In this document: positions 1 through 64,000 of the stretch, piece after piece
Numbering within the stretch: the first letter of the stretch is position 1
How the letters are laid out: each line of letters opens with the position of its first letter
UHGV virus genome: UHGV-0098755
Reading direction: 5' to 3' (one strand)
Origin: a virus
Length of the DNA stretch: 64,000 nt
Program-made: the position numbers and the translations under genes
The notes under the pieces: generated by a model
Database searches by the model: none
The model's input: the letters and a program-made list of their open reading frames with translations, nothing else
Told to the model about the DNA's origin: nothing

Positions 1-2775
1 GATGGCGCAATGGTATTACGTCGTTCACTTGCTATTGGCACAATTACCGCCGACGAAAATACTAACAACTACGGTTCTCCTACTCCAATGGGAGAAAGAT
101 ATATTGCTTTGGGCGATGCTGCCACTGGTTTAAAATACATTAAGCAGGGTGTTTATGATTTAGTAGGTAATTGGAATTCTGTTGCTTCTATTACTCCTGA
201 CAGTTTCCGTAGTACTCGTAAAGGTATATTTGGTCGTTCCGAGGACCAAGGCGCAACTTGGATAATGCCTGGAACCAACGCCGCGCTTTTATCGGTTCAA
301 ACACAAGCTGATAATAACAATGCTGGAGACGGACAAACCCATATCGGGTACAATTCTGGCGGTAAAATGAACCACTATTTCCGTGGTACAGGTCAGATGA
401 ATATCAATACCCAACAAGGTATGGAAATTAACCCGGGTATTTTGAAATTGGTAACTGGCTCTAATAATGTACAGTTTTATGCTGATGGCACTATTTCTTC
501 TATCCAACCTGTTAAATTAGATAACGAATTATTTTTAAATAATTCTAATAATACCGCAGGCCTTAAATTTGGCGCCCCTAGCAAAGTTGATGGCTCGAGA
601 ACTATCCAGTGGAACGCCGGGACCCGCCCGGGTCAGAACAAAAACTATGTGACCATGAAAGCATGGGGTAACGCATTCGACTCCACTGCCGGTAATCGTG
701 AAACCGTATTTGAATTGTATGACGGCCAGGGCTATCATTTTTGTTCTCAACGTTTAGCACCGACGGGTTCTGAAACTGTTGGTGCTCTTCAATTCAGAAT
801 TTCCGGCGCTTTACGTGTGGGTGGTGGTATTATATCGGCTGGTTCTATTGCTACTGAATCAAGTTTAGTTGCTAATAATGGATTGTCTGTAAACGGACAA
901 GCCAAATTTGGCGGAACAGCAAATGCATTGAGAATTTGGAACGCCGAATATGGCGCTATTTTCCGTCGTTCAGAAACAGCATTGCACATTATTCCTACTC
1001 TTAAAGACCAAGGAGAAAATGGCGAAATAGGTAATCTTCGTCCATTGAGCATCGCACTTCATAACGGTATGGTACAAATGCGCCATTCTGTCACGTTAGG
1101 CGATGATGGCAGAGGTGGCAATATGATTACCGTGGACAATGACAGCAAACTTGTCGTGGTAACTTCTAATGCCAGATTAAGCCCTAATTTCCGCATGCAA
1201 ATAGGTCAGTCATCTTATATTGATGCTGAATGTACTGATGCTGTTCGCCCGGCAGGCGCGGGTTCATTTGCTTCTCAGAATAATGAAAATGTCCGTGCGC
1301 CGTTCTATATGAATATTAATCGCACAGATACAAGTACTTACGTTCCTATTTTAAAACAACGCTATGTTCAAGGAAATAGCTGTTATTCTTTAGGTACTTT
1401 AATAAATGGCGGTAACTTCAGAGTTCATTATCATGAAGGTGGTGATAATGGTTCAACTGGTCCTTTAATTAAAGACTTTGGATGGGAATTTACTCGTTCC
1501 GGTGATTTTATATCTCCTAAGCGTGTTTCTGCTGGTGGTTCAGTTTATTTAGGTACGGATGGTAATATCACTGGCGGTTCATTACCTAACTTTGCTAACC
1601 TGAACACAACTTTAGAACGTAGAGTTAAGGTCGGAACTTGGTCCGGTAGTTCAACTGCAGGATGGTATAAATTTGCTACTGTAACTATGCCACAATCAGT
1701 TTCTACCGTCCAATTTAAGATTATAGGTGGTAATGGATATAATGCCAATTCACCAGAACAGGCTACAATTACTGAAGTAGTTCTTCGTACCAGTAATAAC
1801 AATCCTAAAGGTATTAACGCCACTTTATGGGGGCGCACGGGTAATGGATTTACTAATATAGCAACAATTAATACCTCCGGTGATGATTATGACGTTTATC
1901 TGTATGCTGGGACTTATGCAGACAAACTTATAGTTGAATATGACGCCACAGAAAATACCCGTTATATTTCGGTAATTGGACTTAATGGTGGATATCAAAC
2001 ACCAGTAACAGAATTACCCGCTGGTCATCTGCGCGGTCAAGTGTATATGATGTACTCTGATGCTCAGATACCTTATCCGGTCGGTGCTCCGATTCCGTGG
2101 CCGAGTGATTCAGTTCCTGCTGGATTTGCTTTGATGGAAGGTCAGACCTTTGATAAGTCCGCATATCCAAAGTTAGCTGTTGCATATCCTAGCGGTGTTA
2201 TTCCAGATATGCGCGGGCAAACTATCAAGGGTAAACCAAGTGGTCGTGCTGTTTTGAGCGCTGAGGCAGATGGTGTTAAGGCTCATAGCCATAGTGCATC
2301 GGCTTCAAGTACTGACTTAGGTACTAAAACCACATCAAGTTTCGACTATGGTACTAAGACGACAAGTAGTTTCGACTATGGTACTAAGACCAGTAATAAT
2401 ACTGGTGCTCATACGCATAGTTTGAGCGGTTCCACAAACACCGCCGGTGCGCACAGCCACACAAGCGCTCTTTATGCGGGAAGTAACAACTCTCCTGGTA
2501 CTGGTGCTATAAGAGGATCCGCCGGTTCTGGTAATACGCTTGGAACTTCTTCTTCTGGGGCACATTCGCACTCTATATCTGGTACTGCTGCAAGCGCAGG
2601 CGCTCACGCACATACTGTTGGTATTGGTGCTCATACCCATACAGTTGGTATTGGTGCTCACACCCATTCAGTAGCAATTGGTTCACATGGGCATACAATA
2701 ACTGTAAATAGTACAGGTAATACAGAAAACACGGTTAAAAACATTGCTTTTAACTATATCGTTCGTTTAGCATAA
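1..2775 (+). CDS. 37: Long tail fibre distal subunit gp37, C-terminal ~920 aa; 5' end lies outside window
   Basis: Frame open to window edge; Gly/Ser/Thr/Asn-rich fibre sequence; C-terminal His-x-His repeats (GAHTHT, GAHSHS); followed by gp38 and holin as in T4. Confidence 0.85.
2320..2391 (+). repeat. In-frame 30-bp tandem repeat (about 2.4 copies) encoding [10 protein letters not shown] inside gene 37
   Basis: Copies at 2320-2349 and 2350-2379 plus partial third; copies differ at synonymous sites including TCA vs AGT serine codons. Confidence 0.8.
2611..2691 (+). repeat. In-frame 27-bp tandem repeat x3 encoding H-T-V-G-I-G-A-H-T, His-box repeats of fibre tip
   Basis: catactgttggtattggtgctcatacc / catacagttggtattggtgctcacacc / diverged third copy. 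Confidence 0.8.
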
Positions 2776-2778
2776 GGA

Positions 2779-2797
2779 GAGGGGCTTCGGCCCCTTC
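2779..2797 (+). promoter_or_regulatory. C(UUCG)G tetraloop hairpin between gene 38 Shine-Dalgarno and AUG
   Basis: GGGGC-TTCG-GCCCC at 2781-2794; SD GGAG at 2776-2779; ATG at 2803, i.e. 23 nt spacing unless hairpin loops out. Confidence 0.6.
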
Positions 2798-2802
2798 TAA
2801 AT

Positions 2803-3354
2803 ATGAAAATATATCATTATTATTTTGACACTAAAGAATTTTACAAAGAAGAAAATTACAAACCGGTTAAAGGTCTTGGTCTTCCCGCTCATTCAACAAT
2901 TAAAAAACCTTTAGAACCTAAAGAAGGATACGCAGTTGTATTTGATGAACGTATTCAGGATTGGATTTATGAAGAAGACCATCGCGGTAAACGGGCTTGG
3001 ACTTTTAATAAAGAAGAAATCTTAATAACTGACATAGGAAGCCCGGTTGGTATAACTTTTGATGAACCCGGCGAATTTGATATATGGACTGATGATGGTT
3101 GGAAAGAAGACGAAACATATAAACGCGTTTTAATTCGTAATAGAAAAATTGAAGAATTATATAAAGAATTCCAAGTATTGAATAATATGATCGAAGCTTC
3201 AGTTGCAAATAAAAAGGAAAAATTCTATTATCAAAACCTTAAACGGTTCTTTGCTCTTTTAGAAAAGCATGAGCATCTAGGTGGTGAATTTCCTAAATGG
3301 CCTGAAAAAGAACGGAAGCCTTGGTATAAGCGTTTATTCAGGAATTACGTATAA
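2803..3354 (+). CDS. 38: Tail fibre assembly chaperone gp38 (T4-type, 183 aa)
   Basis: 183-aa ORF directly after gene 37; N-terminus MKIYHYYFDTKEFYKEENYKPVKG as I recall for T4 gp38. Confidence 0.85.
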   Translation: MKIYHYYFDTKEFYKEENYKPVKGLGLPAHSTIKKPLEPKEGYAVVFDERIQDWIYEEDHRGKRAWTFNKEEILITDIGSPVGITFDEPGEFDIWTDDGWKEDETYKRVLIRNRKIEELYKEFQVLNNMIEASVANKKEKFYYQNLKRFFALLEKHEHLGGEFPKWPEKERKPWYKRLFRNYV

Positions 3355-3357
3355 ATA
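3350..3357 (+). promoter_or_regulatory. Late promoter TATAAATA for holin gene
   Basis: Exact TATAAATA 19 nt upstream of ATG with AAGGAGG SD at 3363-3369. Confidence 0.6.
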
Positions 3358-3375
3358 TCCTTAAAAGGAGGGTCT

Positions 3376-4032
3376 ATGGCAGCACCTAGAATATCATTTT
3401 CGCCCTCTGATATTCTGTTTGGTGTTCTAGATCGCTTGTTCAAAGATAACGCTACCGGGAAAGTTCTTGCTTCCCGGGTAGCTGTCGTAATTCTTTTGTT
3501 TATAATGGCGATTGTTTGGTATAGGGGAGATAGTTTCTTTGAGTACTATAAGCAATCAAAGTATGAAACATACAGTGAAATTATTGAAAAGGAAAGAACT
3601 GCACGCTTTGAATCTGTCGCCCTGGAACAACTCCAGATAGTTCATATATCATCTGAGGCAGACTTTAGTGCGGTGTATTCTTTCCGCCCTAAAAACTTAA
3701 ACTATTTTGTTGATATTATAGCATACGAAGGAAGATTACCTTCAACAATAACTGAAAAATCACTTGGAGGATATCCTGTTGATAAAACTATGGATGAATA
3801 TACAGTTCATTTAAATGGACGTCACTATTATTCCAATTCAAAATTTGCTTTTTTACCAACTAAAAAGCCTACTCCCGAAATAAATTACATGTATAGTTGT
3901 CCATATTTCAATTTGGATAATATCTATGCTGGAACGATAACCATGTACTGGTATAGAAATGATCATATAAGTAATGACCGCCTTGAATCAATATGTGCTC
4001 AGGCGGCCAGAATATTAGGAAGGGCTAAATAA
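3376..4032 (+). CDS. t: Holin (218 aa)
   Basis: 218 aa, N-terminal TM segment, large periplasmic domain; length and sequence as T4 holin. Confidence 0.9.
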   Translation: MAAPRISFSPSDILFGVLDRLFKDNATGKVLASRVAVVILLFIMAIVWYRGDSFFEYYKQSKYETYSEIIEKERTARFESVALEQLQIVHISSEADFSAVYSFRPKNLNYFVDIIAYEGRLPSTITEKSLGGYPVDKTMDEYTVHLNGRHYYSNSKFAFLPTKKPTPEINYMYSCPYFNLDNIYAGTITMYWYRNDHISNDRLESICAQAARILGRAK

Positions 4033-4305
4033 TTATTTGTTCGTATACATCTCTAGATATCGATATACACTCTCAAAACCCTCGTTGAATTCGTCGATGA
4101 GGGTTTTCTTATCTTCTTGGGTTAATTCAGAAACAATTTTACGGAATGAATTCTGATTTAACTTTCTACCTTCATGTGTTACTCCAATCTCATTCAGAAA
4201 TGCAATAAAATTAGCACGATTCTCAACAATATCTTCTCTGGAAAATTTAATCAAAATAGATGCAATAGTAATAATTTCACGAACTGTATCAATGTTTTTA
4301 TTCAT
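4033..4305 (-). CDS. asiA: Anti-sigma-70 factor AsiA (90 aa)
   Basis: 90 aa MNKNIDTVREII...; convergent with t, stop codons abut. Confidence 0.9.
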   Translation of the reverse strand: MNKNIDTVREIITIASILIKFSREDIVENRANFIAFLNEIGVTHEGRKLNQNSFRKIVSELTQEDKKTLIDEFNEGFESVYRYLEMYTNK

Positions 4306-4317
4306 TAACTATACCAC

Positions 4318-4470
4318 TCAATTAGTTGACTTTGTTATAATATCATCAGACACTTGATTTGTAAACTGGTCTGTGTTATTTTCTTCAAAAATTTTTTCTA
4401 CGAATTCCTTGAACGATTCACGTTCCTGAGCTACATTATGCTCGATTACCTTTTCAAGATTATGACTCAT
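4318..4470 (-). CDS. Small ORF (50 aa), start overlaps arn stop (ATGA)
   Basis: Hand-translated: MSHNLEKVIEHNVAQERESFKEF...; below ORF-track size cutoff. Confidence 0.4.
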   Translation of the reverse strand: MSHNLEKVIEHNVAQERESFKEFVEKIFEENNTDQFTNQVSDDIITKSTN

Positions 4471-4745
4471 TCGAAATAATCTTCAATTTCGTAATCATGG
4501 ACATAAATCATTATAGTTTTTAATACATCATCAATACTTTTTCCTGGAGCTGGAATTACGTAAAAATATCCCGCCTTTGAGTTATCTTTATAAGTTCCAA
4601 CCAAGAAATCATTATTTTCAAGATGTAGTTCTTCAACTAATTCATCGACAATTGAGTGGTATAAATTTGGTAGAAACTTATATAGCTTTTCTAGAATATC
4701 AATTTTGATTGTATATTGAACCACAGATTGAGAATCAATAATCAT
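4467..4745 (-). CDS. arn: Anti-restriction nuclease Arn (McrBC inhibitor), 92 aa
   Basis: 92 aa acidic protein at T4 arn position next to asiA. Confidence 0.75.
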   Translation of the reverse strand: MIIDSQSVVQYTIKIDILEKLYKFLPNLYHSIVDELVEELHLENNDFLVGTYKDNSKAGYFYVIPAPGKSIDDVLKTIMIYVHDYEIEDYFE

Positions 4746-4828
4746 AGACCTTCCCCTTATGTTTCTGTTTGCGATTAGATTCTTTAAACGCTTTCTTCTT
4801 ATCTTTATGAACAGAAGCTTTATTAAAA

Positions 4829-5047
4829 TTATGTTTTGCGACTAAATTGTTCATAGTGCTGAATCACCTCTCTCAAACATTTGCATGTGAATGAAAACTT
4901 TTTAGCTACACCACATTCAAATATATGTTCTCTTAAATCACGTGTGTCAGTATATCCCATCTCAACAATAAAATGCCGTATTAGATTTTTATCTTTATCA
5001 TTGAGAGAGTTAAAATAATCGGATTTTGAATTAATTTCCCTGGCCAA
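4829..5047 (-). CDS. Hypothetical protein (72 aa), arn.x block
   Basis: ORF in syntenic arn-motA interval. Confidence 0.45.
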   Translation of the reverse strand: MAREINSKSDYFNSLNDKDKNLIRHFIVEMGYTDTRDLREHIFECGVAKKFSFTCKCLREVIQHYEQFSRKT

Positions 5048-5327
5048 ATTGAATCACCTTCAGTTGACGTTTTAGTTCTTTTATCATCTCTTCGTTCATC
5101 GCAATATAAAGATCGCGTAAAGCAGGTTTTAGCATTCCATTTATTGGGGAACTAAATGGACATACATAATCTTTTCCTACGAGCTTTTTAGCGAATTCCA
5201 TATTACAGAACTGAAATGCCGGTTCATTGGCATAAATTCCCCATTTGGTTGACATCATTTTATTGGCATATTCCAATGCTTGAATTTGATTAGTAATTCC
5301 ATCAATTTGAAACTTTTTAATATTCAT
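5031..5327 (-). CDS. Hypothetical protein (98 aa)
   Basis: ORF, overlapping start/stop with neighbours. Confidence 0.5.
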   Translation of the reverse strand: MNIKKFQIDGITNQIQALEYANKMMSTKWGIYANEPAFQFCNMEFAKKLVGKDYVCPFSSPINGMLKPALRDLYIAMNEEMIKELKRQLKVIQFGQGN

Positions 5328-5788
5328 TAGTAAAGGTCCTCAGAGTAAAGTTCTTTTTCACTACCGCCGCGTTCAATACGTACTTGTCCAGCGTAAGTTG
5401 CAATAATCATTGCTTCTTCACGTGTCCAATAATTACTATATTGGTCAATAAACCCTTGGTCATCATCACAAACTTGTTGAGTAACTAATTGGGGTTTAAC
5501 TACATCTAAAACTTCGGCCATATCTTTAGAATAATGACGAGCACCCGGAATAATAAGAGTTCGTCCATCTTTTAATTTAAAACGGTTGGCTGCACAAACA
5601 ATTCGTCGTTGATACTTTTGGTTTTCATCCCAGTATGCAGACTGCCAACAGATTTCAGGAACTTCTTTTAGAATATCTTCTTCTGTGCATTTATAACCAT
5701 GTGCTTTAAATTTTTCAACAAGACTTTCTGGAGTTTCACGAGATAAAGGAACATTCAGCATTTTTAAACGATTAATAAATGGATTCAT
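5327..5788 (-). CDS. Hypothetical protein (153 aa)
   Basis: ORF; stop overlaps next start. Confidence 0.5.
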
Positions 5789-6114
5789 TTAAACCATCCT
5801 TTAATACGCTGCCACAAAGTTTTCTGTTGAGCTTTGTTAACACCAATTGAGCGAATAACTGGTTGAGATTCCTGGAATTCTTTATAATCAGCGAGGTAAA
5901 TTTCGTAAGCTGAATCCGTAAAGGAACTTATCGCTGCCATGAAATTGTTGCGAATACCTACTGGAGCATCTTTACTTTCACGAATAATCATGTATTTACC
6001 GGTCTTAATCTTTACGATAGTTCCAAGATAAGCTCCATGGTACCAGATATCCCACCCCTCTTGAGTGGGTTCTGCACAACGACGAAGTTCATTGATAATT
6101 TCTAACTTGTTCAT
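5785..6114 (-). CDS. Hypothetical protein (109 aa), motA.1 position
   Basis: ORF immediately upstream of motA. Confidence 0.5.
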
Positions 6115-6124
6115 TATTTATTCC

Positions 6125-6760
6125 TCACAGTTCAGATGCTACAGTAATTACAGCTTCAATGTTTTCTGCCGAGCGTTTAATGTCAAGATACACATTACCG
6201 TTTTTAGCGATTTTACATGACATTCCGATATCAGTAAATTTCTGAATATGATGTTCCATCATTTTGTATCCAAAAATTCGCATATTTCCATTGTTGTTAA
6301 TTTCAAAATTACGAATTCCGTGAGTGCGTTTTTCTAAAATAGCGAGATAGTTACTGCGATAAGTTTCAACCTTTTTAAGAACAAATCCATTTTCATCTAA
6401 AAGTTTTAACATGAAGTCTTTATCTTCTTCCATATCAGAAGTAATCTCACGAGCTTTACGAGTTGCTCGTTTTTTCAGCAGTTCTGGAGCATTTTCCTGC
6501 GCGTATAAAGTTGCTGCGTTTGAAATAATATCTTGAGCTTCACCTGTAATGATTAATCCATCACCAGATTTCTCCACCAGGCCTTTTTTAATCAATACCC
6601 CAATATTACTATTAACTACTGCATTACCTAAATCTGGATGCACCTCACGAACTTCTGCGGCTGTAATGAAATCTTTCTTAGCAATAGTAATTAAAATCGC
6701 AGCAGTTTTTTCATTCAGAACATCGTTAGAAGCTTTGATGATGTAAGTTACTTTAGACAT
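6125..6760 (-). CDS. motA: Middle-promoter transcription activator MotA (211 aa)
   Basis: 211 aa; position between arn block and gene 52. Confidence 0.85.
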   Translation of the reverse strand: MSKVTYIIKASNDVLNEKTAAILITIAKKDFITAAEVREVHPDLGNAVVNSNIGVLIKKGLVEKSGDGLIITGEAQDIISNAATLYAQENAPELLKKRATRKAREITSDMEEDKDFMLKLLDENGFVLKKVETYRSNYLAILEKRTHGIRNFEINNNGNMRIFGYKMMEHHIQKFTDIGMSCKIAKNGNVYLDIKRSAENIEAVITVASEL

Positions 6761-6794
6761 TTTCTAATCTCCGTAATTCTGTATCAGTAGTTGA

Positions 6795-6850
6795 TAGTTG
6801 TATAGTACCATAGAATGCTTTGGTTGTAAACCGTTTTGTGAAAAAATTTT
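6795..6850 (-). promoter_or_regulatory. Early promoter (GTTTAC -35, extended -10) for motA
   Basis: - strand reads AAAAATTTTTT..GTTTAC..N17..TGGTACTATACA; member of conserved repeat family. Confidence 0.55.
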
Positions 6851-6854
6851 TGAA

Positions 6855-6882
6855 ATAAAAAAGGGAGAGCCGAGGCTCTCCC
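6855..6882 (-). terminator. Rho-independent terminator (9-bp stem GGGAGAGCC/GGCTCTCCC plus U-tract)
   Basis: Perfect inverted repeat at 6863-6882 followed on - strand by UUUUUUAUUU. Confidence 0.6.
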
Positions 6883-6887
6883 TAAAA

Positions 6888-7037
6888 TTACTGCATGAAT
6901 GTGATAACTATCATGATAACACGTTGAATTCCGAACGCAAGAAGACCTCCTGCTACGGCTGGAACAACGCCTAAACCCGCCAGTAAAATGCTACCAGATA
7001 CTAATGCAGCGCTTGTAATACCTATGAATGGACTCAT
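6888..7037 (-). CDS. Hydrophobic micro-protein (49 aa), start overlaps gene 52 stop
   Basis: Hand-translated MSPFIGITSAALVSGSILLAGLGVVPAVAGGLLAFGIQRVIMIVITFMQ. Confidence 0.45.
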   Translation of the reverse strand: MSPFIGITSAALVSGSILLAGLGVVPAVAGGLLAFGIQRVIMIVITFMQ

Positions 7038-8362
7038 TTGATTTCCTCTAAATCTTTGGTGTATTCAGTAACTACATCAGTAGTTTTCCAATATTCGTTT
7101 TCTTCTTTTTTAGCTTTAGCTTCTTCAGCAAGTTTCTTCGCTTCATCGGAAGTCATATGAAAAATATTCATTCCAACTAGTTTATCAACATAAGAAGAAT
7201 ACATATCGATTTTCGAAAGTTCTTCGGTCAGTTCTTTACGAGTTTTACCTTGTACAACAATTTCACCTGAAATTACTTTCTTAATGAAATGTGCCTTGGC
7301 AAAGGCTAAACGAAATGCTGATTCAGTTTCTTTGATTTTGTTATCAATTCGTTTTTGGACATAAGTTTTACGAACTTCAACAAAGTCTTTAATTAAATCA
7401 ACTACGTTATCGTAAACTTGCAGCTTTCCTTTTTCATTAATGACGGTAATATTCTGGGAACGACGCTCAATCAACCCGAAGTCTTTCATGATTTTTGCAT
7501 GGCGTTCTTCTTCGTTATCGCTCAAAGAGTATTCTTTGCGGAATTTAATTTTAAAGCCAAAACCATGCTCACCACAAGCATCATCCCACGTAATGAAGCC
7601 TTTATCTTCAAGCGGGTCTAAGATTTTACTCACATAAGTTTCACGATCATACTTATACGGAATCTCAGTGATGTGCATTTGAGTTCGTGAAGTAAACTTA
7701 TATGTTCCACGAATTTCATATTGTCCATCAATTTCAACGACTTCACCACGAAATTCTGGGAATTCTACCTTCGGTTTAGTTACTTTCTTTCCTTGAAGAG
7801 CTTGCAGTACAGCTTTCTTAACAGAAGAAACGCTATGAGGAAGAATGTAAGTTGCATAACCAGTTGCAATACCGGAAACGCCATTAAGAAGAACAGTAGG
7901 AATAACAGGCAAATAGAAAGCAGGCGGAATGTGTTCTTTATCTTGATGTACCGGAGCATATTCAGTATCTTTATATACGTTATAGAAATTTTTACTTACA
8001 CGAGCAAAAATATAACGACTTGCTGCTGCTTTTTGAACGGTACGAGAACCAAAGTTTCCTTGACCATCTAATAGAGGAAAGTTATTATTCCAAGTATTAG
8101 CCATCAAAGCACCTGCGTCTTGCGCAGAGTTTTCACCATGATGATATCCAAGGTCCGCTACACCACCTGCAATAGAAGCGAGTTTGTGAAACTTATCTTT
8201 ATTTCCTCGTGCCAAATCAAGAGCTCGAGCAATAACAAATCGTTGAACTGGCTTAAATCCATCAATCATATTTGGAATGGCACGATTTTCAACCGTGTAC
8301 ATAGCATAAGCCAATGCTTCATTATCAATGATACTTTTTAAATCGCGATTATTCAGTTGCAT
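7034..8362 (-). CDS. 52: DNA topoisomerase II medium subunit gp52 (442 aa)
   Basis: 442 aa GyrA-like cleavage subunit; synteny. Confidence 0.9.
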   Translation of the reverse strand: MQLNNRDLKSIIDNEALAYAMYTVENRAIPNMIDGFKPVQRFVIARALDLARGNKDKFHKLASIAGGVADLGYHHGENSAQDAGALMANTWNNNFPLLDGQGNFGSRTVQKAAASRYIFARVSKNFYNVYKDTEYAPVHQDKEHIPPAFYLPVIPTVLLNGVSGIATGYATYILPHSVSSVKKAVLQALQGKKVTKPKVEFPEFRGEVVEIDGQYEIRGTYKFTSRTQMHITEIPYKYDRETYVSKILDPLEDKGFITWDDACGEHGFGFKIKFRKEYSLSDNEEERHAKIMKDFGLIERRSQNITVINEKGKLQVYDNVVDLIKDFVEVRKTYVQKRIDNKIKETESAFRLAFAKAHFIKKVISGEIVVQGKTRKELTEELSKIDMYSSYVDKLVGMNIFHMTSDEAKKLAEEAKAKKEENEYWKTTDVVTEYTKDLEEIK

Positions 8363-8366
8363 AAAT

Positions 8367-8507
8367 TTACCATACTAGTGAATGTAGTGCCATAATAACA
8401 TCAGAAATGAAAAGCACGACTTGAATTAATCCGAACATTACTCCATAATATAGTGCTACCAATAAAGCAGCAAGGGCTACTGAGTAGCCCAAGATTTTCT
8501 TAATCAT
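8367..8507 (-). CDS. Membrane micro-protein (46 aa), 52.1 position
   Basis: Hand-translated MIKKILGYSVALAALLVALYYGVMFGL... Confidence 0.4.
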   Translation of the reverse strand: MIKKILGYSVALAALLVALYYGVMFGLIQVVLFISDVIMALHSLVW

Positions 8508-8655
8508 TAGATAACAACGCAAATGTTAAATATGCACACATACCCTGAGCTAAAGCTTGCGAAAACACGCTGCTGACATCAATACAGATAGTTAAAACAC
8601 ATGCTACTATCCAACAAATAAATGAAATAACTCCTAATAATTTTGCGATATTCAT
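8500..8655 (-). CDS. ac: Ac-like membrane protein (51 aa)
   Basis: 51-codon hydrophobic ORF with GAGG SD, between stp and 52 as in T4. Confidence 0.5.
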   Translation of the reverse strand: MNIAKLLGVISFICWIVACVLTICIDVSSVFSQALAQGMCAYLTFALLSND

Positions 8656-8662
8656 ATTTTCC

Positions 8663-8743
8663 TCACTGGCGTCCGAAGACGCCTTTAGTTTTAAGATTAT
8701 TACGATAGAACTGCATCACGTGTTCGTTATGGAAATTACTCAT
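8663..8743 (-). CDS. stp: Stp peptide (26 aa), activator of the PrrC anticodon nuclease
   Basis: Hand-translated [26 protein letters not shown]; start overlaps ndd stop (UAAUG). Confidence 0.75.
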
Positions 8744-9201
8744 TAATATGCCTGCAAAACAAATTTAAAGTTATCAGCCAACATACGGTTCATTTCTTCA
8801 AGTGTTTGATACTCAGAATGATGATTACGAGTAAACGCCAAAGCTAACTGACCTTTACCAAATCCCGTCGTCAGAGGTTTCATCTTAGAAGCAGGCAGAT
8901 AAAACACTGTGTATGGAACATTGTTATTTGCAATAGTACGCGCAAGTTGAGACCGGCGTTGACGAATATGACTTAAAACCGCACTGAATCCTTGCTTAGA
9001 ACGCTGATTACCTACATAAAATCGCGCAGATACACACGGACTATCAAATGGACGACCATCTAATTTACTTACTAAAAAGTAAAATCCAGGTTTAGATAAA
9101 ATATCTTTATGTGGAACTCCCAAAAACCATTCACCGTTCTTGATTGTACCAATAACGGTAGCGCCTGCATTGTTCAGATCAGTAACAGTCATATATTTCA
9201 T
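8743..9201 (-). CDS. ndd: Nucleoid disruption protein Ndd (about 152 aa from Met17 of the 168-aa ORF)
   Basis: [18 protein letters not shown]...; ORF track extends to 9249. Confidence 0.8.
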
Positions 9202-9261
9202 ATTAATTTCCTCTAAATTATTTTCTACTCCAAGGCCGCATGAATACACACGGCCATTAAA

Positions 9262-9477
9262 TTAATCATCGCAGTCGACGCTTAATTCCCAGAACTCTTC
9301 TACAGTATAAGTTTCAGTATCATTTTCAATACAGAAACGTTCATTACTATTATTTGCTAAAGTAGCATTAACTGTCGGTTTCTCGCTAGTGCTCTTAAGA
9401 GGTGAAATACGAATTAACTGATCACCGTTATCTAAACAAAAAATTTCACCAACTTTTACATCTTTAAAACTTTTCAT
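9262..9477 (-). CDS. Hypothetical protein (71 aa), ndd.x
   Basis: ORF. Confidence 0.5.
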   Translation of the reverse strand: MKSFKDVKVGEIFCLDNGDQLIRISPLKSTSEKPTVNATLANNSNERFCIENDTETYTVEEFWELSVDCDD

Positions 9478-9592
9478 AATTCACCTCAGGGAGTATAAAA
9501 TCCAAATGCAGTTGTTGACCATCCCATCCAATATGGAAAATTTGCGCCAATGTAAAACATAAGAATATAAAACCAAATGTTTAGTAAATTCA

Positions 9593-9811
9593 TCATTTTA
9601 CACCATTCCAAATTGTTTCAACTACGGATTTTAAACCATTTTGATGAATATCAATTCCGACTACTGTCATCAAATAGATTCCAACCACAACTGAACCCAA
9701 GGCAAAAATCAGCATGAAAATGAATAAAGCTGGAAAAATATTATCGAAAAACCATTCCATAAATGTAAAAGCACTGCGTTTACGCTTCATATTTTCCTCA
9801 CATAAATCCAA
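9593..9811 (-). CDS. Small membrane protein (72 aa)
   Basis: Two hydrophobic segments. Confidence 0.45.
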   Translation of the reverse strand: MDLCEENMKRKRSAFTFMEWFFDNIFPALFIFMLIFALGSVVVGIYLMTVVGIDIHQNGLKSVVETIWNGVK

Positions 9812-9911
9812 AGTAAGCGTTTAATACATCAATCATTAAAACGATTGGGAATATACTCAAAACTACTAGTATTATAACTACATTCCATATAGCTTTAACA
9901 ATCTTTTTCAT
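9798..9911 (-). CDS. Membrane micro-protein (37 aa); ORF-track N-terminal extension is translated promoter
   Basis: MKKIVKAIWNVVIILVVLSIFPIVLMIDVLNAYFGFM with SD; promoter element immediately upstream. Confidence 0.4.
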   Translation of the reverse strand: MKKIVKAIWNVVIILVVLSIFPIVLMIDVLNAYFGFM

Positions 9912-10153
9912 TTCTGTTCCTCCGTAGTTGATAGGGTAATAATACCACAGAGGAACAGTCTTGTAAACAACTTTTTTAAAAATATTCGTAATAAATGTGA
10001 ATACCAACTACTACTGCTGAAACTTGTACAACCCACCATGCACAAGCAATAAGTACAGAATTCAAAATTTTCATAATAACCTCATCACAAAAGTAAATGT
10101 TAAACAAATTACTGGAATACTAATTAACCAAACAAAACACCACCATAATGAAC

Positions 10154-10426
10154 TCATAGTTCAATCTCAGCGATTTTCATTTCATTACTATTAATAGCCG
10201 CTTTAAGACTATCTGAAAGAATTACATTCCAGTGGTCATTCATATGACCATTGACTAAGCGTGTAATTTCTTCGGGAGTTGAAAAATAAGGCGTATCAGA
10301 CTCCCAGTGCGATAGTCCCAAGCGAGTATAAATCATACCTTCATCATCGCTAGAATATTCAACTGACACAAACTCATCAGTTATTTTATGTTTAGCGTAA
10401 TAAAATTTAAATTTCATTTTACTCAA
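10154..10426 (-). CDS. Hypothetical protein (90 aa)
   Basis: ORF. Confidence 0.5.
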   Translation of the reverse strand: MSKMKFKFYYAKHKITDEFVSVEYSSDDEGMIYTRLGLSHWESDTPYFSTPEEITRLVNGHMNDHWNVILSDSLKAAINSNEMKIAEIEL

Positions 10427-10629
10427 TAATCCGCTAAAAGATCGACGATTGCATCACGAAGACACTTATTCGCAATACGTTTAAGAGCAATTTCAGTTTC
10501 TGGGGCATTTTGAATAATCATTGAATTCAATTCAGCCTCAGCAAACTGAAGTTCTTTAACTAATTCAGCTTTATATTTTCCTTGTCCTTTCTTAGCTTTT
10601 GCTCGTTTTAGTTCAGCTGTAGTAAACAT
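10423..10629 (-). CDS. Hypothetical protein (68 aa from MFTTAELK)
   Basis: ORF-track 102-aa version reads through the promoter repeat. Confidence 0.5.
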   Translation of the reverse strand: MFTTAELKRAKAKKGQGKYKAELVKELQFAEAELNSMIIQNAPETEIALKRIANKCLRDAIVDLLADY

Positions 10630-10654
10630 TTTATTCTCCAAATCTGTATCAGTT

Positions 10655-10712
10655 GATAGTTGTATAGTACCACAGTCCTTGTGGTATGTAAACCGTTTTG
10701 TGAAAAATTTTT
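10655..10712 (-). promoter_or_regulatory. Early promoter, conserved repeat family
   Basis: GTTTAC at 10688-10693 (RC), spacer palindrome TACCACAGTCCTTGTGGTA. Confidence 0.55.
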
Positions 10713-11270
10713 TTAAATGGAAAGATACCATCCGTTGTAGTTGCTTTTTCTTACAACCTTACGAAGGTCTTCTCTATCACCGATGAACTTCGGAGTGTAC
10801 TGGATGACACCTGGATAAATTTCTTTAGTGTTGAATATAATTATACAGTCAGCGACTTGATGATTCAGAATGGGCCCTAGATTTATTCCAGAACCGTATG
10901 GATACTCTCCGCTGCATCCTGTTGTTACAGAAATCCAACGTGAGTCAGTTTGGTGTGTCTTAACTTCTACACGAAGCCCGCAGTATCTTGGATGCGCCAA
11001 TACATCCCATGCGTATGTATACGGGTCATTAACATCCTCTTGGCCTTTGTTAACATACCCGCTTAGCCAATCTGCTACAAAAAACTCTGCATACACAGCG
11101 ATACGGCATCTTTCGATGACTTCTGCTTTATCCTGATTTGGATTTTGTTTTAAAGAGTATCTTGCTGTATCAGCAATTTTGACCTTCATTTCACTAGTCA
11201 AGTCATTGTTCGACATGGTAAATGCCGGAATCTGAAACAGTCTCTGTAAACCCGGATTCGTTTTCTGCAT
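10713..11270 (-). CDS. denB: Endonuclease IV DenB (185 aa)
   Basis: 185 aa, position upstream of ndd block. Confidence 0.75.
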   Translation of the reverse strand: MQKTNPGLQRLFQIPAFTMSNNDLTSEMKVKIADTARYSLKQNPNQDKAEVIERCRIAVYAEFFVADWLSGYVNKGQEDVNDPYTYAWDVLAHPRYCGLRVEVKTHQTDSRWISVTTGCSGEYPYGSGINLGPILNHQVADCIIIFNTKEIYPGVIQYTPKFIGDREDLRKVVRKSNYNGWYLSI

Positions 11271-11328
11271 TGAACTTTCCTTTTACGTCGGAATCACTGA
11301 TATTCATACAATAAATCATAGTTTCCCT

Positions 11329-11352
11329 TAAAACAAAAGGGCCGAAGCCCTT
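11329..11352 (-). terminator. UUCG-tetraloop hairpin plus U-tract
   Basis: GGGC-TTCG-GCCC on - strand followed by UUUUGUUUU. Confidence 0.5.
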
Positions 11353-11355
11353 ATT

Positions 11356-11550
11356 TTATTTGAATTGCGCAATTCTTTTTTCTAAACAATCTGCGTAAGA
11401 TTTCATTGAGATGAACTGTGAAAGCAGTAATTCTTGTTCAACTTCATTAATCGTTAGAAACTTTGTGCTTTCTAAAAATTTGCTCAGTGCATTAATTTTG
11501 AGCATTAATTGATCGTATTCTTCTTTTACTCGTGCTTGATAACCTAACAT
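11356..11550 (-). CDS. Hypothetical protein (64 aa)
   Basis: ORF with SD. Confidence 0.5.
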   Translation of the reverse strand: MLGYQARVKEEYDQLMLKINALSKFLESTKFLTINEVEQELLLSQFISMKSYADCLEKRIAQFK

Positions 11551-11578
11551 AATTTTCCTTAGTTAAGGGCCGAAGCCC

Positions 11579-12517
11579 TTATTTAAATTGTTCAGTAACG
11601 TCTTCAACTACTTCGTATTGGCAGGTACGCATTTTAGCATCGTTGTAATCAATCGGAATTGATACTACATCACGCGGATGCACTTTAACTTTTACAACTC
11701 GACTGGTTGAACTGCCAAAGTGACGAATATAAGATTTAGAACACACATGCAGACCACGAGAACAAGTTTGTGTATCATCGTCATTCACACGAGTACGTGG
11801 CATTTTAACTACTTTACCCGGACTGTTATCAAAGGTGTTTGAGTGACAGTCAAAGTAGTTGTCACGAACTACTTTCCAAGCATAGAAGTAACCATCTTCG
11901 GTGATTTCAATATCGTTTGCTACCAAGAAATCAAAGAGTCGAGATACCGCTTTTTGGCTTGGGTTTTCCAACAGATTTTCCAAGAACGGAAAATAAAATT
12001 CAAAGTTTTCACCTTTTTCCATCGAATCGAGAATACGATCAACTAAACCAGACCGCAATTCAATATTTTGATAGAACAAGCTTCCACCTTCAATTCGAAC
12101 ATCACCAGAAATATATTTTTCAACAGCGCGACGAACATTAATTTTTTGCGCAGCTTCTTCCAACTTATCTGCTACAAGCAGATTAAGAATTTCCTGGAAG
12201 TTTGAATGAGTATTAGGAGTTGCGTTATAAGTTACACCGTCAACAGTAATTGAAATGAATTTTTTAGATGCATTCCAAATAATATCAGATTTAGCAACTG
12301 GAGCAATAACTGCATCGCTATTAACTTTAACTGTAATATCACCGCTAATAGTAACTTTGGAACGCTCAGCTTCTTCAGCATTTTTCAAAACACGACGGAT
12401 GGTGTCAACCGATACACCTTGCCAATCAGCCAATTCCTGCTGAGTATAATTACCACTTGAATACAGTTTAACAATTTCAGCTTGTTCGTTTTTGGTCAGG
12501 CATTTAATATTGTACAT
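11579..12517 (-). CDS. rIIB: rIIB protein (312 aa)
   Basis: 312 aa, downstream of rIIA. Confidence 0.9.
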   Translation of the reverse strand: MYNIKCLTKNEQAEIVKLYSSGNYTQQELADWQGVSVDTIRRVLKNAEEAERSKVTISGDITVKVNSDAVIAPVAKSDIIWNASKKFISITVDGVTYNATPNTHSNFQEILNLLVADKLEEAAQKINVRRAVEKYISGDVRIEGGSLFYQNIELRSGLVDRILDSMEKGENFEFYFPFLENLLENPSQKAVSRLFDFLVANDIEITEDGYFYAWKVVRDNYFDCHSNTFDNSPGKVVKMPRTRVNDDDTQTCSRGLHVCSKSYIRHFGSSTSRVVKVKVHPRDVVSIPIDYNDAKMRTCQYEVVEDVTEQFK

Positions 12518-12528
12518 AATTTTCCTTA

Positions 12529-14706
12529 TTAGGCCGCAAGGGCCTTCATAGTTTTAGCGATTTGAGAAACTTCATCATCACTTAAAGAGTTGCGATAACC
12601 GATGAAGTCGGAAACAATACGGAATTTCTTGGTAAACTCAGCAACCATTTTATCACTGTTTTTTGAAGCATTACGTGATAATTCATCAAAAAGATTAGTT
12701 ACTGTCCAGATGTCATGACCGATGGTACCTTTTCCACCGTTGAAATATATACCCTGCAATGAACTAACCATATTACCAAGGCGAGTATATTCTTCGGAAA
12801 CTTCATCTACACTGAAGTACTTCATCATAAAATCTAGTTCAGGATACTTAATAATTTTATCAATATATCGTTTAGCTGAACTTGAATAACCTACATACTT
12901 ATCATAATCTACATCATCAAAAGCATCTACATATAAATCACGCAAAGTTTCAAAAATACATTGGCACTGACCAAGTTCTTTTACCTTTTTCTGCAAAAGC
13001 GGACGAATAACATAAAATTCATTAATGCCAATAAGATTAGCCATACGAATCAAAATATTCGTAGATGGATGACAAAGCGATGTAGTGCCATCCATAGAGA
13101 AAATATCAGAACGATGCATGTATGCTACATAACCAGTAATTTCATCTGCTTCTGACGTAAGTGTAAACAGTTCCTCTTTTTCCCAGCGCCCGTCTTTAAT
13201 TTCAAACTTAAACGCAGTAGCAGCTTTAGGACGAGGAGCTTTACTTTTAACTGCCTTCGGAATATAACTTTTAACTAAAGCTTCAATTTCTGACAAATAA
13301 TGAATGTTAACTTCATCACTTTCAAACATTGCCATAATATCAGGGAGTAAATCAATCTGCGATTCTACTTCCGGATTAATAAACAGAAGACGCTCATTAT
13401 GATGAATATTCAAAGTGTTATTAAATTCACTATCATCTAACGCATGTGCTAATCCACGGACAATATTAACACGATTTTTAATATTATCAATAACGATATT
13501 AATTTTTGTTGTATTAATGCCAAACAGACGATAACTTGATGCAATGGCTGAAGTTTCATGGCTTTGCTTAATGCGTTTCAGTCGAGGGTCAAGATTTACT
13601 TCATACACAACCCCTGCATTACATAACTTACTGTCAGGTTCAAACATGCTCTGCATCTTCTTATATGACAGATTTTTAGTCGTGAATTTGACTGAATTGC
13701 TAATCATATAATCTCGAGCAGAATATCCCATCTTCATCAATTCACGGTATGTATGACGAGGAGATGTAGATTCTTTAAATCGTTTTACATCTTCATTAAA
13801 TGCTTTCTCACTGAGCTCTTTAACACGCTCAATAATATTTTTACGAGTACGATCATCTAATGAAAGAGCTTCGCGTGATGGAGCAATATCAAGTGAACCC
13901 ATTGGAAACTTAATGTAATTCACTTCATTGCGGATGCTTAACCAGTTACGATCTCTAATAACACCATCAATAGGATAAACAATGCCGCCATAGATAGCAT
14001 ACAATCCACCGCGATCAGGCCAGTATCTTTCTGGATTTACGCCGTAATAGTCATCAAAATCCGGAAAATAATCAATTTCGCGGTCAAGACCATTAATGAT
14101 AGCCAAATCTTTGAACGGTCGCATGATATAAGAAACTTCATAAGCAAAGTTTCTAAAGTCTTTTTCTTCAACTGGAACTACGATTTCAATACCAGTTTTA
14201 TCATCTGGACCCATTTCTTTTACGAATGTAGGTTTAATCTGCGGACCGTCACCATCCATGTAAGCTACATAACCACGAATTTCGCCTTTATGATATGAAG
14301 TAATACTAAATGTATCAGTATAACTAAACGGAGATTTAGAACCTAAACCAAATCCACCAATGAAATCGTTAGATTCAGCCTTGGATGAACTAAAGTATGA
14401 ATTATACAACCCAGGAGAATTATCATCACCCTGAATATCAAAATCGCTCATACCTGGACCAAAATCACGACAAACAAATCGCGGGTCTAATCGTCCGGGA
14501 ACTTGAATGATAAATTTTTCAGGATTTCCATTGAGAGCATGGGCATCAATCATATTAGTAATCAATTCACGGACTACTGCGCGAATCTTGTTTGTATACA
14601 AATCAGATGATAGAATTTTAAATACTTTAGGAGATGCTGTGATGCTAAATGCTTTTGATTTAGAACCATTACCAAGAATTGTTTCTTTTTCAGTGGTGAT
14701 AATCAT
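12529..14706 (-). CDS. rIIA: rIIA protein (725 aa)
   Basis: 725 aa, GHKL-like ATPase N-terminus. Confidence 0.9.
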
Positions 14707-14716
14707 AATTTCCTCA

Positions 14717-14920
14717 TTAATTCATATTGCGTTTAATAACTTCAGCAACTTCTAGTAGTTCATCTTTAGTTGCAGTGTCGGATTGAATTTTATCTCTAAT
14801 ATCCTTAAAGCGGTTTTTAAACTCTTCGGCTTCTCCCATATCGAAAAAGCGTTGAATGATTCTATATTCTCGATGAACTGCTTTATCAAAAAGTTCTAAA
14901 TTTACTCTATATGATTTCAT
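14717..14920 (-). CDS. Hypothetical protein rIIA.1 (67 aa)
   Basis: ORF between 39 and rIIA. Confidence 0.55.
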
Positions 14921-14939
14921 TTCAATATCCTCATTTGCC

Positions 14940-14980
14940 CAATTAATTATACCACATCCTTGTGGTAAAGTAAACTATTG
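14940..14980 (-). promoter_or_regulatory. Early promoter GTTTAC-N-TGTGGTATAAT with palindromic spacer
   Basis: RC reads GTTTACTTTACCACAAGGATGTGGTATAAT. Confidence 0.6.
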
Positions 14981-16795
14981 GCTCATCCATTCTTTACGAA
15001 GGTCAGCATTATCTCCCATGAGCATTTCAAAAAGTTCTTTCCAATTCTCAGGAAGTTTAACAACATCATATACTGGATTTTGAATCATCTCACGATATTC
15101 AGATTTTTCCAAAGAGCCAAGTCCCTTAATATAACGGATGTTATGTTTAGGTAGAGCATCTTTGGCACTCTCATATTCAGCGACTGTATAAAACCATTCT
15201 TGTTTTTTACCGACCTGAGCGATGATTACAGGAGTTTTGACAAAGCGAATTCTTCCTTGTTCAAACAGTTCTGGCCAATTACTGAAAAATCCGAGCAGAG
15301 AAGGATAAATGCTTCCTAGACCATCGTGGTCAGCGTCAGTCATAATAGCAATATTATGATAATTCAAGTTTTCGGCTTTTTCACCAAGAACTAATCCAGT
15401 GATTGCGCAAATATCAAACAGTTCTTTGTTTTTAAGCATATCAGCATATGACATACCCCAACTGTTGAGAACTTTACCACGTAATGGATAACCACCATGA
15501 AGTTCTTTATCACGAACATCAATAAGATATCCAATAGCAGAATCACCCTCAGTCAAGAAAAGAGTAGTATCAGCATCTTTACCACAAAGATTCGCTTTGA
15601 TATGTTTATGAACCTTAGCTTTAGAAGCCTTTTTAGCTGCTTTAGTTTCTGCTGCTTTTTCTGCCGCCAATTTACGAGCTAATGCTGCTTCAATAATCGG
15701 CATCAAAATCGCTTCATTATTCAAAATAGCACGTGAAATCTTTTTAGCATCAAGTTGAATATGACTACGGATTTCACCAAAAGGAGAAGTAAGTCGTTCT
15801 TTAGTTTGAGAATCAAATCGCATGTTTTTCATATCACGAACAAACATAACGATAGTCAAACATTCTTTAACGCGTGCTTTAGTTACATCAATTTTGAACT
15901 TGCGTTTGATTTGTGGAATAAGGTCTTCACAAATATCATCCATAACACAGTCAATGTGATGGCCACCATTCTTAGTATGAATGTTATTGACGTACGTCAA
16001 CTGACGAAAACCATCCGGTGAACGACCAACCGCAATAGAACAGTTTTCTTGTTCTTGAACGATAGCATGTTCATCATATTGGCGTGCATATTTCTTAAAA
16101 TTACCCTGAACCTTTTTACCATTAAAGGTAAATTGAATATCAGGATAAACTACTGCAAGTGTCTGGAGACGATCCAGTGTAATGTCAAGATAAACTTGGG
16201 ACAACTCATTAGTTTCAAATGACATAAAATCAGGAATGAAAGTAACACGAGTTCCTTTCCATTTTCCAGGAATATCTTCCCATGATTTATTTTCCATGCC
16301 ATTTGAACAACGAACTACAATATTATTTTGACCATCACCAGTTTCACCGACAAACATCACAGAAAAAATGTTTGTCAAACTAGAACCAACACCATTCATA
16401 CCGCCAGTGACGCGTTCTTTATCATCACCGAAGTTACCACCTGCTTTTGGAATAGTCCATGCAGCAACAGGACCAGGAATTTCTTCACCGGTAGGTGTTT
16501 TAACCATAGCCTGTGGAATACCGCGACCGTTATCTTCAACTGTTACTTGATTGTTTTTAATAGTAACATTAATTTTATTTGCGAATTTAAACTTAGTACG
16601 AATACCTTCATCTACTGAGTTATCGATAATTTCATCAATAAGCTTAACAAGACCAGGTACATACTGAACACTTTCCCATTTACCAAACAGAAAGCGCTCA
16701 TGCATTTCATTAGCTGAAGAGCCAATGTACATGCCGCTACGCTTTTTGATATGTTCAATATCGCTCAGAATTTTAATTTCATTCTTAATCATCAC
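14975..16795 (-). CDS. 39: DNA topoisomerase II large (ATPase) subunit, uninterrupted gene 39 (606 aa)
   Basis: GyrB-like GHKL ATPase plus TOPRIM in one ORF; no gene 60 split. Confidence 0.85.
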   Translation of the reverse strand: MMIKNEIKILSDIEHIKKRSGMYIGSSANEMHERFLFGKWESVQYVPGLVKLIDEIIDNSVDEGIRTKFKFANKINVTIKNNQVTVEDNGRGIPQAMVKTPTGEEIPGPVAAWTIPKAGGNFGDDKERVTGGMNGVGSSLTNIFSVMFVGETGDGQNNIVVRCSNGMENKSWEDIPGKWKGTRVTFIPDFMSFETNELSQVYLDITLDRLQTLAVVYPDIQFTFNGKKVQGNFKKYARQYDEHAIVQEQENCSIAVGRSPDGFRQLTYVNNIHTKNGGHHIDCVMDDICEDLIPQIKRKFKIDVTKARVKECLTIVMFVRDMKNMRFDSQTKERLTSPFGEIRSHIQLDAKKISRAILNNEAILMPIIEAALARKLAAEKAAETKAAKKASKAKVHKHIKANLCGKDADTTLFLTEGDSAIGYLIDVRDKELHGGYPLRGKVLNSWGMSYADMLKNKELFDICAITGLVLGEKAENLNYHNIAIMTDADHDGLGSIYPSLLGFFSNWPELFEQGRIRFVKTPVIIAQVGKKQEWFYTVAEYESAKDALPKHNIRYIKGLGSLEKSEYREMIQNPVYDVVKLPENWKELFEMLMGDNADLRKEWMSQ

Positions 16796-16814
16796 TTATC
16801 CTCGTTTGGTTTCG

Positions 16815-16846
16815 GGAATATTATACTCCAATAATCATAAAGCTAA
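16815..16846 (-). promoter_or_regulatory. Middle promoter (MotA box AGCTTTA, 12 bp, TATAAT) for gene 39
   Basis: RC: TTTAGCTTTATGATTATTGGAGTATAAT. Confidence 0.5.
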
Positions 16847-16861
16847 AGGCCCGAAGGCCTT

Positions 16862-17131
16862 TTATTTAAAACGAATAGTCGAATCCTTGAAGAATAGTCC
16901 AGAACATACTGTTCCTTCTACTTTCTGCCCAGTAGGTCCAATAGCACGAAATCCAGTATGCTGGAAATCATTTTCAGAGCAACCGAACCAATTATATCCA
17001 GTGATTTCAATATTAGTAAAACCACTTGAAGACAAAACTTTGGTTGCATTATCAGCATCAGTACATCCTATTAAAGACACTGCTAATACTAATGCTGCAA
17101 TAGAACGATTAATATATTTCATAATTTTCAC
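16862..17131 (-). CDS. Lipoprotein (89 aa), 39.1 position
   Basis: Signal peptide with lipobox LIGC. Confidence 0.6.
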   Translation of the reverse strand: MKIMKYINRSIAALVLAVSLIGCTDADNATKVLSSSGFTNIEITGYNWFGCSENDFQHTGFRAIGPTGQKVEGTVCSGLFFKDSTIRFK

Positions 17132-17499
17132 TTAAATTTAATGGCTTGAAGAAGACTAATAACTCTCAAGCGGCTTCTTTCATCTTTAACTGTAAAGGAA
17201 AGAGGGTCACCAGATTTCATAGTGATAGTGCATTCAAAATCAAAATTTTCGGGAACTTCTTCGAAGAAGTCAAATTCTTCAGCATAAATTAGAACATTAC
17301 TCTGAAAACTGTGAAGAATTTTTCCGTCATTTCCAGATGCTGTACTAATCATCGTAACATTATGACCTTTCATATCTTCAACGATAAATTCGCTTGTAGA
17401 TATTACAGCATTAATAGAACCATTCCTATAAATAGCAGACATTAGATATTTCTTTTCTTCGCCTTCGCGAATACGATATTTCTTACCGATTTTAAACAT
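17128..17499 (-). CDS. Hypothetical protein (about 123 aa from ATG at 17499)
   Basis: ORF; track start at 17505 is GTG. Confidence 0.5.
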   Translation of the reverse strand: MFKIGKKYRIREGEEKKYLMSAIYRNGSINAVISTSEFIVEDMKGHNVTMISTASGNDGKILHSFQSNVLIYAEEFDFFEEVPENFDFECTITMKSGDPLSFTVKDERSRLRVISLLQAIKFK

Positions 17500-17501
17500 A
17501 A

Positions 17502-17678
17502 TCACCCTTTAAGTAAGTCGTAAAATCCACCATTCACATGCTTAGGAGCGGAAACTAACCGAATAGCAATCCGATGACAATCAGGACATACATCAGTATC
17601 CCTTTCAGAAATTTTCTTGATTTTTTCGTATTCTTTTGCGCAGTCTTTGGATTGACATTTATAATCATAAAGAGGCAT
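17502..17678 (-). CDS. FmdB-like zinc-ribbon micro-protein (58 aa)
   Basis: Hand-translated MPLYDYKCQSKDCAKEYEK...CPDCHRIAIRLVSAP; two Cys pairs. Confidence 0.5.
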   Translation of the reverse strand: MPLYDYKCQSKDCAKEYEKIKKISERDTDVCPDCHRIAIRLVSAPKHVNGGFYDLLKG

Positions 17679-17680
17679 AA

Positions 17681-18100
17681 TTATTCCTTAAAGTGAGCTT
17701 TCAACATCTGATACAATGACCATGCCTGTTCATTATTTTCAATAGTAACTTTCATTACCGGGAATTCTGTGAAATCTTCTATTTGTTCTTGCTCTTCCTG
17801 CTCTTGTTCTTCAGCAGCCTGATATGGATTTTCAACTTCATCAAAGAACCCAGCTTCGTTAGTAGAGAGCCAGATAAAGTTTTCGTCAAGGATATCACCG
17901 CCGGCACAACGTTTGAGTACACCTATGGATGTCATAATTTTAGTAGGACGCCCAAGATAATCAGCATCTAAAATTTTAAAAGGCTCCATACCTAAACGTC
18001 GTGCATAGATTCCGTTATCAGTATGGTCTTTAATAAAATTTTCTTGAGCTTGTTTATTTTTAAATTGATACCATTTATTAACTTCAAATTTAATAGCCAT
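17681..18100 (-). CDS. Hypothetical acidic protein (139 aa), goF position
   Basis: ORF with [10 protein letters not shown] stretch. Confidence 0.45.
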
Positions 18101-18315
18101 TAATAAATTTCCTTCCAGTAAGTTGTGCCGTCTTCAGTAATTTCACGAAATACACCGTAAATTGGCTGTTTATCACCGACTTTCTCATACACATAAACCG
18201 AAGTCAAGTGAGTAAACTTGCTAGTGTGTTCCTTTTGAACTACTACCAAATTTGGATCAAATAATACATCTTCAAATTCGTCATTAGTGCAATTCTGAAC
18301 AATTTTACGTTTCAT
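18100..18315 (-). CDS. Hypothetical protein (71 aa), cef position
   Basis: ORF. Confidence 0.45.
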
Positions 18316-18328
18316 TACAATTTCCTCA

Positions 18329-18607
18329 TTAATTGAACAGTGGAGCGATACGTTTCAGAAGAGTAGCAGCACCTTTGGCGAATTTTACATCATGAAAAAC
18401 AGTTTCTTCTGTAACAACTCGAGCTTTAATATTTTCACAATCCCAATTTTTACGAACAATCTTCAAAAGCTGCAGTAAATCTTTACATTCAGCAATATCG
18501 ATAACACATCCACGAGAATCTTCCATTATCGCACGATAACCGTAAGCCATACCATAATCGTTGAAAGATTGCTCGATGATAATTAAGTTTTCCATTTTAT
18601 TCTCCAA
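18329..18607 (-). CDS. Hypothetical protein (92 aa)
   Basis: ORF. Confidence 0.5.
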   Translation of the reverse strand: MENKMENLIIIEQSFNDYGMAYGYRAIMEDSRGCVIDIAECKDLLQLLKIVRKNWDCENIKARVVTEETVFHDVKFAKGAATLLKRIAPLFN

Positions 18608-18692
18608 GTTATTTTCTGTATCAGTAGTTGATATTGATATAGTACCATAATCAACTACTGATGTATATAGTTTTATGAAAAAAATTTAAACT

Positions 18693-19181
18693 TTATGCAT
18701 AGAGAGCATTGCTATAGTGTTTAATCCAACTTTCAGGAATGACTTTGTATGTTCCTAAAAATACCACATTGTACAGCTTAACACCATCTTCTACCCATTG
18801 ATCGGTAATGTATCCACACATAGCACGAGTATAAACAACCCTTCCATCGTCTTTGATAAAGTTAAATTCACAAGGAGCAATGAACTTAATAGCTTGACCG
18901 AGTTTCCACTTAAAGTCTACACCTACATGCGAAGTATCAATCGTTTCAATTCCTTTAGCAGGAACAGCTTTCAAAAACGCAGATTCAAGAAATTTCGCAC
19001 GAACATAGCCAAACTGGGGTTTAGACTTTCCATCTTTAGGAATGATACGCACTTTTACTTCAGAATCTTCATCTTTAACACCGTGTTTAAGCTGAATGCT
19101 TACAATTTCGACCAATTTTCCTGCTGCTTTAGAACGGGATTTATCAGATACACGAGCTAATTCACCAATATTAATAATCAT
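18693..19181 (-). CDS. motB: MotB-like protein (162 aa)
   Basis: 162 aa at T4 motB position. Confidence 0.5.
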   Translation of the reverse strand: MIINIGELARVSDKSRSKAAGKLVEIVSIQLKHGVKDEDSEVKVRIIPKDGKSKPQFGYVRAKFLESAFLKAVPAKGIETIDTSHVGVDFKWKLGQAIKFIAPCEFNFIKDDGRVVYTRAMCGYITDQWVEDGVKLYNVVFLGTYKVIPESWIKHYSNALYA

Positions 19182-19257
19182 AGTTATCTCTCACTTGTTA
19201 AAAAGATTTTATACTTCACGGGACCATTATACTCTGGTCCCAAGAGTTTGTAAACTA

Positions 19258-19800
19258 TTAATTTAAAATAGCTACCACCGCACTACGAGGTACTACACTA
19301 AAATCACCTGCATGAACAACGTTCAGAAGTTCAACACCATCTTCAATCCATTGGTCTGTTACCCAACCACAGACCGAAATAAATGGAGTCTTGATAGCTA
19401 CTGCATGAGTCAAAAGGTCAGTAGGATCGCATTCTTGAAAGAGGATAAGCTCTGCTTCAAAGACTATAGTTTTAATTACTTCATCATTATCTAAGCGATG
19501 TGCTCGAATCACGTAAGCTTTATTCTTATCATACCAGTTACTTTTTGAAAAGCTTTTAACCACAAACTCGCCTTCACCAAAAGCATTAGTCAATGCTTTA
19601 TAACCCAAATTTAGTTCAGTAGTTTTAATTTCAGTTTCAACCAGTTTGTAGGTTTTGCCAATTTCGATGGTCCGAGCAGTCATAAATGTTTCCTTAATTT
19701 CTAATGGTTTAACAAGAGTGCCGTACATGCTTGCTATATCCATATCAAACGGTTTATCTACAGGATTCGGTGTGTATTCAGGATTATAATTAAATTTCAT
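19258..19800 (-). CDS. Paralogue of the adjacent MotB-like protein (180 aa)
   Basis: Shared C-terminal motif CGW(V/I)TDQW(I/V)EDGV.L.NVV. Confidence 0.5.
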   Translation of the reverse strand: MKFNYNPEYTPNPVDKPFDMDIASMYGTLVKPLEIKETFMTARTIEIGKTYKLVETEIKTTELNLGYKALTNAFGEGEFVVKSFSKSNWYDKNKAYVIRAHRLDNDEVIKTIVFEAELILFQECDPTDLLTHAVAIKTPFISVCGWVTDQWIEDGVELLNVVHAGDFSVVPRSAVVAILN

Positions 19801-19802
19801 AA

Positions 19803-20342
19803 TTATCTCATTTCAATAAAATCTACGAGTTCAGCATGCGATTTGCGGAACATTACTTGGTGCCCACCAATGATAACTTCATCTTCAGGAACTTCGTATA
19901 CAGCGAGATAAAATCCTTTAGAAGATAATTCTTCCCGTTCTTCTCGCGTGAACCATCTCATCATATCATATTCGCTAGCGAAAGCAAAATGATAAAGACC
20001 TATAAACCATCCTGGAATATGATATTCTACTCCAACATAATCTTTCTTGAACTTAGTATTAATTACTATATTAGCGTTTTTAACTAATAGTTTATCTTCG
20101 TGTGGTAAAGGAATTCTTTTATTATTATCGCTATGATGCATAAAATTAGGTCTGTCATAACCTACGTGTAATAGCCACTCTTCGCTCCATGAATCTATTA
20201 TACTCCTGTACGGCGTTATTTGAACACAAAGATTTCGACGTATTGTTATAGCATCTTCATAATCAAGAATACTAAACGATGATTCAACACGATAAATTTT
20301 CATTTTATTATCCTCAGTAGCTATGGTGTTATAATACCACAA
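19803..20342 (-). CDS. Hypothetical protein (179 aa)
   Basis: ORF. Confidence 0.5.
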   Translation of the reverse strand: MWYYNTIATEDNKMKIYRVESSFSILDYEDAITIRRNLCVQITPYRSIIDSWSEEWLLHVGYDRPNFMHHSDNNKRIPLPHEDKLLVKNANIVINTKFKKDYVGVEYHIPGWFIGLYHFAFASEYDMMRWFTREEREELSSKGFYLAVYEVPEDEVIIGGHQVMFRKSHAELVDFIEMR

Positions 20343-20366
20343 CTAACCGAGGAAGTAAACAACTTT

Positions 20367-21050
20367 TTATCGTTTTGTTGGAAGAGACAGAGGATCGCAT
20401 TCTTCCTCTGACGGAGCGTCTTCAAGACCCATAGCATATCGCAAAGCATACTTCATCATCAGGATGTCTTTCGCACAGTCATGAATAGAATCATGCGCAA
20501 CGAATCCATCTAAAGTTCCTTTTGGAAGAGGACACGTGGTCATATCACGAACAAGCAGAAGTGCTTCAATTCTGGTACGAATATCACGCTGATTCCAGAA
20601 TTTACATGGTTCTAACTTAAATGTGTCAAGTTCATTCTCGGAAACGCCGTTAAGACGTTGAATATCACGAATGAGATCGACTAAAATTGGAAAATCAAAC
20701 GACATTCCACGGCACCAGCCTTGAGATTTCCAAGGATCGATGTTATGTGCATTGATGTAATCATTAAATTTTGCAATACCATCGATAGTGCTTACATCTT
20801 CATCTGATGGCGCAATATTTTTTCGAGCTTCAGGAGACTGATTTTTCCACCATTCGATAGTGCTTTTAGTAAAAAGACGATGTCCTTTTTGACTTTTTAA
20901 ATCAAATTTGATTTTAATGCCGCGCGAAACTAATTCATCAAATGATTCAACCACTTCTGGGTTAGGGTCAAAGGCAATAACAGCCAAATCAATAACAGCT
21001 GCTTTTTCACCGCTTCCCATTGTTTCAAAATCTATAATAAAATCAAACAT
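20367..21050 (-). CDS. dexA: Exonuclease A DexA (227 aa)
   Basis: 227 aa DEDD-like exonuclease motifs; synteny. Confidence 0.7.
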   Translation of the reverse strand: MFDFIIDFETMGSGEKAAVIDLAVIAFDPNPEVVESFDELVSRGIKIKFDLKSQKGHRLFTKSTIEWWKNQSPEARKNIAPSDEDVSTIDGIAKFNDYINAHNIDPWKSQGWCRGMSFDFPILVDLIRDIQRLNGVSENELDTFKLEPCKFWNQRDIRTRIEALLLVRDMTTCPLPKGTLDGFVAHDSIHDCAKDILMMKYALRYAMGLEDAPSEEECDPLSLPTKR

Positions 21051-21292
21051 TAAATTTTCCTTGCTAAATCGCGAATTTGACCTACAGTATAATCTTGGAT
21101 ATAAACTTTATTAATGGGCTCATCAATAAATTTTGCCATAGATTCAATATCTTTTTGTATCTCTTCAAGACTGTATACTATCTTTGAAGCTTTTTCGCGA
21201 ATAGTAACATTATCAGGTCCTGGATTTTCCTCAATGACAGCTTTAACATTTGTCATAAGAGATTTAAACTGATGTAAACTTAATTCAATCAT
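21050..21292 (-). CDS. Hypothetical protein (80 aa)
   Basis: ORF. Confidence 0.5.
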   Translation of the reverse strand: MIELSLHQFKSLMTNVKAVIEENPGPDNVTIREKASKIVYSLEEIQKDIESMAKFIDEPINKVYIQDYTVGQIRDLARKI

Positions 21293-21545
21293 TAATAACC
21301 GCCTTATAAAGATGGCTAATTTCGCCTAAAATATAATCACTGATTGTAACAGTTTTCACTTCACCACAAAAGAATTCTAACGCAATCAAATCTCGTTCAA
21401 TTTCTTCCAATTGAAGCATTAACTTGCCTGATTCAATTTTTACATTTCTGCGATTTTTACTATAAGCTATTTCATATATTTCGCTCACTTTATCTTGAAG
21501 TAGATAAAACTGGTCTTTAGTTATTTCCACGAATAGCTTCCTCAA
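21285..21545 (-). CDS. Hypothetical protein (86 aa)
   Basis: ORF. Confidence 0.5.
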   Translation of the reverse strand: MRKLFVEITKDQFYLLQDKVSEIYEIAYSKNRRNVKIESGKLMLQLEEIERDLIALEFFCGEVKTVTISDYILGEISHLYKAVIND

Positions 21546-21551
21546 ATTTAA

Positions 21552-22871
21552 TCATACATAAAACACATCATAACGACCGCGTGTTACACCAACATAAAGA
21601 AGCTGTTGAGCCAATTCAGCGTCTGCATAATGAATACAGGGTGTATAGATGAAAGCACGGTCTACAGACATACCCTGTGCTTTATGGAATGTTGACGCAG
21701 GAAGTGCTTTCACTTTACTAAATTGTGATTTAGCATCCCAAAAATCACTCCATGGAGCCTTTCCGCCTTTATTCCAATTTTTGTAAGTTTCTGCCGTTTT
21801 ACCTAAAAATAAGTTAAACTTATACAGCTCTTCATCAGATGAAATTATTTTAATCTTTTCACGATAATATTCATCATCGCCGTAAGTTTCTACTGTTAAA
21901 TCCCAATGACGAATTAGATATTCTCCAGGAACACCACGAGCTTTAACAAATGTTGATGTATACTCTGCTTCTATAATACGAACTAATTGCCCGTTATTAA
22001 AAATAATTTCTGACACAGGCTTTCCATCAATTTTATATGTTTTAATTAATGGTTCCTGCATTACAATAATTTCACCGACAATAAAATCTTTATCAGTTTC
22101 AAAAATCTTTTTACGAATAATGCTATTTAACTTATCAACAGATTTATTCGTAAATGCCATTACACGATTTTCAAACAAATCATCTAGTGATTTGACGATT
22201 GAAAAATAATTTACCATAAAATCGCGTAAAGCGGTATCACCAGTAAATCCACGTACTCCATGCCCGTCAACAATTTTATCATAAATCCACTTACCGTTAC
22301 GAACATCAGTAGCTACATCAATAATAGGAGCATTACTGCGTTTAACTTCAGTGAGTTCACACTGATAAAAGTCTTTGTGTGTAAAGAATGGACTGATATA
22401 AGCAGTGTTTTCTCCTGGGTCAACAGGTCTAATTTGCTTATTATCACCTATTCCAATTATAGTACACCACGATGGAATAGTTGAAAGCAGAATTTTAAAT
22501 AGCTTTCTATCATACATTGACACTTCGTCGCAGATTAATACTCTGCATTTAGCCAAATCTGGTACTTCTTTTTGTTCAAAAAGAACGTTTTCTTCGTATG
22601 TTACTGGGTTAATTTTGAGAATACTGTGAATAGTACTCGCTTCTTTCCCTGATAGTTTTGAAAGAATCTTTTTAGCTGCATGTGTAGGAGCTGCTAAAAT
22701 AATGCCAGTTTCGCCTGTAGATATTAAAGCTTCAATGATGAACTTAGTAAGAGTAGTCTTACCAGTACCGGCAGGTCCATTAATAGTTACATGATGTTTC
22801 TTTTCTTTGATAGCCCTCATAACGATGTTAAAGGCATTTTTCTGGCCTTTTGTCAAATCATCAAATGTCAT
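21552..22871 (-). CDS. dda: Dda SF1B DNA helicase (439 aa)
   Basis: Walker A GPAGTGKT, 439 aa. Confidence 0.9.
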   Translation of the reverse strand: MTFDDLTKGQKNAFNIVMRAIKEKKHHVTINGPAGTGKTTLTKFIIEALISTGETGIILAAPTHAAKKILSKLSGKEASTIHSILKINPVTYEENVLFEQKEVPDLAKCRVLICDEVSMYDRKLFKILLSTIPSWCTIIGIGDNKQIRPVDPGENTAYISPFFTHKDFYQCELTEVKRSNAPIIDVATDVRNGKWIYDKIVDGHGVRGFTGDTALRDFMVNYFSIVKSLDDLFENRVMAFTNKSVDKLNSIIRKKIFETDKDFIVGEIIVMQEPLIKTYKIDGKPVSEIIFNNGQLVRIIEAEYTSTFVKARGVPGEYLIRHWDLTVETYGDDEYYREKIKIISSDEELYKFNLFLGKTAETYKNWNKGGKAPWSDFWDAKSQFSKVKALPASTFHKAQGMSVDRAFIYTPCIHYADAELAQQLLYVGVTRGRYDVFYV

Positions 22872-23179
22872 CGTAAATTCCCTGCAATTGGTATACTAAC
22901 AATACGCCCAGTATCTAAAATTCGCTGATATAATCTTTGTGTGTCTACATCAGGCTTAACATGTTTAACTTCTATTTTATTAAACCAAAACTTGCGTGGA
23001 GTCTCAACTAATCTCGGAATTCCCATACCTAAAGCTAGTTGATACTGCTCTTTAAGAGTAGTAAATACTTTATCAGCAATCTCCCTTTCAAAAAATACAG
23101 CAGGGCGATGTTCATCAAGAGGAACAGGCACCGCAAATCCATCTTTATCTCTATACACTATCGCATATACATAAAACAT
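22868..23179 (-). CDS. Hypothetical protein (103 aa)
   Basis: ORF. Confidence 0.5.
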   Translation of the reverse strand: MFYVYAIVYRDKDGFAVPVPLDEHRPAVFFEREIADKVFTTLKEQYQLALGMGIPRLVETPRKFWFNKIEVKHVKPDVDTQRLYQRILDTGRIVSIPIAGNLR

Positions 23180-23180
23180 A

Positions 23181-23927
23181 TTATCCTCGGATAAGTTTAA
23201 AAATTGAACAATTTAGCGGGTATCCTCTTTTCAGTTTAAGTTTATCAATAAAAGACAAATTTTGATACCGCTCTACACCTTGAATAATTTTATCACACAT
23301 ATCATATTGCATTTCTGCTTCTGACAACTTTTTCACAGTTTTCCAATCCGAGCCTTTAAGAAGAACGTTCAGTTTAACAACTTCAGCGCCTTCTGCTATA
23401 CGAGAACCATCAATACGAGCTTTGAGTGCTATAATCGTTAGCTTAACGTCAGAGGTTTGTTTTGATTTAGAAAGCTGGGAAATGTGCTCAATTCGGTTTT
23501 CGCGTTTTTTCTGTATAGCTTTAATTTGATTATAAGTCTTTTTGATTTTAGCCCATTTCTTTTCATCTAAATTTAGTTTATGAACTTTTTTCGCAGATGA
23601 ACGACCAATTCGCAAAGCAAATAAATCACGCTTTTCAATCAACTCTTCTAAAGTATAATCAGAACGAAACGTATTATACTTTTTCTTTACTGCAATAACA
23701 TTCCCTTTAATGTATCCAACGTTATTATCAAAACGTTCTAATGATAATTTCTCTCCTTCAATACGATTATCAAAAGGTTCTCCCGAGTAAGCACAAACTT
23801 TCTGATCTAAAATGTTCTTAATGTAATTGAAGTCTAAGTTAAAATCTTTAGAACGTCTTTTAGCAGATGCCTGAGTATGCTCTAGACGACGTTTAATTTT
23901 ACGAATTTGATTATTAGTCAGTTTCAT
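23181..23927 (-). CDS. srd: Basic protein (248 aa) at srd position
   Basis: Position between dda and modA; identity by synteny only. Confidence 0.4.
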   Translation of the reverse strand: MKLTNNQIRKIKRRLEHTQASAKRRSKDFNLDFNYIKNILDQKVCAYSGEPFDNRIEGEKLSLERFDNNVGYIKGNVIAVKKKYNTFRSDYTLEELIEKRDLFALRIGRSSAKKVHKLNLDEKKWAKIKKTYNQIKAIQKKRENRIEHISQLSKSKQTSDVKLTIIALKARIDGSRIAEGAEVVKLNVLLKGSDWKTVKKLSEAEMQYDMCDKIIQGVERYQNLSFIDKLKLKRGYPLNCSIFKLIRG

Positions 23928-24043
23928 ATTTTTCTCACGGACGGTTGACTACTTATACTATAACATTTTTACTTCAGGTTGTAAACAACTTTATGTAAAA
24001 ATGCTTTAAAAATTTCATGGTATAATGAATCTAAGTCCTTCCA

Positions 24044-24646
24044 TTATAGATTAAATCCTTCAAAATCAAGAGTATAGATAGTGTATGTTGAATACTTTTT
24101 GTACTCATATCTATCTGCAATTCTAAATACACTTCCAGCTGGTATCATTACTTCTTGTTCATCTGAAACTAATTCCATATTACGATAGCGATGGCTATCC
24201 GGAAACTTAAAACTTGGACTATATTCTTTACAACGTAGAGCTTTTATAGCATACTCCTGGAAATTAAATACCATAGGAGCTTTGAATTCAAAAATAACTT
24301 GTGTATTGTATTCTAATCCAGAAGCAAAATGTAGAGCTATATTTTTATCATATGAAGCTGATACTACTTTATCAAATGTAATAATATCAATTCCTTGATT
24401 TAACACCTGCTTAGTTTCAACTGGAACACCTCTCCAAAGAGGTTTATCGTTTGGAACCAAACGAGATTTGATTATTTCATTTAACCAAGAATGATCGTCT
24501 GGCTTATTAGTAATACAATGAATTAAAAGTTCAATTTCGGATAAATTAAACCCTTCAGAAAGTAATTCTTCACGAATAGAAGCACGCACCGATGCATCCA
24601 TTGATTTTATTTTAAAATCTTTTAGTTGCATTACTGAGTATTTCAT
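24044..24646 (-). CDS. modA: ADP-ribosyltransferase ModA (200 aa)
   Basis: 200 aa; tandem with 207-aa paralogue as in T4. Confidence 0.6.
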   Translation of the reverse strand: MKYSVMQLKDFKIKSMDASVRASIREELLSEGFNLSEIELLIHCITNKPDDHSWLNEIIKSRLVPNDKPLWRGVPVETKQVLNQGIDIITFDKVVSASYDKNIALHFASGLEYNTQVIFEFKAPMVFNFQEYAIKALRCKEYSPSFKFPDSHRYRNMELVSDEQEVMIPAGSVFRIADRYEYKKYSTYTIYTLDFEGFNL

Positions 24647-25266
24647 TCAACTACCTCAATATCATAAACTTTAAATGTTCCAAATGAATCGTGTAATTTT
24701 TCTTTTGAAATAGAAGTTATTCTATACTTTCCAATTGGAATCATCCATTCTTGTTCACGCACAATCATCATTAAGTTATCAGTACGCTCTGAATCTAGCC
24801 CATCAGTATCTTCATACGTGTACTTGAACTCAGTATTAGGAGAAGAAAGTATAATATCGCTGATATGGTCAGAATAATTAAAAGCTTTATCAGTTTTTAA
24901 GCGGAATATTATTTTAGTAAAATATTCAGCATAAGAAAAAGAACATGCTGTGAGTAAACTAGTAGTAAATGAATCTACCCTGTTCGTTGAAAACACTTCT
25001 CCAACTTGTAAATCTTTAATAAGTTCTTTTGTCGATTTTGATATACCACGATATAACTGATAAGGCGATTTAGTTAAATGCTTTTTAATGATTTTATTCA
25101 ACTGCCGATGAAGAGCTTCATTCTTTTTGGCTTCCATACATTGCCAAAGAACAGACTGCTCAAAGTCAGTAAATTTTTCACAGACCTTTTTATACATATC
25201 ATATTGAAAATCAACGCTTTCAGCTTTTATAGATAACTGTTCAACATCTGCAAGATTAATAATCAT
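24643..25266 (-). CDS. modB: ADP-ribosyltransferase ModB (207 aa)
   Basis: 207 aa, overlapping stop/start with modA. Confidence 0.6.
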   Translation of the reverse strand: MIINLADVEQLSIKAESVDFQYDMYKKVCEKFTDFEQSVLWQCMEAKKNEALHRQLNKIIKKHLTKSPYQLYRGISKSTKELIKDLQVGEVFSTNRVDSFTTSLLTACSFSYAEYFTKIIFRLKTDKAFNYSDHISDIILSSPNTEFKYTYEDTDGLDSERTDNLMMIVREQEWMIPIGKYRITSISKEKLHDSFGTFKVYDIEVVE

Positions 25267-25333
25267 GATAGCCTCCGTATACTTCAGAAGCTATCATATC
25301 ATCGTTAGAAAGGAAAGTAAACAACTTTTTGAA

Positions 25334-25516
25334 TTATTTTGCCCAGGGAGCCCAGGGCGGAGGGTCAAGATGGTATGAAGCTAGTTCTTCTAGAAGAGCA
25401 TCTGGGGCTTCAATTCCATAATTCTGTAATACTATACGGTACTCTTTCTTATAATCACTGGAATCATTCTGGATATTCGTAGAATGATTATCTTCTAACA
25501 TCTCAAATAAATCCAT
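25334..25516 (-). CDS. Hypothetical protein (60 aa)
   Basis: ORF. Confidence 0.4.
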   Translation of the reverse strand: MDLFEMLEDNHSTNIQNDSSDYKKEYRIVLQNYGIEAPDALLEELASYHLDPPPWAPWAK

Positions 25517-25524
25517 ATTAATTC

Positions 25525-25995
25525 CTAGCGATAAAAACCAAAATGACGATTAGCTTCAGCAATCTTTCTTTCTTCTTCGGACATTCTCCAGCGTAGTCCA
25601 ACATCAAAATGAGCCCAGACCATCCTAACAAATGCATTTATATCTTTAATATCTTCAATAATGAATGTTTTACTTTTAGAAGGTTGACTCGCTAATTTAA
25701 CTTTATCGTCTTCAAACAGGTCAAAAAGACCATATTCATGAGCTCTTTTATAGCCTTTAATAGTTAAAGCTTCAGAAGAAGAAAACGGTGAATCAGTATT
25801 CTGCAAAATATCTTCAGTATGCTTTATAATTAGAATAACATTTTCTGGATATTTTCTTTCTTTTATATCTTTAATTAAAATATCCGGATTTTCTGCTAAA
25901 GGAATAATTAATGAGCACTCTTTATCAAGTGTATTTACCGATTTACCTTCTTTAGACATAAATTCTATTGAATAATGTTTTGCTACTTCAATCAT
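25525..25995 (-). CDS. Hypothetical protein (156 aa)
   Basis: ORF. Confidence 0.5.
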
Positions 25996-26148
25996 GTGAT
26001 TTCCTCTTGCCTACTAATGGGCCGTCAGGAATTTTGTTTTCCTGGATATATTTCTCATTTTCTTCCATCATTTTACTGCCAATTTTAAGAAGCAAATCCA
26101 TTGCTTCATTTGCTTTAGCCTTGGCCTCTTCTAACGTCATGTTCTTGT

Positions 26149-26352
26149 TCATGATTTATCACCGTAAATATCTCTCATCAATTTAAGCGCTGAGCGTTCT
26201 AATTTCTTTTCTTTCTCGGCACTAATCATTGATTTCATCCATTCTTCTGATTCGTTCTGCATTTCTTTATTTGCCTGTTCAACCCAACCATCATCAATAT
26301 ACATTGAGTTTGGTCTATTGAACCATTCAAGCATCTTCTTCAGAACTTTCAT
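26149..26352 (-). CDS. Hypothetical protein (67 aa)
   Basis: ORF. Confidence 0.45.
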
Positions 26353-26824
26353 TTATTTTACCTAAAACAATAGTAGGAGCATAGTCAAATTTATGAATTT
26401 TTAGCAAATTTGGGTTTAAATTATTCCATAAAGAGGTAATAAAATATGATAACGCATTTTCTTCTGTAATTATAAATTTATTTCCCTTATCTATTTTCCA
26501 GTCATATATTGAATCATATGAATATAATGGCAACGGTTTATTGTTATAATATGCTTCGGCAACATCAATATAGTTAGATTTAGTAAATGCTTGAATTGAC
26601 ATAAATGGAGAATTTCGTACAGTTTCAATAATACCAATCTTTTTAAGTTTTATTTCAACATCTTCTGGAACTGGCATTGAAATAAAATCTTCTACTAGAT
26701 ACATGTTATTATCATATCTTTTATCAATCATTACTGCTACTGTAATTGGAATATCTTTAGCAAACGCCATGCTATCACTGCTAATATACATTTCAAACAA
26801 AATCGCTTCCATAATTTTCCTCAA
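26327..26824 (-). CDS. Hypothetical protein (165 aa)
   Basis: ORF. Confidence 0.5.
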
Positions 26825-27162
26825 TCACAAGATGTAGATGAACAACCAGAATCACAAGAACTTCCACATGAATCGCCCGTCCATACATGAACAGGAACAT
26901 TAGTATCATATAAATCAGAACTAGACTGTGTATTCTGCGTATTAGATGATGTAGTAGGTGTTGACCAGCGCCAAGGATTTTTATAATATTCTTGGGCTTC
27001 TTCATAAGTCATAGTAACTGCTTCTACTGTTCCATCTCCCATATAAACATATTCAACTACAGTTAAAGGAAGGTAGTCATTTGAAATAGGAACTACACCT
27101 TCCCCAGGAACTGTAGAGAAAAAATCCGTAAAGAAACTTTTAAACCAATTAAAGATAAACAT
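26821..27162 (-). CDS. Hypothetical protein (113 aa) with Cys/Ser-rich C-terminus
   Basis: C-terminus [18 protein letters not shown]. Confidence 0.5.
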
Positions 27163-27368
27163 TACAAAAAGCCTCTTTTGAATTCGACTTGCTTTTCACC
27201 ATAATCATATCGAATCTCTGCATTAAATTCGACAGAACCATCTGCGTACATCATAAATGAATGCACAACAACTTCTGTAGACCATGGTTGCAATTCATAT
27301 TTCTTCATTACATGCCGTGAAATGATAATATCTAAATCTTCATTTGGTTTAATCCAGCGATTTAACAT
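27162..27368 (-). CDS. Hypothetical protein (68 aa)
   Basis: ORF preceded by early promoter at about 27380-27425. Confidence 0.5.
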   Translation of the reverse strand: MLNRWIKPNEDLDIIISRHVMKKYELQPWSTEVVVHSFMMYADGSVEFNAEIRYDYGEKQVEFKRGFL

Positions 27369-27467
27369 AGTGCTCTCCTCTATAAGATAATTCTATTATA
27401 CCACACTCATTTTGATATGTAAACTGCAAAAACGAAAAAAGGAACCCCGAAGGATTCCTTAAATTAT

Positions 27468-27725
27468 TTAACCACCAATACCTGGAGTTGGCGTAACAGT
27501 CCAAAGACCTTCATTTGCAGTAATCCAATCAGCACGCTGATTTTCTTCATATACTGTTGAATATGCTGCTTTTTCTGAAGGAAATGTCTGATAATGAGCC
27601 CCAGAAATTTTGTGAACATCAGAATAAAGAGGGAAAGCTACAGAAATTTCTTTACCCTGAATTTTACCACCGTTAACTGCTTGGTCAAATGTTTTAATAT
27701 TAACATAACCGCGAGTACTAGCCAT
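27468..27725 (-). CDS. soc: Small outer capsid protein Soc (85 aa)
   Basis: MASTRGYVNIKTF...EISVAFPLYSDVHKISGAHYQTF; late-promoter driven. Confidence 0.8.
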   Translation of the reverse strand: MASTRGYVNIKTFDQAVNGGKIQGKEISVAFPLYSDVHKISGAHYQTFPSEKAAYSTVYEENQRADWITANEGLWTVTPTPGIGG

Positions 27726-27741
27726 GTAATTCTCCTTTTAT

Positions 27742-27951
27742 TTAAATTACATGACTATTTATAATAAATTCTCGCGGAACGTTAAAATATCCAATTTTAG
27801 TTAATATAACAACATCACCATTAATAATTACCGGAGAATAATCTTCTGGAGCATTAAATTTCCAATGGGCTCTAATATTATATCCATCAGAACCAAATGC
27901 TCGACTAGCCGGTCTCCCGGCTTTTTGCCATGCGTAGAAATCAAATTTCAT
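27742..27951 (-). CDS. Hypothetical protein (69 aa) in the soc-56 interval
   Basis: ORF. Confidence 0.5.
   Translation of the reverse strand: MKFDFYAWQKAGRPASRAFGSDGYNIRAHWKFNAPEDYSPVIINGDVVILTKIGYFNVPREFIINSHVI
27755..27762 (-). promoter_or_regulatory. Late promoter TATAAATA for soc
   Basis: RC TATAAATA about 30 nt upstream of soc ATG, SD AAGGAG. Confidence 0.55.
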
Positions 27952-28142
27952 TTTGAATGCTCTATAATTAATTTTAAAGCTTCTTCACTGACAAAAATTT
28001 CGTCAGGACCTTCTATAACTTCAACCATATGAAGTTGATTAGTTAAGAGCTCACACACGAGCTCTTTGTTATAATCTTTAAATAGCTGGTCAATACGTTT
28101 CTTATGGGCTTTCTTAAGCTGACGTTTATTTAAACGAGCCAT
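27948..28142 (-). CDS. Hypothetical protein (64 aa) in the soc-56 interval
   Basis: ORF. Confidence 0.5.
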   Translation of the reverse strand: MARLNKRQLKKAHKKRIDQLFKDYNKELVCELLTNQLHMVEVIEGPDEIFVSEEALKLIIEHSK

Positions 28143-28660
28143 TAATAGCCTCGGTCTTGACGAGCGAAATTTTCAGCATTTTTCAGATAATAAAGTTTAA
28201 AGATTTCTTCAGCTGACATTCCAAGAGCAATGAATTTATTCATGAAAAAGTGAAATTGGTCAATTAGTTCAAATTTAATTTCAAGTTGATCTTCAGGAGA
28301 TAAATCTTGAATTTTCTTGGATTGCATTTCAGAATAACGTTTCTTCCAAGGTTTCCATACAGCAGAAGCTTCTTTTTCGCCATTGCTCATACCACCAAGA
28401 GAAGTATATAGCTCGCGAGTTTCGTCTGCGATATAATCGTCTTGGTTTCGCAGCCAAGCAAGAACTTCTCCCGCAGTTTCAAGTGAATCGGGATGACGAT
28501 TTGTTTCTGGTTTATCGTTAGCCAAACGAATCTGTAAATGCCGCTGCATGTCAAGCATAACCTGCAATGGGTCAATACTGTGCATAATATACTCAGCATA
28601 TGCACGATTTGCTTTATCAACACCTTCGATCAAATGAGCACATTCATTAAAGTAAGCCAT
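28142..28660 (-). CDS. 56: dCTPase/dUTPase gp56 (about 171 aa from MAYFNE)
   Basis: MazG-like NTP pyrophosphatase sequence; ORF track extends to 28675. Confidence 0.8.
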   Translation of the reverse strand: MAYFNECAHLIEGVDKANRAYAEYIMHSIDPLQVMLDMQRHLQIRLANDKPETNRHPDSLETAGEVLAWLRNQDDYIADETRELYTSLGGMSNGEKEASAVWKPWKKRYSEMQSKKIQDLSPEDQLEIKFELIDQFHFFMNKFIALGMSAEEIFKLYYLKNAENFARQDRGY

Positions 28661-28724
28661 TATTTTTCCTTTCAATTCATCAATAAGTTAAATAATTATA
28701 TCATTTGAATATGTAAGCAATTAA

Positions 28725-29513
<789 letters not shown>

Positions 29514-29570
29514 TCATTTATTGCAGCAAAAACGAATTGTGATAAATATTATTTTTAAGGAGGACAGCGC

Positions 29571-29771
29571 ATGGTACAAAAATTAATGGCACTTGTTAAT
29601 GCCATCAAAGGTAATAAAAAACGTATAGCTTTTACTATTTCTGCTATGATAGGAATTTTACTTTGGAATTTTGTTTTATCGCCAGTTGCTATTGCTCATG
29701 GCGTTAGTATTCCAGTAGTTACTCTTGATACATTCGTAGATTTAGCATTTGCTTTAGTTGGGTTAATTTAA
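29571..29771 (+). CDS. Small membrane protein (66 aa), + strand within a - strand region
   Basis: Strong SD AAGGAGG; hydrophobic; late-promoter-like GATAAATA at 29541-29548. Confidence 0.5.
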   Translation: MVQKLMALVNAIKGNKKRIAFTISAMIGILLWNFVLSPVAIAHGVSIPVVTLDTFVDLAFALVGLI

Positions 29772-30796
29772 ATCTTAGCATATTTAGATAACCGCATTTT
29801 AGCCATTAACCCCTGGGCAATATTATTTTTCATATATTCCATAATTTGTTCAGGGGTTGCACCTTCCTTTCTAATCATATCATTAACATCTTTTGATTTC
29901 CAGGGAGATTTATCCCAAAACATAACCCTTTCTCCTGCATCAACTAATTTAGTCATTCGTTTAATAGTGTCAGGGTGACGAGGTTCATTATCTAAGACCC
30001 ACACTCGTCTATCTTTAAATGGAACAACTTCTAGGTCTAATTGACCACCCGTAATAGCTATACCATTTTCAATAAAAAGTGAATCTATAGGTCCTTCTAG
30101 AACATATACATCACCATCTTTAACCCGTTCGACTCCATAGATTTTTGTTGCCTCAGGATAAGCTTTGATGGTGATATATTTTTGAGGAGCATCTTTCTTT
30201 AATGCACGTCCTTGAAAAGACTCAGCTTTTCCATTAGCATTATAAATTGGAATAACAAGACGAGGCTCAGAAATTTCCTTTTTATATGTTCCCGGTGCTA
30301 TGCTATTAACTAATTTAGGCCATTCGGTTGTAAACCAAAGATATTTCCATTTATCCTTTGGAATACAACGAGCTTTTACATATTTTATAACTGGATGGTC
30401 TTCCACCAGTTTATCTAATCTAACGCATGACGGAAGAGATTTAATTATTTTCTTCTCAGGTTGTTTAGGAAGTTCTTTAGGTTTTTCTACTGGACGACTT
30501 TTACCTTTTTCTTTTCTTATTTCAAAGATATACTCACGATATAAATCAGGTTCAAACTCCTTTAAATATATTCCGATTGGTGCATGATAGTTACAGTTAT
30601 AGCAATGAATATTTCCTTCATTATTATCGCCATAATACCATCCACGGGCTTTATTTTGATCGGTTTTTGAATCTCCACAAACAGGGCATCTAAACCGTAA
30701 TTTAAAAGTTGAACTATTATTTACTTGTGTGAATTTAGGTAAATGAGCTAGCGCACGATATGCAAACTCATTATCAATCCAAGGTATTGATGACAT
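29768..30796 (-). CDS. 61: DNA primase gp61 (342 aa)
   Basis: N-terminal zinc ribbon CPVCGDS...CYNCNYH plus TOPRIM; 342 aa. Confidence 0.9.
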   Translation of the reverse strand: MSSIPWIDNEFAYRALAHLPKFTQVNNSSTFKLRFRCPVCGDSKTDQNKARGWYYGDNNEGNIHCYNCNYHAPIGIYLKEFEPDLYREYIFEIRKEKGKSRPVEKPKELPKQPEKKIIKSLPSCVRLDKLVEDHPVIKYVKARCIPKDKWKYLWFTTEWPKLVNSIAPGTYKKEISEPRLVIPIYNANGKAESFQGRALKKDAPQKYITIKAYPEATKIYGVERVKDGDVYVLEGPIDSLFIENGIAITGGQLDLEVVPFKDRRVWVLDNEPRHPDTIKRMTKLVDAGERVMFWDKSPWKSKDVNDMIRKEGATPEQIMEYMKNNIAQGLMAKMRLSKYAKI

Positions 30797-30799
30797 TTT

Positions 30800-30964
30800 T
30801 TACTCTTCTTTTTCTTTAGATTCCTCTTTTTTCTTTTTAGGAATCTGTTCAGGACCTTTATTTACTACAGCGCCTGACGTTGTTCCAGTAGAGATATTTT
30901 CAGGATTACCACCTGAATCTCCAGCGACCATATCTTCTTTGATAAATTCTTTAAACGTTTTCAT
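30800..30964 (-). CDS. Small hydrophilic protein (54 aa), 61.1 position
   Basis: Hand-translated MKTFKEFIKEDMVAGDSGGNPEN... Confidence 0.45.
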   Translation of the reverse strand: MKTFKEFIKEDMVAGDSGGNPENISTGTTSGAVVNKGPEQIPKKKKEESKEKEE

Positions 30965-30976
30965 ATTAGCCTCTAA

Positions 30977-31270
30977 TTATTCACCTACCACTTCAGCGAT
31001 GATATTTTTATTATTGAAGTTTTTATCACAATACAGAACGTAATTATACTGCATTACACCACCAGACTTAAGCTGTTTTTGTACTTCAGCTTTCATTTCA
31101 GGGTGATCACGCTCAACAATATTCATAATATCTGCTTCAATCTGAGTTTCAACCTCAGTCTGATCTGCAGTCATAGACCATTCGCACAAATCTTTATCAT
31201 AACCTGCCATAGCAGGCTGAGCAGCACAAGAAGCCAAAGCAAAAATTGCAGCAAAAACAAATTTTTTCAT
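30977..31270 (-). CDS. sp: Spackle, periplasmic gp5-lysozyme inhibitor (superinfection exclusion), 97 aa
   Basis: 97 aa with signal peptide MKKFVFAAIFALASCAAQPAMA; T4 61.3 position. Confidence 0.65.
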   Translation of the reverse strand: MKKFVFAAIFALASCAAQPAMAGYDKDLCEWSMTADQTEVETQIEADIMNIVERDHPEMKAEVQKQLKSGGVMQYNYVLYCDKNFNNKNIIAEVVGE

Positions 31271-31330
31271 GATAATCTCCTCAGTAGTTTATGTTTATAT
31301 AGTATCTCAATTTCCAACAAAAGTAAACAG

Positions 31331-31630
31331 TTATTTTAAAACTTCTGCGTAATCACATGTTACAAACTGTTTCTCTAGCTTAACGATCTTACGAAAATAC
31401 CTTTTACACTGACGAATCTGTCGCTTCGTAGGACGTACAGCAAACTTAATAAATTCCACTCGACCAAATGGAGGACTTTCTTCTGCTGGAATATCTAACA
31501 CCAATTCCCACGTATCTGCAATAAGTGCTTTAAATTGTGTATTTTTCCTGACGTTATACGGAGTAGGTTTAAATAAAACAATATGCATATTATCCTCGGC
31601 AATCCACTTCACATACTTTCTTGTCATCAA
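31331..31630 (-). CDS. Basic small protein (85-99 aa), T4 61.4 position; candidate anti-toxin-antitoxin factor
   Basis: ORF adjacent to dmd; probable start at Met15 (about 31588). Confidence 0.5.
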   Translation of the reverse strand: MMTRKYVKWIAEDNMHIVLFKPTPYNVRKNTQFKALIADTWELVLDIPAEESPPFGRVEFIKFAVRPTKRQIRQCKRYFRKIVKLEKQFVTCDYAEVLK

Positions 31631-31772
31631 TGAAAGCTTTAACTAATGCTTTATTAACTTCAGCATACTGAGTAGTAGCCCATTGAACGTCATCTTTCAT
31701 CATTGTGGTTTCTTTAGTAAACATGCTTTCGTTCTTAAACCACCCCATAAAAACTACCTTTACCAATTCCAT
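31590..31772 (-). CDS. dmd: Dmd antitoxin against RnlA/LsoA (60 aa)
   Basis: 60 aa MELVKVVFMGWFKNESMFTKE...; T4 61.5 position. Confidence 0.7.
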   Translation of the reverse strand: MELVKVVFMGWFKNESMFTKETTMMKDDVQWATTQYAEVNKALVKAFIDDKKVCEVDCRG

Positions 31773-31830
31773 AACAATCTCCTCATTTAACCAACAAGAC
31801 TACTATACCATAGTCTCGTCAGCTTGTAAA

Positions 31831-33258
31831 CTAAAATTTTAATTCATTCGCCAAAGCATCTAACTGAGCTCGAGTGGATTCATTTCTTTGATAGCGGTTC
31901 TGTTCAGCCTGAATTTGTTGTGAACCTGCTACTTCACTCACTTCAGTTGGAGTAGAATCTTGTTCAATTTCTACCCATTTCTGATTTCCTTTTTGAACAC
32001 CCATCAAAAACTTATTCCATTTATTCTTATCACCATATCGTGATTTGATTTGCTTAATGAGTTGTTGTTCAGCAGCTGCTAACTCCTCAGTTTCAATGAC
32101 CGCAAGCATAAAATCAGCTGTGGCTGGAAGACCAGCAGATTCTGCAATATCGCTCATGTTAACATCAGAAGAATCCCAAGCTTGCTTACCAACCTGTGCT
32201 GCAGTCCAAAGAACAGTTTCGGTTTCAACAGCCAGAGCACGCAATTCTTCTGCGATGGCTTTAACAGTTGTGTAACTATTTTCTGAGTAAACTCTGATGC
32301 GGCAAGATTTACAAATACCTAGATAGTCGACAATAATGATCGTTGGAACAAAATTCTTCTTGAGCTTCAATTCGTTTAAAAGCGATCGAAATGTATTAGC
32401 GTCTGCTCCACCAGTAGGATATTGCTTAACGATTAAACGACCGAGAGTAGATTTCTCACGCCATTTTTCCATTTTTCCTTTATATTCAGCGTAAGAAATA
32501 TGCCCATCATCAATGTCATCAAGAGAAACATCGAGCATATTAGCGTCAATACGTTTAGCACAGACTTCTTCTGCCATTTCCATTGAAATGTAAAGAACAT
32601 TATGACCGAGCTGTAAATAATCTGCTGCCAATGAACACAATCCTAATGACTTACCAACGTTAACACCAGCCATTAAAACGTTCAGTGTTCCAGTCTCAGC
32701 TCCGCCTTTAGTAATTTTATTTAGAATTTTGAGTTTAAATGGAACCTTACGAGCTTTATTCATATAAGATAGCCAACGTGCTTCATAGTCATCCATCCAA
32801 TCATGACCAACGTAGCTATCAAATGAAATTGATAATGCTTGGCGCATGATGTCAGGAATAGCACCTACATCTGGCATTTTCTTATTTCGTTTTTCCGGAG
32901 GAAGCTCAGCATTAGTTTGAATTTCGATTATTTTAGACGTAGCATTAAACATCGCCCTTTGCTGAACATATTTTTCTGTTTCTTTTACTAACCAGCTGTG
33001 GTCTTCCGGAGAATCAGCCAGTTTTGAAATAAGTGTTTTTACACCAGAATATTCTGTTTCAGTAAATGAACTATTTTCTAATGCAACATTTAACGCATTA
33101 ATAGATGGAACGCTATGATACTCATTGACATGAGATTTAATTAATTTGAATGTATTTTTAGCTGGACCACTTTCAAAATATTCTGAATCCATATATGGCC
33201 AAACTTTTGAAAAATAAGCTTGATCAAATATGAGATGAGAAAGAATAATTTCTACCAC
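31831..33258 (-). CDS. 41: Replicative helicase gp41 (475 aa)
   Basis: DnaB-like, Walker A GVNVGKS. Confidence 0.9.
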   Translation of the reverse strand: MVEIILSHLIFDQAYFSKVWPYMDSEYFESGPAKNTFKLIKSHVNEYHSVPSINALNVALENSSFTETEYSGVKTLISKLADSPEDHSWLVKETEKYVQQRAMFNATSKIIEIQTNAELPPEKRNKKMPDVGAIPDIMRQALSISFDSYVGHDWMDDYEARWLSYMNKARKVPFKLKILNKITKGGAETGTLNVLMAGVNVGKSLGLCSLAADYLQLGHNVLYISMEMAEEVCAKRIDANMLDVSLDDIDDGHISYAEYKGKMEKWREKSTLGRLIVKQYPTGGADANTFRSLLNELKLKKNFVPTIIIVDYLGICKSCRIRVYSENSYTTVKAIAEELRALAVETETVLWTAAQVGKQAWDSSDVNMSDIAESAGLPATADFMLAVIETEELAAAEQQLIKQIKSRYGDKNKWNKFLMGVQKGNQKWVEIEQDSTPTEVSEVAGSQQIQAEQNRYQRNESTRAQLDALANELKF

Positions 33259-33267
33259 ACTTACTCC

Positions 33268-33630
33268 TTAAAAGAATTTAAATTTTTTCTTTGACCTTTT
33301 ATTAAATGCATCTTGTAGTTGCATTGTAATACATTTTTCTACATGAGGAGCTAACTCAGCTTTTCTTTCTTGGTCAAGAACAGCAAAGTCCATTACAACC
33401 TTTCCATCAACCCAATCCAGTTTAGTTACATACACTATATGTGTAGAACCATCTTCTAGTTTAATGACAATCTCCTGGATAACATTTTCCATGGCAGATT
33501 TAATTATCTTAAGAGATTCATTAAAAAGACGTTCTTTTCTTTCTTCTTCCCCCTCCGAAGAGGGGGATTCATCGATAATTTCTAGATCTAAATCTAAATC
33601 ATCTTTACTCATTAAATTCTTCCATATCAC
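33268..33630 (-). CDS. 40: gp40-like protein (120 aa)
   Basis: Position between 41 and uvsX. Confidence 0.5.
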   Translation of the reverse strand: MIWKNLMSKDDLDLDLEIIDESPSSEGEEERKERLFNESLKIIKSAMENVIQEIVIKLEDGSTHIVYVTKLDWVDGKVVMDFAVLDQERKAELAPHVEKCITMQLQDAFNKRSKKKFKFF

Positions 33631-34786
33631 TTAACTGCTCGAGGTCAGTTTCTAAATCAGCTGCTGATTTACTTTTACTTTCTGGAGATTTAAATTTTTC
33701 AACCTTTGAGTTAATCAATTCATCAACTTCAGCTTCAACAATTTCATTACTATCAATAGCACCTAACTGATAAGCACGTTTAATAGCATCTCGGAATGGT
33801 TGATGCTTAAATAAAGGACCCCAGAATGTAGTGCAGTTGGTATCTTTTGCACGCCAAGATTTTTCTTCGCGAATCATCTCGCCGGTTTCTTCATCAAGAA
33901 ATTCACGAGCATACCAGCCATTTTTAGGTTTTACCACGAATCCTAATTCTAGAGCCATATCTAACAATCCAGAATAAGGATCGATACCACCGTCAAATTT
34001 AACATCAATAAAGAATTTACTTTTTTCTTTAACAGTACGAGATTTTTCTACATTTAGAACAAATTGATACCCCTGAAGATCAGAACCATCTTTAATCTGA
34101 CGCTTACCGATAATGAATACAGTATCAGCCGAATACATTACGCCTGTACCACCTGTCATCACGGTTTTACTAAACATTTCAATTGTTTCAATTGTATGGT
34201 TAACCGCAACACATGGAATATTTTTAATGCTAAAGTAAGGAGTAACAATACGGAATAATGACTTCAGTGATTTAGCACGAGTCATATCTGCCACAGATTT
34301 TTCATTCAAGGCATCTTCCGTTTCTTTCTTAGAAGCCATATTACCGATTGAGTCGATGAATACAATAACTTTTTCACCGCGCTCAATAGCTTCAAGCTGA
34401 TTCACCATATCAATTTTCAGCTGTTCAACTGACTGGATTGGCGTATGAATTACTCGTTCCGGGTCAACCCCCATGGATCGCAAATAAGCTGGAGTAATAC
34501 CAAATTCACTATCATAGAATAGACAAACCGCGTCAGGATATTTGTTCAAATATGCCGCAACCATAGTCAAAGACATATTTGATTTAAAGTGTTTAGAAGG
34601 CCCTGCGAAAATAGTTAAACCAGACTGCATACCGCCATCAATCGCACCAGAAATAGCAATATTAAGCATTGGAATTTTTGTACGAATTACATCCTTTTCA
34701 TTAAAGAATTTAGATGTAGTCAGTTCAGCAGTCATTTTAGAAGTGGAAGCTTTAATCAAACGGGATTTTAAATCTGCAATAGACAT
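33605..34786 (-). CDS. uvsX: UvsX recombinase (393 aa)
   Basis: RecA-fold, 393 aa. Confidence 0.9.
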   Translation of the reverse strand: MSIADLKSRLIKASTSKMTAELTTSKFFNEKDVIRTKIPMLNIAISGAIDGGMQSGLTIFAGPSKHFKSNMSLTMVAAYLNKYPDAVCLFYDSEFGITPAYLRSMGVDPERVIHTPIQSVEQLKIDMVNQLEAIERGEKVIVFIDSIGNMASKKETEDALNEKSVADMTRAKSLKSLFRIVTPYFSIKNIPCVAVNHTIETIEMFSKTVMTGGTGVMYSADTVFIIGKRQIKDGSDLQGYQFVLNVEKSRTVKEKSKFFIDVKFDGGIDPYSGLLDMALELGFVVKPKNGWYAREFLDEETGEMIREEKSWRAKDTNCTTFWGPLFKHQPFRDAIKRAYQLGAIDSNEIVEAEVDELINSKVEKFKSPESKSKSAADLETDLEQLSDMEEFNE

Positions 34787-34863
34787 TCATTTTTTCCATA
34801 GGCATCATTATATTTTCCTCACTGGTTAAAGATAGGGTAATTATAACACAATAAATTTAGGCA

Positions 34864-35712
34864 TTAATCAACTGCTATTGGATGAATAGCATTAAACTTA
34901 TGAAATGCTTCTGATTTTTCTTTACGCGAAACACACATGCGAAGAACCTTTAATGGCTCGTCTTCTTCACCCAACGATTTTCGTTTTTCAATATTAGAAG
35001 TTTTCCAACGAGCTTGCTCTGGAAACTCTCTATTGATTTGCTCAAGCGCTCTATTATGTTTAGAATTACTACGAATTGAACTACACCCGCCAGGAGCTTG
35101 TGCTTTTCCAGATACAACCAGATATTTGAACAAGGCCAAATGCGGATAACCTTGATTAATTAAATTGAGAAATGCATACATATCTTCGCATAAATCAATT
35201 TTTCCATACCCAATTTGTTCTGTCGTAAGTTTTCCAAGGTCATACCATGTATTCGTGAATCCATATGAATTTTCACGATAATTACCCCAAGATGAAGTAA
35301 TTTTAAAAATAGGTAGACGAGCATGGCCATGATAATACCCGCAATCCATGGCATCTTCAACGTATTGAATCAATTCATAGAACTGTTCACGAGTTAATTG
35401 ATTAATTTTATCTACGCAGCGACGATCATCTTTCTTTCGCATTGAACTCATACGAATAGTAGTATCATCATCAATCATCCAAATTCGTTGACCTGCATAC
35501 ATATCAGTAATTGCTTTACGAGTACCAGCAATTCCGTTAACATCATCAGGAATAGTTATAATTTTAGCTCTAGACCCATAAGCGTCATAATAAGCTTTTT
35601 CTTCGTGTTCACGTACTACAATATGAGGTTCATAATCAGTCGGAAACATATCAAGGGCAGAAACTGCCCCTACGCGTTGATAGCTTGGAATTACGAATTG
35701 AATCATTTCCAC
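34864..35712 (-). CDS. DXD-motif glycosyltransferase (282 aa) occupying the T4 beta-gt locus; possibly T2/T6-type beta-glucosyl-HMC-alpha-glucosyltransferase
   Basis: Motif QRIWMIDDDTTI; located between uvsX and 42; does not resemble the 351-aa T4 beta-gt as I recall it. Confidence 0.5.
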   Translation of the reverse strand: MEMIQFVIPSYQRVGAVSALDMFPTDYEPHIVVREHEEKAYYDAYGSRAKIITIPDDVNGIAGTRKAITDMYAGQRIWMIDDDTTIRMSSMRKKDDRRCVDKINQLTREQFYELIQYVEDAMDCGYYHGHARLPIFKITSSWGNYRENSYGFTNTWYDLGKLTTEQIGYGKIDLCEDMYAFLNLINQGYPHLALFKYLVVSGKAQAPGGCSSIRSNSKHNRALEQINREFPEQARWKTSNIEKRKSLGEEDEPLKVLRMCVSRKEKSEAFHKFNAIHPIAVD

Positions 35713-36443
35713 TCACCGTTATAATCTTTTTTCGCAATATGAGTTTCGCCAGTTTTCCACCAATGGTCAACCAAATAAAAATGGCGGGAATACACATGAA
35801 GGCTCCCGACATTCCATATAATGGAACCTGCTTTATACTGACGAGTTGAATCACCTGCATTCAAATCAGATACTAATTTATCTAGTACGTATTTTTGCCA
35901 TGCATAATCATTACGGAATCCGAAGACTACGTCATTTGAACGCATGCTTACTACTGCATTGACTTTCTTATCACGAATCAGGTACTGTACTGTATTCGTA
36001 CACATGAAATCTGACATACCATCTTTATTGTAGTCAAACTGCATGGATGGACGAGTATAAATCATGATACCACGCCGAGAATCAGGATTTTGACCAAGTT
36101 CAGCTAAACACATATCATATTGGGCATAGTTATCTTCTGACCAGATGGCCCAACCATAATTCGAGTTAATTTCGCCTTTAGAAGATGCTACCTGCTGCCA
36201 AATCTTTGGTATTTCACCTGGAATATCTTTAACAAACAGACTTTGAGACTTATACCATTCAAGTTCACGTTGAATGTATTCATCATTAAGAGCGCCAAAA
36301 ATAAAAGGTTCATCTGCTACAAATGATGCACCAATAATTTCAATAGTTTTAACACCGGTTTTATCAATTACGAAATCTTTTTCCTTTAATGCAATTCCTA
36401 AATGAAGACGGATTTCTTCAACTGTCATAGAGTCATTAATCAT
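35703..36443 (-). CDS. 42: dCMP hydroxymethylase gp42 (246 aa)
   Basis: Thymidylate-synthase-like, 246 aa. Confidence 0.9.
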   Translation of the reverse strand: MINDSMTVEEIRLHLGIALKEKDFVIDKTGVKTIEIIGASFVADEPFIFGALNDEYIQRELEWYKSQSLFVKDIPGEIPKIWQQVASSKGEINSNYGWAIWSEDNYAQYDMCLAELGQNPDSRRGIMIYTRPSMQFDYNKDGMSDFMCTNTVQYLIRDKKVNAVVSMRSNDVVFGFRNDYAWQKYVLDKLVSDLNAGDSTRQYKAGSIIWNVGSLHVYSRHFYLVDHWWKTGETHIAKKDYNGEWK

Positions 36444-36596
36444 TTAAACCTCAATTGATACATTCATATTTAACTTGTAACAGTAATAAACTCCACCCTA
36501 TAATAAGCGTTGGAATCATACAAGGAACTGCTACGCTATAGTATATACTTATTATAACCATCAAGATTAAAAGCAATGCTGTTATAATTTTGCTTT

Positions 36597-36848
36597 TCAT
36601 TCCTTCTCTCTGATGATAATTACTTGATTTTGCTGTACAGATTTTTTAGTTTCACCTGCAATTGACCAAATAAATGTAATAAACCAACCAATAATTGACC
36701 AGTTAAACAGTAAAGATGTGAAAAAGATTCCTACTGTCGATTTTGACCCACGCATCAAGGCGATGAACCATGGAAGCATGTATATAATAATAGCCAACAC
36801 ACCTGAAACTAAAACCATAAAAATTGAACCTGCTACTAAAGTTTCCAT
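36597..36848 (-). CDS. imm: Superinfection immunity protein Imm (83 aa)
   Basis: 83 aa, two TM segments. Confidence 0.75.
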   Translation of the reverse strand: METLVAGSIFMVLVSGVLAIIIYMLPWFIALMRGSKSTVGIFFTSLLFNWSIIGWFITFIWSIAGETKKSVQQNQVIIIREKE

Positions 36849-36855
36849 GTTTTCC

Positions 36856-37236
36856 TCACTTAGTCAAATTTTTTACACATGAATTATAAGAATTTACTAC
36901 ATACTCCATCGGAGCATTTTTACCAGTACGCCATTGGTAATTATTAGCCCAATTTGCCCAAAGCTCAGCGCAGTAGTTTTCAATTTTTTCTTCGCGTGTA
37001 ATTACATCCGAATTACGATATGCTTGAGCAGATTCATCTGGGCGAATAGCTTCGTCAAAATTCGCCTGCATCTGTTCTACTGTCTGTTTTGGAGCTTCTT
37101 TATAACACTTGACGTTAGGATTATAAAATTTGCTTGAACAGTTTACAATTTTTCCTACATCAGACTGATTTACTACCGGTCCTTGAGCTACACAACCAGT
37201 AAGACCTAATGCAATAACCAAAATAGCGATTTTCAT
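36856..37236 (-). CDS. Lipoprotein (about 126 aa from MKIAILV)
   Basis: Lipobox LTGC; ORF-track N-terminal 37 aa is translated promoter repeat. Confidence 0.5.
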   Translation of the reverse strand: MKIAILVIALGLTGCVAQGPVVNQSDVGKIVNCSSKFYNPNVKCYKEAPKQTVEQMQANFDEAIRPDESAQAYRNSDVITREEKIENYCAELWANWANNYQWRTGKNAPMEYVVNSYNSCVKNLTK

Positions 37237-37250
37237 TTCATTCTCCAAAT

Positions 37251-37320
37251 CCGTATCAGTTGATAGTTGTATAGTACCACAAAGGAACAGGGATGTAAAC
37301 AGTTTTGTGAAAAAAATTTT
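37251..37320 (-). promoter_or_regulatory. Early promoter, conserved repeat family
   Basis: Near-identical to elements at 6781-6850, 10643-10712, 63651-63720. Confidence 0.55.
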
Positions 37321-37382
37321 TAGGGAATCCAAAGGGTCCAGAATCATCTCTTTTTCATAAGTATAGATTTATATTACTTGTA

Positions 37383-37407
37383 TGAAAAAGGGACCTGGAG
37401 GTCCCTA
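37383..37407 (-). terminator. Rho-independent terminator after gene 43
   Basis: GGGACC-UCCA-GGUCCC followed by UUUUU on - strand. Confidence 0.65.
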
Positions 37408-37418
37408 GATTTATTCTA

Positions 37419-40115
37419 TCAGCCAAACAGGAAGTCTAACGAAGCTTTTTCTTCATAGTCCATGCCAGCCGATTCACACATACCCGCAAGCGGTTTAACA
37501 AACGATTTTTGGAACAAAGTTGAGTGGTCAATCCAAGATAGTACATCAGAACGAATTTCTTTTGGAAGTTCTGTACCCGACGGCCAAGCAATGCACTTGT
37601 CACCAAATGGATTTCCTTCACGTAATGGAAGAACCATTACCTTATTTCCATCCAAAATTGGAGCTACACCTAGACCACTAACAGCTCGACGATAAGTTAG
37701 CACCCCACGAATGTGGAACGGGCATTTAAATCCTGGCCAACCTTTATCGTCATATTTCGCTATATCGTTCGCGGTTTTTACTTCAGCAATAACTTTATAG
37801 TCAAGTTGACGATATTCTTTCTCGAAGTTCTTGTAGTATTCTTGGACAGACTCTTCACCTTCCTGAAGAATACGACGAATACTTTCTTCGAGAGCTTCTT
37901 GTACTGCTTTTGGTGTTGAACTCTGCTGAGTTTCCATACCCATGATTTTTAGATGTGGTTCAGCAAATCGCTTATCTTCCATATCATAAACGTTCAGAGC
38001 ATAACGTTTTTTCGCTTTCCAAAATCCACCGACACCCTTTGAACCAAGCGGAGGACAAGAAATAGCTTCACGGTCCATATGCATCAGATGCTCGCGGTTA
38101 TTCATATAATCACATAACTCACGATATGCAACATCAATCATAGGTTCCATCTTTTTCTTACCAAACTGATTCATGAATTCAACTAAATCATTTTGTTCTT
38201 TAAAGCGGTCAAGACCTACTTTTTCAATAACTTTATCTACACAGACATATACCGAATCAGTATCACCTGCTGCGATGAAATCTTCACCACCAGTTCCACA
38301 TACTTTATTCAGGTATTCATTAATTTTACGAGCAATCCACTGAATACCGACTTGACCAAAAATTGTGATAGCAGTAGCATTTCGCAAATCATAGTAACGG
38401 AAATGAATATTACCAAGAGCACCATAAAGACTGTTGATAAGAATTTTACGGTTTAGCTGATTTGTGTTAGCAAGTGTAGCTGCTTTTTCACATTCTTCAA
38501 TCAGACTATTGAGAACGGATTCGGTGTAATTCGATAGTTCATTTAAGAAATCATCACTGAACTTAACATATCGTTCAACTTCTGGTTTAGTTGAGCAAGA
38601 CCCTGCACCTTTCATAATAATCTTTTTAATAGCTTCGGCATTCATTTCTTCAGCGAACATTTTCTTTTTCCAATCTTTACGTTGGAAAAATACTTTAGCG
38701 ATTTCCTTTGGAATGATACCTTCTTGATGCTTATCATACATCCATCCATTCGGAGAACAAGAATATTCATCACTCGGTTTAGGAGCTGTTCCTGCAATAT
38801 ATTCATGAATTGGATGAACTTTAAACTGCCCACGAATAGTCTCAGGACTAATGTTAACCTGACGAATAATGCTAGGATACAGAGACGTCAAGTCAAAACT
38901 CATAATATATCGACGAGCAATTGGTTTAGGTTCAAACACAAATGCACCCGGAAAACTCTGTTTAACGTGCGAACCTTGTTGAGGAATAACCTTATGTTCA
39001 CCTTTCAATGAGTTAAAAATAATAGCATCCCAAGTTTTAATAGGACTCATTACACCGGAAAAAGGCATTTTAGCATAATAAGACATACTTAAAACTAGAT
39101 CGATAAACCCGCGAATTTTATCAATTGCTTGAACTGATTCTACGTCAATGATGTTATAACTAATGTATCGTTGATGATTAGTTTCACGAAGTTTATTAAT
39201 AGGACCGTCGTATGGTAATTTACCTTTTTTGGTTTCATGTTGAGCAACTGATTCCAAAGAGAATGACGGCAAATTAGTAAATGCGAATTTCTTATACAAA
39301 TCTAAATAATCAAGAATAGATACGCCATCAATAGAATAAATTTCTTTGCTACCGTACACATTTTGAATTAGTTTAGATTTTACTCGACCGATTGGAGAGA
39401 AGCGTTTCATACTACGTTCACCGAGAACCATTTTAACGCGATTCATGATATACGGAACGTCAAATCCCTCAATATTCCAACCAGTAAAAATAGCAGGTCG
39501 TTTCTGTTCCCAGAGATTGATATATTCCATGAGCATATCACGCTCATTATCGAATGGCATATAAATTACTCGGTCAAGAATTTCTTGAGGAACTTCATCA
39601 CCACCTTCACAGTCAAGCTTAGCAGCTAACTTTGCATCCCATTTTGATACTGAACCATACATTGAATTCAAAAGGTCGAAAACATAAAAACGATCGTCAA
39701 TTGAATCGTAATGAGTGATAGCATCAATTTCATATTCTGCTTTCATTGGGTCAGGAAATTTATCACCAGTAACCTCAATGTCACAGTTAGCTACACGAAC
39801 AAATTTTCGGTCATAAACAATTTCTGAACCGTATGTATCACTGATATAAGCGAGTTTAAAATCGTTCATACCGAGAGCTTCGAGACCGATGTCTTCCATT
39901 CGTTTCATCCAATCTCGAGCATCTTTCATTGATGGAAATTTTTGAGGAGCACAGTTTTTACCATAGATGTCTTTGTATTTTGACTCTTCCTTACAATGCC
40001 TAAACATAGTCGGAAGATATTCTACTTCACGAGTACGTTCCTTTCCGTTTTCATCAATATAACGTTCAACAATGTTATTTCCGACTGTTTCAATAGAGAT
40101 ATAAAATTCTTTCAT
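37419..40115 (-). CDS. 43: DNA polymerase gp43 (898 aa)
   Basis: Family B polymerase, exo motif FDIE, pol motif DTDS; 898 aa. Confidence 0.95.
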   Translation of the reverse strand: MKEFYISIETVGNNIVERYIDENGKERTREVEYLPTMFRHCKEESKYKDIYGKNCAPQKFPSMKDARDWMKRMEDIGLEALGMNDFKLAYISDTYGSEIVYDRKFVRVANCDIEVTGDKFPDPMKAEYEIDAITHYDSIDDRFYVFDLLNSMYGSVSKWDAKLAAKLDCEGGDEVPQEILDRVIYMPFDNERDMLMEYINLWEQKRPAIFTGWNIEGFDVPYIMNRVKMVLGERSMKRFSPIGRVKSKLIQNVYGSKEIYSIDGVSILDYLDLYKKFAFTNLPSFSLESVAQHETKKGKLPYDGPINKLRETNHQRYISYNIIDVESVQAIDKIRGFIDLVLSMSYYAKMPFSGVMSPIKTWDAIIFNSLKGEHKVIPQQGSHVKQSFPGAFVFEPKPIARRYIMSFDLTSLYPSIIRQVNISPETIRGQFKVHPIHEYIAGTAPKPSDEYSCSPNGWMYDKHQEGIIPKEIAKVFFQRKDWKKKMFAEEMNAEAIKKIIMKGAGSCSTKPEVERYVKFSDDFLNELSNYTESVLNSLIEECEKAATLANTNQLNRKILINSLYGALGNIHFRYYDLRNATAITIFGQVGIQWIARKINEYLNKVCGTGGEDFIAAGDTDSVYVCVDKVIEKVGLDRFKEQNDLVEFMNQFGKKKMEPMIDVAYRELCDYMNNREHLMHMDREAISCPPLGSKGVGGFWKAKKRYALNVYDMEDKRFAEPHLKIMGMETQQSSTPKAVQEALEESIRRILQEGEESVQEYYKNFEKEYRQLDYKVIAEVKTANDIAKYDDKGWPGFKCPFHIRGVLTYRRAVSGLGVAPILDGNKVMVLPLREGNPFGDKCIAWPSGTELPKEIRSDVLSWIDHSTLFQKSFVKPLAGMCESAGMDYEEKASLDFLFG

Positions 40116-40133
40116 AGATATTCCTTAGTTTAT

Positions 40134-40151
40134 AGCCCGAGTTATTAGGCT
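40134..40151 (-). promoter_or_regulatory. Gene 43 translational operator hairpin (loop AAUAACUC)
   Basis: - strand RNA AGCCU-AAUAACUC-GGGCU just 5' of SD AAGGAA. Confidence 0.6.
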
Positions 40152-40193
40152 CTTGATATATTATACTCCAAATAAGGGGCCGAAGCCCCTTGC

Positions 40194-40562
40194 TTAATTA
40201 CCAATCGTATATTTAGGAACGAGTTTCCATTCATGTTTTTGTTTAAAAGAAATAACTCGGAAGTTATTAGTTAAATCTTTCATAAAAGTTCTTTGACCGG
40301 GAGCGATTTCGATCAGTCCCCAATCTTCTAACAACCACGCAATCGAATCACGACGAACTTCATCTTCTTCTGTCATTTCAACCTGACGGCCATCCATACG
40401 AAGCATTTCTTTAAAATGAACGATATAGTATAGCCCTTTTTTCTGGAGAATGTGGCAGGATTGATACAGAACTTTATCTTTATTATTAGCAATTCCCATA
40501 CGAGTCAAAGTTTCTTTAACTTTCAGAAAATCTTCAGGTTTTTTAAGAGTAATTTCAATCAT
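40194..40562 (-). CDS. regA: Translational repressor RegA (122 aa)
   Basis: 122 aa, end of the 45-44-62 operon. Confidence 0.85.
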   Translation of the reverse strand: MIEITLKKPEDFLKVKETLTRMGIANNKDKVLYQSCHILQKKGLYYIVHFKEMLRMDGRQVEMTEEDEVRRDSIAWLLEDWGLIEIAPGQRTFMKDLTNNFRVISFKQKHEWKLVPKYTIGN

Positions 40563-40563
40563 T

Positions 40564-41127
40564 TTACCATTCCAATGCTAGTTTTTTGAGTTGTTTCTGT
40601 TCTTTTACATTCTTAGTCACTTCTTTCAAAAAATCATCCGTGACTAAACCTTTTAGTTCTTTTAATACTAAAGGAAGTTTTCCATTTTTAGTAAGAATTG
40701 ATTTATAGTTAATTGCATCATTTGTATTAACTTGATACCGCTTAGCAAGTAACTTAATAATCAATACTTCGGTAGAATCTTCAACCAGTTTTGCCCATTT
40801 ACCATATCTTTTACCCCGAGGAACAGCAGCCATCAGATAATTAAAATGGGCTTCATCGCTTAAACCCGATCCAATTAAATTCATAGCATATACAGCTGGC
40901 ATGCACTCCGGAAATTGCGATAATGCATTCTCAACCATGTATTTTGAATAATCTTTTTGAGCAATAGAGCATTTAGTTTTATTATTAATAGCTCCAATTA
41001 TTTCAAAAAACTCATTTTCAGCTTTTTCTTTAAAAGAATCAGCAGCAGATTGGACAGCTGTCCAATCTTTTGAATACCAAGCAACTTGATGCTCGTTTAA
41101 TTGAATATCATCTTCAAATAAGCTCAT
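40564..41127 (-). CDS. 62: Clamp loader small subunit gp62 (about 187 aa from MSLFEDD)
   Basis: Synteny and length. Confidence 0.8.
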
Positions 41128-41128
41128 A

Positions 41129-42088
41129 TCACTTCCACTGCATTTCACATGCCAATTGAATGAAAAGATATGCTAAATGTAATTCAGTATTAGCCGCAAT
41201 TCCATGGTACTGGTTATTTTCACCAACAATTTCATACATACGAATAATACTTTGCGGAGTTACGCGTGTATAGATTTCTTCAGCAAGTTTACCAACGAAC
41301 CACGAATAATCAGCCGCATATTTTGGTGCTAAAGCTCTGAGTTGTTTAACATCTTTATTTTTGAGAGACTCAAGAACATCATCAATAGCACCACGATCGT
41401 TAGTAACCAGTGATAAAATACCAGCATCCAAAACACCTTTAGATGAATAACTATCGAGCTCGCCAATAGTTTTACGAAAATCAGGAAAATTCTTTTTAAC
41501 CAAAGCTGCTACAACTTTCATATCAGCTATAGCAATTCCTTCACGCTTGCAGATTTCAGTCAATCGACGAATCATCTGCTTCATCATTTCAATTTTATCT
41601 TCATCGGTTGGTTGACCGAATGTAATAACTCGGCAGCGTGACTGAAGCGGTTTAATAATACCATCAATATTGTTAGCAGTAATAATAATACTACAGTTTG
41701 AACTATAAGCTTCCATAAAGGAACGAAGATGTCGCTGAGACTCTGCTAGCCCTGAGCGGTCAAATTCATCAATAACAATTACTTTTTGACGACCATCAAA
41801 TGAAGCTGCACTAGCAAAATTAGTCAAAGGACCACGAACGAAATCAATTTTACAATCTGACCCATTCACAAACATCATATCAGCATTTACATCATGACAC
41901 AATGCTTTTGCTACGGTTGTTTTACCTGTTCCTGGAGAAGGAGAATGAAGAATAATATGTGGAATCTTACCTTTACTTGTAATAGATTTAAAGGTTTCTT
42001 TATCAAAGGCGGGAAGAATACATTCATCGATAGTAGATGGACGATATTTCTGTTCAAGAATGTGTTCTTTTTCATTTACAGTAATCAT
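41129..42088 (-). CDS. 44: Clamp loader ATPase gp44 (about 319 aa)
   Basis: AAA+ Walker A GTGKTT. Confidence 0.85.
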
Positions 42089-42139
42089 AATTTCCTCATT
42101 CAAGTTTTAGTGTAAATTATAAAGGGCCGAAGCCCTCTA

Positions 42140-42826
42140 TTAAAAATCGTGGGTAGAATCAGCTTCAAGAGCTACTACATAATTCGCGTGTTCACCTTCA
42201 AATTTAGCAGCACCTTGTTTACCTTTTGCCCAGAGCAGAAGTTTATAATTTCCTGGTTGCATTTTCATATTTGCCATATTGATAATGAAATTAAATGTAT
42301 TTTCACCATCATAATCACCAAGAGTCAAAGAATATTTAACACGGGTTAAAGCAGAATCTTCTACTTTATTAAAACCGTTAATTACGATTTTACCTTCTTT
42401 TACTGTGATAGCAATTGTATCAATCTGCAGACCGCGAGATACACGCAACAGTTGTTGAAGGTCTTCAGCTTTAATTTCAGTAACAACAGATGCTACCGGG
42501 AATGGAATTGGTTTATTAGGAGCAACGACTGTACTCGGATCAGCTGCCGGCCAAAAAATTGTTGAACGGGCATCAGCAATTTTAATATTACCATCTTCTG
42601 ACTGGGAAATTTCTGCATCATCATTAACTAGAGACAGAATACCGAGAAAACCGTTCAAATCGTAAATCGCTACATCAAAATCAATAGTGTCAGAAATATT
42701 TGCTTCCGCATAAGTTGTACCATTAACCGCGCGAGTCATAATAAATTGACCGGATTTAAGCATAATACCGGAGTTAATAGTAGCGAAATTTTTAAGCAGA
42801 GCAGTAGTATCTTTAGACAGTTTCAT
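42140..42826 (-). CDS. 45: Sliding clamp gp45 (228 aa)
   Basis: 228 aa; synteny. Confidence 0.9.
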   Translation of the reverse strand: MKLSKDTTALLKNFATINSGIMLKSGQFIMTRAVNGTTYAEANISDTIDFDVAIYDLNGFLGILSLVNDDAEISQSEDGNIKIADARSTIFWPAADPSTVVAPNKPIPFPVASVVTEIKAEDLQQLLRVSRGLQIDTIAITVKEGKIVINGFNKVEDSALTRVKYSLTLGDYDGENTFNFIINMANMKMQPGNYKLLLWAKGKQGAAKFEGEHANYVVALEADSTHDF

Positions 42827-42856
42827 GTAATTTCCTTCAATTCAAATGAGATTTAA

Positions 42857-42880
42857 TTTTATAACTAATTTAATAAAGCA
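42857..42880 (-). promoter_or_regulatory. Middle promoter (MotA box TTGCTTTA) for gene 45
   Basis: RC: AATTGCTTTATTAAATTAGTTATAAA. Confidence 0.45.
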
Positions 42881-42881
42881 A

Positions 42882-43271
42882 TTAACGATTAAAATCAGCA
42901 GCAATTGTTTCAGCAACAATTTGAGCAGCAATAATTAGACGTTCATCTGCATTACCGCAATAATCATCTTCAAGGCGTTCACCACATGAAGTCATAATAA
43001 ATTTAGCACCAGCATTTAGAGATTCTGTCGTATGTTTGCGCATTAGTTCAATCCATTTATCACTTACTTCACGATCGATGGCTTCATAATATGCATGACG
43101 AGCAGGTGCAGATTTAATTTTGTTCTGAATAACTTCCATTGCGTTATCAGAAAGAGACAAAACCCATGCTCGACGAATTTTATTTTGGTTTTGTGGATTT
43201 GATTCAGAACGCACGTATTTTGGCTGAATATCTTTTACATCAACAGTATAATTCACAGTAATTTTAGTCAT
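42882..43271 (-). CDS. rpbA: RNA polymerase binding protein RpbA (129 aa)
   Basis: 129 aa between 45 and 46. Confidence 0.6.
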
Positions 43272-43280
43272 AATACACCT

Positions 43281-43469
43281 TTAGTCATAATAATCAGTAA
43301 CAGTCCAAGCTTCATTTCTATTGGACATTATTTTCGTATATTCTGATTTAAATGCATTCTTAAGCATAGATTCAGTAACTATATGCTCTTCATTAGAAAA
43401 ATTATTTCTCAGAATATATCGTTTTATTTCAGGAATAGTTAATAGATGCTGTCCAGTTGAATATTCCAT
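43281..43469 (-). CDS. Hypothetical protein (62 aa)
   Basis: ORF. Confidence 0.5.
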   Translation of the reverse strand: MEYSTGQHLLTIPEIKRYILRNNFSNEEHIVTESMLKNAFKSEYTKIMSNRNEAWTVTDYYD

Positions 43470-43486
43470 GTTTTTCCTCCATAGAG

Positions 43487-43510
43487 ATTATACTCTAATA
43501 AATTAAAGCA
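43487..43510 (-). promoter_or_regulatory. Middle promoter (MotA box TTATGCTTTA, 11 bp, TATAAT)
   Basis: RC: TATGCTTTAATTTATTAGAGTATAAT. Confidence 0.55.
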
Positions 43511-43524
43511 TAATCTCTTATAAA

Positions 43525-45207
43525 TTAAACCATTACAGTAAATCGACCAACTTTCTTCATTTGAAGATGCTGACCATATTCTTGCGGGTCATGGTCTTTA
43601 TGCGAAATTATAAAAACATTAGTGTTTTTCATTGAATTTATAATATTAGCTACACCTTTAATACCTTCGGCATCAAATGACCCATCAAACACTTCATCGA
43701 GTATTAATGTACTAATACTAACACCAGATACAATAGAAGCAATATCACGCCAAGTAAATAAAAGAGCAATATCGATTCGTGCTTTTTCACCTTCACTAAA
43801 TGAAGCATAACTAAAATCTTCACGACCACGGGATTTAATTGTCTCATTAAATTCTTCATCTAATGTAAACACATAATCCGCTTCCATTATTTTAAGATAA
43901 TGGTTAATCTGCTTATTAAATAATGGAATGTACTTTTTAATAATAGCACCTTTAATACCAGAATCTTTGAGCATATCAGTCAAAATTCCTCGGTGGTATT
44001 TTTCCATTACTAAATTAGTTTTTGTCTTAACAATTTTATCAAGTTCTTCTTGAAGCAGTGCTATTTCATCAGCATGGTCAATAAACTCAGATGATGCTTT
44101 TTCTATAGCCGCTTTAACTTTTTTAGCTTTATCTACTGCTGCGATCAGAGATTGCTTTTTATTGCGAATATCATTTGCCAACGACTGCTGAGTTTTAATA
44201 TTATCTCGGTATTCATCAACAAGAACTTTTAAATTATCACGATGTGTTGAAAGCTGTTCAAACGAATGCGTACATTCAGAAACTTTATCTTTAATTTTAG
44301 AAACAACTTTATCACCGGAACTCAATTGTGACAAACAGGTTGGACATAATCCGCCTTCGTGATACATATTAATGACTTTATTATACGAGTCAATTTTTGA
44401 TTTAATTAAAAATGCTTCTTGACCGATTTTATTAAACGCATCAGTTGGGTCTTCGTCTAAAACAATATTAACTAATCTTTCATTAGCTTCTTCTATTTCC
44501 GATTTTAGCGTTCTAGCTTCTTTTGCCAAATCATCATACATATTTTGTAGACGAGTAAGGTTGTCACCCGTTAATTTTTTCTGGCGTTCAACGTTATCAT
44601 TATATATTTTAATTTGCTGGATAATACTATCTTTTTTAACATCAAGCACTTGGTTTTGTGAATTTAATTCACGTATTAGTGCTTTATTAAGCTTATCCAT
44701 TTCAGCTAATGTTCCTACCTCAAGCAGGTCTTCCACAAGCTTTCTTCGCGCAGGGGTCGACAAACCCATGAAAGGGGTATACCCTGCTGTACCAAGGACA
44801 ACAATCTGCTTGAAACTGGCATATGACATTCCGATAAGCTGTTCAAATTCTGCTTGGAAATCTTTACTGCTGGCAGATTCATTAAGACGTGTACCGTTAA
44901 CGGTGATTTCGAAAACGTTTGGTTTTTGTCCTCTTTTGATATAGTACTTTTTCTCATCATATTCCATCCACAGTTCAACTAAAAGTTCTTTCTTATTTGT
45001 GCTGTTTATTAATTGACCTTTCTTTACATCACGAAATGGCTTGCCAAAAAGCCCAAATGTGATGGCTTCTAACATAGTAGACTTACCACCGCCATTTCGT
45101 CCAGTAATAAGAGTTTTTTGAACCTTATCTAGTTGAATGTCAATAGGATTTCCACCTACTGACATTATATTTTGATACCTAACTCGGTTTAGTTTAAAAT
45201 TCTTCAC
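43525..45207 (-). CDS. 46: Recombination nuclease subunit gp46 (Rad50/SbcC-like, 560 aa)
   Basis: Walker A GRNGGGKST, coiled coil, 560 aa. Confidence 0.9.
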   Translation of the reverse strand: MKNFKLNRVRYQNIMSVGGNPIDIQLDKVQKTLITGRNGGGKSTMLEAITFGLFGKPFRDVKKGQLINSTNKKELLVELWMEYDEKKYYIKRGQKPNVFEITVNGTRLNESASSKDFQAEFEQLIGMSYASFKQIVVLGTAGYTPFMGLSTPARRKLVEDLLEVGTLAEMDKLNKALIRELNSQNQVLDVKKDSIIQQIKIYNDNVERQKKLTGDNLTRLQNMYDDLAKEARTLKSEIEEANERLVNIVLDEDPTDAFNKIGQEAFLIKSKIDSYNKVINMYHEGGLCPTCLSQLSSGDKVVSKIKDKVSECTHSFEQLSTHRDNLKVLVDEYRDNIKTQQSLANDIRNKKQSLIAAVDKAKKVKAAIEKASSEFIDHADEIALLQEELDKIVKTKTNLVMEKYHRGILTDMLKDSGIKGAIIKKYIPLFNKQINHYLKIMEADYVFTLDEEFNETIKSRGREDFSYASFSEGEKARIDIALLFTWRDIASIVSGVSISTLILDEVFDGSFDAEGIKGVANIINSMKNTNVFIISHKDHDPQEYGQHLQMKKVGRFTVMV

Positions 45208-45467
45208 AAAAGATTCCTTTTAATGTATCTTTTAGACCATTCTATCATATCATCATAATCTAAAAAGTATTCATCAAATTCAGCCATGCAAACAACACCT
45301 TGCGCTGCTTTTGATGTGATATAAATTATTCCAACATATCTAGAATCTTCTTCGGTGTAATCAATATTTGCTATGAATTCATCATTAATGTCAAATGTCG
45401 AAAACTTCACAGTATGCATCCTTAATACAAGATACAGCCATATCTTGTAATGATTTAGGTGTGTCAT
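45204..45467 (-). CDS. Hypothetical protein (46.1/46.2 block)
   Basis: ORF; overlaps neighbour. Confidence 0.45.
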   Translation of the reverse strand: MTHLNHYKIWLYLVLRMHTVKFSTFDINDEFIANIDYTEEDSRYVGIIYITSKAAQGVVCMAEFDEYFLDYDDMIEWSKRYIKRNLL

Positions 45468-45654
45468 TATCTAAAATGTTGAAGTTAAAAGATACAGCCC
45501 AGTCAGTGCAGACCGTAACCTTTTTAATACAATTATCTTCAACTTCTAGGGGTTCAAACCAATATTCAATAATTTCTTTATGCCCAATATCATCTTTTAC
45601 TTCGCATTCAAAATGCTGACACATCATAACATTTTTAAATTCATCAAAAGTCAT
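45391..45654 (-). CDS. Hypothetical protein (87 aa)
   Basis: ORF. Confidence 0.45.
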   Translation of the reverse strand: MTFDEFKNVMMCQHFECEVKDDIGHKEIIEYWFEPLEVEDNCIKKVTVCTDWAVSFNFNILDNDTPKSLQDMAVSCIKDAYCEVFDI

Positions 45655-46670
45655 TGTGTTGCCTCTACATATAACTGATTTGCATATTGAATAAGTGCTT
45701 CACGGTCAGAATCAGTGATGTCTGGAATTGCATTAATGTATTCTTCCATCAATGTCTGAAGAGATTGAACTTCAACTTCTTCACTATCATCTGACTCGAC
45801 AGAGTTATCAATCTTTGACACAACTCGTAATGAATGCACAACTTTTTCTAGTTCAGATTCGAACTTCGTTAGATTTTTGTCTACCTCAGTTACTATAACA
45901 CGCACTGATAGATTTGTAAAATCTTTATAGTCAATTTTTCCTTTAAATGGATACTGAATTCGACGATGCCAGGTAGTGTTGTTTGGAATAAATTCCATTC
46001 GTTCTGTTTCTGTATCAAACATCCAGAACCCACGAGGGTCATTCTCGTCACCCGCAGTTAGTGTCCATGGTGTCCCAATATATCTGACGTTAGCAGCCTC
46101 AGAGATAGTATGGAAGTGACCAGACCACACTTCTTTATAAGTCTTAAGGAAATCAGGTTCAAGACCGTGAGATTTCATTCCTTTATAAAAATAAAATCCA
46201 TTCAGTTCCCAGTGACCAACACAAAAAGAAGCAGATGAAGTTTTGATGTGTTCAAGAATTTCACCAGTATTTTCTTCGCACATCCAAGGAATTAAATCAA
46301 TCAAACATCCGTCAAAATCTACTGTAGTAGGCTTATCATATACTTTAACATTAGGGTATTTAGCCAAAAGCTCAGTAGAAGCATTTGGAGTTAAAGTATT
46401 TTTAAAGTGCATATCATGGTTTCCTACAACAGTATGTAGGGTAATACCAGCATCATCAAGCATTTGAACTATTTCACGGGCAAACTCCATAGTTTTATGC
46501 GTGATTGCTTTTCGCACATCAAAAATATCACCGTATTGAATCCATGTAGTAATTCCGTTTTTCTTAGAATATTCTATCGCTTGCTTAATTCCATCCAGCT
46601 GAATAGATTGAACCCACTCATCATCAGCTTTAACGCCTAAATGCCAATCACCTAAATTTAAAATTTTCAT
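45651..46670 (-). CDS. 47: Recombination nuclease subunit gp47 (Mre11/SbcD-like, 339 aa)
   Basis: Calcineurin-like phosphoesterase motifs DWHLG, GNHD. Confidence 0.9.
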   Translation of the reverse strand: MKILNLGDWHLGVKADDEWVQSIQLDGIKQAIEYSKKNGITTWIQYGDIFDVRKAITHKTMEFAREIVQMLDDAGITLHTVVGNHDMHFKNTLTPNASTELLAKYPNVKVYDKPTTVDFDGCLIDLIPWMCEENTGEILEHIKTSSASFCVGHWELNGFYFYKGMKSHGLEPDFLKTYKEVWSGHFHTISEAANVRYIGTPWTLTAGDENDPRGFWMFDTETERMEFIPNNTTWHRRIQYPFKGKIDYKDFTNLSVRVIVTEVDKNLTKFESELEKVVHSLRVVSKIDNSVESDDSEEVEVQSLQTLMEEYINAIPDITDSDREALIQYANQLYVEATQ

Positions 46671-46846
46671 ATATCAAGAACCGTCATTGAAATGCAAAAT
46701 AAAATTATTGAAATAAATCCATCTGGAGTACTAAAGAACCCAATCCAACACGCTCTGGTGAATAGATAAAATGCAAGAAAAAGTATCACATATCCAAGAA
46801 ATATCATTATATCAAACTCCGTATAAAGCTAAAGGGCCGAAGCCCT

Positions 46847-48049
46847 TTATTTTGTAATAATGTCAAACTGCTCTTTAAAGCAGAAGCTTGAATCTTGGTG
46901 CTGATACAAAAATTCATAAGCTTTTTCACGTTCACGGTCATAAAGAGCTCGGTCAGATGACAGTTCTTTAATACGTTCAAATGTTGATTCCATGTCATTT
47001 TCATCAAACCAAACGATACCGCTATCGTGTGAAATTAATGGAGTATTATCAACACGGAATTTTAAATTTTCGCCAGTAGATTTCCAAAATACTGGAATTG
47101 TTCCACATGCACCAAGCTCGAGATGAGTGTATTCTAAAGAACGCTGTAGATATTTTTTATCTAATTTACTCAGCTGATAACCAAATCCGGATTTACTCAT
47201 GCGTTCAAGCATTTCGCTATTTACATAACGGTCAAGAATTTGCGTTGGCAAATTAGGAGCAATTTTAATTTGGTCTACTTGATGAAGACGATAATACTCG
47301 TATGGAATTCCTTTTTCTTTAATAGGAATGAACGCTGGAGAACGTTCCAGACCTTCCATAATAGTACTTAGTCCTGCAGGTTTAAGATGTTTTTCATGAA
47401 AATCAAACATCTGATAAAAGCCTTTCCATGTAGTAGTACGACCAATCCAACGGTTGATATTCATGTTAATTTCAGAAACATCTTTCCAGTAGGTTGATCG
47501 AACCTTCGCAATATCCATAGGAGGCTGAAAGTTATATACGGTCGGTGCTTCTTCAATATCATCAAACAAAGAAACAGTTTCCGGATACCATTCTTTCATT
47601 AAAACTTTATTAAAATCACCATTATCAGAATGGCTAAAAATAACATCAGCTCGACGAACAGTTTCTTCTAATCCCAAATTTCGACGCAAAGAAAGAGAAG
47701 AATGGTCATGCTGATAAACTACAACACGAACCGAAGGTTTAATGTTATCAATAATTTTTTTATAGTTATTAATCGTGTCTTCTTCAACTGAAGTAGCAGG
47801 AACTGAATTGATAACTAGAATATCACAATCATTTACCAGCTTAAGTGTTTTATCGTATTCTTTTGCCAATAAAACTGGAATTGAAAATGACTTATAATCA
47901 TGCGCACAATTACGAGTAAATGATTTATCTTTAGCATAAACCAAAGTTACTTCATGACCATTTTTAATAAACCAATCACGCTGCTCAAGAGAAAATTTAG
48001 TTACACCGCAACCTTCAAGACCTCGAGCCATAAAAATACATACTTTCAT
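46847..48049 (-). CDS. a-gt: Alpha-glucosyltransferase (400 aa)
   Basis: 400 aa at T4 a-gt position. Confidence 0.75.
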   Translation of the reverse strand: MKVCIFMARGLEGCGVTKFSLEQRDWFIKNGHEVTLVYAKDKSFTRNCAHDYKSFSIPVLLAKEYDKTLKLVNDCDILVINSVPATSVEEDTINNYKKIIDNIKPSVRVVVYQHDHSSLSLRRNLGLEETVRRADVIFSHSDNGDFNKVLMKEWYPETVSLFDDIEEAPTVYNFQPPMDIAKVRSTYWKDVSEINMNINRWIGRTTTWKGFYQMFDFHEKHLKPAGLSTIMEGLERSPAFIPIKEKGIPYEYYRLHQVDQIKIAPNLPTQILDRYVNSEMLERMSKSGFGYQLSKLDKKYLQRSLEYTHLELGACGTIPVFWKSTGENLKFRVDNTPLISHDSGIVWFDENDMESTFERIKELSSDRALYDREREKAYEFLYQHQDSSFCFKEQFDIITK

Positions 48050-48292
48050 TTAATGTCCTCATTGTTTTGGTTTATTTTACCAAAAATTTATAAAGCAATA
48101 TAGGAGCCGAGGCTCCTATCCACATAATACACCATACAGAGGCTCATTAGAGCTTCTAAATTTTATGCGCTTATATGTTATAGTTCCTTCTGCTTTAGCT
48201 TTATCATGAGACTCTTTAAAGCGTCTCATCATTTCTACTTTAGAGGAACGAATTTTATTATAATCTATTTCAGAAGTCTGGGTGTTCATCTT

Positions 48293-48499
48293 TCACAGTT
48301 GCCACCATTTTTTGACTTGATAAGAATCAACCCACACTTTCATATTAGGGTCTGCTCTTACAATAGGAGGATTAACTTCTTTAATTGAACTATCATGGTA
48401 TTCTTTTTCAGAAATTTTCACACAAAGATGACCATTCAAAGATTCAGTAAATCCTGCATTAATTTTAAGACGCTTGAATTTTACGTGTGTAAGCATCAA
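48293..48499 (-). CDS. Hypothetical protein (68 aa)
   Basis: ORF. Confidence 0.45.
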   Translation of the reverse strand: MMLTHVKFKRLKINAGFTESLNGHLCVKISEKEYHDSSIKEVNPPIVRADPNMKVWVDSYQVKKWWQL

Positions 48500-48782
48500 T
48501 CATATCCTCAATCTGTGATCTAGTAGTCTTCCAAAGAATACTAATGAGTTCATCATTATATGGCTGTTTTAGAATATCCCGACTTTTCTTGATAGCATAT
48601 TCGTATTGAGCAAAATTATTGTTTTCAGCTGCAATCTGAGCGTGTTTATAAAGACGGTTCAGTTCGCGTTTGTTTTTAGACAATAACTTATTTGCTTTTC
48701 TTTCTGCTTCAAGACGGTTCTTTTCTTCAATAGAAGAAATAAGCTTTTCCACTTCATCATTAATTTCGGGTTTATCAGTCAT
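48465..48782 (-). CDS. Hypothetical protein (105 aa)
   Basis: ORF. Confidence 0.5.
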   Translation of the reverse strand: MTDKPEINDEVEKLISSIEEKNRLEAERKANKLLSKNKRELNRLYKHAQIAAENNNFAQYEYAIKKSRDILKQPYNDELISILWKTTRSQIEDMIDAYTRKIQAS

Positions 48783-48783
48783 A

Positions 48784-49002
48784 TTATTTCTCTAATATAA
48801 AATAAAAATCATCATCTGTTAAATGATACCGATAGTTTAATTCTACACCATTAGATTTAAAAGCGGTATCATACGGATTTTCTGGATCAATATCAATGTC
48901 AAGAGCTAAAACTTCCCTGAGATACATTTTAAGTAAATAGGGAATAGCTTCAACTTCAGGTATTTCTTCCAAGAATCCGGAGAGGTTAATCGTTAGCCTC
49001 AT
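48784..49002 (-). CDS. Hypothetical protein (72 aa)
   Basis: ORF. Confidence 0.5.
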
Positions 49003-49543
49003 ATAAAAAATCCAAACTAGGAGAATCGTCTACAACACTTTTCTTTTCAGCCCCCGGTGTTCTATAGGTTGATTCTTCGTAATGCGTCATTTTATCGTAG
49101 ATGTCTTGAATAAAAGTTTCATCTACTAACGCAACCATATCGTCGTCACGACTGTCATAGACATTGTGAACGAAGTAACTATATTTCTTTGCAACTTCCT
49201 TACGTTCTTTTTTAATACGTTGGACGAATGCATTAAAACAAGCTTGAGTTATATATGCATGTGGGTTTTTATATTTCGTTTCATCAAAATTATGAAGCCC
49301 CTTAATAGAAGCTTCTATACCATCTGCAATCATTTCTTGTTTCCAAGACTGGGTGTATCCTGAAAAGTTGAAACGTTTAGATAAGCCTTCTGCAATAAGC
49401 ATAATGGCTAATCCGATAGTATCATTCTGACGAACTACTTTATTTGGGTCTTTATTATTTGCTAATTCTGTTTTCCAATCAATAATAGCTTGTAAAAGCT
49501 CTTTATTGTTTACGTAATTATATTTAGGCTTAGTTTCTGACAT
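48986..49543 (-). CDS. 55: Late-transcription sigma factor gp55 (185 aa from MSETKPKY)
   Basis: 185 aa. Confidence 0.85.
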
Positions 49544-49625
49544 TTTCACCTCTTAGCTCAATTCATAGATCTATTATATCATAATATTTGAAGATCTATC
49601 TTAAAGCATAGAGGATGAATCAATT

Positions 49626-49841
49626 TTACGTATTCATTAAGTTAGCCGCTTCGAGAGCTGCATCTAGTGAATCAAATTGATCGACATATTCAATTAATTC
49701 GCCATAATTAGCATATAACCACCATTGGCTAAATTCATACTCAAGGATGAATCCATTTCCTTCAATTTGAGTTAAACCATTGCCGTTTGTATTTACTTCA
49801 TATCCGGCAAGACGCAAATCGTTAATAAGAGCTTCGTTCAT
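49626..49841 (-). CDS. Hypothetical protein (71 aa)
   Basis: ORF. Confidence 0.5.
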   Translation of the reverse strand: MNEALINDLRLAGYEVNTNGNGLTQIEGNGFILEYEFSQWWLYANYGELIEYVDQFDSLDAALEAANLMNT

Positions 49842-49843
49842 AA

Positions 49844-50170
49844 TTATACCTTAGTAATTTTCAGGTCTGCAAATTTTTTCTTGCGTTGATTTTTCATGCG
49901 ACGAATAGTTTTATCGGAAATTTCATGTTTTTGATAAGCTTTAGATTCTACGCCAAAAGCTTTAACATCAAATTCTGACAAGATATATTGAACTAACAAT
50001 TCACGGACAGTATTGCGTCCAATCTTCTGATCATTCTGTTTCATCGTCTGATGAAGCTCTTTTTCCCATTTATCCAAAATTTGAGGAGTTACAATATCGC
50101 CTTTTTCTAGCAGAGAAACTACTTTATCATATGCGTAAGAATTGATGGCGTTTTTAATTTGAATAGTCAT
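49844..50170 (-). CDS. Hypothetical protein (108 aa)
   Basis: ORF. Confidence 0.5.
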   Translation of the reverse strand: MTIQIKNAINSYAYDKVVSLLEKGDIVTPQILDKWEKELHQTMKQNDQKIGRNTVRELLVQYILSEFDVKAFGVESKAYQKHEISDKTIRRMKNQRKKKFADLKITKV

Positions 50171-50222
50171 ACATTATCCTCAATTACGTTAAAATTTTAT
50201 TATCCAAAAAGGGCCGAAGCCC

Positions 50223-50423
50223 TTAGCTAAACTGTTTGGCACCCTTCCAGCCTTCGTACATCATTGCGGCTGATATTAATATTGCTCCTGAGCAACTCGA
50301 ATATTTGTGATTCCAAAACCAGTTTAGAAAAACTTCATCATCAATACCTTGGGCTATCATATTTTCAAAGAACTGACGACGAGATTCGGCAATTCGTTGT
50401 GATAATTTAGATTCAGGATTCAT
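50223..50423 (-). CDS. Hypothetical protein (66 aa)
   Basis: ORF. Confidence 0.5.
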   Translation of the reverse strand: MNPESKLSQRIAESRRQFFENMIAQGIDDEVFLNWFWNHKYSSCSGAILISAAMMYEGWKGAKQFS

Positions 50424-50639
50424 TTAAATTTTCCAGTTACCGTTTTCATCAATAAATTTAATCCAGTCATTTACTGACCACTTAGTTGTATCACCTTTTG
50501 GAGTAACATTTAAAGTGTATAATCCTTGTTTAAAAAGCATACGTTTGATATTCATATTTTCCTCAGCTGTAACGATAGCACTCGTTTGATTTACGTTTAG
50601 CAACTCGTTGAGAAGTATTATAATCAAAATCATCATCAA
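50424..50639 (-). CDS. Hypothetical protein (71 aa)
   Basis: ORF. Confidence 0.4.
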   Translation of the reverse strand: MMMILIIILLNELLNVNQTSAIVTAEENMNIKRMLFKQGLYTLNVTPKGDTTKWSVNDWIKFIDENGNWKI

Positions 50640-50895
50640 TGTAAACTGATTTTTTCAACTTTCTTACTTCACTACGTAATTGACGATTTAGCTCATCTTT
50701 AACTTCTGAATCAATGCCTTTCATTCTACGCCATTTATCTGAGCGAAAAATGTTTTCAACCATATCTTTATGACTTACCCCATCAGGAGCTTTACGCTTT
50801 CCGAAATAGTCATAATCACGCACTTTTAAGTCTTTACGACGATACGTTTTACCCATGGAGTTTAATTTCCTTAGCAATTGAACTAAATGCAGCAC
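50563..50895 (-). CDS. Hypothetical basic protein (110 aa)
   Basis: ORF; overlaps neighbour by 77 nt so start uncertain. Confidence 0.4.
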   Translation of the reverse strand: MLHLVQLLRKLNSMGKTYRRKDLKVRDYDYFGKRKAPDGVSHKDMVENIFRSDKWRRMKGIDSEVKDELNRQLRSEVRKLKKSVYIDDDFDYNTSQRVAKRKSNECYRYS

Positions 50896-51031
50896 GATCG
50901 CAAATCATGCGTTTATGTAACTTGAGTATAATATAGCAAACTTCAAAACTATTTACATGAGTAACACGAACAGCATTACCATTCACGAGATAATACTGTC
51001 CCTTTTTAATTTCTTTATCAACCACAACCAT
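50849..51031 (-). CDS. Hypothetical protein (60 aa)
   Basis: ORF. Confidence 0.4.
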   Translation of the reverse strand: MVVVDKEIKKGQYYLVNGNAVRVTHVNSFEVCYIILKLHKRMICDRAAFSSIAKEIKLHG

Positions 51032-51189
51032 ATCAATTCCTCAAAGGTAATTCATATGTTAATAATACCACAGTTTGAACTTGTTGTAAACAACTTTGTG
51101 AAAATTATTTTAGGGAATGATAAGAAAGGAACGATAGCTTAGAATGGTAATATACAGAATGTGAGAAAGAAAGGCCCAGAGGGCCCGTC

Positions 51190-51498
51190 TTAATCTTCTA
51201 TGATATCTCTATCATATCCAAGTGAAATGAGAGTTTCTTTGAAGTGTTTAATGTTCTTTTGTCTAGAATCATTAATGAAAATGACTGGATAACGAATGTT
51301 AAGAGATGTGAATCCAGCGCGTTTAGCAAGAGATACAATCAGTGGACGATCATACTCAATCTTACCATTATTTGTAAGAACTTTATAGAAAGTAAAAGGA
51401 GCATTGAGCTCCTTTAGAAGTTTTGTAACTGATTGACATCCAGGACAACGACCTACTTCATCTGGAATTCCATAGACTTCAATCTTATTTTGTTTCAC
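51190..51498 (-). CDS. nrdH: Glutaredoxin-like NrdH (102 aa)
   Basis: CPGC redox motif. Confidence 0.7.
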   Translation of the reverse strand: MKQNKIEVYGIPDEVGRCPGCQSVTKLLKELNAPFTFYKVLTNNGKIEYDRPLIVSLAKRAGFTSLNIRYPVIFINDSRQKNIKHFKETLISLGYDRDIIED

Positions 51499-51500
51499 AA

Positions 51501-51713
51501 CTATTCCTTACTAAGAGCAGCATTCAGCTTGTTAGTAATTTTATCCAGACGCTCACTGAACTCACTGGAAGATAAGCCTTTTTCTGGAGAAATTAAACTA
51601 ATCACGAAAAATATAGCAATAAAAGGAATAAGGAAAATAGCTCCAACTGCCATAAACAGAAAGAATGTTACAGTTGTAAGAAAATCAGCTAAACCTTTAC
51701 GAAATTTATACAT
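51501..51713 (-). CDS. Small membrane protein (70 aa)
   Basis: Two hydrophobic segments. Confidence 0.5.
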   Translation of the reverse strand: MYKFRKGLADFLTTVTFFLFMAVGAIFLIPFIAIFFVISLISPEKGLSSSEFSERLDKITNKLNAALSKE

Positions 51714-51828
51714 ATTTTACCCTTAATTGATTAACCAAGCATTGATAAGCACTAAACTATATTGGGAATAAAATTCTGGACCAAAATGAAAAATCATATC
51801 ATTTATAGTATCCATAATGTAATTCAAT

Positions 51829-52299
51829 TTAATCATGTTTCCACACCCCATCGGTATTTGACCAAAGCCGCTGATTATCTGATCCTCGCCACAGCTTTTT
51901 GGTCGGAAGATTTTTCTCATACTTCCCATCAATAATAACATCAACATATTTAAGCATTTCTAGTTGTTTAATATCTTCAAACTTGTATCCTGTCCACAAC
52001 CAAATGCTTTTATTCGGATAAAGATTTTTTACCGTTTGAACAATGCAATGAACAACATCTCGGTTATCAGGATAAAGAGGGTCTCCTCCAGTTATAGTTA
52101 ATCCTTCTATATAATCATTATTCAAACATTCAATTAATTGTTCTAGTGTTTCACCAGTGAATGGAATACCATTTCTAGCATTCCATGTTGATTTATTATA
52201 ACACCCTTCGCATTTATGCAAACAACCTGTAACGAAAAGAACAACCCTGCAACCAGGGCCATTCACAAAATCGCAAGGATAAAATCTATCATAATTCAT
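51829..52299 (-). CDS. nrdG: Anaerobic ribonucleotide reductase activase NrdG (156 aa)
   Basis: Radical-SAM CLHKCEGC. Confidence 0.85.
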   Translation of the reverse strand: MNYDRFYPCDFVNGPGCRVVLFVTGCLHKCEGCYNKSTWNARNGIPFTGETLEQLIECLNNDYIEGLTITGGDPLYPDNRDVVHCIVQTVKNLYPNKSIWLWTGYKFEDIKQLEMLKYVDVIIDGKYEKNLPTKKLWRGSDNQRLWSNTDGVWKHD

Positions 52300-54113
52300 T
52301 GGTGTTTAACCCTATGCATGATTTCTTTATTTTTACCGAGATTAAATCCGCGTTCGTTCGGGTTTCCAAGATATCCGCATGTTCTTCTTATTGTGTTCAT
52401 CTTTTTAGGATCAGTTTCTCCACAAATAGAACAAACAAATCCGTTTTCAGTAGGAGTCATTTCATGGGTACTTCCGCATGTAAAACATTTATCTACTGGC
52501 ATATTAACACCAAAATAATCTAAATGTTGTGCAGCATAATCCCATACAGCCTCAAGACCTTTTAGGTTATTTTTCATATCAGGAAGTTCAACATAAGAAA
52601 TGTGACCACCTGTCGCAATGAAATGATATGGGGCTTCTCGAGAAATCTTTTCAAACGGAGTGATATTTTCTTCTACTGAAACGTGGAAACTATTAGTGTA
52701 CCATCCTTTATCAGTAACATCCTTTACACTTCCATATTTCTCGGTATCAAGTTTACAGAAGCGATAGCACAGGTTTTCAGCAGGAGTAGAATACAAGCTA
52801 AAAGCAAAACCGGTTCTTTCAGTCCACTGCTTAAGATGTGCATTCATTTTAGTTAAAATTTCCTGTCCAATATCACGACCGACAAGAATATTCAATTCGT
52901 GAATACCGATGTATCCTAGGGACACTGAACTTCTACCGTTTTTAAATAACTCAATTATGTCGTCATCAGGTTTAAGACGAACCCCGAATGCACCTTCTTG
53001 GTAAAGAATAGGAGCAACAGTCGCTTTAACTCCTTTTAAGGAACTAATTCTACACATCAATGCTTCAAAACATAAATCCATTCGTTCATTGAACAATTCG
53101 ATAAATTTCTGTTCATTGAATTGTGTTCCAATATAAGAATCTAACGCGATGCGAGGAAGATTCAATGTTACAACGCCAAGATTATTACGTCCATCAAGAA
53201 TTTCATTACCAGTGGAATCTTTCCATACGCCCAAGAAACTACGACAACCCATTGGAGAAACAGGAATAGATGAACCTGTGATAGCTTTATTATTCTTAAC
53301 TGAAATAATATCAGGATACATTCTTTTACTTGCACACTCTAGGGCAAGTTGCTTAATATCATAGTTCGGATCGTCTTTATAAAGATTAACACCTTCTTCA
53401 ACGAACATAACAAGCTTAGGGAAAATAGGAGTTATCCCGTCACGACCGAGACCTTTAATGCGATTTTTCAGAATTGCTTTCTGAATCATTCGTTCAGTCC
53501 AGTCAGTTCCCGTACCAAATGTAATTGTTACAAAAGGCGTTTGTCCGTTTGAACTAAAGAGAGTATTTACTTCATATTCGTAAGCTTGGAATGCATCGTA
53601 TACGTCTTTTTCTGTTTTAGATTGGGCATAATTCAATGCATCTGCGATTTGCCATTTTTCTGCATCCTCAATATGTTTTGCATAGGTGCGTTTAACATAA
53701 GGAGAAAGTACTTTATCTACATTCGCAAAAGTCGTTCCGCCATATTGATGGGAAGCAACCTGTGCAGTAATTTGTGCCATAATTGCAGTAGCAACACCGA
53801 TTGATTTAGGAGTTTCAATCTGCGCATTACCGAGCTTAAATCCGTTCTCAAGCATTCCTTTTAAATCTACTAAACAGCAATTAGTAAATGGAAGAGCAGG
53901 GGAATAATCAATATCATGGAAATGAATAATTCCGCTTTCATGCGCTTTCATAATAAAAGACGGGACCATATTTTTGGCAATGTGTTTAGACACAATACCA
54001 GCCATAAGGTCCCGTTGAGTTGGAAAAACACGAGAATCTTTATTAGCATTCTCGTTTAAAAGGTCTTTATTAGTTTTATGAATCAATCCTTCAATTTCTT
54101 TTTCAATTGTCAT
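52296..54113 (-). CDS. nrdD: Anaerobic ribonucleotide reductase NrdD (605 aa), uninterrupted
   Basis: Glycyl-radical motif RRTCGYLG near C-terminus; single ORF. Confidence 0.9.
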   Translation of the reverse strand: MTIEKEIEGLIHKTNKDLLNENANKDSRVFPTQRDLMAGIVSKHIAKNMVPSFIMKAHESGIIHFHDIDYSPALPFTNCCLVDLKGMLENGFKLGNAQIETPKSIGVATAIMAQITAQVASHQYGGTTFANVDKVLSPYVKRTYAKHIEDAEKWQIADALNYAQSKTEKDVYDAFQAYEYEVNTLFSSNGQTPFVTITFGTGTDWTERMIQKAILKNRIKGLGRDGITPIFPKLVMFVEEGVNLYKDDPNYDIKQLALECASKRMYPDIISVKNNKAITGSSIPVSPMGCRSFLGVWKDSTGNEILDGRNNLGVVTLNLPRIALDSYIGTQFNEQKFIELFNERMDLCFEALMCRISSLKGVKATVAPILYQEGAFGVRLKPDDDIIELFKNGRSSVSLGYIGIHELNILVGRDIGQEILTKMNAHLKQWTERTGFAFSLYSTPAENLCYRFCKLDTEKYGSVKDVTDKGWYTNSFHVSVEENITPFEKISREAPYHFIATGGHISYVELPDMKNNLKGLEAVWDYAAQHLDYFGVNMPVDKCFTCGSTHEMTPTENGFVCSICGETDPKKMNTIRRTCGYLGNPNERGFNLGKNKEIMHRVKHQ

Positions 54114-54583
54114 TTTAAACTCTTTCTAAGCTGCTTCTTGAATGAAGCTATTAATTGTGTTTTGGTGTCAGATTCATTATATTCAAATCCTCTTTGAAGC
54201 ATCTCAGCCATCATTTCCTCTTTTCCTAAACGAGAAAATTCCTTTGATTTATCTCCAACGAAGTTAGGGTGAATATTATTTTGGGTGTAATCGGATTTTA
54301 AATAAGTAAGTAAATTTTCTAACCATTCAAGATAATCAACACCTTGTCCCTTTAAGCCAGAACGATTAAATTTATGCTTCATTTGACCTTCTGCGGCATT
54401 GCAGAGATTACAAAGCAATCCACGTACCTTTCCTGCTTTTGGTCCATTTAATTCATGGTCATGGTCGAGGTGATTAGCTTGAACATCAGGATTTAGTTCT
54501 CGTTGGCAAATTAAGCATTTACCGTTTTGTGCATCATAAAATTTCTGTTTTTCTTCTTTATATAATTTGCCAGTCAATAACAT
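54110..54583 (-). CDS. 49: Endonuclease VII gp49 (157 aa)
   Basis: Zn-binding Cys cluster and HLDHDH motif. Confidence 0.85.
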   Translation of the reverse strand: MLLTGKLYKEEKQKFYDAQNGKCLICQRELNPDVQANHLDHDHELNGPKAGKVRGLLCNLCNAAEGQMKHKFNRSGLKGQGVDYLEWLENLLTYLKSDYTQNNIHPNFVGDKSKEFSRLGKEEMMAEMLQRGFEYNESDTKTQLIASFKKQLRKSLK

Positions 54584-54625
54584 AATAAAACCCTTACCTT
54601 AAATAGATAAGGGTATTTATTATTT

Positions 54626-55129
54626 TCAAGTATTGTAAAACATTTGATTCAATCGCTTATATTGCCGAATCTTTTGGTCAGAAAAAGAAATTTGGGTTTC
54701 AAGCCATTCAATATATTCTGCCGCAGCTTGCATCAGGTTACCTTCATAGCCATCGTTATTTTCTTGTGCAGCTAATTTAGCTAATGCGTATGAAATACGT
54801 TCACCTTGAAAATCGGCTTTAGGTATTTGAACATCTTGACTAGTTCTCTCTACAACTTCTTCAATTTCGCCATTTTCAACGGATTCAGTATTCCATAAGC
54901 ACCAATACGTAATTGGCTTATCGTAGATGTTAATAATCTTTCCATCAGAAAGTTCAATTTCAATAATTCCAGTATCAGGTTCTATATCATCTTCGCATTC
55001 TTTTGCAAGTTCACGAACTTTAAAGACAGTACCTGCACTAAGTTCCGGCCAGTAATTACATAGCCCTCTATCAGCACGATTAATTCTAAACCACTTATCT
55101 ACTGTAATCATGTCCCATCTCCATATCAA
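54626..55129 (-). CDS. Hypothetical protein (167 aa), pin position
   Basis: ORF; synteny only. Confidence 0.4.
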   Translation of the reverse strand: MIWRWDMITVDKWFRINRADRGLCNYWPELSAGTVFKVRELAKECEDDIEPDTGIIEIELSDGKIINIYDKPITYWCLWNTESVENGEIEEVVERTSQDVQIPKADFQGERISYALAKLAAQENNDGYEGNLMQAAAEYIEWLETQISFSDQKIRQYKRLNQMFYNT

Positions 55130-55234
55130 TTAAGTCATTTATCGTTGGTTCATTATATACTGTTTCTTCATCAGTGTAAACCGGTTCTTCCGGCTCTGGC
55201 TCTACAGTTTCCCATCTAGCCGCCCACCAAGGTT

Positions 55235-55555
55235 TTATAGCGTAATCCATTCTCGTACTGTCTGAGTTACTACACGTTCTCGAAGCTCAACCAGTTCAAC
55301 AGTAGGAACTGCATAATACCAGTCAGAATGGTAAGAACCTGAGCGAGATTCATTTACGGAAACATATACGTAGTGTTTTGGGCTAAAGTAAATTACTCGA
55401 CGATATTGGCATTTGCCTTGTTGAGTCCATTCTTCGGATTCAATCTGAATAAGATAGTCGGAAAAATCGAAATCATAGTTTTCCGAAAATGCATCATGGT
55501 CTTCGATGATTTCGCTCAGAACTGCATCAACATCTAATTTATTTTCAATAGTCAT
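55235..55555 (-). CDS. Hypothetical protein (106 aa)
   Basis: ORF. Confidence 0.5.
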   Translation of the reverse strand: MTIENKLDVDAVLSEIIEDHDAFSENYDFDFSDYLIQIESEEWTQQGKCQYRRVIYFSPKHYVYVSVNESRSGSYHSDWYYAVPTVELVELRERVVTQTVREWITL

Positions 55556-55566
55556 TTTTTCACCAA

Positions 55567-55776
55567 TTAATTTCGCAATTTATTAAGTTCTTCATAATCA
55601 ATCCAGGATTCTAATCCTGATGGCAAATCAGATTCAATTTCACAAAGAAGCTCTTCAATTTTCTGAAGACGATCTAATTCTTCAGCTGGAATAGTAACCA
55701 TTGACGGAGTTCTTGATACACTAATATCGTAAATCATATTTACCCCAGTTTGACCATACAATCGCCATATTTCCAT
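55567..55776 (-). CDS. Hypothetical protein (69 aa)
   Basis: ORF. Confidence 0.5.
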   Translation of the reverse strand: MEIWRLYGQTGVNMIYDISVSRTPSMVTIPAEELDRLQKIEELLCEIESDLPSGLESWIDYEELNKLRN

Positions 55777-55955
55777 TTAGAAATAGACTTTTCGCCGTTA
55801 GAATAATAAACTTCGAGTTTAGCGCGGCCATTTTTAATTTGAATAACCTTGGCTGTCATCAAAGTTCCATACCCATAGTAAACTGCAACTTCATCACCTA
55901 CATATACCGCGCTTCCGCGGTAATCATGGATATAATCAGTTCCTTCTAGCATCAT
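55740..55955 (-). CDS. Hypothetical protein (71 aa)
   Basis: ORF. Confidence 0.5.
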   Translation of the reverse strand: MMLEGTDYIHDYRGSAVYVGDEVAVYYGYGTLMTAKVIQIKNGRAKLEVYYSNGEKSISKWKYGDCMVKLG

Positions 55956-56215
55956 TTAAAGTATTCCCGCAATTGGTCAAATCCACCAATATGACTTCCA
56001 TCAGGAGCAAATACCTGAGGCATTGTCAAGCCGATTTGAGTATCACGACCTAGTTTAGTCAGAAGCTCAGCAATTTTCTCATCATCAAAAACACCTTTTT
56101 CCGGCATAATGTTGATAAATTCAAACGGCTGTTTCTTCACGGTCAAAAGACGTTTTGCATTATCGCAATACACACATTTGTGGATGTTGCTATCATAACC
56201 ATATACTTTAAACAT
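55952..56215 (-). CDS. nrdC: Thioredoxin/glutaredoxin NrdC (87 aa)
   Basis: CVYC redox motif. Confidence 0.8.
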   Translation of the reverse strand: MFKVYGYDSNIHKCVYCDNAKRLLTVKKQPFEFINIMPEKGVFDDEKIAELLTKLGRDTQIGLTMPQVFAPDGSHIGGFDQLREYFK

Positions 56216-56216
56216 A

Positions 56217-56474
56217 TTATTCCTTAATTCCTAGTACTTGTTTAAAAGTCTCGTCGTAATCAAGACTTTGGCCCGTTTGTTCTTTATGTTTGTATATAAT
56301 ATCACTTACTTCTGATAGCATATTTTTATATGAACGAGTTAAAGCAGATTTAAGCACGCTGTATCTATCAGGAAATTTACCATGTTCATTATAATACGCT
56401 ATTGCTAATTCACGGACTGCCTTTTCAGCAGTCTCCATATATTCTTTACGCTTGGTCATTTTCTTCTCGGTCAA
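56217..56474 (-). CDS. Hypothetical protein (85 aa), nrdC.1
   Basis: ORF. Confidence 0.5.
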
Positions 56475-56760
56475 ATCGGTGTTTACAATGGCGACATTTA
56501 TAACGAAGATTACTAGTCTGCCAATGAACTAATTGTACCTGTTCAGTACCGCATTCAGGACAATTAGGAACGTTTTTAGAAGCCCTTTCGCGACGTTTAA
56601 CCATGACCATTACAGAATCCCAATTAACAGGAGGGCTATAATCATCACAACCATGAATCTTTCCACGCATTTCCAAATCGTCTTCTTCACCGGCCATAAT
56701 AATTTTAATTAAACTGGAATTACTTGAAGCTGCAATGTCTTCTAATAGACGCTTTTTCAT
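56446..56760 (-). CDS. Zinc-ribbon protein (104 aa), nrdC.2
   Basis: CPECGTE...CRHCKH. Confidence 0.5.
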
Positions 56761-57686
56761 TTCAATACCTCAATAGCATTACGTAAACCATTTGCTTTTG
56801 CATTAAGAGCTTTTAACAATTTGGTGTGTTCTGCAATTTGGGCTTCAACTTCAATCAAACGGGCATTGAGATATTCACGTTCTTCACTCAGATTATCAAC
56901 CTTTTCTGCTTTAGGTTCTTTTACAACTTGCTTATATGTATTAGGGTTCTTCAGTTTAATTAGAATGCGTGAACTGTACAGCATTGAACCATTATCTTCG
57001 GTTTCGTCATACATTTCCACTACGTCCATCATCTCCACCATCGTGCAGAGTTTATAAGACAACGAACGAATAATTTTGTTGTGCTTATTAATTTCTCTAG
57101 CTGTCATGGTGCCGAGATTACGTGAGTAATAATAAGGAACCTGGATATTAATTAATACTGATGAACCACCTGGCTTGTGTGTTACTTCATCAGCAATAAC
57201 CCAATCCTTAACATGAACTGTATTTGTACGGTCATCGCCCGCGGTAAATAGTTTACGAGCATGCTTAAAAAGCATATTCACTTGGTCATTGAATTGACAA
57301 GCGAATTTATCAGCAAATTTAGTTTCGGGAATGGTAGATAACCAATCAGCCAAATGGGTCTTTTTAACATCGTTAACAATAGTAAATTCAACCAAATCGG
57401 TTATAGATGTCTCAGATTTAATGAAGCTCGGCTTCATAAAGTTTTTAATGTTATCACTAGCTACAGTAGAAGATAACAGACGAGAACGTTTAAACCATTC
57501 AAGCAAATTACCTAACGAATGAGAATAAGCGTTTTGAGTATCTTTACAGATATGATTTTCCTGGCCAACATATTGAAGGAAATCACGAAGAATATTATTG
57601 ATTACTGCCCTGTGTCCTATCTGATAATTACGATGTTTAGTAATAAGACTGTCAAAATAATCAATATAATGTTTACGAGTTTTCAT
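56757..57686 (-). CDS. Paralogue-family protein with C-terminal coiled coil (309 aa), nrdC.3
   Basis: N-terminus MKTRKHYIDYFDSLI; heptad-like C-terminus. Confidence 0.55.
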   Translation of the reverse strand: MKTRKHYIDYFDSLITKHRNYQIGHRAVINNILRDFLQYVGQENHICKDTQNAYSHSLGNLLEWFKRSRLLSSTVASDNIKNFMKPSFIKSETSITDLVEFTIVNDVKKTHLADWLSTIPETKFADKFACQFNDQVNMLFKHARKLFTAGDDRTNTVHVKDWVIADEVTHKPGGSSVLINIQVPYYYSRNLGTMTAREINKHNKIIRSLSYKLCTMVEMMDVVEMYDETEDNGSMLYSSRILIKLKNPNTYKQVVKEPKAEKVDNLSEEREYLNARLIEVEAQIAEHTKLLKALNAKANGLRNAIEVLK

Positions 57687-57738
57687 GTTCTTCTCACTTT
57701 GTTAATGATTTATACTCCGAGCCATCCTTGGCTTTAAA

Positions 57739-58740
57739 TTACTTAATTAACTGTAAAGCTTGTTCCAGACGATCAAGACGATTAACGGATTCTTCCCAAA
57801 TCTTTTTAGCCTGCTCATATTCTTTCTGCGCTTTATTAGAAATTTCTAGAACTTCTTTATAAGCTTTTTCTAGTGCAATAACTTCTGGACGAATTTCTAC
57901 CGGTTCAGGTGAATCATCAAGATTATCCATTAGTTCCTCAAGGGTAGTTTCTTCTTTAGGAGTATTCACAACTTCATCACATTTTTGTTGGTAAATTTCT
58001 TTATCAGTCGGTGAGTACGCGCACTTTACTTCACGAAGGCTAATTACGAGTTTATATCCTTCCCAACCGCATATATTCTTAAAAGGATATGTATGAATAT
58101 TTTCTACTGTTTCCATACAAAGTAATGCGGTCTCTAATTGACGAGTTATAGTACTAGCAATTGAGAAAAATTTATTAATATTCTTTTGGTTAGTTTCTGG
58201 TGTAAAAAATCCATAATTCACAAAAATAGATACTTTATTTTTATCAAGTTCATATTCTTTTATGATAATCATATCAGAAGCCAAAGGATGAATTTGACGA
58301 TAATCGCCATAACATAATTTAGAAGCTGATTTTAGAATCTGTCCTTTGAAAAGTCTGAAATTACTAATCCAACGACGAGTAAAAATATTCTCAGGGTCTT
58401 CTTTATTATTAAGATGATAAGAATTAACATCACCAAACCAATTATATCCTACTACATCTTTGGTTCGTTTAATTTCTTTCCCAAAATTACCAAGAATATC
58501 CCGATTAACCAAATATGAAAGAAGACGAGACTCTTTAAAGGTTTTCTTGATAAGATCTTTATCTACACGGCTAGAAATTTTACGAATTTCATGAATAAAT
58601 TTAGTAGAAGAAACAATACTTGCATCAACACTATTGAGCCATTGATTGATAATAGAAAGAACGATATTTTGACCAAACATCGGTATAGCTTTATCATCAA
58701 TAACGCTATTGAATGATTTGATATATTCGTTACGAGTCAT
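57739..58740 (-). CDS. Paralogue-family protein with C-terminal coiled coil (about 333 aa from MTRNEY), nrdC.4
   Basis: SD GAGGAG before Met11; ORF track starts at 58770 inside the promoter -10. Confidence 0.55.
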   Translation of the reverse strand: MTRNEYIKSFNSVIDDKAIPMFGQNIVLSIINQWLNSVDASIVSSTKFIHEIRKISSRVDKDLIKKTFKESRLLSYLVNRDILGNFGKEIKRTKDVVGYNWFGDVNSYHLNNKEDPENIFTRRWISNFRLFKGQILKSASKLCYGDYRQIHPLASDMIIIKEYELDKNKVSIFVNYGFFTPETNQKNINKFFSIASTITRQLETALLCMETVENIHTYPFKNICGWEGYKLVISLREVKCAYSPTDKEIYQQKCDEVVNTPKEETTLEELMDNLDDSPEPVEIRPEVIALEKAYKEVLEISNKAQKEYEQAKKIWEESVNRLDRLEQALQLIK

Positions 58741-58797
58741 ATTAATCTCCTCAGTAGAAAGTAAGAACATTATACCACATCCTTGTGACGAAGTAAA

Positions 58798-59823
58798 CTA
58801 GTTTAGTGCATTTAGTGCATTGTTCAGTTTAGAACGCTGCTTTGTCAGATTTTGAACCCTTGACTGAGCTTGTTCTAACACCTTTTCAGCTTCTAGCACT
58901 TCATTGGTCGCTTTAACGAGTTCATCATCTACTGCCTTAAGAGACTTCTCAATCGCGTCAGCGTGCCATTTTTCAACAGGTTTAAGACTCGGATTTTCAA
59001 TAGGAAGAAAATTCACTTTATTGAATTTCCATGCATCCTTATTACCTGAACTATACATCCAAAATTTAGGATCGTTTGATAAGTAATTGGATAAATTTAA
59101 ATTTAAGTTATCTTGTACTTCTTGCTTTTTCTCTTGTGTAACTTCGTCCTTTCTCAAAAAATCATATTTAAATGAAACGATCATATCAAGTTCATATGTT
59201 GTCGTATCTAACTTAAATCGTTCAAAACGAGGTAAAATCTTAGATTGAACAGCAGAAACAACATCCATATACTTAAATGCTTCTGTCAACTGTGATTTAA
59301 GGCATTCACAAATTGAAAGAGAATTTTTAGTATTAGGCTTAAAGCTAATTCGTGCAGTTCTATTATTTTCTTTTAATGGTCTTACTTCCATTTGAAGAGT
59401 ATAACCATCAAATTTCAGATTCTTTAAGTTAATATCAGAACCTTTTAATCGACTAGCAGTAGACAAAATTTGTTTTAATTGTCTACGGAACAGAGCAATA
59501 AATCTCCATTCAAGACGATAATGATTTGGATTAAAAAATCCTGTTGATAAATCGACCTTACTTTGACCAACGCCTTGAACAAATAGAGGATTTTTATAAT
59601 CAACAGTTTTACAGAAATCGGTGAGCTGCTCACGAGCAGTCATTTGAGTAATATACCCCGCTTTACTAAAATGACGTAACCATTCACTGCTATTCATATA
59701 CTTAAAGTGAATATCACGATTAACTTTATCAGGGTCTAAATTATTTTGGCACAAAAATGTCATAACATCACGAGTATAACTGGCATTACGAACCATATCT
59801 TCAATTTGAGAACGAGTTTTCAT
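58798..59823 (-). CDS. Paralogue-family protein with C-terminal coiled coil (341 aa), nrdC.5
   Basis: N-terminus MKTRSQIEDMV. Confidence 0.55.
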   Translation of the reverse strand: MKTRSQIEDMVRNASYTRDVMTFLCQNNLDPDKVNRDIHFKYMNSSEWLRHFSKAGYITQMTAREQLTDFCKTVDYKNPLFVQGVGQSKVDLSTGFFNPNHYRLEWRFIALFRRQLKQILSTASRLKGSDINLKNLKFDGYTLQMEVRPLKENNRTARISFKPNTKNSLSICECLKSQLTEAFKYMDVVSAVQSKILPRFERFKLDTTTYELDMIVSFKYDFLRKDEVTQEKKQEVQDNLNLNLSNYLSNDPKFWMYSSGNKDAWKFNKVNFLPIENPSLKPVEKWHADAIEKSLKAVDDELVKATNEVLEAEKVLEQAQSRVQNLTKQRSKLNNALNALN

Positions 59824-59831
59824 GGTGTTCC

Positions 59832-60743
59832 TTAAGATTTAAGTAAATCAACAATTTTAATTAATTTTTCACGCTCAGATTTAGCTTTACTACTCAATCC
59901 AGATAGTCTGAAAATTTCATCGTCATATTGTTGAATAGAAATATTCAGCTCTTCAATTTGCTTATTAAAATAATCAATTTGTTCAGAATGTTTTTCGTTA
60001 CTACGAACTGGTGCAGGTTTTGTAGGCAATTTAGTTGAACTGGATTCATCCGGGCGATAAATTAAAATACAACTTGAACCAATCGGACATTTAGCACCAG
60101 ACACATATTCTAATGTTCCAGCTTCTTTTAAAATTTCAAAAGCTAAACAGAGATGATGCCCCATATTAACATAATCTGTAGAGTGAGCTCTGACGTAATA
60201 ATCATCTCCACGAGTGCTAAATTTAAAGCATTTAAGGTCTTCTGTATTATTAGTTTTAAAAATCATTTGTTTATCTAGACCTTTAGCCAATCGAGCGCCT
60301 AATGCTAATAATCGTCGTTGATTTTCCCACAAATCTGCGATCATTTGGTCAAATGATAATTTCGGCATTAGTCGACCATAAAGGTCATATCCTTTATTAT
60401 AATTACGAAGGATTTCACTCGCGTTAATACGAGACAATGCTCCAATTTTATTAAGGGCTTTCATAATGCGATTAGATAAACCCATTCCAGACCCGTTTGT
60501 TCGCTGTAAATGTTTTTCTAATCCAAATCCAATATCAACTTTAAATTTATCTAAAATTTCAGCATGAACATCTCTGTCAATAACATTCAAATCCAAAGTT
60601 GGGTTAAATCTATGAAAAAATTTATCTGGCTCTCCACGACGAAGTACAGTCCATTCATTCATCATTTTTTTATTAACTAAAGATTTAATTACTGCATTGA
60701 CATTATTAATTACTACTGACATATTTTCCTCACTCAATTTCAA
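59832..60743 (-). CDS. Protein with C-terminal coiled coil (303 aa), nrdC.6
   Basis: ORF; coiled-coil tail. Confidence 0.5.
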   Translation of the reverse strand: MKLSEENMSVVINNVNAVIKSLVNKKMMNEWTVLRRGEPDKFFHRFNPTLDLNVIDRDVHAEILDKFKVDIGFGLEKHLQRTNGSGMGLSNRIMKALNKIGALSRINASEILRNYNKGYDLYGRLMPKLSFDQMIADLWENQRRLLALGARLAKGLDKQMIFKTNNTEDLKCFKFSTRGDDYYVRAHSTDYVNMGHHLCLAFEILKEAGTLEYVSGAKCPIGSSCILIYRPDESSSTKLPTKPAPVRSNEKHSEQIDYFNKQIEELNISIQQYDDEIFRLSGLSSKAKSEREKLIKIVDLLKS

Positions 60744-61137
60744 TTTTACTAAATATACAGAATAAAATGGAACAGACTATATAAGCACCACACACAGATT
60801 GAACTAATACCATTCCAAAGAACCAAACAATATTATCAAACAATGTCTGTTTTACGTCGAAAGGACGTAAACTTACAGTAATATTATCACCTTTTTCTAT
60901 TGAAGAATACATCTCTGGTGAAATATATTCGCTAAATCTATAACCGTCTTTGAGTTCATATACAGCAATAAACGATAAACTAGACCCCTTTCCTTGAGTT
61001 CCTGTAAGGGTATTAACTACAGTAACATCATAATCTTTATAATGCATATAATCATTAATAGCATAATAACCATATGCAATTACTATACATAAACAACATA
61101 TCAATAAATTCAATCTTTTAATTATCAACTGTTTCAT
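60730..61137 (-). CDS. Membrane protein (135 aa), nrdC.7
   Basis: N- and C-terminal hydrophobic segments. Confidence 0.5.
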   Translation of the reverse strand: MKQLIIKRLNLLICCLCIVIAYGYYAINDYMHYKDYDVTVVNTLTGTQGKGSSLSFIAVYELKDGYRFSEYISPEMYSSIEKGDNITVSLRPFDVKQTLFDNIVWFFGMVLVQSVCGAYIVCSILFCIFSKIEIE

Positions 61138-61192
61138 AATAATCTCAATTAAAAGGGCTTAGAACCATTATACCATCCTTGGTATAAAGCGG

Positions 61193-61720
61193 TTATGCGA
61201 GTACCGTCTTTAACCGTTCTTCAAACTTCCGAAGAGTATTTTGGCGTTCAGCTCTTTGCTTTTTGTAAGTTTCAATACGCTCTGAAATGAGAGTGTATCG
61301 TTCATTTACTGATTCTTTCATAAAATCAGGAATTTCACGAGAAGCTTTAATCTCGTCAAATTTATCAATAACAGCTTGCTCTTCAGCAATTAAGTTATCA
61401 TACATCAAAATATCTTTCTTGATGAACTCAATATCTTCTTGAGTTACACGAGATAATTTAGATGCTTTATCCTTTTTGTACTGTTCGTTAGTATCACGAG
61501 ACCAGTGTAATGTACGATTTTTATTCGTATTCTTGTAAATTTCTACAATACCAATCTCATCAATAATAACGATCCAATTCCAGCGGGATTTGTAAATTTG
61601 TCCTCCATCAACAGTGATTTCACCTCCGATTGAGATGTCGTTAAAGAACTTGCTTTGTGCTTCAGATTTAAATTTACCATCGTTGTAATTTACCAAGTTG
61701 AAAATATCTTTAGCGTTCAT
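61193..61720 (-). CDS. Hypothetical protein (175 aa), nrdC.8
   Basis: ORF preceded by promoter repeat at 61731-61790. Confidence 0.5.
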   Translation of the reverse strand: MNAKDIFNLVNYNDGKFKSEAQSKFFNDISIGGEITVDGGQIYKSRWNWIVIIDEIGIVEIYKNTNKNRTLHWSRDTNEQYKKDKASKLSRVTQEDIEFIKKDILMYDNLIAEEQAVIDKFDEIKASREIPDFMKESVNERYTLISERIETYKKQRAERQNTLRKFEERLKTVLA

Positions 61721-61780
61721 TTTCTGTTCCTCCGTAGTTGATAGTTGTATAGTACCACAGAGGAACAGTCTTGTAAACCA

Positions 61781-62095
61781 CTAAAAGAAACTTCTTTCAC
61801 AATTTTTTCCACTGAACCAAGCGCTCACTGCTTTCTTAGTCTCAGGAGCAGTGTTATCCATAAACCATTCAAAGGCAGCCTTTTTATGATTCTGGAGGGC
61901 TTCTCGGGCTTTAATCTGCTCACGGTCTATTAACACTAACATATGAGCCTTTCTTGTCACCATGGGCTTCTTATGATTTTTTGAATACTCCCAGTCATTT
62001 GTCCATCGCATTGTCGTTGCGAATTGAAATACAGCTTCTTTAATCTTAGTTTCGTAAATTTCACGAGCCTTTGAGTATAACATCACTACCTCCAT
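61781..62095 (-). CDS. Hypothetical protein (104 aa), nrdC.9
   Basis: ORF. Confidence 0.5.
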   Translation of the reverse strand: MEVVMLYSKAREIYETKIKEAVFQFATTMRWTNDWEYSKNHKKPMVTRKAHMLVLIDREQIKAREALQNHKKAAFEWFMDNTAPETKKAVSAWFSGKNCERSFF

Positions 62096-62184
62096 TTACC
62101 AGTTTAATTCTAATCATCTTTTTGATGGCAGTCCATATAATCTATTTCTGAACTGCCTTTTTGTCATAGAAGTCCTCTTATGAA

Positions 62185-63165
62185 TTATTTTAGAAGAGTA
62201 ACCTCAGCAATTTCTTCCCAACCATTTTTGTCGGTCATAATAAAGTCAGCAAGATAAAGAGCAGTACGCAGTGAAACATTGCGTAAACGATTAACATTAA
62301 CTTTCATCCATGATAATGCTTTATAAGTTTCTTCATCAGAAAGACCGCGCTTTTGCATCATGTCAGTTGAAAGAATAACATCTTCAACCCTGACCATAAT
62401 TTCTTCATTAGTGTGAACACCCAAATCTAAATAAACCGAGCGGGACACTAATGCTTGTAAGTGTGGAGCAAGTTTAGTACCACGGTCTAATTCGCGGTCA
62501 ATGTCAACGTTTGTGATAAAAACAATCGTTCCTTTAAATTCAAACTCACGGTCAATGCCTTTTTCTTCTAAGTAAGAAGATGCAGTGCTCCAGCAGACTT
62601 TACGGGTCTCTCCAGTGTCCAGAGCAGCTTTTAGAAGATTAAGAATGTCCATATCAGAGAAAACATCCACATCATCAATCAAAAGGACAGAATTCTCTTC
62701 ACGATTATTCCAAAGCTGTTCATAAAGACCAATACCAGAGATTTTACCATTAATGCTTTTATATTCAATGTATCCATTATCATTTGCTTTATTTAAAGCT
62801 TTATCTAAAGAATACGTTTTACCAATACCTGCTGCGCCAGAGATAATTAATGAACGAATATTTCCATTAATAATACCATTCGTCATCATTCCCATAACAT
62901 TAAATCTTTTATTAATGCGGGTTTTCATATCTTCATACGATTCTTTAACTTCTTCAACTTTTACACCATCATATGAAATATCTGATTTGTAAACCCAAAC
63001 ACCGCGACGTTTACCGTCAATTTCAACAAAAACTTTACCATCTCCTTGTGCATCTACCGGAGCATTATCTGGGAACCATTCGCCTAAGAGCTCAAAAGTT
63101 CCAGAGATTTCTTTACCGAAGTAGATACCCTTATTGATAGTTACAGTTTTCATTTTATTCTCCAA
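62185..63165 (-). CDS. P-loop NTPase (326 aa), nrdC.10
   Basis: Walker A GAAGIGKT, Walker B LLIDDVD. Confidence 0.6.
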   Translation of the reverse strand: MENKMKTVTINKGIYFGKEISGTFELLGEWFPDNAPVDAQGDGKVFVEIDGKRRGVWVYKSDISYDGVKVEEVKESYEDMKTRINKRFNVMGMMTNGIINGNIRSLIISGAAGIGKTYSLDKALNKANDNGYIEYKSINGKISGIGLYEQLWNNREENSVLLIDDVDVFSDMDILNLLKAALDTGETRKVCWSTASSYLEEKGIDREFEFKGTIVFITNVDIDRELDRGTKLAPHLQALVSRSVYLDLGVHTNEEIMVRVEDVILSTDMMQKRGLSDEETYKALSWMKVNVNRLRNVSLRTALYLADFIMTDKNGWEEIAEVTLLK

Positions 63166-63222
63166 TTTTACATTTGTTTTGATAGGGTAATAGTATCACA
63201 CTACTACCCTGCTGTAAACAAT

Positions 63223-63486
63223 TTATTTTAATGTTTGCCAAATTTTTACTGCTTCGCGACGAGATACTTCTACGGCGCCAAGTTCTATAGCTTTTTGGCG
63301 TCGCCGAGCGTGTAAGTCATAATGTTTAATGCGTTTATCTTGAAACCAAGAACGTTTCATTCCTATTGCTTCTGCCATTTCGTGAAGCTCTTCAATATCT
63401 CCATCAGTGAACATATGACAATTTTTAGTTGGATGACCGCGAAGTTTCCATCCATGATTCATTAAAACATCTACGTAAACTGTCAT
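63223..63486 (-). CDS. Hypothetical basic protein (87 aa), nrdC.11
   Basis: ORF. Confidence 0.5.
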   Translation of the reverse strand: MTVYVDVLMNHGWKLRGHPTKNCHMFTDGDIEELHEMAEAIGMKRSWFQDKRIKHYDLHARRRQKAIELGAVEVSRREAVKIWQTLK

Positions 63487-63650
63487 TGATTCTTCTCCAA
63501 ATAAGTTTCGATAATTTTCTGGGCGAGATAAACCGCGTTATCTTCAGTTGCGTCTTCTAAGAAACTTTCAAAACACTCTGAAATTTCTTCTGTATCAATC
63601 AACTTTTTTACTTCAATTGGTGTAATTTTCATTTTGTTTTCCGTTTAAGT

Positions 63651-63720
63651 GTTTGTTTTGATAGTTGTATAGTACCATAAAGCTTTATGCTTGTAAACCA
63701 CTTTGTGAAAAATTTTTGAA
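63651..63720 (-). promoter_or_regulatory. Early promoter with 14-bp palindrome CATAAAGCTTTATG in spacer
   Basis: Conserved repeat family; GTTTAC (RC) at 63692-63697. Confidence 0.5.
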
Positions 63721-63721
63721 A

Positions 63722-63750
63722 TAAAAAAGGGGACCTCTAGGGCCCCTTTG
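63722..63750 (-). terminator. Rho-independent terminator (GGGGACC/GGGCCCC stem, U-tract)
   Basis: Hairpin at 63729-63746 with T/A runs on both sides; may act bidirectionally. Confidence 0.55.
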
Positions 63751-63757
63751 TGTTGAT

Positions 63758-63994
63758 TTATTCCATTTCTACTATATGCATGTTCTTTTTGCTATCAAAA
63801 TATATGTTTTTAACTATTAACTCAGAATTAATTGGCAGTAAAAACTCTCTTTCATAATCTACCATACAAAGATTATCATAAAGCTTGTTAAGCTTATCAT
63901 CGTCAGTTTGGCCAGATTCTTCAATTGCGATTAAATTTTCTAAAATGTCAATCATAGCAGTCGAATAGTCGAAAACGTTTGCATTTTTTAACAC
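63758..63994 (-). CDS. Hypothetical acidic protein (78 aa)
   Basis: ORF near window end. Confidence 0.45.
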   Translation of the reverse strand: MLKNANVFDYSTAMIDILENLIAIEESGQTDDDKLNKLYDNLCMVDYEREFLLPINSELIVKNIYFDSKKNMHIVEME

Positions 63995-64000
63995 TACTAA

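Follow-up and report, generated by a model that had tools for sequence, protein, structure and literature searches.

The preliminary description of a virus genome (UHGV-0098755), made from the sequence of the 64,000-nucleotide stretch that we call the window, drew attention to a small ORF whose protein appeared to combine a hydrophobic N-terminus, a Ser/Thr-rich linker and a C-terminal tail rich in Cys and Ser. The tail was suggested to bind metal, to form disulfides or to be modified. This locus raises the question of whether the ORF is a gene, whether the tail is more than an accident of composition, and what such a tail might do.

The gene and its family

The ORF is almost certainly a real gene and the orthologue of phage T4 mrh.1. 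The ORF list gives it 113 codons followed by TGA, with start and end as first described, on the minus strand (Table 1). In a homology search the protein matches the Pfam family DUF7206 (PF23836; E=1.4e-28, 100.1 bits against a cut-off of 25.6, residues 3-113) and phrog_2031 (E=6e-35), and the N-terminal, hairpin and C-terminal motifs of DUF7206 are all present. It is identical to T4 Mrh.1 at 109 of 113 residues, the four substitutions being V18T, L84S, T95A and G106S (window residue first, T4 residue second). T4 Mrh.1, an 'uncharacterized 12.6 kDa protein' encoded between mrh and soc, has the length and the four-Cys tail of the window protein, and its gene occupies the same slot between mrh.2 and mrh. 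The gene in this slot carries the annotation mrh.1 in UFV-AREG1, T2 and T6, and tblastn finds matches to mrh.1 in 556 phage records. The gene was already known and is not a new kind of element: mrh.1 is a long-catalogued, uncharacterised early gene of T4-type phages. Even in T4, the best-studied of the lytic phages, many small early genes are without an assigned function, mrh.1 among them.

Homology searches with the single sequence retrieve close T-even relatives only (seven matches; 11 among 1.8 billion cluster representatives), and only with a profile search were 147 family members reached. Statistics on the tail are taken from 115 full-length members, all of which come from T4-like phages of Enterobacterales, the only phages in which the family was found, and the alignment comprises 67 sequences at 26-95% identity. 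The DUF7206 family has no recorded function, so membership says nothing about mechanism.

Relatives with as little as about 30% identity keep the frame. The preliminary description had named an overlapping ORF at 26793-27005 (70 aa) as the possible real gene; this ORF lies in the +1 frame, which contains 3-6 stops in distant relatives, whereas frame 0 is open in ten out of ten of them and invariably terminates with the conserved SCD. In six Tequatroviruses the variable sites fall 14/10/23 by codon position, with the peak at the third position of frame 0; 18 codon columns vary synonymously only, against 14 with amino-acid changes, and all indels are in frame. The Cys99 codon itself differs synonymously (TGT/TGC) in phage T6. 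The +1 ORF is still open in close Tequatrovirus relatives, but this follows from Ser/Thr codons, which yield no stops in that frame, and the sole proteins reading into it are single-contig frameshift variants (P0006 and P0009). The overlapping ORF is a by-product, and the chance that it is the real product, or that the region is non-coding, is negligible.

Further searches bear on what Mrh.1 might resemble. NCBIfam gave nothing above threshold, PADLOC gave no match among families related to anti-phage defence, and a PDB search with the family profile returned chance matches only (E>1), to PKR kinase. Mrh.1 has no solved structure. Foldseek of the Mrh.1 model against the PDB found nothing at E<2; both models that were made have low confidence everywhere except in the hairpin, and a fold match would therefore carry no meaning. 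No description of mrh.1, of DUF7206 or of its tail signature was found in the searchable literature, and nothing on mrh.1 was found in the CRISPRi-ART preprint. An early Mosigvirus peptide, Emp, is the subject of a 2026 preprint in which, by term counts, neither 'mrh' nor 'cysteine' occurs, and it is probably a different gene. Several other ideas were dropped for lack of a test or of fit, namely a siderophore-microcin-like Ser tail, a phosphopantetheine site (GDS) and an N-terminal beta-clamp-binding motif. A zinc-binding anti-sigma motif (H-x3-C-x2-C) was rejected, there being no conserved His.

Gene neighbourhood and expression signals

In the window the gene order is soc - mrh.2 - mrh.1 - mrh, as it is in UFV-AREG1, T4, T2, T6 and SHFML-11. 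The order soc - (mrh.2) - DUF7206 - T4_MRH - ADP-ribosyltransferase - Dda is found in Tequatro-, Dhaka-, Mosig-, Karam- and Kanagawavirus-like genomes. The neighbours at the locus are srd, modA, modB, modA.3, srh, mrh, mrh.2, soc, 56 and 61, with T4_MRH, Soc, Mod_ADP_RT and helicase as the only Pfam families among them. Conserved synteny within T4-like genomes alone is no proof of a functional link with mrh or srh.

Table 1. Features of the mrh.1 locus and of its product (window positions)
Feature	Position	Strand	Remarks
mrh (T4_MRH)	26327..26824	-	Pfam PF24070, E=3.2e-40; directly downstream of mrh.1
mrh.1 CDS	26821..27162	-	Pfam DUF7206 / phrog_2031 member
Tail, residues 93-113	26824..26886	-	C99, C103, C107, C112; predicted disordered
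Ser/Thr/Asn/Gln-rich disordered linker, residues 67-92	26887..26964	-	pLDDT <50
Beta-hairpin and short helix, residues 34-61	26980..27063	-	AlphaFold2 strands/helix, pLDDT ~80-86
N-terminal aromatic amphipathic helix, residues 1-15	27118..27162	-	AlphaFold2 helix 2-14
mrh.2, 68 aa, phrog_1873	27162..27368	-	directly upstream of mrh.1, one-base overlap
Shine-Dalgarno-like AAGAGG	27172..27177	-	9 nt upstream of mrh.1 ATG; read from sequence
Sigma-70 promoter-like site	27395..27423	-	TTTACA, 17 nt spacer, TATAAT, upstream TG; 11/12 matches (consensus scan)
Intrinsic-terminator-like hairpin and T-run	27439..27460	-	after soc, between soc and mrh.2 promoter

The ATG of mrh.1 overlaps the stop codon of mrh.2 in TAATG (27160-27164). 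At its other end the mrh.1 TGA lies within TGAGGAAAATTATG, and the annotation of relatives has mrh begin with an ATG at 26812, which follows this stop by 9 nt. The promoter-like site stands just upstream of mrh.2 and is likely to be the early promoter of an mrh.2-mrh.1-mrh-srh unit; we infer its function and timing from the sequence. Lying downstream of a near-consensus promoter, mrh.1 is probably an early gene. Mrh.2 and Mrh.1 share only a short N-terminal W-[IL]-K motif. A second similarity between them, DG[ST]VE, is unsupported, BLASTP having given no alignment. PDB searches returned no solved structures for Mrh.2 or Mrh.

Modules of the protein and the conserved C-terminus

Mrh.1 consists of three conserved modules, a helix, a hairpin and a tail, which are joined by replaceable disordered linkers. 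The first module follows the family motif M-x(1-3)-[WF]-[LIF]-K-x-[LF]-F...P, in which K and F are nearly invariant. The hydrophobic moment of the first 11 residues is 0.41 in the window protein and 0.61 as the family median. The N-terminus starts as it had been described, but its hydrophobicity is that of an amphipathic helix and not of a membrane anchor: the maximum 19-residue Kyte-Doolittle mean is 0.84, and 1.09 among the 115 family members, with neither a membrane segment nor a signal peptide. Lacking a hydrophobic segment, Mrh.1 is predicted to be a small cytosolic protein.

The second module carries the near-invariant motif EY.Y.GDG..E.V, in which Y, G, G and E are invariant across the 67 aligned sequences and E, D, E and V are nearly so. 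The same hairpin is predicted in a model of the Dhakavirus type, and this region is the only part of the protein for which a fold is confidently predicted. AlphaFold2 places residues 67-112 at pLDDT <50 in two independent runs. The linker is indeed rich in Ser and Thr (12 of the 22 residues in 67-88), and its length varies through in-frame indels among T2, T6 and SHFML-11 (110-113 aa). It cannot be aligned across the 67 sequences. Members of the Dhakavirus type have a completely different middle, and one member, P0003, is a mosaic.

The third module is the tail. It had been credited with five Cys in 16 residues; there are four, at 99, 103, 107 and 112, which span 14 residues and are all the Cys in the window protein. 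The cluster is the densest in the window, but the view that it is unusual in a Cys-poor genome was overstated, with Cys making up 1.18% of the residues in the 98 ORFs of the window that reach 60 aa and do not overlap. This is probably an ordinary value. When the residues of the window ORFs were shuffled, at least four Cys within 14 residues occurred somewhere in 140 out of 2000 cases. The Cys composition of the tail alone is not compelling.

The tail is more than chance because of its conservation in the 115 full-length members. Every one of them ends in C-[DNE], and 103 end in SCD, Asn and Glu being rare at the last position. A second Cys lies 4-12 residues upstream of the terminal one, again in all 115, most often at a distance of 6 or 8, and its usual context is S-C-D-S-[SG]; in the window protein this is C103, in S-S-C-D-S-G. 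The 67 aligned sequences show little or no variation in S-C-D-S and in the terminal C-D. C103 and the penultimate C112 are kept throughout the family; C99 and C107 are Tequatrovirus extras, and the distance between the conserved pair varies. Since only two of the four Cys are conserved, a Cys-rich cluster does not define the family. The defining feature of DUF7206 is ...S-C-D-S...S-C-D-COOH. Additional tail Cys are found in several lineages, with four in the T4 type and three each in P0055 and P0097.

Across the family the tail is composed of 40% S, 14% G, 14% D and 8% Y, and no DNA tandem repeat lies beneath it. It is retained across an insertion of about 50 residues in P0003, and the same tail is found on an unrelated N-terminus in P0124. 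P0124 was also the one protein that passed in a search with 42-aa tails, in which composition correction suppresses such low-complexity profiles, so that further carriers of the tail may have been missed. Judged by its sequence conservation, the Cys-containing C-terminal tail is evidently a conserved and selected feature.

Possible roles of the tail

Our preferred reading, drawn by analogy and from the pattern of conservation and put forward tentatively, is that Mrh.1 may act early in host takeover, in the cytosol, by offering a flexible thiol/carboxylate arm to a metal or redox centre. The helix and hairpin would dock Mrh.1 on a partner, which could be a host protein or the co-translated Mrh.2 or Mrh, and the disordered arm would then bring thiol and carboxylate groups to the metal or redox centre. 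The arm might act there as a metal ligand, for example by plugging or stripping a Zn or Fe site, or as an arm for thiol or persulfide exchange. The likely outcome would be a modulated host enzyme during takeover. If the arm ligates a host metal or redox centre, this would be a new mode of host takeover and would offer a minimal scaffold for peptide inhibitors; if it does not, mrh.1 would be one more conserved small phage ORF. The residues C103, C112 and D113, together with extension of the C-terminus, provide a simple mutable handle for target finding and make this a testable lead.

Several points speak against a thiol arm. Only two Cys are conserved, without the CxxC or CxC of classical metal sites. 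An Asp adjoins each of these Cys and is expected to lower the reactivity of the thiol, a point against a redox shuttle. Nor need the invariant C-terminus involve thiol chemistry, since it could just as well serve as a recognition tag.

The layout of the tail recalls several known systems. In TusE and DsrC a mobile C-terminal arm bears a penultimate Cys, with ...KPVKCI as the end of E. coli TusE, and the Mrh.1 family has its penultimate Cys on an arm predicted to be disordered; the likeness to TusE is one of layout only. The second Cys of Mrh.1 recalls that of DsrC, which lies 10 residues further upstream in the arm (Cys-x10-Cys). The last residue is hydrophobic in TusE and DsrC but acidic in Mrh.1, whose arm is much longer and of low complexity. 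No relationship to DsrC or TusE was detected: Pfam gave no match other than DUF7206 (E<=1), and there was nothing in the PDB (E<1) or by Foldseek (E<2).

NrdA, the R1 protein of class Ia ribonucleotide reductase, has a C-terminal dithiol tail which shuttles electrons from thioredoxin or glutaredoxin. As in Mrh.1, this tail is flexible, with a Cys pair near its end in an acidic, Ser- and Gly-containing context. The tails read ...DDGCESGACKI in E. coli NrdA, ...EDCSSCKL in T4-type NrdA and ...YDSGSSCDSGxxxSCD in the Mrh.1 family. The correspondence between C-E-S-G in NrdA and C-D-S-G in Mrh.1 concerns four low-complexity residues and could be chance. The two Cys are 2-4 apart in the two NrdA tails, whereas their spacing is wider and variable in the Mrh.1 family (4-12); the last Cys is two residues from the end in NrdA and one in Mrh.1, and the Mrh.1 tail is not borne by a reductase. 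Profile searches of Pfam and the PDB gave no homology to ribonucleotide reductase.

The metallochaperones SlyD and HypB have unstructured terminal tails which carry metal ligands, and in being an unstructured terminal segment the Mrh.1 tail is similar. Those tails are denser in Cys and His, with CC, CxC or CxxC, whereas the Mrh.1 tail has two conserved Cys only and His is absent.

The tail may instead be a recognition tag, a reading that we consider unlikely. The C-terminal ...S-C-D-COOH would be read as a degron or docking peptide by a protease, an adaptor or a pocket, the Ser/Tyr/Asp-rich stretch would provide reach or weak multivalent contacts, and the activity would reside in the helix and hairpin. 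In 115 of 115 members the motif has a constant place at the C-terminus, which is typical of C-terminal recognition peptides. The AlphaFold2 models are also consistent with a tag, the tail being disordered and the hairpin the most conserved and only folded element, and a Ser/Tyr-rich composition is typical of low-complexity interaction regions. However, a tag leaves the invariant Cys at both positions and the extra Cys of several lineages unexplained, and no E. coli system is known to us that recognises a C-terminal Cys-Asp.

It is quite unlikely that the tail is a self-contained metal-sequestering peptide, similar to a metallothionein or metallochaperone, which, perhaps as a dimer, would buffer or withhold free Zn, Fe, Ni or Cu during infection and have no specific protein target. 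Flexible Cys-bearing termini are typical of metallochaperones, sulfur and oxygen ligands could come from the two C-D pairs, and the T4-type tail has its four Cys within 14 residues. From its sequence, metal binding by the Mrh.1 tail is plausible. Net charge points both ways, being acidic in the window protein (-11) but only about -3 family-wide. A conserved CxC, CxxC or CC is present in no member, and the two conserved Cys lie at a distance of several residues (4-12). Stoichiometric sequestration by one small early protein would be a weak strategy, and it would leave the conserved, docking-like helix and hairpin unexplained.

A more specific form of the preferred thiol-arm reading, which we regard as improbable, is that the DUF7206 tail invades a host active site, either as a Zn plug or as a decoy in a Cys relay. 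The plug would be of the 'cysteine-switch' type, in which a host metalloenzyme has its catalytic Zn ligated by the thiol and the terminal carboxylate; a candidate target that would fit the neighbouring mrh and srh genes is FtsH, the sigma-32 protease. The decoy would enter host Cys-arm relays, such as TusE-type persulfide transfer to tRNA or the circuit of thioredoxin or glutaredoxin with the NrdA tail. If such invasion is true, Mrh.1 would belong to a new class of small takeover proteins in phages, with a disordered C-terminal Cys-Asp peptide as its active element.

The preliminary description had also allowed for a modified peptide, that is, a RiPP precursor with the N-terminus serving as leader and the Ser/Cys-rich C-terminus as the core of thiazoles or oxazoles, lanthionines or thioethers. 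This is very improbable. A leader-like N-terminus, a variable middle and a C-terminus rich in Ser, Cys and Gly would suit a precursor, and residues 95-109 show a faint compositional match to the FxLD lanthipeptide precursor model TIGR04363 (E=0.2), but at 11.7 bits this best precursor match is far under the cut-off of 30. The annotated or Pfam-scanned neighbours at eleven related loci include no gene for a cyclodehydratase, a dehydratase, a radical-SAM maturase or a peptidase/exporter, and to our knowledge T4-type genomes do not carry RiPP-modifying enzymes. The export signal is absent, and precursors are not typically 80-150 aa long, nor do they typically contain a folded hairpin.

Exceedingly improbable is an exported or membrane-anchored protein, with the N-terminus as signal or anchor and the tail disulfide-bonded in the periplasm; several T4 periplasmic proteins use disulfides and the T4-type protein begins with a stretch very rich in Phe, but the Kyte-Doolittle maxima given above are well under what a membrane segment needs, which makes the suggested disulfide-rich tail unlikely, no signal-peptidase or lipobox motif is present, and in most relatives the N-terminal motif (MIxWLKNLF) takes up only about nine residues, after which come charged residues and Pro.

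The mrh.1 gene

The window genome is a Tequatrovirus (T4-like), and the 2-kb stretch round the ORF shares about 95% identity with phages such as vB_EcoM_KAW1E185. The ORF matches the Pfam family DUF7206 (PF23836; E=1.4e-28, 100 bits, cut-off 25.6 bits) and phrog_2031, it is annotated as mrh.1 in UFV-AREG1, T2 and T6, and its product differs from T4 Mrh.1 at 4 of 113 positions. By tblastn mrh.1 is found in 556 phage records, and the 90%-identity cluster of the T4-type protein has 515 member sequences, named 'Uncharacterized protein mrh.1'. T4 mrh.1, DUF7206 and PHROG 2031 are existing catalogue entries for the gene, all without assigned function. Full-text literature searches (mrh.1; DUF7206; T4 with mrh and srh) returned nothing on the gene, and term counts for a 2026 preprint on an early Mosigvirus peptide gave neither mrh nor cysteine.

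The preliminary description had allowed that the frame might not be conserved, or that the overlapping ORF 26793-27005 might be the real gene. Frame 0 is open, with the same terminal motif at its end, in ten distant relatives, and the +1 frame, that of the overlapping ORF, contains 3–6 stops in them, which argues strongly against the overlapping ORF; its openness in close relatives is due only to Ser/Thr codons, which yield no +1-frame stops. The few database proteins that read into an overlapping frame are frameshifted forms of mrh.1, each from a single contig: P0006 (141 aa) enters the +1 frame, to which the overlapping ORF in the window belongs, and P0009 (53 aa) the +2 frame. Sequencing errors or occasional pseudogenes explain both. 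In a set of six Tequatroviruses the variable sites number 14, 10 and 23 at codon positions 1, 2 and 3, 18 variable codon columns are synonymous-only versus 14 with amino-acid replacements, and every length difference keeps the frame. As neither objection holds, mrh.1 is, judged by sequence comparison, a real gene; the chance that it is not is negligible.

Features in and around the mrh.2-mrh.1-mrh region of the window
Feature	Position	Strand	Remarks
modA.3	25525-25995	-	
mrh	26327-26824	-	
Overlapping ORF	26793-27005		+1 frame; 70 aa
mrh.1	26821-27162	-	113 codons + TGA
Start of mrh.1	27118-27162	-	encodes M-x(2-4)-W-[FIL]-K
mrh.2	27162-27368	-	starts with the same motif
Promoter match	27423-27395	-	sigma-70, 11/12, extended -10 TG; upstream of mrh.2
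Terminator-like hairpin	27460-27439	-	after soc
soc.1/soc.2-like ORFs	27742-28142	-	
dam	28725-29504	-	
Hydrophobic ORF	29571-29771	+	66 aa

The ORF first described is present, and its Ser/Thr-rich linker was located at residues 67–88. The five Cys in 16 residues proved to be four within 14 (99, 103, 107 and 112), with none elsewhere in the protein. To call the rest of the genome Cys-poor was an overstatement, because Cys makes up 1.18% of residues in the 98 non-overlapping window ORFs of at least 60 aa, an ordinary value; the tail is nonetheless the densest Cys cluster of the window. When residues were shuffled among the window ORFs, at least four Cys per 14 residues arose somewhere in 140 of 2000 trials, so composition by itself gives the cluster no significance. 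The case for the tail rests on conservation. The preliminary description was right to single out the tail as odd; the gene itself is known but uncharacterised.

Conserved modules of the DUF7206 family

A profile search identified 147 relatives, of which all with a named source or a retrieved context belong to T4-like phages. The host genera of tblastn matches to three members are Escherichia, Shigella, Salmonella, Yersinia, Citrobacter, Klebsiella, Enterobacter, Serratia, Kosakonia, Erwinia and Edwardsiella, all Enterobacterales; the exceptions are two records, known by record name alone, whose names start with Pseudomonas. An alignment of 67 diverse members (26–95% identical to the window protein) contains three conserved modules, joined by unalignable linkers of variable length. 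The N-terminal module is M-x-x-[WF]-[LIF]-K-x-[LF]-F...P, the second is the nearly invariant EY[VI]Y[MV]GDG[MT][MV]E[EA]V, and the third is a Ser/Asp/Gly/Tyr-rich tail, whose last 25 residues are 40% S, 14% G, 14% D, 8.5% C and 7.6% Y.

Cys is the next-to-last residue in all 115 full-length members, followed by Asp in 112, Asn in two and Glu in one; 103 of them end in SCD. Each also has a second Cys 4–12 residues upstream, most commonly at a spacing of 6 or 8 and usually within S-C-D-S-[SG]. The 67-sequence alignment identifies the conserved pair as C103 (S-S-C-D-S-G) and C112; a smaller alignment pairs C107 in place of C103, but C103 is the better choice by its local context. C99 and C107 are extras of Tequatroviruses, other members having Ser, Gly, Tyr or Phe there, and extra tail Cys occur also in the lineages of the relatives P0055 and P0097. 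The analysis adds this family-wide signature and corrects the Cys-rich cluster to two conserved units of Cys-Asp, one of them right at the C-terminus.

The modules seem to behave as movable units. In P0003 (Escherichia phage 235Ecol030PP, 164 aa), a mosaic Mrh.1, the N-terminus and four-Cys tail are T4-type and about 50 residues in the middle are homologous to the Dhakavirus-type middle (RQPEKAGNVGAGALPLNSKKLKEHL...). P0124, a 71-aa metagenome protein from a 576-bp contig, joins the same tail (...SYDSPSCDSGSSFSGSCD) to an unrelated N-terminus that contains a CxxC motif (MDNRCSNCGS...), so the tail looks like a portable module.

Mrh.2 and Mrh.1 share their starting motif (see table). The Enterobacter phage gene upstream of DUF7206 (L010:2789-3004) starts ...KLNPLPWIKNWL, almost equal to the N-terminus of the DUF7206 member P0082, MKMNPLPWIKSWF. 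An N-terminal peptide seems to have been shared or swapped between two adjacent genes.

Predicted structure and possible function

Two AlphaFold2 runs, with the family alignment as input, modelled the window protein and a Dhakavirus-type member. Both models have a short N-terminal helix, then a beta-hairpin (pLDDT about 80–86) followed by a helix, and pLDDT is below 50 over the C-terminal 40–45 residues. No membrane segment was found by hydrophobicity (maximum 19-residue Kyte-Doolittle mean 0.84; family maximum 1.09) and the N-terminus is amphipathic (family median hydrophobic moment 0.61), therefore Mrh.1 is most likely a small, largely disordered protein of the cytosol that probably docks or folds on a partner. 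A PDB profile search and a Foldseek search of the model against PDB gave no solved structure or fold relative of Mrh.1, and PDB searches gave no solved structures of Mrh.2 or Mrh.

The invariant chemistry of the tail is two Cys, each usually followed by Asp, the last lying one residue from the free carboxylate, on a predicted disordered arm that is attached to an amphipathic helix and a small folded hairpin. The helix and hairpin may dock Mrh.1 on a partner, and with its thiol and carboxylate groups the arm would reach a metal or redox centre, where it would serve either as ligand or plug or in thiol/persulfide exchange. We put forward this general reading tentatively, at somewhat under an even chance. 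FtsH, because the neighbouring mrh and srh are sigma-32-related, the IscS/Tus relay and the thioredoxin/glutaredoxin circuit are speculative targets. There are likenesses in E. coli TusE, which ends ...KPVKCI with Cys likewise next to last, E. coli NrdA (...DDGCESGACKI), which has C-[DE]-S-G in common with the Mrh.1 tail, a match too short to weigh, and T4-type NrdA (...EDCSSCKL), which has a similar layout. The likeness to TusE and NrdA is one of design, not homology; Pfam, PDB and Foldseek searches gave no profile or fold relationship.

The fixed distance to the C-terminus would also fit a recognition tag without thiol chemistry, yet neither the preference for Cys nor the gain of extra Cys does, and we consider such a tag unlikely. 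A free-standing metal-sequestering peptide is a little less probable still, having just two conserved Cys and docking-like modules that are conserved too. The modified peptide first suggested, a RiPP precursor, is very improbable: no peptide-modifying enzyme was found among annotated or Pfam-scanned neighbours, and the sole precursor-model match scored 11.7 bits (cut-off 30). An exported, disulfide-bonded protein is likewise very improbable, as Mrh.1 lacks a signal or membrane segment.

Genomic neighbourhood

On the - strand the order is soc, terminator-like hairpin, promoter match, mrh.2, mrh.1, mrh, srh. The mrh.1 ATG overlaps the mrh.2 stop (TAATG), AAGAGG lies 9 nt upstream of this ATG, and the mrh.1 TGA lies within TGAGGAAAATTATG, leading into mrh. 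Together with the promoter match, these features suggest that mrh.2-mrh.1-mrh-srh is a co-transcribed, translationally coupled and presumably early unit. The arrangement soc, small ORF(s), DUF7206, T4_MRH-family (PF24070) gene, ADP-ribosyltransferase and Dda helicase recurs in every related genome fetched, and a recognisable Mrh.2 homologue lies upstream of DUF7206 in Tequatro-, Dhaka- and Mosigvirus-type genomes.

ModA.3 and Mrh are members of one family (T4_MRH/phrog_1234 in relatives' annotation), so that srh and modA.4 lie between two paralogues; Mrh has no Cys. Gene content near mrh.1 varies among close relatives: the window carries dam and soc.1/soc.2-like ORFs, in the T4 record a homing endonuclease separates gene 56 from soc (L005:247-921), and in UFV-AREG1 dam is missing from the interval between genes 56 and 61. 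Between dam and gene 61 the opposite strand of the window carries a strongly hydrophobic ORF, whose counterparts in UFV-AREG1 (L001:5232-5432) and WG01 (L002:112-312) are annotated 'hypothetical protein'. In an Enterobacter T4-like phage, a gene adjoining an ordinary soc encodes a 504-aa protein comprising a Soc domain and a GDSL lipase domain (L010:1224-2738).

Follow-up and report, generated by a model that had tools for sequence, protein, structure and literature searches.

A small phrog_2024 gene lying opposite the early genes of T4-type phages probably encodes a late single-pass membrane protein

An open reading frame (ORF) of 66 amino acids, placed on the strand opposite to its two early neighbours in a T4-type coliphage genome, is best explained overall as the gene of a late, single-pass inner-membrane protein of the family phrog_2024 that acts at the cell envelope, a reading that we consider likely. 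That the ORF is a gene, that it is expressed late and that its product resides in a membrane are three propositions that we hold jointly with high confidence. The ORF begins with ATG and occupies positions 29571..29771 (+) of the window, by which we mean the whole 64 kb stretch of DNA that was analysed (64,000 nucleotides), and its predicted product is MVQKLMALVNAIKGNKKRIAFTISAMIGILLWNFVLSPVAIAHGVSIPVVTLDTFVDLAFALVGLI. The window derives from a Tequatrovirus, and the 701 bases around the ORF share at least 90% identity with 504 phage records. A preliminary description of this DNA had proposed a late-expressed membrane micro-protein in an otherwise early region, and all the computational tests that were run (selection, synteny, conservation of the ATAAATA motif and membrane topology) point in the same direction. 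As an object the gene is not new, being already catalogued as a hypothetical protein in hundreds of genomes. What is new here is the evidence for the conservation of its late promoter, the topology of its product together with an invariant core, and its omission from the T4 reference; otherwise, it would be one more small hypothetical membrane protein.

The ORF is flanked by two genes of the minus strand, dam (28725..29504), which matches the DNA adenine methylase annotated in relatives, and the primase gene 61 (29768..30796), which matches the DNA primase annotated in relatives. The preliminary description had rightly placed a 66-codon plus-strand ORF between them, in a gap given as 260 bp that we measured as 263 bp, but it had inverted both relative orientations. 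In fact, the ORF is not convergent with dam but divergent from it, their starts facing each other 66 bp apart, and it is not divergent from gene 61 but convergent with it, the stop codons of the two genes overlapping in the TTAA at 29768-29771. The same 4-nt stop overlap is annotated in phages BP32, JEP6, ST0 and IME281 and for the second copy of the gene carried by VR25, and it is also present in the T4 ORF listing. Beyond gene 61 are 61.1 and spackle, identified by annotations in relatives, and genes that we take, from their ORF sequences, to be dmd and gene 41. On the other side of the ORF, the segment 29505-29570 is shorter in the window than in T4, with ~44-48 bp missing upstream of the promoter box.

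Judging from its pattern of sequence divergence, the ORF is a genuine protein-coding gene under purifying selection. The predicted protein matched the phrog_2024 hidden Markov model with an E value of 8.1e-31, the alignment running from residue 2 to residue 66 and covering all 65 positions of the profile, and divergent subtypes of the protein matched the same profile. The window ORF is a member of this family by its genomic position, its full-length match, its size (63-69 aa in the family) and the invariant residues W-N...P...G...P. Between the window and T4, the ORF showed 9 synonymous and 4 non-synonymous differences (dN/dS 0.12); close pairs had dN/dS values of 0.12-0.22, with 0.13 within Mosigvirus, and pN was far below pS in every pair compared. 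Between genera, pS was saturated (0.55-0.9) and pN reached only 0.25-0.55. These low pN values against saturated pS, together with the residues that are invariant across an alignment of 30 sequences, exclude a chance frame in the spacer.

The idea that the ORF is merely fortuitous, the conserved spacer being non-coding and carrying minus-strand signals for gene 61 and dam, draws on the lack of annotation of the ORF in the T4 reference record and on two signal-like elements found inside it. One is a terminator-like hairpin of 11 pairs followed by TTTTTGT (29583-29608, minus strand), which lies within codons 5-13 of the ORF and ~160 nt downstream of the gene 61 stop; the other is a sigma-70-like match (29599..29571, minus strand) that overlaps it. 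The hairpin probably acts on the early transcript of gene 61 and does not belong to the 66-codon gene, and the two elements together may serve to separate gene 61 from dam. However, the protein is conserved down to 17-30% identity despite diverged DNA, with dN/dS far below 1, the ORF is retained where dam is absent, it has been tandemly duplicated in Gaprivervirus, and the hairpin, identical in the T4 copy, is not conserved in other genera. The chance-frame reading, to which we attach almost no credence, is effectively refuted by the selection test and the 30-sequence alignment. The hairpin was also considered as a conserved RNA element and rejected as such, being Tequatrovirus-specific.

The preliminary description had named absence from relatives as fatal to its proposal; we found the ORF conserved, at the same position, in at least six genera. 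Proteins with at least 80% identity to that of the window occur in 503 records, a number to be compared with the 502 records having a primase of at least 95% identity, and about 500 Tequatrovirus records carry the gene. Homologues with 25-55% identity are found in Mosig-, Dhaka-, Gapriver- and Kanagawa-virus and in JD18-like Klebsiella phages, the named carriers including Mosigvirus ST0, Gaprivervirus VR25, Dhakavirus IME281 and Kanagawavirus IME523, in addition to several metagenome contigs. Across the family, the gene sits on the strand opposite to the early genes and tail-to-tail with the 3' end of gene 61, with or without dam. Most of the genomes with these homologues lack dam, their other neighbour being then gene 56, and a T4-like viral contig devoid of dam likewise retains the ORF. 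Since the ORF occupies the same slot in genomes with and without dam, it travels with the 3' end of gene 61, and the space on the gene 56 side is an insertion hot spot (locus L001, 1705-2265, minus strand; locus L015, 1911-2522; window 29505-29570). An extra gene of 186 aa (phrog_8706, a family with no assigned function) is present between dam and the ORF in BP32-like phages.

Gaprivervirus genomes contain two tandem copies of the family, belonging to different subtypes and separated by 8 nt (1495-1692 and 1701-1901, plus strand, in locus L010; also in L019, L021 and L023). Only the first copy is preceded by an ATAAATA box, and the pair resembles a late operon of two genes. Of the two Gaprivervirus subtypes, the second alone has been retained in Dhakavirus and Kanagawavirus. 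By contrast with all these carriers, no small opposite-strand ORF was found beside the primase gene in Erwinia phage Cronus, JSE, PhiK2046, Aeromonas phage UP87, Acinetobacter phage Abraxas and two cyanophages, the slot being empty in the sampled Roskildevirus, Krischvirus, Slopekvirus-like Klebsiella phage, Aeromonas/Acinetobacter T4-type phages and cyanophages. Because it is missing from several of the T4-type groups sampled, the gene is an accessory gene of one Tevenvirinae branch. A 'holin-like protein' annotated beside the primase gene of cyanophage S-SCSM1 is unrelated, as it is encoded upstream and on the same strand.

Annotated examples of phrog_2024 include RB32ORF030w (RB51), FDI17_gp087 (ST0) and AVV67_gp031 and gp032 (VR25); none of the members has been characterised, and no function is assigned to the family. 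Phages ECML-123-2 and Manna have annotated proteins 100% identical to that of the window, whose sequence is also on record for vB_EcoM_F1. Apart from obvious mislabels, all database names in the family are 'hypothetical protein'. The likely mislabels comprise 'DNA packaging ATPase' for 66-aa family members in UPEC01 and SAKp28 and, for short ORFs on the primase side, 'major capsid protein' (54 aa in Roth76 and 155 aa in Cronus); one UniRef entry (OE5505), a homologue of the family, bears the label 'Holin', an unsupported annotation. In the T4 records NC_000866 and AF158101, the ORF is intact at 17738..17938 (+) and unannotated (locus L003, 2739-2939), and it is likewise intact and unannotated in Enterobacter phage IME523 (locus L011, 1468-1677), where a perfect TATAAATA precedes it. 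Since the T4 reference records omit 17738..17938 (+), annotation-based T4 screens miss the ORF. T4 is the reference phage, and the proteomic, CRISPRi and transposon screens that use the NC_000866/AF158101 annotation have probably never scored it. Adding the ORF to the T4 annotation would be a cheap fix and would give studies of late envelope biology in T-even phages, a poorly understood subject, a clean candidate.

Late transcription of the ORF from a conserved late promoter is predicted, with good support from comparison between related loci. In T4, early and middle transcripts all run on the strand opposite to that of the ORF and only late ones run either way (PMC2988020), so that a plus-strand gene at this place needs a late promoter. 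A late-promoter-like box, GATAAATA, lies at 29541-29548 (+) and agrees at seven of eight positions with the T4 consensus TATAAATA, which spans positions -13 to -6 of promoters devoid of a -35 element; the one-mismatch match noted in the preliminary description is thus correct, the only deviation being at -13. Of a list of 50 T4 sites, 32 match the consensus perfectly and 9 carry an A at -13, which is the least conserved position of the late box and one poorly kept in relatives (PMC2988020, PMC1524935). The G found at -13 in the window is not among the commonest late-box variants. Placing the box at -13 to -6, transcription is predicted to start at 29554-29557 (+), which would leave a 5' UTR of ~14-17 nt beginning at the Shine-Dalgarno sequence, as is also predicted for holin gene t. 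Of 21 related loci, 20 have an ATAAATA core ahead of the ATG, at a distance of 16-33 nt (16-23 nt in most of them and 33 nt in the Klebsiella-type lineage); in one relative, locus L007, none was found within 60 nt of the ATG. This exception and the G at -13 are the weak points of the case for a late promoter. The base preceding the core is G, A, C or T depending on the genus, and the flanks are unalignable between genera.

The Shine-Dalgarno sequence AAGGAGG (29557-29563, plus strand) stands 7 nt before the ATG, not 8 as stated earlier. Its qualification as one of the strongest of the window was justified, AAGGAGG occurring just twice in the 64 kb, both times on the plus strand and before an ATG: once at the 66-codon ORF and once at the ORF starting at 3378, which we take from its sequence to be the holin gene t. 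A GGAG-type Shine-Dalgarno sequence is found in all related loci. The composite motif ATAAATA-N8-16-AGGAGG-N4-10-ATG had two matches in the window, at t and at the 66-codon ORF, and none in 100 shuffles (0.00 expected).

The motif ATAAATA itself was seen only 6 times on the two strands of the window (3351, 6115, 17428, 27756, 29542 and 54614), whereas dinucleotide-preserving shuffles predicted 39.5 +/- 6.4 copies. This depletion, of about 6.5-fold, suggests selection against stray late promoters in the AT-rich early region. Of the five copies other than that of the 66-codon ORF, three precede ORFs that, from their sequences, are presumably t, soc and gene 49. These three genes have late transcripts, and the 66-codon gene would join the few late genes that lie within the early region. 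Elsewhere in the window, a perfect TATAAATA at 17427-17434 (+) falls inside a minus-strand ORF (17128..17505) and has no ORF downstream, making it a candidate for a pure antisense late promoter. Another box, AATAAATA at 6115-6122 (minus strand), directly abuts the ATG of a minus-strand ORF; transcription starting from it would fall within the coding region, and the box may be either non-functional or the source of an internal or antisense-independent transcript.

A late antisense transcript in this region was reportedly described by Macdonald and Mosig (EMBO J 1984, 'gene 69'). One might imagine that the late plus-strand RNA is itself the important product, acting as an antisense on the primase mRNA at its 3' end, and that the ORF is incidental. 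In the window, we found no plus-strand terminator downstream of the ORF, and a late transcript would enter gene 61 in the antisense direction; moreover, certain sites of T4 are transcribed from both strands, though not at the same time (PMC2988020). However, purifying selection on the amino-acid sequence is clear, synonymous sites having reached saturation between genera, and the strong Shine-Dalgarno sequence is retained everywhere. In addition, L007 and Roth76, in which the ORF ends short of gene 61, have a GC-rich hairpin placed exactly between the two stops (CTAGGGC...GCCCTAG-like and AGGGGC-TTTG-GCCCCT; ~4470-4500 of locus L007 and ~1662-1690 of locus L012) and would end the transcript ahead of the gene 61 overlap. 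We consider it very improbable that the RNA is the important product, although it may have an antisense side effect in T4-type genomes. The stop-to-stop hairpins are likely bidirectional terminators, in agreement with converging transcription units.

The protein encoded by the ORF is predicted to cross the membrane once, with its N-terminus in and its C-terminus out. The transmembrane helix was assigned to codons 19-42 (29625..29696, plus strand) on the basis of Kyte-Doolittle hydropathy (means of 1.5-2.05 over the segment), AlphaFold2 modelling and flank charges. The AlphaFold2 models, with a pLDDT of 75 using 7 sequences and of 81 using 30, contained helices at residues 2-12, 16-42 (pLDDT 80-88) and 52-63. 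Residues 1-18, among which there are five Lys/Arg, are basic and adopt an amphipathic helix in the model, residues 43-51 make up a loop with Pro, and residues 52-63 a short helix, one face of which bears Asp53 and Asp57. The preliminary description had proposed two hydrophobic segments: the first was recovered as a full transmembrane helix (16/19-42), but the second (52-63), with 12 residues of which two are Asp, is too short to span the membrane. The orientation derives from the AlphaFold2 model and from the positive-inside rule applied to the flanks of the helix: over the 30 sequences, the mean net charge is +2.9 before the helix and -1.2 after it, with 3-6 Lys/Arg before and 0-1 after.

The alignment of 30 sequences, with identity down to 17%, also defined a conserved core, W32-N33-x4-P38-x5-G44-x3-P48-x4-D/E53 (codons 32-53, 29664..29729, plus strand). 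All 30 sequences share W32, N33, P38 and G44, nearly all share P48 and G64, and most have an acidic residue at position 53. The cytoplasmic part of the protein varies between subtypes, the invariant residues being clustered towards the periplasmic side, in that half of the helix and in the loop that follows.

The same region can alternatively be viewed as a Sec signal peptide, cut by signal peptidase I after A40-I41-A42 to free a 24-residue acidic hydrophobic peptide, HGVSIPVVTLDTFVDLAFALVGLI, that would be active in the periplasm or in the outer leaflet. Its layout is n-h-c-like, with a basic start, a hydrophobic core and Pro at -5, and small residues occupy -3 and -1 in all three subtypes (AIA before H; AAT before Q or IAA before T; AST before H or LAS before T). 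However, the hydrophobic core has ~18-24 residues and is modelled within one continuous helix (16-42), whereas typical cleavable signals are shorter (7-15). The invariance of W32 and N33 in this core and the strong conservation of the N-terminal region within subtypes are also unexpected for a disposable signal peptide. Furthermore, the T4 antiholin RI has a similar-looking 'FVLSP...A' segment, which published work reportedly found to be uncleaved. Processing by signal peptidase seems to us rather unlikely, and we favour the intact single-pass protein.

Our searches for more distant relatives returned the family itself. Searches of Pfam, NCBIfam, PADLOC and PDB sequences gave no match to the 66-residue protein, and among the PHROGs phrog_2024 alone stood above noise. 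With a profile built from close members, a search of 1.84 billion representatives retrieved 6 proteins, all of them family members or fragments, and a broader profile searched against 5.8 billion retrieved 114 proteins, each 41-73 aa long and none with a fused domain or an informative name. Fold searches with the AlphaFold2 model found only family members in BFVD (Foldseek) and nothing below E = 8 in the PDB, the three-helix model of 66 residues being low in fold information. The family profile detected no paralogue in the window, sp and other envelope genes included. A kinship with RI was considered because of a local match between helices (8 of 20 identities, FVLSP included; pairwise E value 0.008) and was rejected as a chance match of two hydrophobic segments, the hhalign probability being 0.4%. 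The literature search found no paper on the ORF, and we know of no classical T4 lysis or exclusion mutation mapping between dam and 61.

In the explanation that we favour, the gene would be transcribed exclusively late from the gp55-type promoter GATAAATA, with a start around 29554-29557, and efficiently translated thanks to a near-perfect ribosome-binding site, within a cassette resembling that of holin gene t. The basic N-terminal amphipathic helix would lie in the cytoplasm, residues ~19-42 would make the single membrane crossing, and the acidic tail of 24 residues, ending in a short amphipathic helix, would be exposed at the periplasmic face. The working part of the protein would be the invariant Trp-Asn...Pro...Gly...Pro...Asp/Glu set, spread over the half of the helix nearer the periplasm and the loop after it. 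An Asn buried in a single transmembrane helix is well known to drive the association of helices, from which we infer that the protein may act through intramembrane pairing, whether with itself or with a second envelope protein. Its likely effect would be on a late envelope event, for instance the timing or inhibition of lysis, or envelope protection or exclusion. Any specific role is, at best, a tentative proposal. One such proposal, equally speculative, is that phrog_2024 represents an unrecognised late envelope factor whose Trp-Asn helix docks on another membrane protein, such as the holin T/antiholin RI machinery or a host envelope protein, and tunes lysis timing, lysis inhibition or late exclusion, a factor that would have been missed for 60 years with the T4 reference leaving it unannotated.

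A different mode of action would be that of a holin- or viroporin-like pore former, whose oligomers, joined along the polar side of the helix, would depolarise the inner membrane at a late stage of infection and assist or time the lysis driven by holin T. The small size of the protein, a late promoter within the same strong promoter and Shine-Dalgarno design as at t, the mid-membrane Asn (accompanied by an Asp in the helix of the b subtype) and the 'Holin' label, albeit unsupported, of one database homologue are compatible with such a pore. Nevertheless, the protein has no charged hydrophilic C-tail; on the contrary, its C-terminus is hydrophobic (...AFALVGLI), with 0-1 basic residues in 30 of 30 sequences. 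The 30-sequence alignment shows no conserved dual start, the gene is not linked to lysis genes, its neighbours being dam and gene 61, or gene 56 and gene 61 in relatives lacking dam, and no holin family of Pfam, NCBIfam or PHROGs matched it. Moreover, in T4 genetics t alone is known to be necessary for lysis. We consider pore formation unlikely, and prefer a single-pass protein working by pairing at the envelope.

Comparison with known small phage membrane proteins helps to situate the 66-residue protein. Class II holins or pinholins, such as S68 of phage 21, are alike in length (~65-70 aa), in late expression (which is a prediction for the 66-residue protein) and in consisting mostly of hydrophobic segments. 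They differ from it in that the 66-residue protein has one full transmembrane helix and lacks a charged C-tail, a conserved dual start and an adjacent endolysin gene; we found no sequence or profile similarity between the two. The RI antiholin of T4 has a locally similar helix, and both proteins end this helix in a signal-peptide-like manner (SPxxxA), but the periplasmic domain of RI has ~70 residues as opposed to 24. RI is a signal-anchor-release protein, whereas the five N-terminal Lys/Arg of the 66-residue protein argue against its release from the membrane. The T4 superinfection exclusion proteins Imm and Sp are also small phage-encoded envelope proteins, and sp is located 1.2 kb from the ORF, in the same gene block and on the other strand; imm and sp are early genes. 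Finally, the T4 holin T is an unrelated protein of 218 aa with a large periplasmic domain, and its box has T at -13 where that of the 66-codon ORF has G, but the cassette of its gene (3350-3378) has the same layout as that of the ORF: a late box, at 3350 and 18 nt from the ATG, a short AT-rich spacer, AAGGAGG and the ATG, on the plus strand and in or beside early genes.

Follow-up and report, generated by a model that had tools for sequence, protein, structure and literature searches.

The closest described counterpart of the locus considered here is the cluster 61.1-61.2(adfA)-sp-61.4(tifA)-dmd of phage T4, designated the 'anti-TA island' by Srikant et al. 2022 (PMC9391042) and lying within the annotated T4 map order 61, 61.1, 61.2, sp, 61.4, dmd, 41. 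Gene 61.4 received the name tifA once T4 had been evolved experimentally on toxIN hosts, and gene 61.2 is adfA (anti-DarT factor A) (PMC9391042). It is the TifA protein, not its mRNA, that neutralises ToxN, with which it co-precipitates; deletion of tifA causes a roughly 100-fold loss of plating on chromosomal toxIN, and the T2 homologue was also found to inhibit ToxN (PMC9391042). The RNA-binding element of TifA is a basic C-terminal helix with a Pro-Thr cap, and the protein traps ToxN in a large ribonucleoprotein; the substitutions P53A/T54A and K55A/R56A/R59A abolish both RNA binding and inhibition, and F41S or F41H gives stronger inhibition, F41 being the weaker form (PMC10853763). The neighbouring Dmd mimics an antitoxin and inhibits two toxins, RnlA and LsoA (PMC9391042), and Spackle, the product of sp, acts in the periplasm, where it inhibits gp5, the tail lysozyme of superinfecting phage (PMC7677548). 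A first-pass annotation of the present DNA had placed factors against ToxIN and DarTG among the T4 61.x genes without giving gene numbers, and this is accurate, the genes being tifA (61.4) and adfA (61.2), respectively (PMC9391042).

The window, that is, the whole 64-kb stretch of DNA that was analysed, derives from a Tequatrovirus (T4-like phage) that is approximately 96-97% identical to T4. Over the 2.6 kb around the interval of interest, identity to some 500 deposited T-even genomes is 95-97%. A 25-kb stretch of the window found its best matches in the phage collection searched at only about 96-96.5% identity and in 5-7 pieces, and a best match of about 96.5% broken up in this way indicates that the phage is a mosaic that is not present as such in that collection. 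An Rfam scan of the entire 64-kb window at the gathering threshold returned no RNA family. The interval is bounded on the left by the DNA primase gene 61 (29768-30796, minus strand; a 342-aa ORF with 339 of 342 residues identical to T4 gp61, and gene 61 in the T4T annotation) and on the right by the replicative helicase gene 41 (31831-33258, minus strand; a 475-aa ORF, gene 41 in T4T and its relatives). Between them, the four ORFs listed in the first-pass annotation are all present on the minus strand, and they are not chance ORFs because they match Pfam (T4_Spackle, DUF7279, Dmd) and PHROG families. Three plus-strand ORFs (31079-31339, 30939-31043 and 31705-31842) were rejected as genes, having no PHROG family and running antisense to conserved genes.

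With high confidence, we regard this interval as the minimal natural version of the T4-type 'anti-TA island', consisting of 61.1, sp, tifA and dmd with an empty accessory slot. Gene identities, the gap relative to T4 and the states of the slot were read directly, and the biochemical activities discussed below are those published for near-identical T4 proteins. The window shares with T4 the gene order, strand, spacing and position of the early promoter, and the proteins are 96-100% identical; it differs from T4 in the absence of the 615 bp of AdfA, in single substitutions in TifA (I83V) and Dmd (I22T) and in four substitutions in Spackle. Neither the individual elements nor their arrangement is new, and the locus is in this sense ordinary. 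Its significance is mostly one of correct annotation, in that the basic ORF can be named TifA and the missing gene adfA.

The alignment to T4 between primase 61 and helicase 41 contains a single clean 615-bp gap. It lies at window positions 30975/30976, its T4T counterpart being positions 2022-2636 of the locus (L001); what is missing is nearly all of gene 61.2, starting with an ATG that overlaps the stop codon of sp. T4 gp61.2 matches the Pfam family AdfA (PF23813) with 455 bits, and tblastn searches of all 64 kb with T4 AdfA and with its 118-aa T2 paralogue gave only chance matches (E≥1); T4 AdfN (gp30.3) likewise gave only chance matches in the 64-kb window. The earlier suggestion that one gene of the T4 61.1-61.5 series is absent is thus borne out, the gene being 61.2/adfA, and the alignment yields no full 61.1-61.5 complement. 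The non-coding gaps from primase 61 to helicase 41 measure 3, 12, 60, 1 and 58 nt, so that a 61.2-sized gene cannot fit, as had been supposed. The close adjacency of sp and 61.1 also holds, although the spacing had been given as 13 nt and is actually 12 nt (30965-30976, minus strand), exactly where T4 has its 615 extra bp.

This 12-nt spacer, TTAGAGGCTAAT in the mRNA sense, carries the ribosome-binding site of 61.1, and the whole junction, GAATAATTAGAGGCTAATATGAAAAC, joins the left half of a T2-type sp junction to the 61.1 start. We infer that it is the expected product of a crossover within the repeated motif TAGAGGYTARTATG. Recombination of T4 at microhomologies of 6-10 bp is documented in the literature. 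A simple microhomology deletion of T4 adfA was considered and set aside, as it leaves extra bases to be accounted for (TAATTAGAGG versus TAGAGG) and a T2-type sp junction fits better.

A 70-nt probe spanning the empty junction had matches covering at least 80% of the probe in 31 records, including RB7 and Sfk20, and a 401-nt junction probe was found in one piece in RB3, RB5-10, W143 and Hafnia phage IsaacDaniel, among others. The empty junction is hence present in at least 31 Tequatrovirus records, a count that is a lower bound, as is that of at least five records for colinearity over the full interval. For comparison, the interval as such is carried by about 503 records, AdfA-type genes by 487 and the 118-aa gene by 333. 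In five genomes (vB_EcoM-CHD94UKE2, G3F7, G3F10, NIC06P2 and RPN226), the stretch from primase end to helicase start is colinear with the window over 1198-1201 bp at 96.5-97.4% identity; like the window they have neither adfA nor extra genes, and they show only point differences, none of them being identical. The exact minimal arrangement is accordingly already in the public record. The comparison across T-even genomes that the first-pass annotation had called for therefore shows the empty slot to be a recurrent arrangement and the minimal arrangement a natural variant already in the databases; the absence of adfA from the window is a natural polymorphism.

The slot between sp and 61.1 occurs in four states: with adfA (T4), with a 118-aa gene (T2 and HY03, 357 bp in both), with adfA followed by the 118-aa gene (vB_Eco_BGP) and empty (window). 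In the Pfam AdfA model, the 118-aa protein covers the C-terminal half (positions 113-211) and scores 32.5 bits against a cut-off of 27, and BLASTP aligns it to T4 AdfA at 34% identity over 103 residues, a similarity that is weak (E=0.006) when the 14-residue tail common to both is left out. All cassettes end in a near-identical 43 nt (...GATGACCAAATTTTTAATGCTTTTATGAATAGAGGTTAATATG), with one mismatch in the adfA copy of BGP, and each is preceded by the TAGAGGYTARTATG ribosome-binding-site/start motif. The slot would most likely have lost or exchanged its cargo by recombination in the TAGAGGYTARTATG motif bordering each cassette. The 118-aa gene lies at 2147-2503 of the T2 locus (L002, PV958097), 2350-2706 of HY03 (L003) and 2359-2715 of BGP (L004). 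Its 14-residue tail is identical to that of adfA, and in the alignment it has a Cys where AdfA has its key His.

Among the better known relatives, T2 resembles the window in having no full-length adfA, in its type of junction between sp and the next gene, in an identical Dmd and in a TifA that is one residue apart, but it differs in carrying the 118-aa gene in the slot and a 181-aa gene between dam and dam.1. The latter position is occupied by a 181-186-aa gene in T2, HY03 and BGP and is empty in the window. This gene (L002 117-662, L003 305-865 and L004 305-865; PHROG 8706) adjoins the gene for the Dam GATC methylase, contains a D...ExK-like motif and shows weak, sub-threshold Pfam matches to the DpnII (GATC) restriction endonuclease. 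The window has, in its dam to dam.1 intergenic region (29505-29570), a separate 45-bp gap relative to T4. RB3, RB5-10 and W143 share with the window an identical empty 61.1-sp junction, but they differ in an 84-aa goF-like gene between sp and 61.4 and in a different C-terminal tail of TifA, and RB3 differs further in a divergent 63-aa Dmd (65% identity). This sp-tifA position, filled in RB3 and W143, is empty in the window. The 84-aa gene (mRNA metabolism modulator, PHROG 2980) is found at 2149-2403 of both the RB3 (L006) and W143 (L007) loci; it was considered as a duplicate of TifA and rejected, being goF-like and unrelated to it. No dam is annotated upstream of dam.1 in the stretch fetched for RB3 and W143, the upstream gene in W143 being a dCTP pyrophosphatase. 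The island can thus be seen as a conserved core of genes (61.1, sp, tifA and dmd) plus accessory slots whose cargo varies among T-even phages, a picture that is useful for host-range prediction and for the choice of therapeutic phages against strains with DarTG, ToxIN or RnlAB.

The direction of change at the sp-61.1 slot can be read in two ways. It is possible, though we doubt it, that the empty slot is ancestral and that adfA and the 118-aa gene are later, moron-like cassette insertions rather than genes lost in the lineage of the window. The window is indeed free of any trace of the shared 43-nt 3' coding end of the AdfA family, the modular cassette borders reuse the same ribosome-binding site, and two further slots of the island, dam-dam.1 and sp-tifA, are filled in some phages only. 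Against this, AdfA homologues occur in 487 records and the empty junction in 31, and 255 of those 487 AdfA records are only 60-80% identical, a level of divergence similar to that described in the literature for RB69-group homologues. Moreover, the spacer of the window consists of the T2-type sp/118-aa junction plus the 61.1 start, which fits a crossover in the repeated motif, and T4 readily deletes DNA at microhomologies. We tentatively favour loss or exchange of cargo over an originally empty slot.

The first-pass annotation had also proposed that the absence of a 61.x gene could change the defence-sensitivity profile of the phage, a proposal that finds no backing in the published DarTG1 data (PMC11257639). 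There, adfA was carried by only 13 of 17 tested Tevenvirinae, all of which except RB69 resist DarTG1; T2, described as naturally without an adfA homologue, is fully resistant, and deletion of adfA from T4 gave no DarTG1 phenotype, even when adfN was absent as well (PMC11257639). The main anti-DarTG1 factor is AdfN (gp30.3) (PMC11257639), and it is because AdfN does the work that the adfA deletion is silent and T2 is resistant. Published data of this kind argue against a large effect of the absent adfA on DarTG1 sensitivity.

A functional cost, in which a phage with neither adfA nor the 118-aa paralogue becomes sensitive to some DarTG-type system that T4 resists, strikes us as unlikely. It draws on the finding that RB69 AdfA(R164H) binds and neutralises DarT1, on the authors' suggestion that T4 AdfA may act by neutralising a different DarT homologue (PMC11257639) and on the window having no AdfA-family sequence at all; the silent T4 deletion, the resistance of T2 and the role of AdfN speak against it, as does the same empty slot in at least 31 deposited phages, which shows the state to be viable and recurrent in nature. 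Srikant et al. speculated on anti-toxin roles for neighbouring genes (PMC9391042). We see only a slim chance that phages whose AdfA slot is completely empty, with neither adfA nor the 118-aa paralogue, make up a genotype class of their own in nature that differs in its sensitivity to some as yet untried DarT variant, or that gp61.1, a conserved protein kept even in this minimal island, is a further anti-toxin factor. Finally, an assembly or laboratory-deletion artefact is a highly improbable source of the missing 615 bp. T4 does generate deletions quickly under selection, but nothing specific to this case speaks for an artefact; 31 deposited phage records, which come from several collections, hosts and countries, have the same junction, and the sp stop, the ribosome-binding site and the 61.1 start are all intact at the junction.

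The gene nearest the helicase, dmd (61.5; 31590-31772, minus strand), had been called a 60-aa Dmd antitoxin, and this identification is secure. The protein matches Pfam Dmd (PF17587) with 153.5 bits against a cut-off of 27 (E=2e-45) and PDB entry 5hy3_B, 'Antitoxin Dmd' (E=1e-36); it is identical to T4 Dmd at 59 of 60 residues, the exception being I22T, and fully identical to T2 Dmd. Given this near identity, the Dmd of the window probably neutralises RnlA and LsoA, and it would do so by binding these RNase toxins. Upstream of dmd, a putative early promoter of the dmd-tifA operon (31830-31802, minus strand; TTTACA-17-TATAGT with a TG extension) is the top promoter-like site of the scan of the region, with 10 of 12 matches. 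The total of sites in that scan was no higher than in shuffled sequence, which makes the scan alone weak; a T4 early promoter at the same position is said to drive dmd-tifA (PMC9391042). The tifA gene follows directly downstream of dmd, so that with the promoter-like site upstream of dmd, the layout is that of an early operon as in T4. A two-gene dmd-tifA operon may thus be driven by an early promoter located just downstream of gene 41.

The basic ORF beside dmd had been put forward as a candidate toxin-antitoxin inhibitor. This proved well founded, as it is gp61.4/TifA, the ToxN inhibitor (PMC9391042, PMC10853763). It occupies 31331-31588 on the minus strand, encodes 85 aa and is identical to T4 gp61.4 at 84 of 85 residues (I83V), so that the alternative of an ORF that has no 61.x homology does not apply. 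The protein matches Pfam DUF7279 (PF23945) with 72.7 bits against a cut-off of 24.5 (E=2e-20) and has a pI of 9.8, with 17 K+R against 9 D+E. Homologues are found in 676 records, 88 of which are at least 99% identical, and deposited phages include copies with 100% identity to the protein of the window; with TifA already characterised, the basic ORF is therefore no new candidate. A PDB sequence search returned no solved TifA structure.

Mechanical ORF calling had extended this gene to a TTG (31331-31630, 99 aa). The 85-aa length is preferred because the ATG at 31588 lies 1 nt after the dmd stop and has a GAGG 6 nt upstream, a layout as in T4, and because the PHROG profile begins at the first residue of the 85-aa form, in agreement with the T4 start. 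That the product is instead the 99-aa form beginning at the TTG at 31630 and overlapping dmd is scarcely credible, the mechanical call being its only prompt, since the 14 added codons lie inside the dmd coding sequence, no evident ribosome-binding site precedes the TTG and the characterised TifA has 85 aa (PMC9391042).

Direct reading of the 85-aa protein (...VRPTKRQIRQCKRYFRK...) shows that it carries P53, T54, K55, R56 and R59, i.e., the Pro-Thr helix cap and the basic cluster, together with F41. With 84 of 85 residues shared with the tested T4 protein, the TifA of the window would inhibit ToxN as an RNA-binding protein, with the basic C-terminal helix (P53-T54 cap, K55, R56 and R59) binding RNA and trapping the ToxN endoribonuclease in an inactive ribonucleoprotein. 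Since the residue at position 41 is F, a T4-like ToxIN phenotype is predicted, in which the phage would escape single-copy toxIN but not multicopy toxIN. The TifA (I83V) and Dmd (I22T) alleles of the window differ from the T4 proteins tested in publications. The I83V change (ATT to GTT; window 31337-31345, minus strand, at the 3' end of tifA) removes a GAAAT pentamer of T4, which is also missing near the tifA 3' end in T2, HY03 and BGP. GAAAU is the cleavage motif of E. coli ToxN. The loss is probably neutral, because ablation of a putative ToxN site at the tifA 3' end had no effect (Srikant et al., PMC9391042).

The sp gene (61.3; 30977-31270, minus strand) was correctly annotated as Spackle, 97 aa with a signal peptide. 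It matches Pfam T4_Spackle (PF25676) with 151.7 bits against a cut-off of 27 (E=9e-45) and PDB entries 6x6o, 6xc0 and 6xc1 (E=3e-60), and 93 of its 97 residues are identical to those of T4. The alignment to 7cn6, the mature chain as crystallised, begins at residue 23, with MKKFVFAAIFALASCAAQPAMA standing before G23, as would be expected of a signal peptide that has 22 residues and ends in AMA. Spackle acts in superinfection exclusion and is not a counter-defence protein. The view of the 61.x cluster as a counter-defence hotspot consequently holds for dmd and tifA and does not extend to Spackle or to 61.1, the latter having no known function. In what would be a second unit of the island, Spackle is expected to be exported to the periplasm and to block the gp5 lysozyme of superinfecting T-even phages; the genes for the 54-aa gp61.1 and the primase come after it. 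The 60-nt intergenic region between sp and tifA (31271-31330, minus strand), whose sequence was read directly, holds a GTTTAC-N18-TACTAT upstream of sp that resembles a T4 early promoter and may serve as the promoter of sp, though it scores below the threshold of the consensus scan. The only scan site in this stretch is a weak TAAACA-17-TATCAT at 31297-31269, with 9 of 12 matches. The ribosome-binding-site/start regions of sp and dmd form a 19-nt direct repeat (16 of 19 nt identical; 31265-31283 and 31767-31785, 502 bp apart) on either side of dmd-tifA. In T4 selected on toxIN, segments of the locus were amplified by way of similarly short homologies.

The remaining gene, 61.1 (30800-30964, minus strand), had been described as a 54-aa hydrophilic protein, which it is (GRAVY -1.21), and all 54 residues are identical to those of T4 gp61.1. 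It matches PHROG phrog_1823 over its full length (E=7e-34), and its position between sp/61.2 and primase 61 agrees with that family. It has no Pfam family, and a literature search found no function for 61.1. A further match of the peptide, to the last 47 residues of the 156-aa PHROG family phrog_2086 (E=2e-16), implies that other phages have the 54-aa gp61.1 as the C-terminal module of a larger protein.

Follow-up and report, generated by a model that had tools for sequence, protein, structure and literature searches.

The T4 beta-gt locus of a Tequatrovirus genome carries a gene that very probably encodes a T2/T6-type beta-glucosyl-HMC-alpha-glucosyltransferase

The window, by which we mean the whole 64,000-nucleotide stretch of the viral genome UHGV-0098755 analysed here, contains a minus-strand open reading frame (ORF) at 34864..35712 that encodes 282 aa from a GTG codon and lies between uvsX and gene 42. 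Its translation includes RIWMIDDDTTIRM, and the WMIDDDTTI stretch that the initial annotation had described is present in the ORF as listed. The length given there requires correction, as the preferred start is not the GTG at 35712 but an ATG two codons further in, at 35706. The gene 42 stop and this ATG read ...GGTGAGTGGAAATGATT..., forming an ATGA stop/start overlap, and the ATG is preceded by a Shine-Dalgarno-like GGTGAG. The representative of the corresponding database cluster, which has 485 member sequences, is 280 aa long, as is the product from the ATG, and the 843-nt coding sequences (CDS) annotated in T2, BGP and TB37 agree with a product of this length. The CDS, here called ba-gt (also g-gt, ggt or TAGT), therefore almost certainly spans 34864..35706 on the minus strand, including the stop codon, and encodes 280 aa; the overlap, the cluster representative and the 843-nt CDS in T2 led us to reject the GTG start. 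Because the codon differences from relatives are mostly synonymous (synonymous to non-synonymous 19:4 against T2, 24:6 against T6 and 23:7 against BGP), they indicate that the ORF is a real gene under purifying selection and exclude a chance ORF. Judging from its position, the start of ba-gt is translationally coupled to gene 42. In the region 34600-36600, a promoter scan performed no better than shuffled sequences (12 hits versus 8.9), and a terminator scan yielded one hit versus 0.9 in shuffles, the sole terminator-like hairpin being located inside coding sequence. This GC-rich hairpin (GGGGCAG TTT CTGCCC; 35652-35672, minus strand) covers codons 12-18 of ba-gt, ~35 nt past the start codon, and is kept in T2 and T6; the pairing may arise by chance from the codons for GAVSAL or may represent a regulatory RNA structure.

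The genes around ba-gt are those of a T4-like phage. The window belongs to the genus Tequatrovirus: the 24 kb around ba-gt are ~96.3-96.5% identical to Yersinia phage fPS-65, Escherichia phages EP01 and BGP, T2 and others, and the gene order 43 / imm.1 / imm / 42 / ba-gt / uvsX / 40 / 41 is identical to that of T2 and T6. On the upstream side, gene 42 (35703..36443, minus strand), whose stop overlaps the ba-gt start, encodes a protein of the thymidylate synthase family (PF00303, 56.4 bits) that is near-identical to T4 gp42 and annotated in relatives as the dCMP hydroxymethylase, which makes hmdCMP. The downstream flank is formed by the gene for the UvsX recombinase (33605..34786, minus strand; identified from the ORF list and by comparison with T4). 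In T4, the slot between gene 42 and uvsX holds beta-gt together with the homing endonuclease gene segA. No segA lies between uvsX and ba-gt in the window (34787-34863), where T4 has one, and a tblastn search with T4 SegA found nothing in the whole 64-kb window (best E 2.0). Some distance away, at 46847..48049 on the minus strand, lies alpha-gt, the product of which matches the T4 AGT structure over residues 1-400 (PDB 1xv5, E 7.1e-257) as well as PF11440 (782.7 bits). [quoted passage not shown] The window also encodes a Dam methyltransferase (28725..29504; PF02086), and an ORF at 28142..28660 that is collinear with a BGP gene annotated as dCTP pyrophosphatase, its own Pfam match being below threshold.

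Several further features of the neighbourhood were observed. Between gene 42 and imm, a minus-strand ORF (36451-36600) encodes a strongly hydrophobic product of 49 aa, and its stop overlaps the imm region. This ORF is conserved in T4 (L001 7228-7377), with 42 of the 49 residues identical. The T4 RefSeq record does not annotate it, and those of BGP and T2 PV958097 list it as a hypothetical protein. The mechanically called 163-aa ORF at 36856-37347 (minus strand) probably starts at an internal Met (MKIAILVIALGLTGC...), giving a 126-aa product that has an LTGC lipobox, is predicted to be a lipoprotein and corresponds to imm.1 of T4 and T6. Finally, dam and the gene 61 primase are separated by ~260 bp in the window (29505-29767), and the same interval in BGP and T2 contains an extra ~185-aa ORF plus small ORFs; the ~185-aa ORF may be the gene called "restriction enzyme-like" in BGP by the Durham paper.

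The protein encoded by ba-gt is closely similar to the second-glucose transferases of T2 and T6. In a tblastn search of 50,697 phage records with residues 1-282 of the original ORF, identity was 98.2% to T2 and 97.5% to T6; the 280-residue protein differs from that of T2 at four positions and from that of T6 at six, one of which is an amber codon in the T6 record. Matches were found in 691 of these records, 472 of them at ≥95% identity, including T2 and T6, while a second tier at 60-66% identity comprises T4-like phages of Klebsiella, Enterobacter and Salmonella. At the nucleotide level, the gene is present at 95-99% identity in 475 phage records, most of which annotate it as beta-glucosyl-HMC-alpha-glucosyltransferase. 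PHROG 842, which carries the same name, matches residues 2-277 (E 1.9e-89). The Pfam family PF20691 (TAGT, TET-associated glycosyltransferase) scores 38.8 bits, above its gathering cut-off of 27.5 bits, with residues 5-209 of the protein aligned to positions 2-205 of the 205-position profile, that is, across the whole domain; precomputed assignments place PF20691 also on homologues. A Pfam RNA_binding match (E 0.15) was below threshold and was dismissed as chance, and NCBIfam gave no match for either ba-gt or alpha-gt. The sequence identity, the locus between gene 42 and uvsX, and the presence of the partner genes in a window without beta-gt all place the gene with the T2/T6 enzymes. We are therefore highly confident that it is a T2/T6-type beta-glucosyl-HMC-alpha-glucosyltransferase gene of the PF20691 family. 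The search against the T2/T6 enzyme and glycosyltransferase families thus confirms the cautious assignment made in the initial annotation, and T2/T6 orthology, PHROG 842 and PF20691 dispose of its fallback, an uncharacterised transferase. The identity of the gene, its orthology, synteny, fold and partner genes, and the absence of beta-gt are established in this analysis.

The earlier proposal of a GT-A-type enzyme, based on the DXD motif, is borne out by structure prediction. An AlphaFold2 (AF2) model of the protein (mean pLDDT 82, pTM 0.84) has a predicted GT-A fold, consisting of a single Rossmann-like nucleotide-sugar domain with the DXD after a central beta-strand. The motif in question is DDD (D79-D81; 35464..35472, minus strand), which is invariant in an alignment of 11 sequences reaching down to 37% identity and which, in the model, directly follows predicted strand 74-78, the canonical position of a GT-A DXD. 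By analogy with other GT-A enzymes, we infer that D79-D81 hold the divalent metal and the diphosphate of UDP-glucose. PF00535 (Glycos_transf_2) was not matched by the protein at E up to 10, so that by sequence profile it falls outside CAZy GT2 and Pfam PF00535; the likeness to GT2 is structural only. Because of this, the residue roles given here rest on fold analogy. E174 and D175 (LCEDMY; 35182..35187, minus strand), which are invariant columns of the alignment, are candidates for the catalytic base expected in an inverting GT-A enzyme, since the ED/TED motif of GT2 enzymes, the best fold matches, is analogous. Other invariant positions include the N-terminal IPSYxR strand motif (IPSYQR here) with Arg11 (35674..35676, minus strand; His in T2), H126-G127-H128, N146, G149-F150-T151-N152, G206-G207 and R212, and the window protein retains each of the 54 positions that are invariant in the family. 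Residues 133-148 and 202-208, two loops with conserved positions, were modelled at pLDDT below 50, and may become ordered on substrate binding. Since a sequence search against solved structures gave nothing significant (best E only 0.78), no member of the TAGT/ba-gt family has a solved structure. A 2026 NAR paper has equated the T6 enzyme with PF20691/TAGT, and modelled it as a GT-A enzyme in a sister position to GT2 (PMC13216743).

The chemistry and the defence phenotypes considered here are taken from the literature on relatives. In T2 and T6, alpha-gt acts first and places an alpha-linked glucose on hmC, after which ba-gt attaches another glucose to the first through a beta-1,6 bond; gentiobiosyl-hmC makes up ~5% of hmC in T2 and ~72% in T6 (PMC6024577, PMC11078745). 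In the phage studied here, gp42 would similarly make hydroxymethyl-dCMP, which would be taken into the phage DNA in place of C, and the alpha-gt at 46847-48049 would use UDP-glucose to glucosylate hmC in the alpha configuration, creating the acceptor for ba-gt. The latter would then attach the glucose of a second UDP-glucose to the 6-OH of the first, generating gentiobiosyl-hmC. Because a beta product would be formed from the alpha-linked donor UDP-glucose, the mechanism is expected to be inverting, which fits the GT2-like fold. The virion DNA should hence contain bare hmC, alpha-glucosyl-hmC and gentiobiosyl-hmC, and no beta-glucosyl-hmC. Consistent with this expectation, a 2026 AEM paper reports wild Tequatroviruses with alpha-GT plus TAGT, the latter at the locus that corresponds by synteny to T4 beta-GT, in which HPLC/MS detected hmC, alpha-glucosyl-hmC and alpha-gentiobiosyl-hmC, and no beta-glucosyl-hmC; BGP, which is among the closest relatives of the window, belongs to the phages measured (PMC13390438). 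The hmC sugar pattern decides which defences act on a T-even phage, including McrBC, GmrSD/BrxU and the Brig1 and BapA glycosylases. The second glucose shields alpha-glucosyl-hmC from defences that read this modification, such as Brig1 (in vitro) and BapA. A T6 delta-ba-gt mutant contains only alpha-glucosyl-hmC and its DNA becomes a substrate of Brig1 (PMC11078745), and BapA liberates much glucose from T6 delta-g-gt DNA but little from DNA of the wild type (bioRxiv 10.64898/2026.02.25.707755).

It should be noted that the share of gentiobiosyl-hmC is not readable from the gene alone, because it ranges from ~5% (T2) to ~72% (T6) with near-identical enzymes. The ba-gt gene of our phage could, as in T2, be present and contribute little, leaving DNA that is essentially alpha-monoglucosylated, with ~25% bare hmC. 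The T2 orthologue looks intact and yet yields only ~5% gentiobiosyl-hmC (PMC11078745, PMC6024577). We nevertheless regard a minor contribution as unlikely: the gene in the window is free of frameshifts and stops, its start is coupled to gene 42, and its product has Arg11 and Pro251, as in T6 and TB37 and not His11 and Ser251 as in T2. TB37 DNA contains about two thirds gentiobiosyl-hmC (PMC13390438). The protein of the window differs from that of TB37 by only R92K and V101I, both in a variable segment, whereas in two independent records the T2 protein equals the TB37 protein plus R11H and P251S. For BGP, the protein of which differs from that of the window at seven positions, hmC, alpha-glucosyl-hmC and gentiobiosyl-hmC occur at ~1:2:2. 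Residue 11 is Arg in the window, T6, BGP and TB37, as well as in every homologue aligned, the most distant of which has 37% identity. His occupies this residue in T2 AP018813 (L003:3007-3849) and T2 PV958097 (L006:11786-12628).

With one phage per group there is no firm correlation, but the comparison suggests that R11H may underlie the low second glucosylation of T2. The wider proposal, that the low gentiobiosyl-hmC of T2 is due to His11 (plus P251S) and that our phage, having Arg11 and Pro251, would accordingly be of the high-gentiobiosyl type, is tentative, and we consider it more likely to be wrong than right; the sugar ratio of this phage is in any case something that we infer from its alleles. 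Pattern scans of IMG/VR gave no match for the His11 allele and three for the Arg11 allele, which are too few for an allele frequency. If the proposal is true, it would provide a sequence marker that allows the sugars on hmC, and through them the sensitivity of a phage to defences of the Brig1 and BapA type, to be predicted from a genome. Both public T6 records have an apparent lesion in ba-gt, which is odd as T6 defines the activity. In T6 MH550421 (L002:3034-3036), codon 10 is TAG and the gene is annotated from an internal Met, and in T6 AP018814 (L004:3135-3974) one GAT has been lost from the GATGATGAT run, converting DDD into DD. These lesions are either laboratory-stock mutations or sequencing errors.

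A TAGT-family transferase could also use another sugar, another acceptor (for instance bare hmC) or another linkage. PF20691 is functionally diverse, and its members also occur with beta-GT or without any alpha- or beta-GT (PMC13216743); moreover, K92 and I101 of the window protein differ from the T2, T6 and TB37 alleles, although BGP shares I101. However, only 2-6 of the 280 residues differ from T2, T6 and TB37, the two window-specific residues sit in a variable segment of lower confidence, the 54 invariant family positions are retained, the alpha-gt partner is present, and gentiobiosyl-hmC has been detected by HPLC/MS in close relatives (PMC13390438). A different activity is therefore highly improbable, and synthesis of gentiobiosyl-hmC remains our reading of the gene. 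As for a divergent T4 beta-glucosyltransferase (GT-B, GT63), nothing speaks for it except the location next to gene 42 and uvsX, and it is already refuted by the predicted GT-A and not GT-B fold and by a BLASTP comparison with T4 beta-gt (best E 3.4), in line with the lack of resemblance noted initially. PF09198 (T4 beta-gt) gave no match at E up to 10, and a tblastn search with T4 beta-gt found nothing in the whole 64-kb window (best E 1.3).

In summary, the window carries an arrangement that is already known: earlier publications cover the gene and what it does, the GT-A fold of its product and its occurrence at the site where T4 has beta-gt, and its annotation here is routine. The gene is shared with ~475 sequenced T4-like phages, and the arrangement is the commonest in Tequatrovirus. 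The T4 pair of alpha-GT plus beta-GT was found in only 6 of 753 genomes, the usual state being alpha-GT or beta-GT paired with TAGT (PMC13216743); in Tequatrovirus, alpha-gt plus TAGT predominates and the T4 pair is rare. Of the known systems, the T2/T6 ba-gt has the same 280-aa length, slot between gene 42 and uvsX, alpha-gt and gp42 partners and DDD motif, and K92 and I101, both in the variable segment, are the only residues at which the window protein departs from T2 and T6 alike. With the PF20691 TAGT family it shares a full-length match and a GT-A fold with a DXD. The founding members of this family are tied to phage TET/JBP dioxygenases, which oxidise 5mC in DNA; unlike in that case, hmC would here be supplied by gp42 at the nucleotide level, and the acceptor would be the alpha-glucose on hmC and not the base. 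Cellular GT2-family inverting GT-A glycosyltransferases (TarP 6h1j, GlfT2 4fix and BcsA 4p00) are also among the closest known systems. T4 beta-glucosyltransferase (GT63, GT-B), in turn, shares the chromosomal position, the UDP-glucose donor and the beta linkage, but is unrelated in sequence and fold, and its acceptor is bare hmC, whereas that of ba-gt would be the O6 of glucose.
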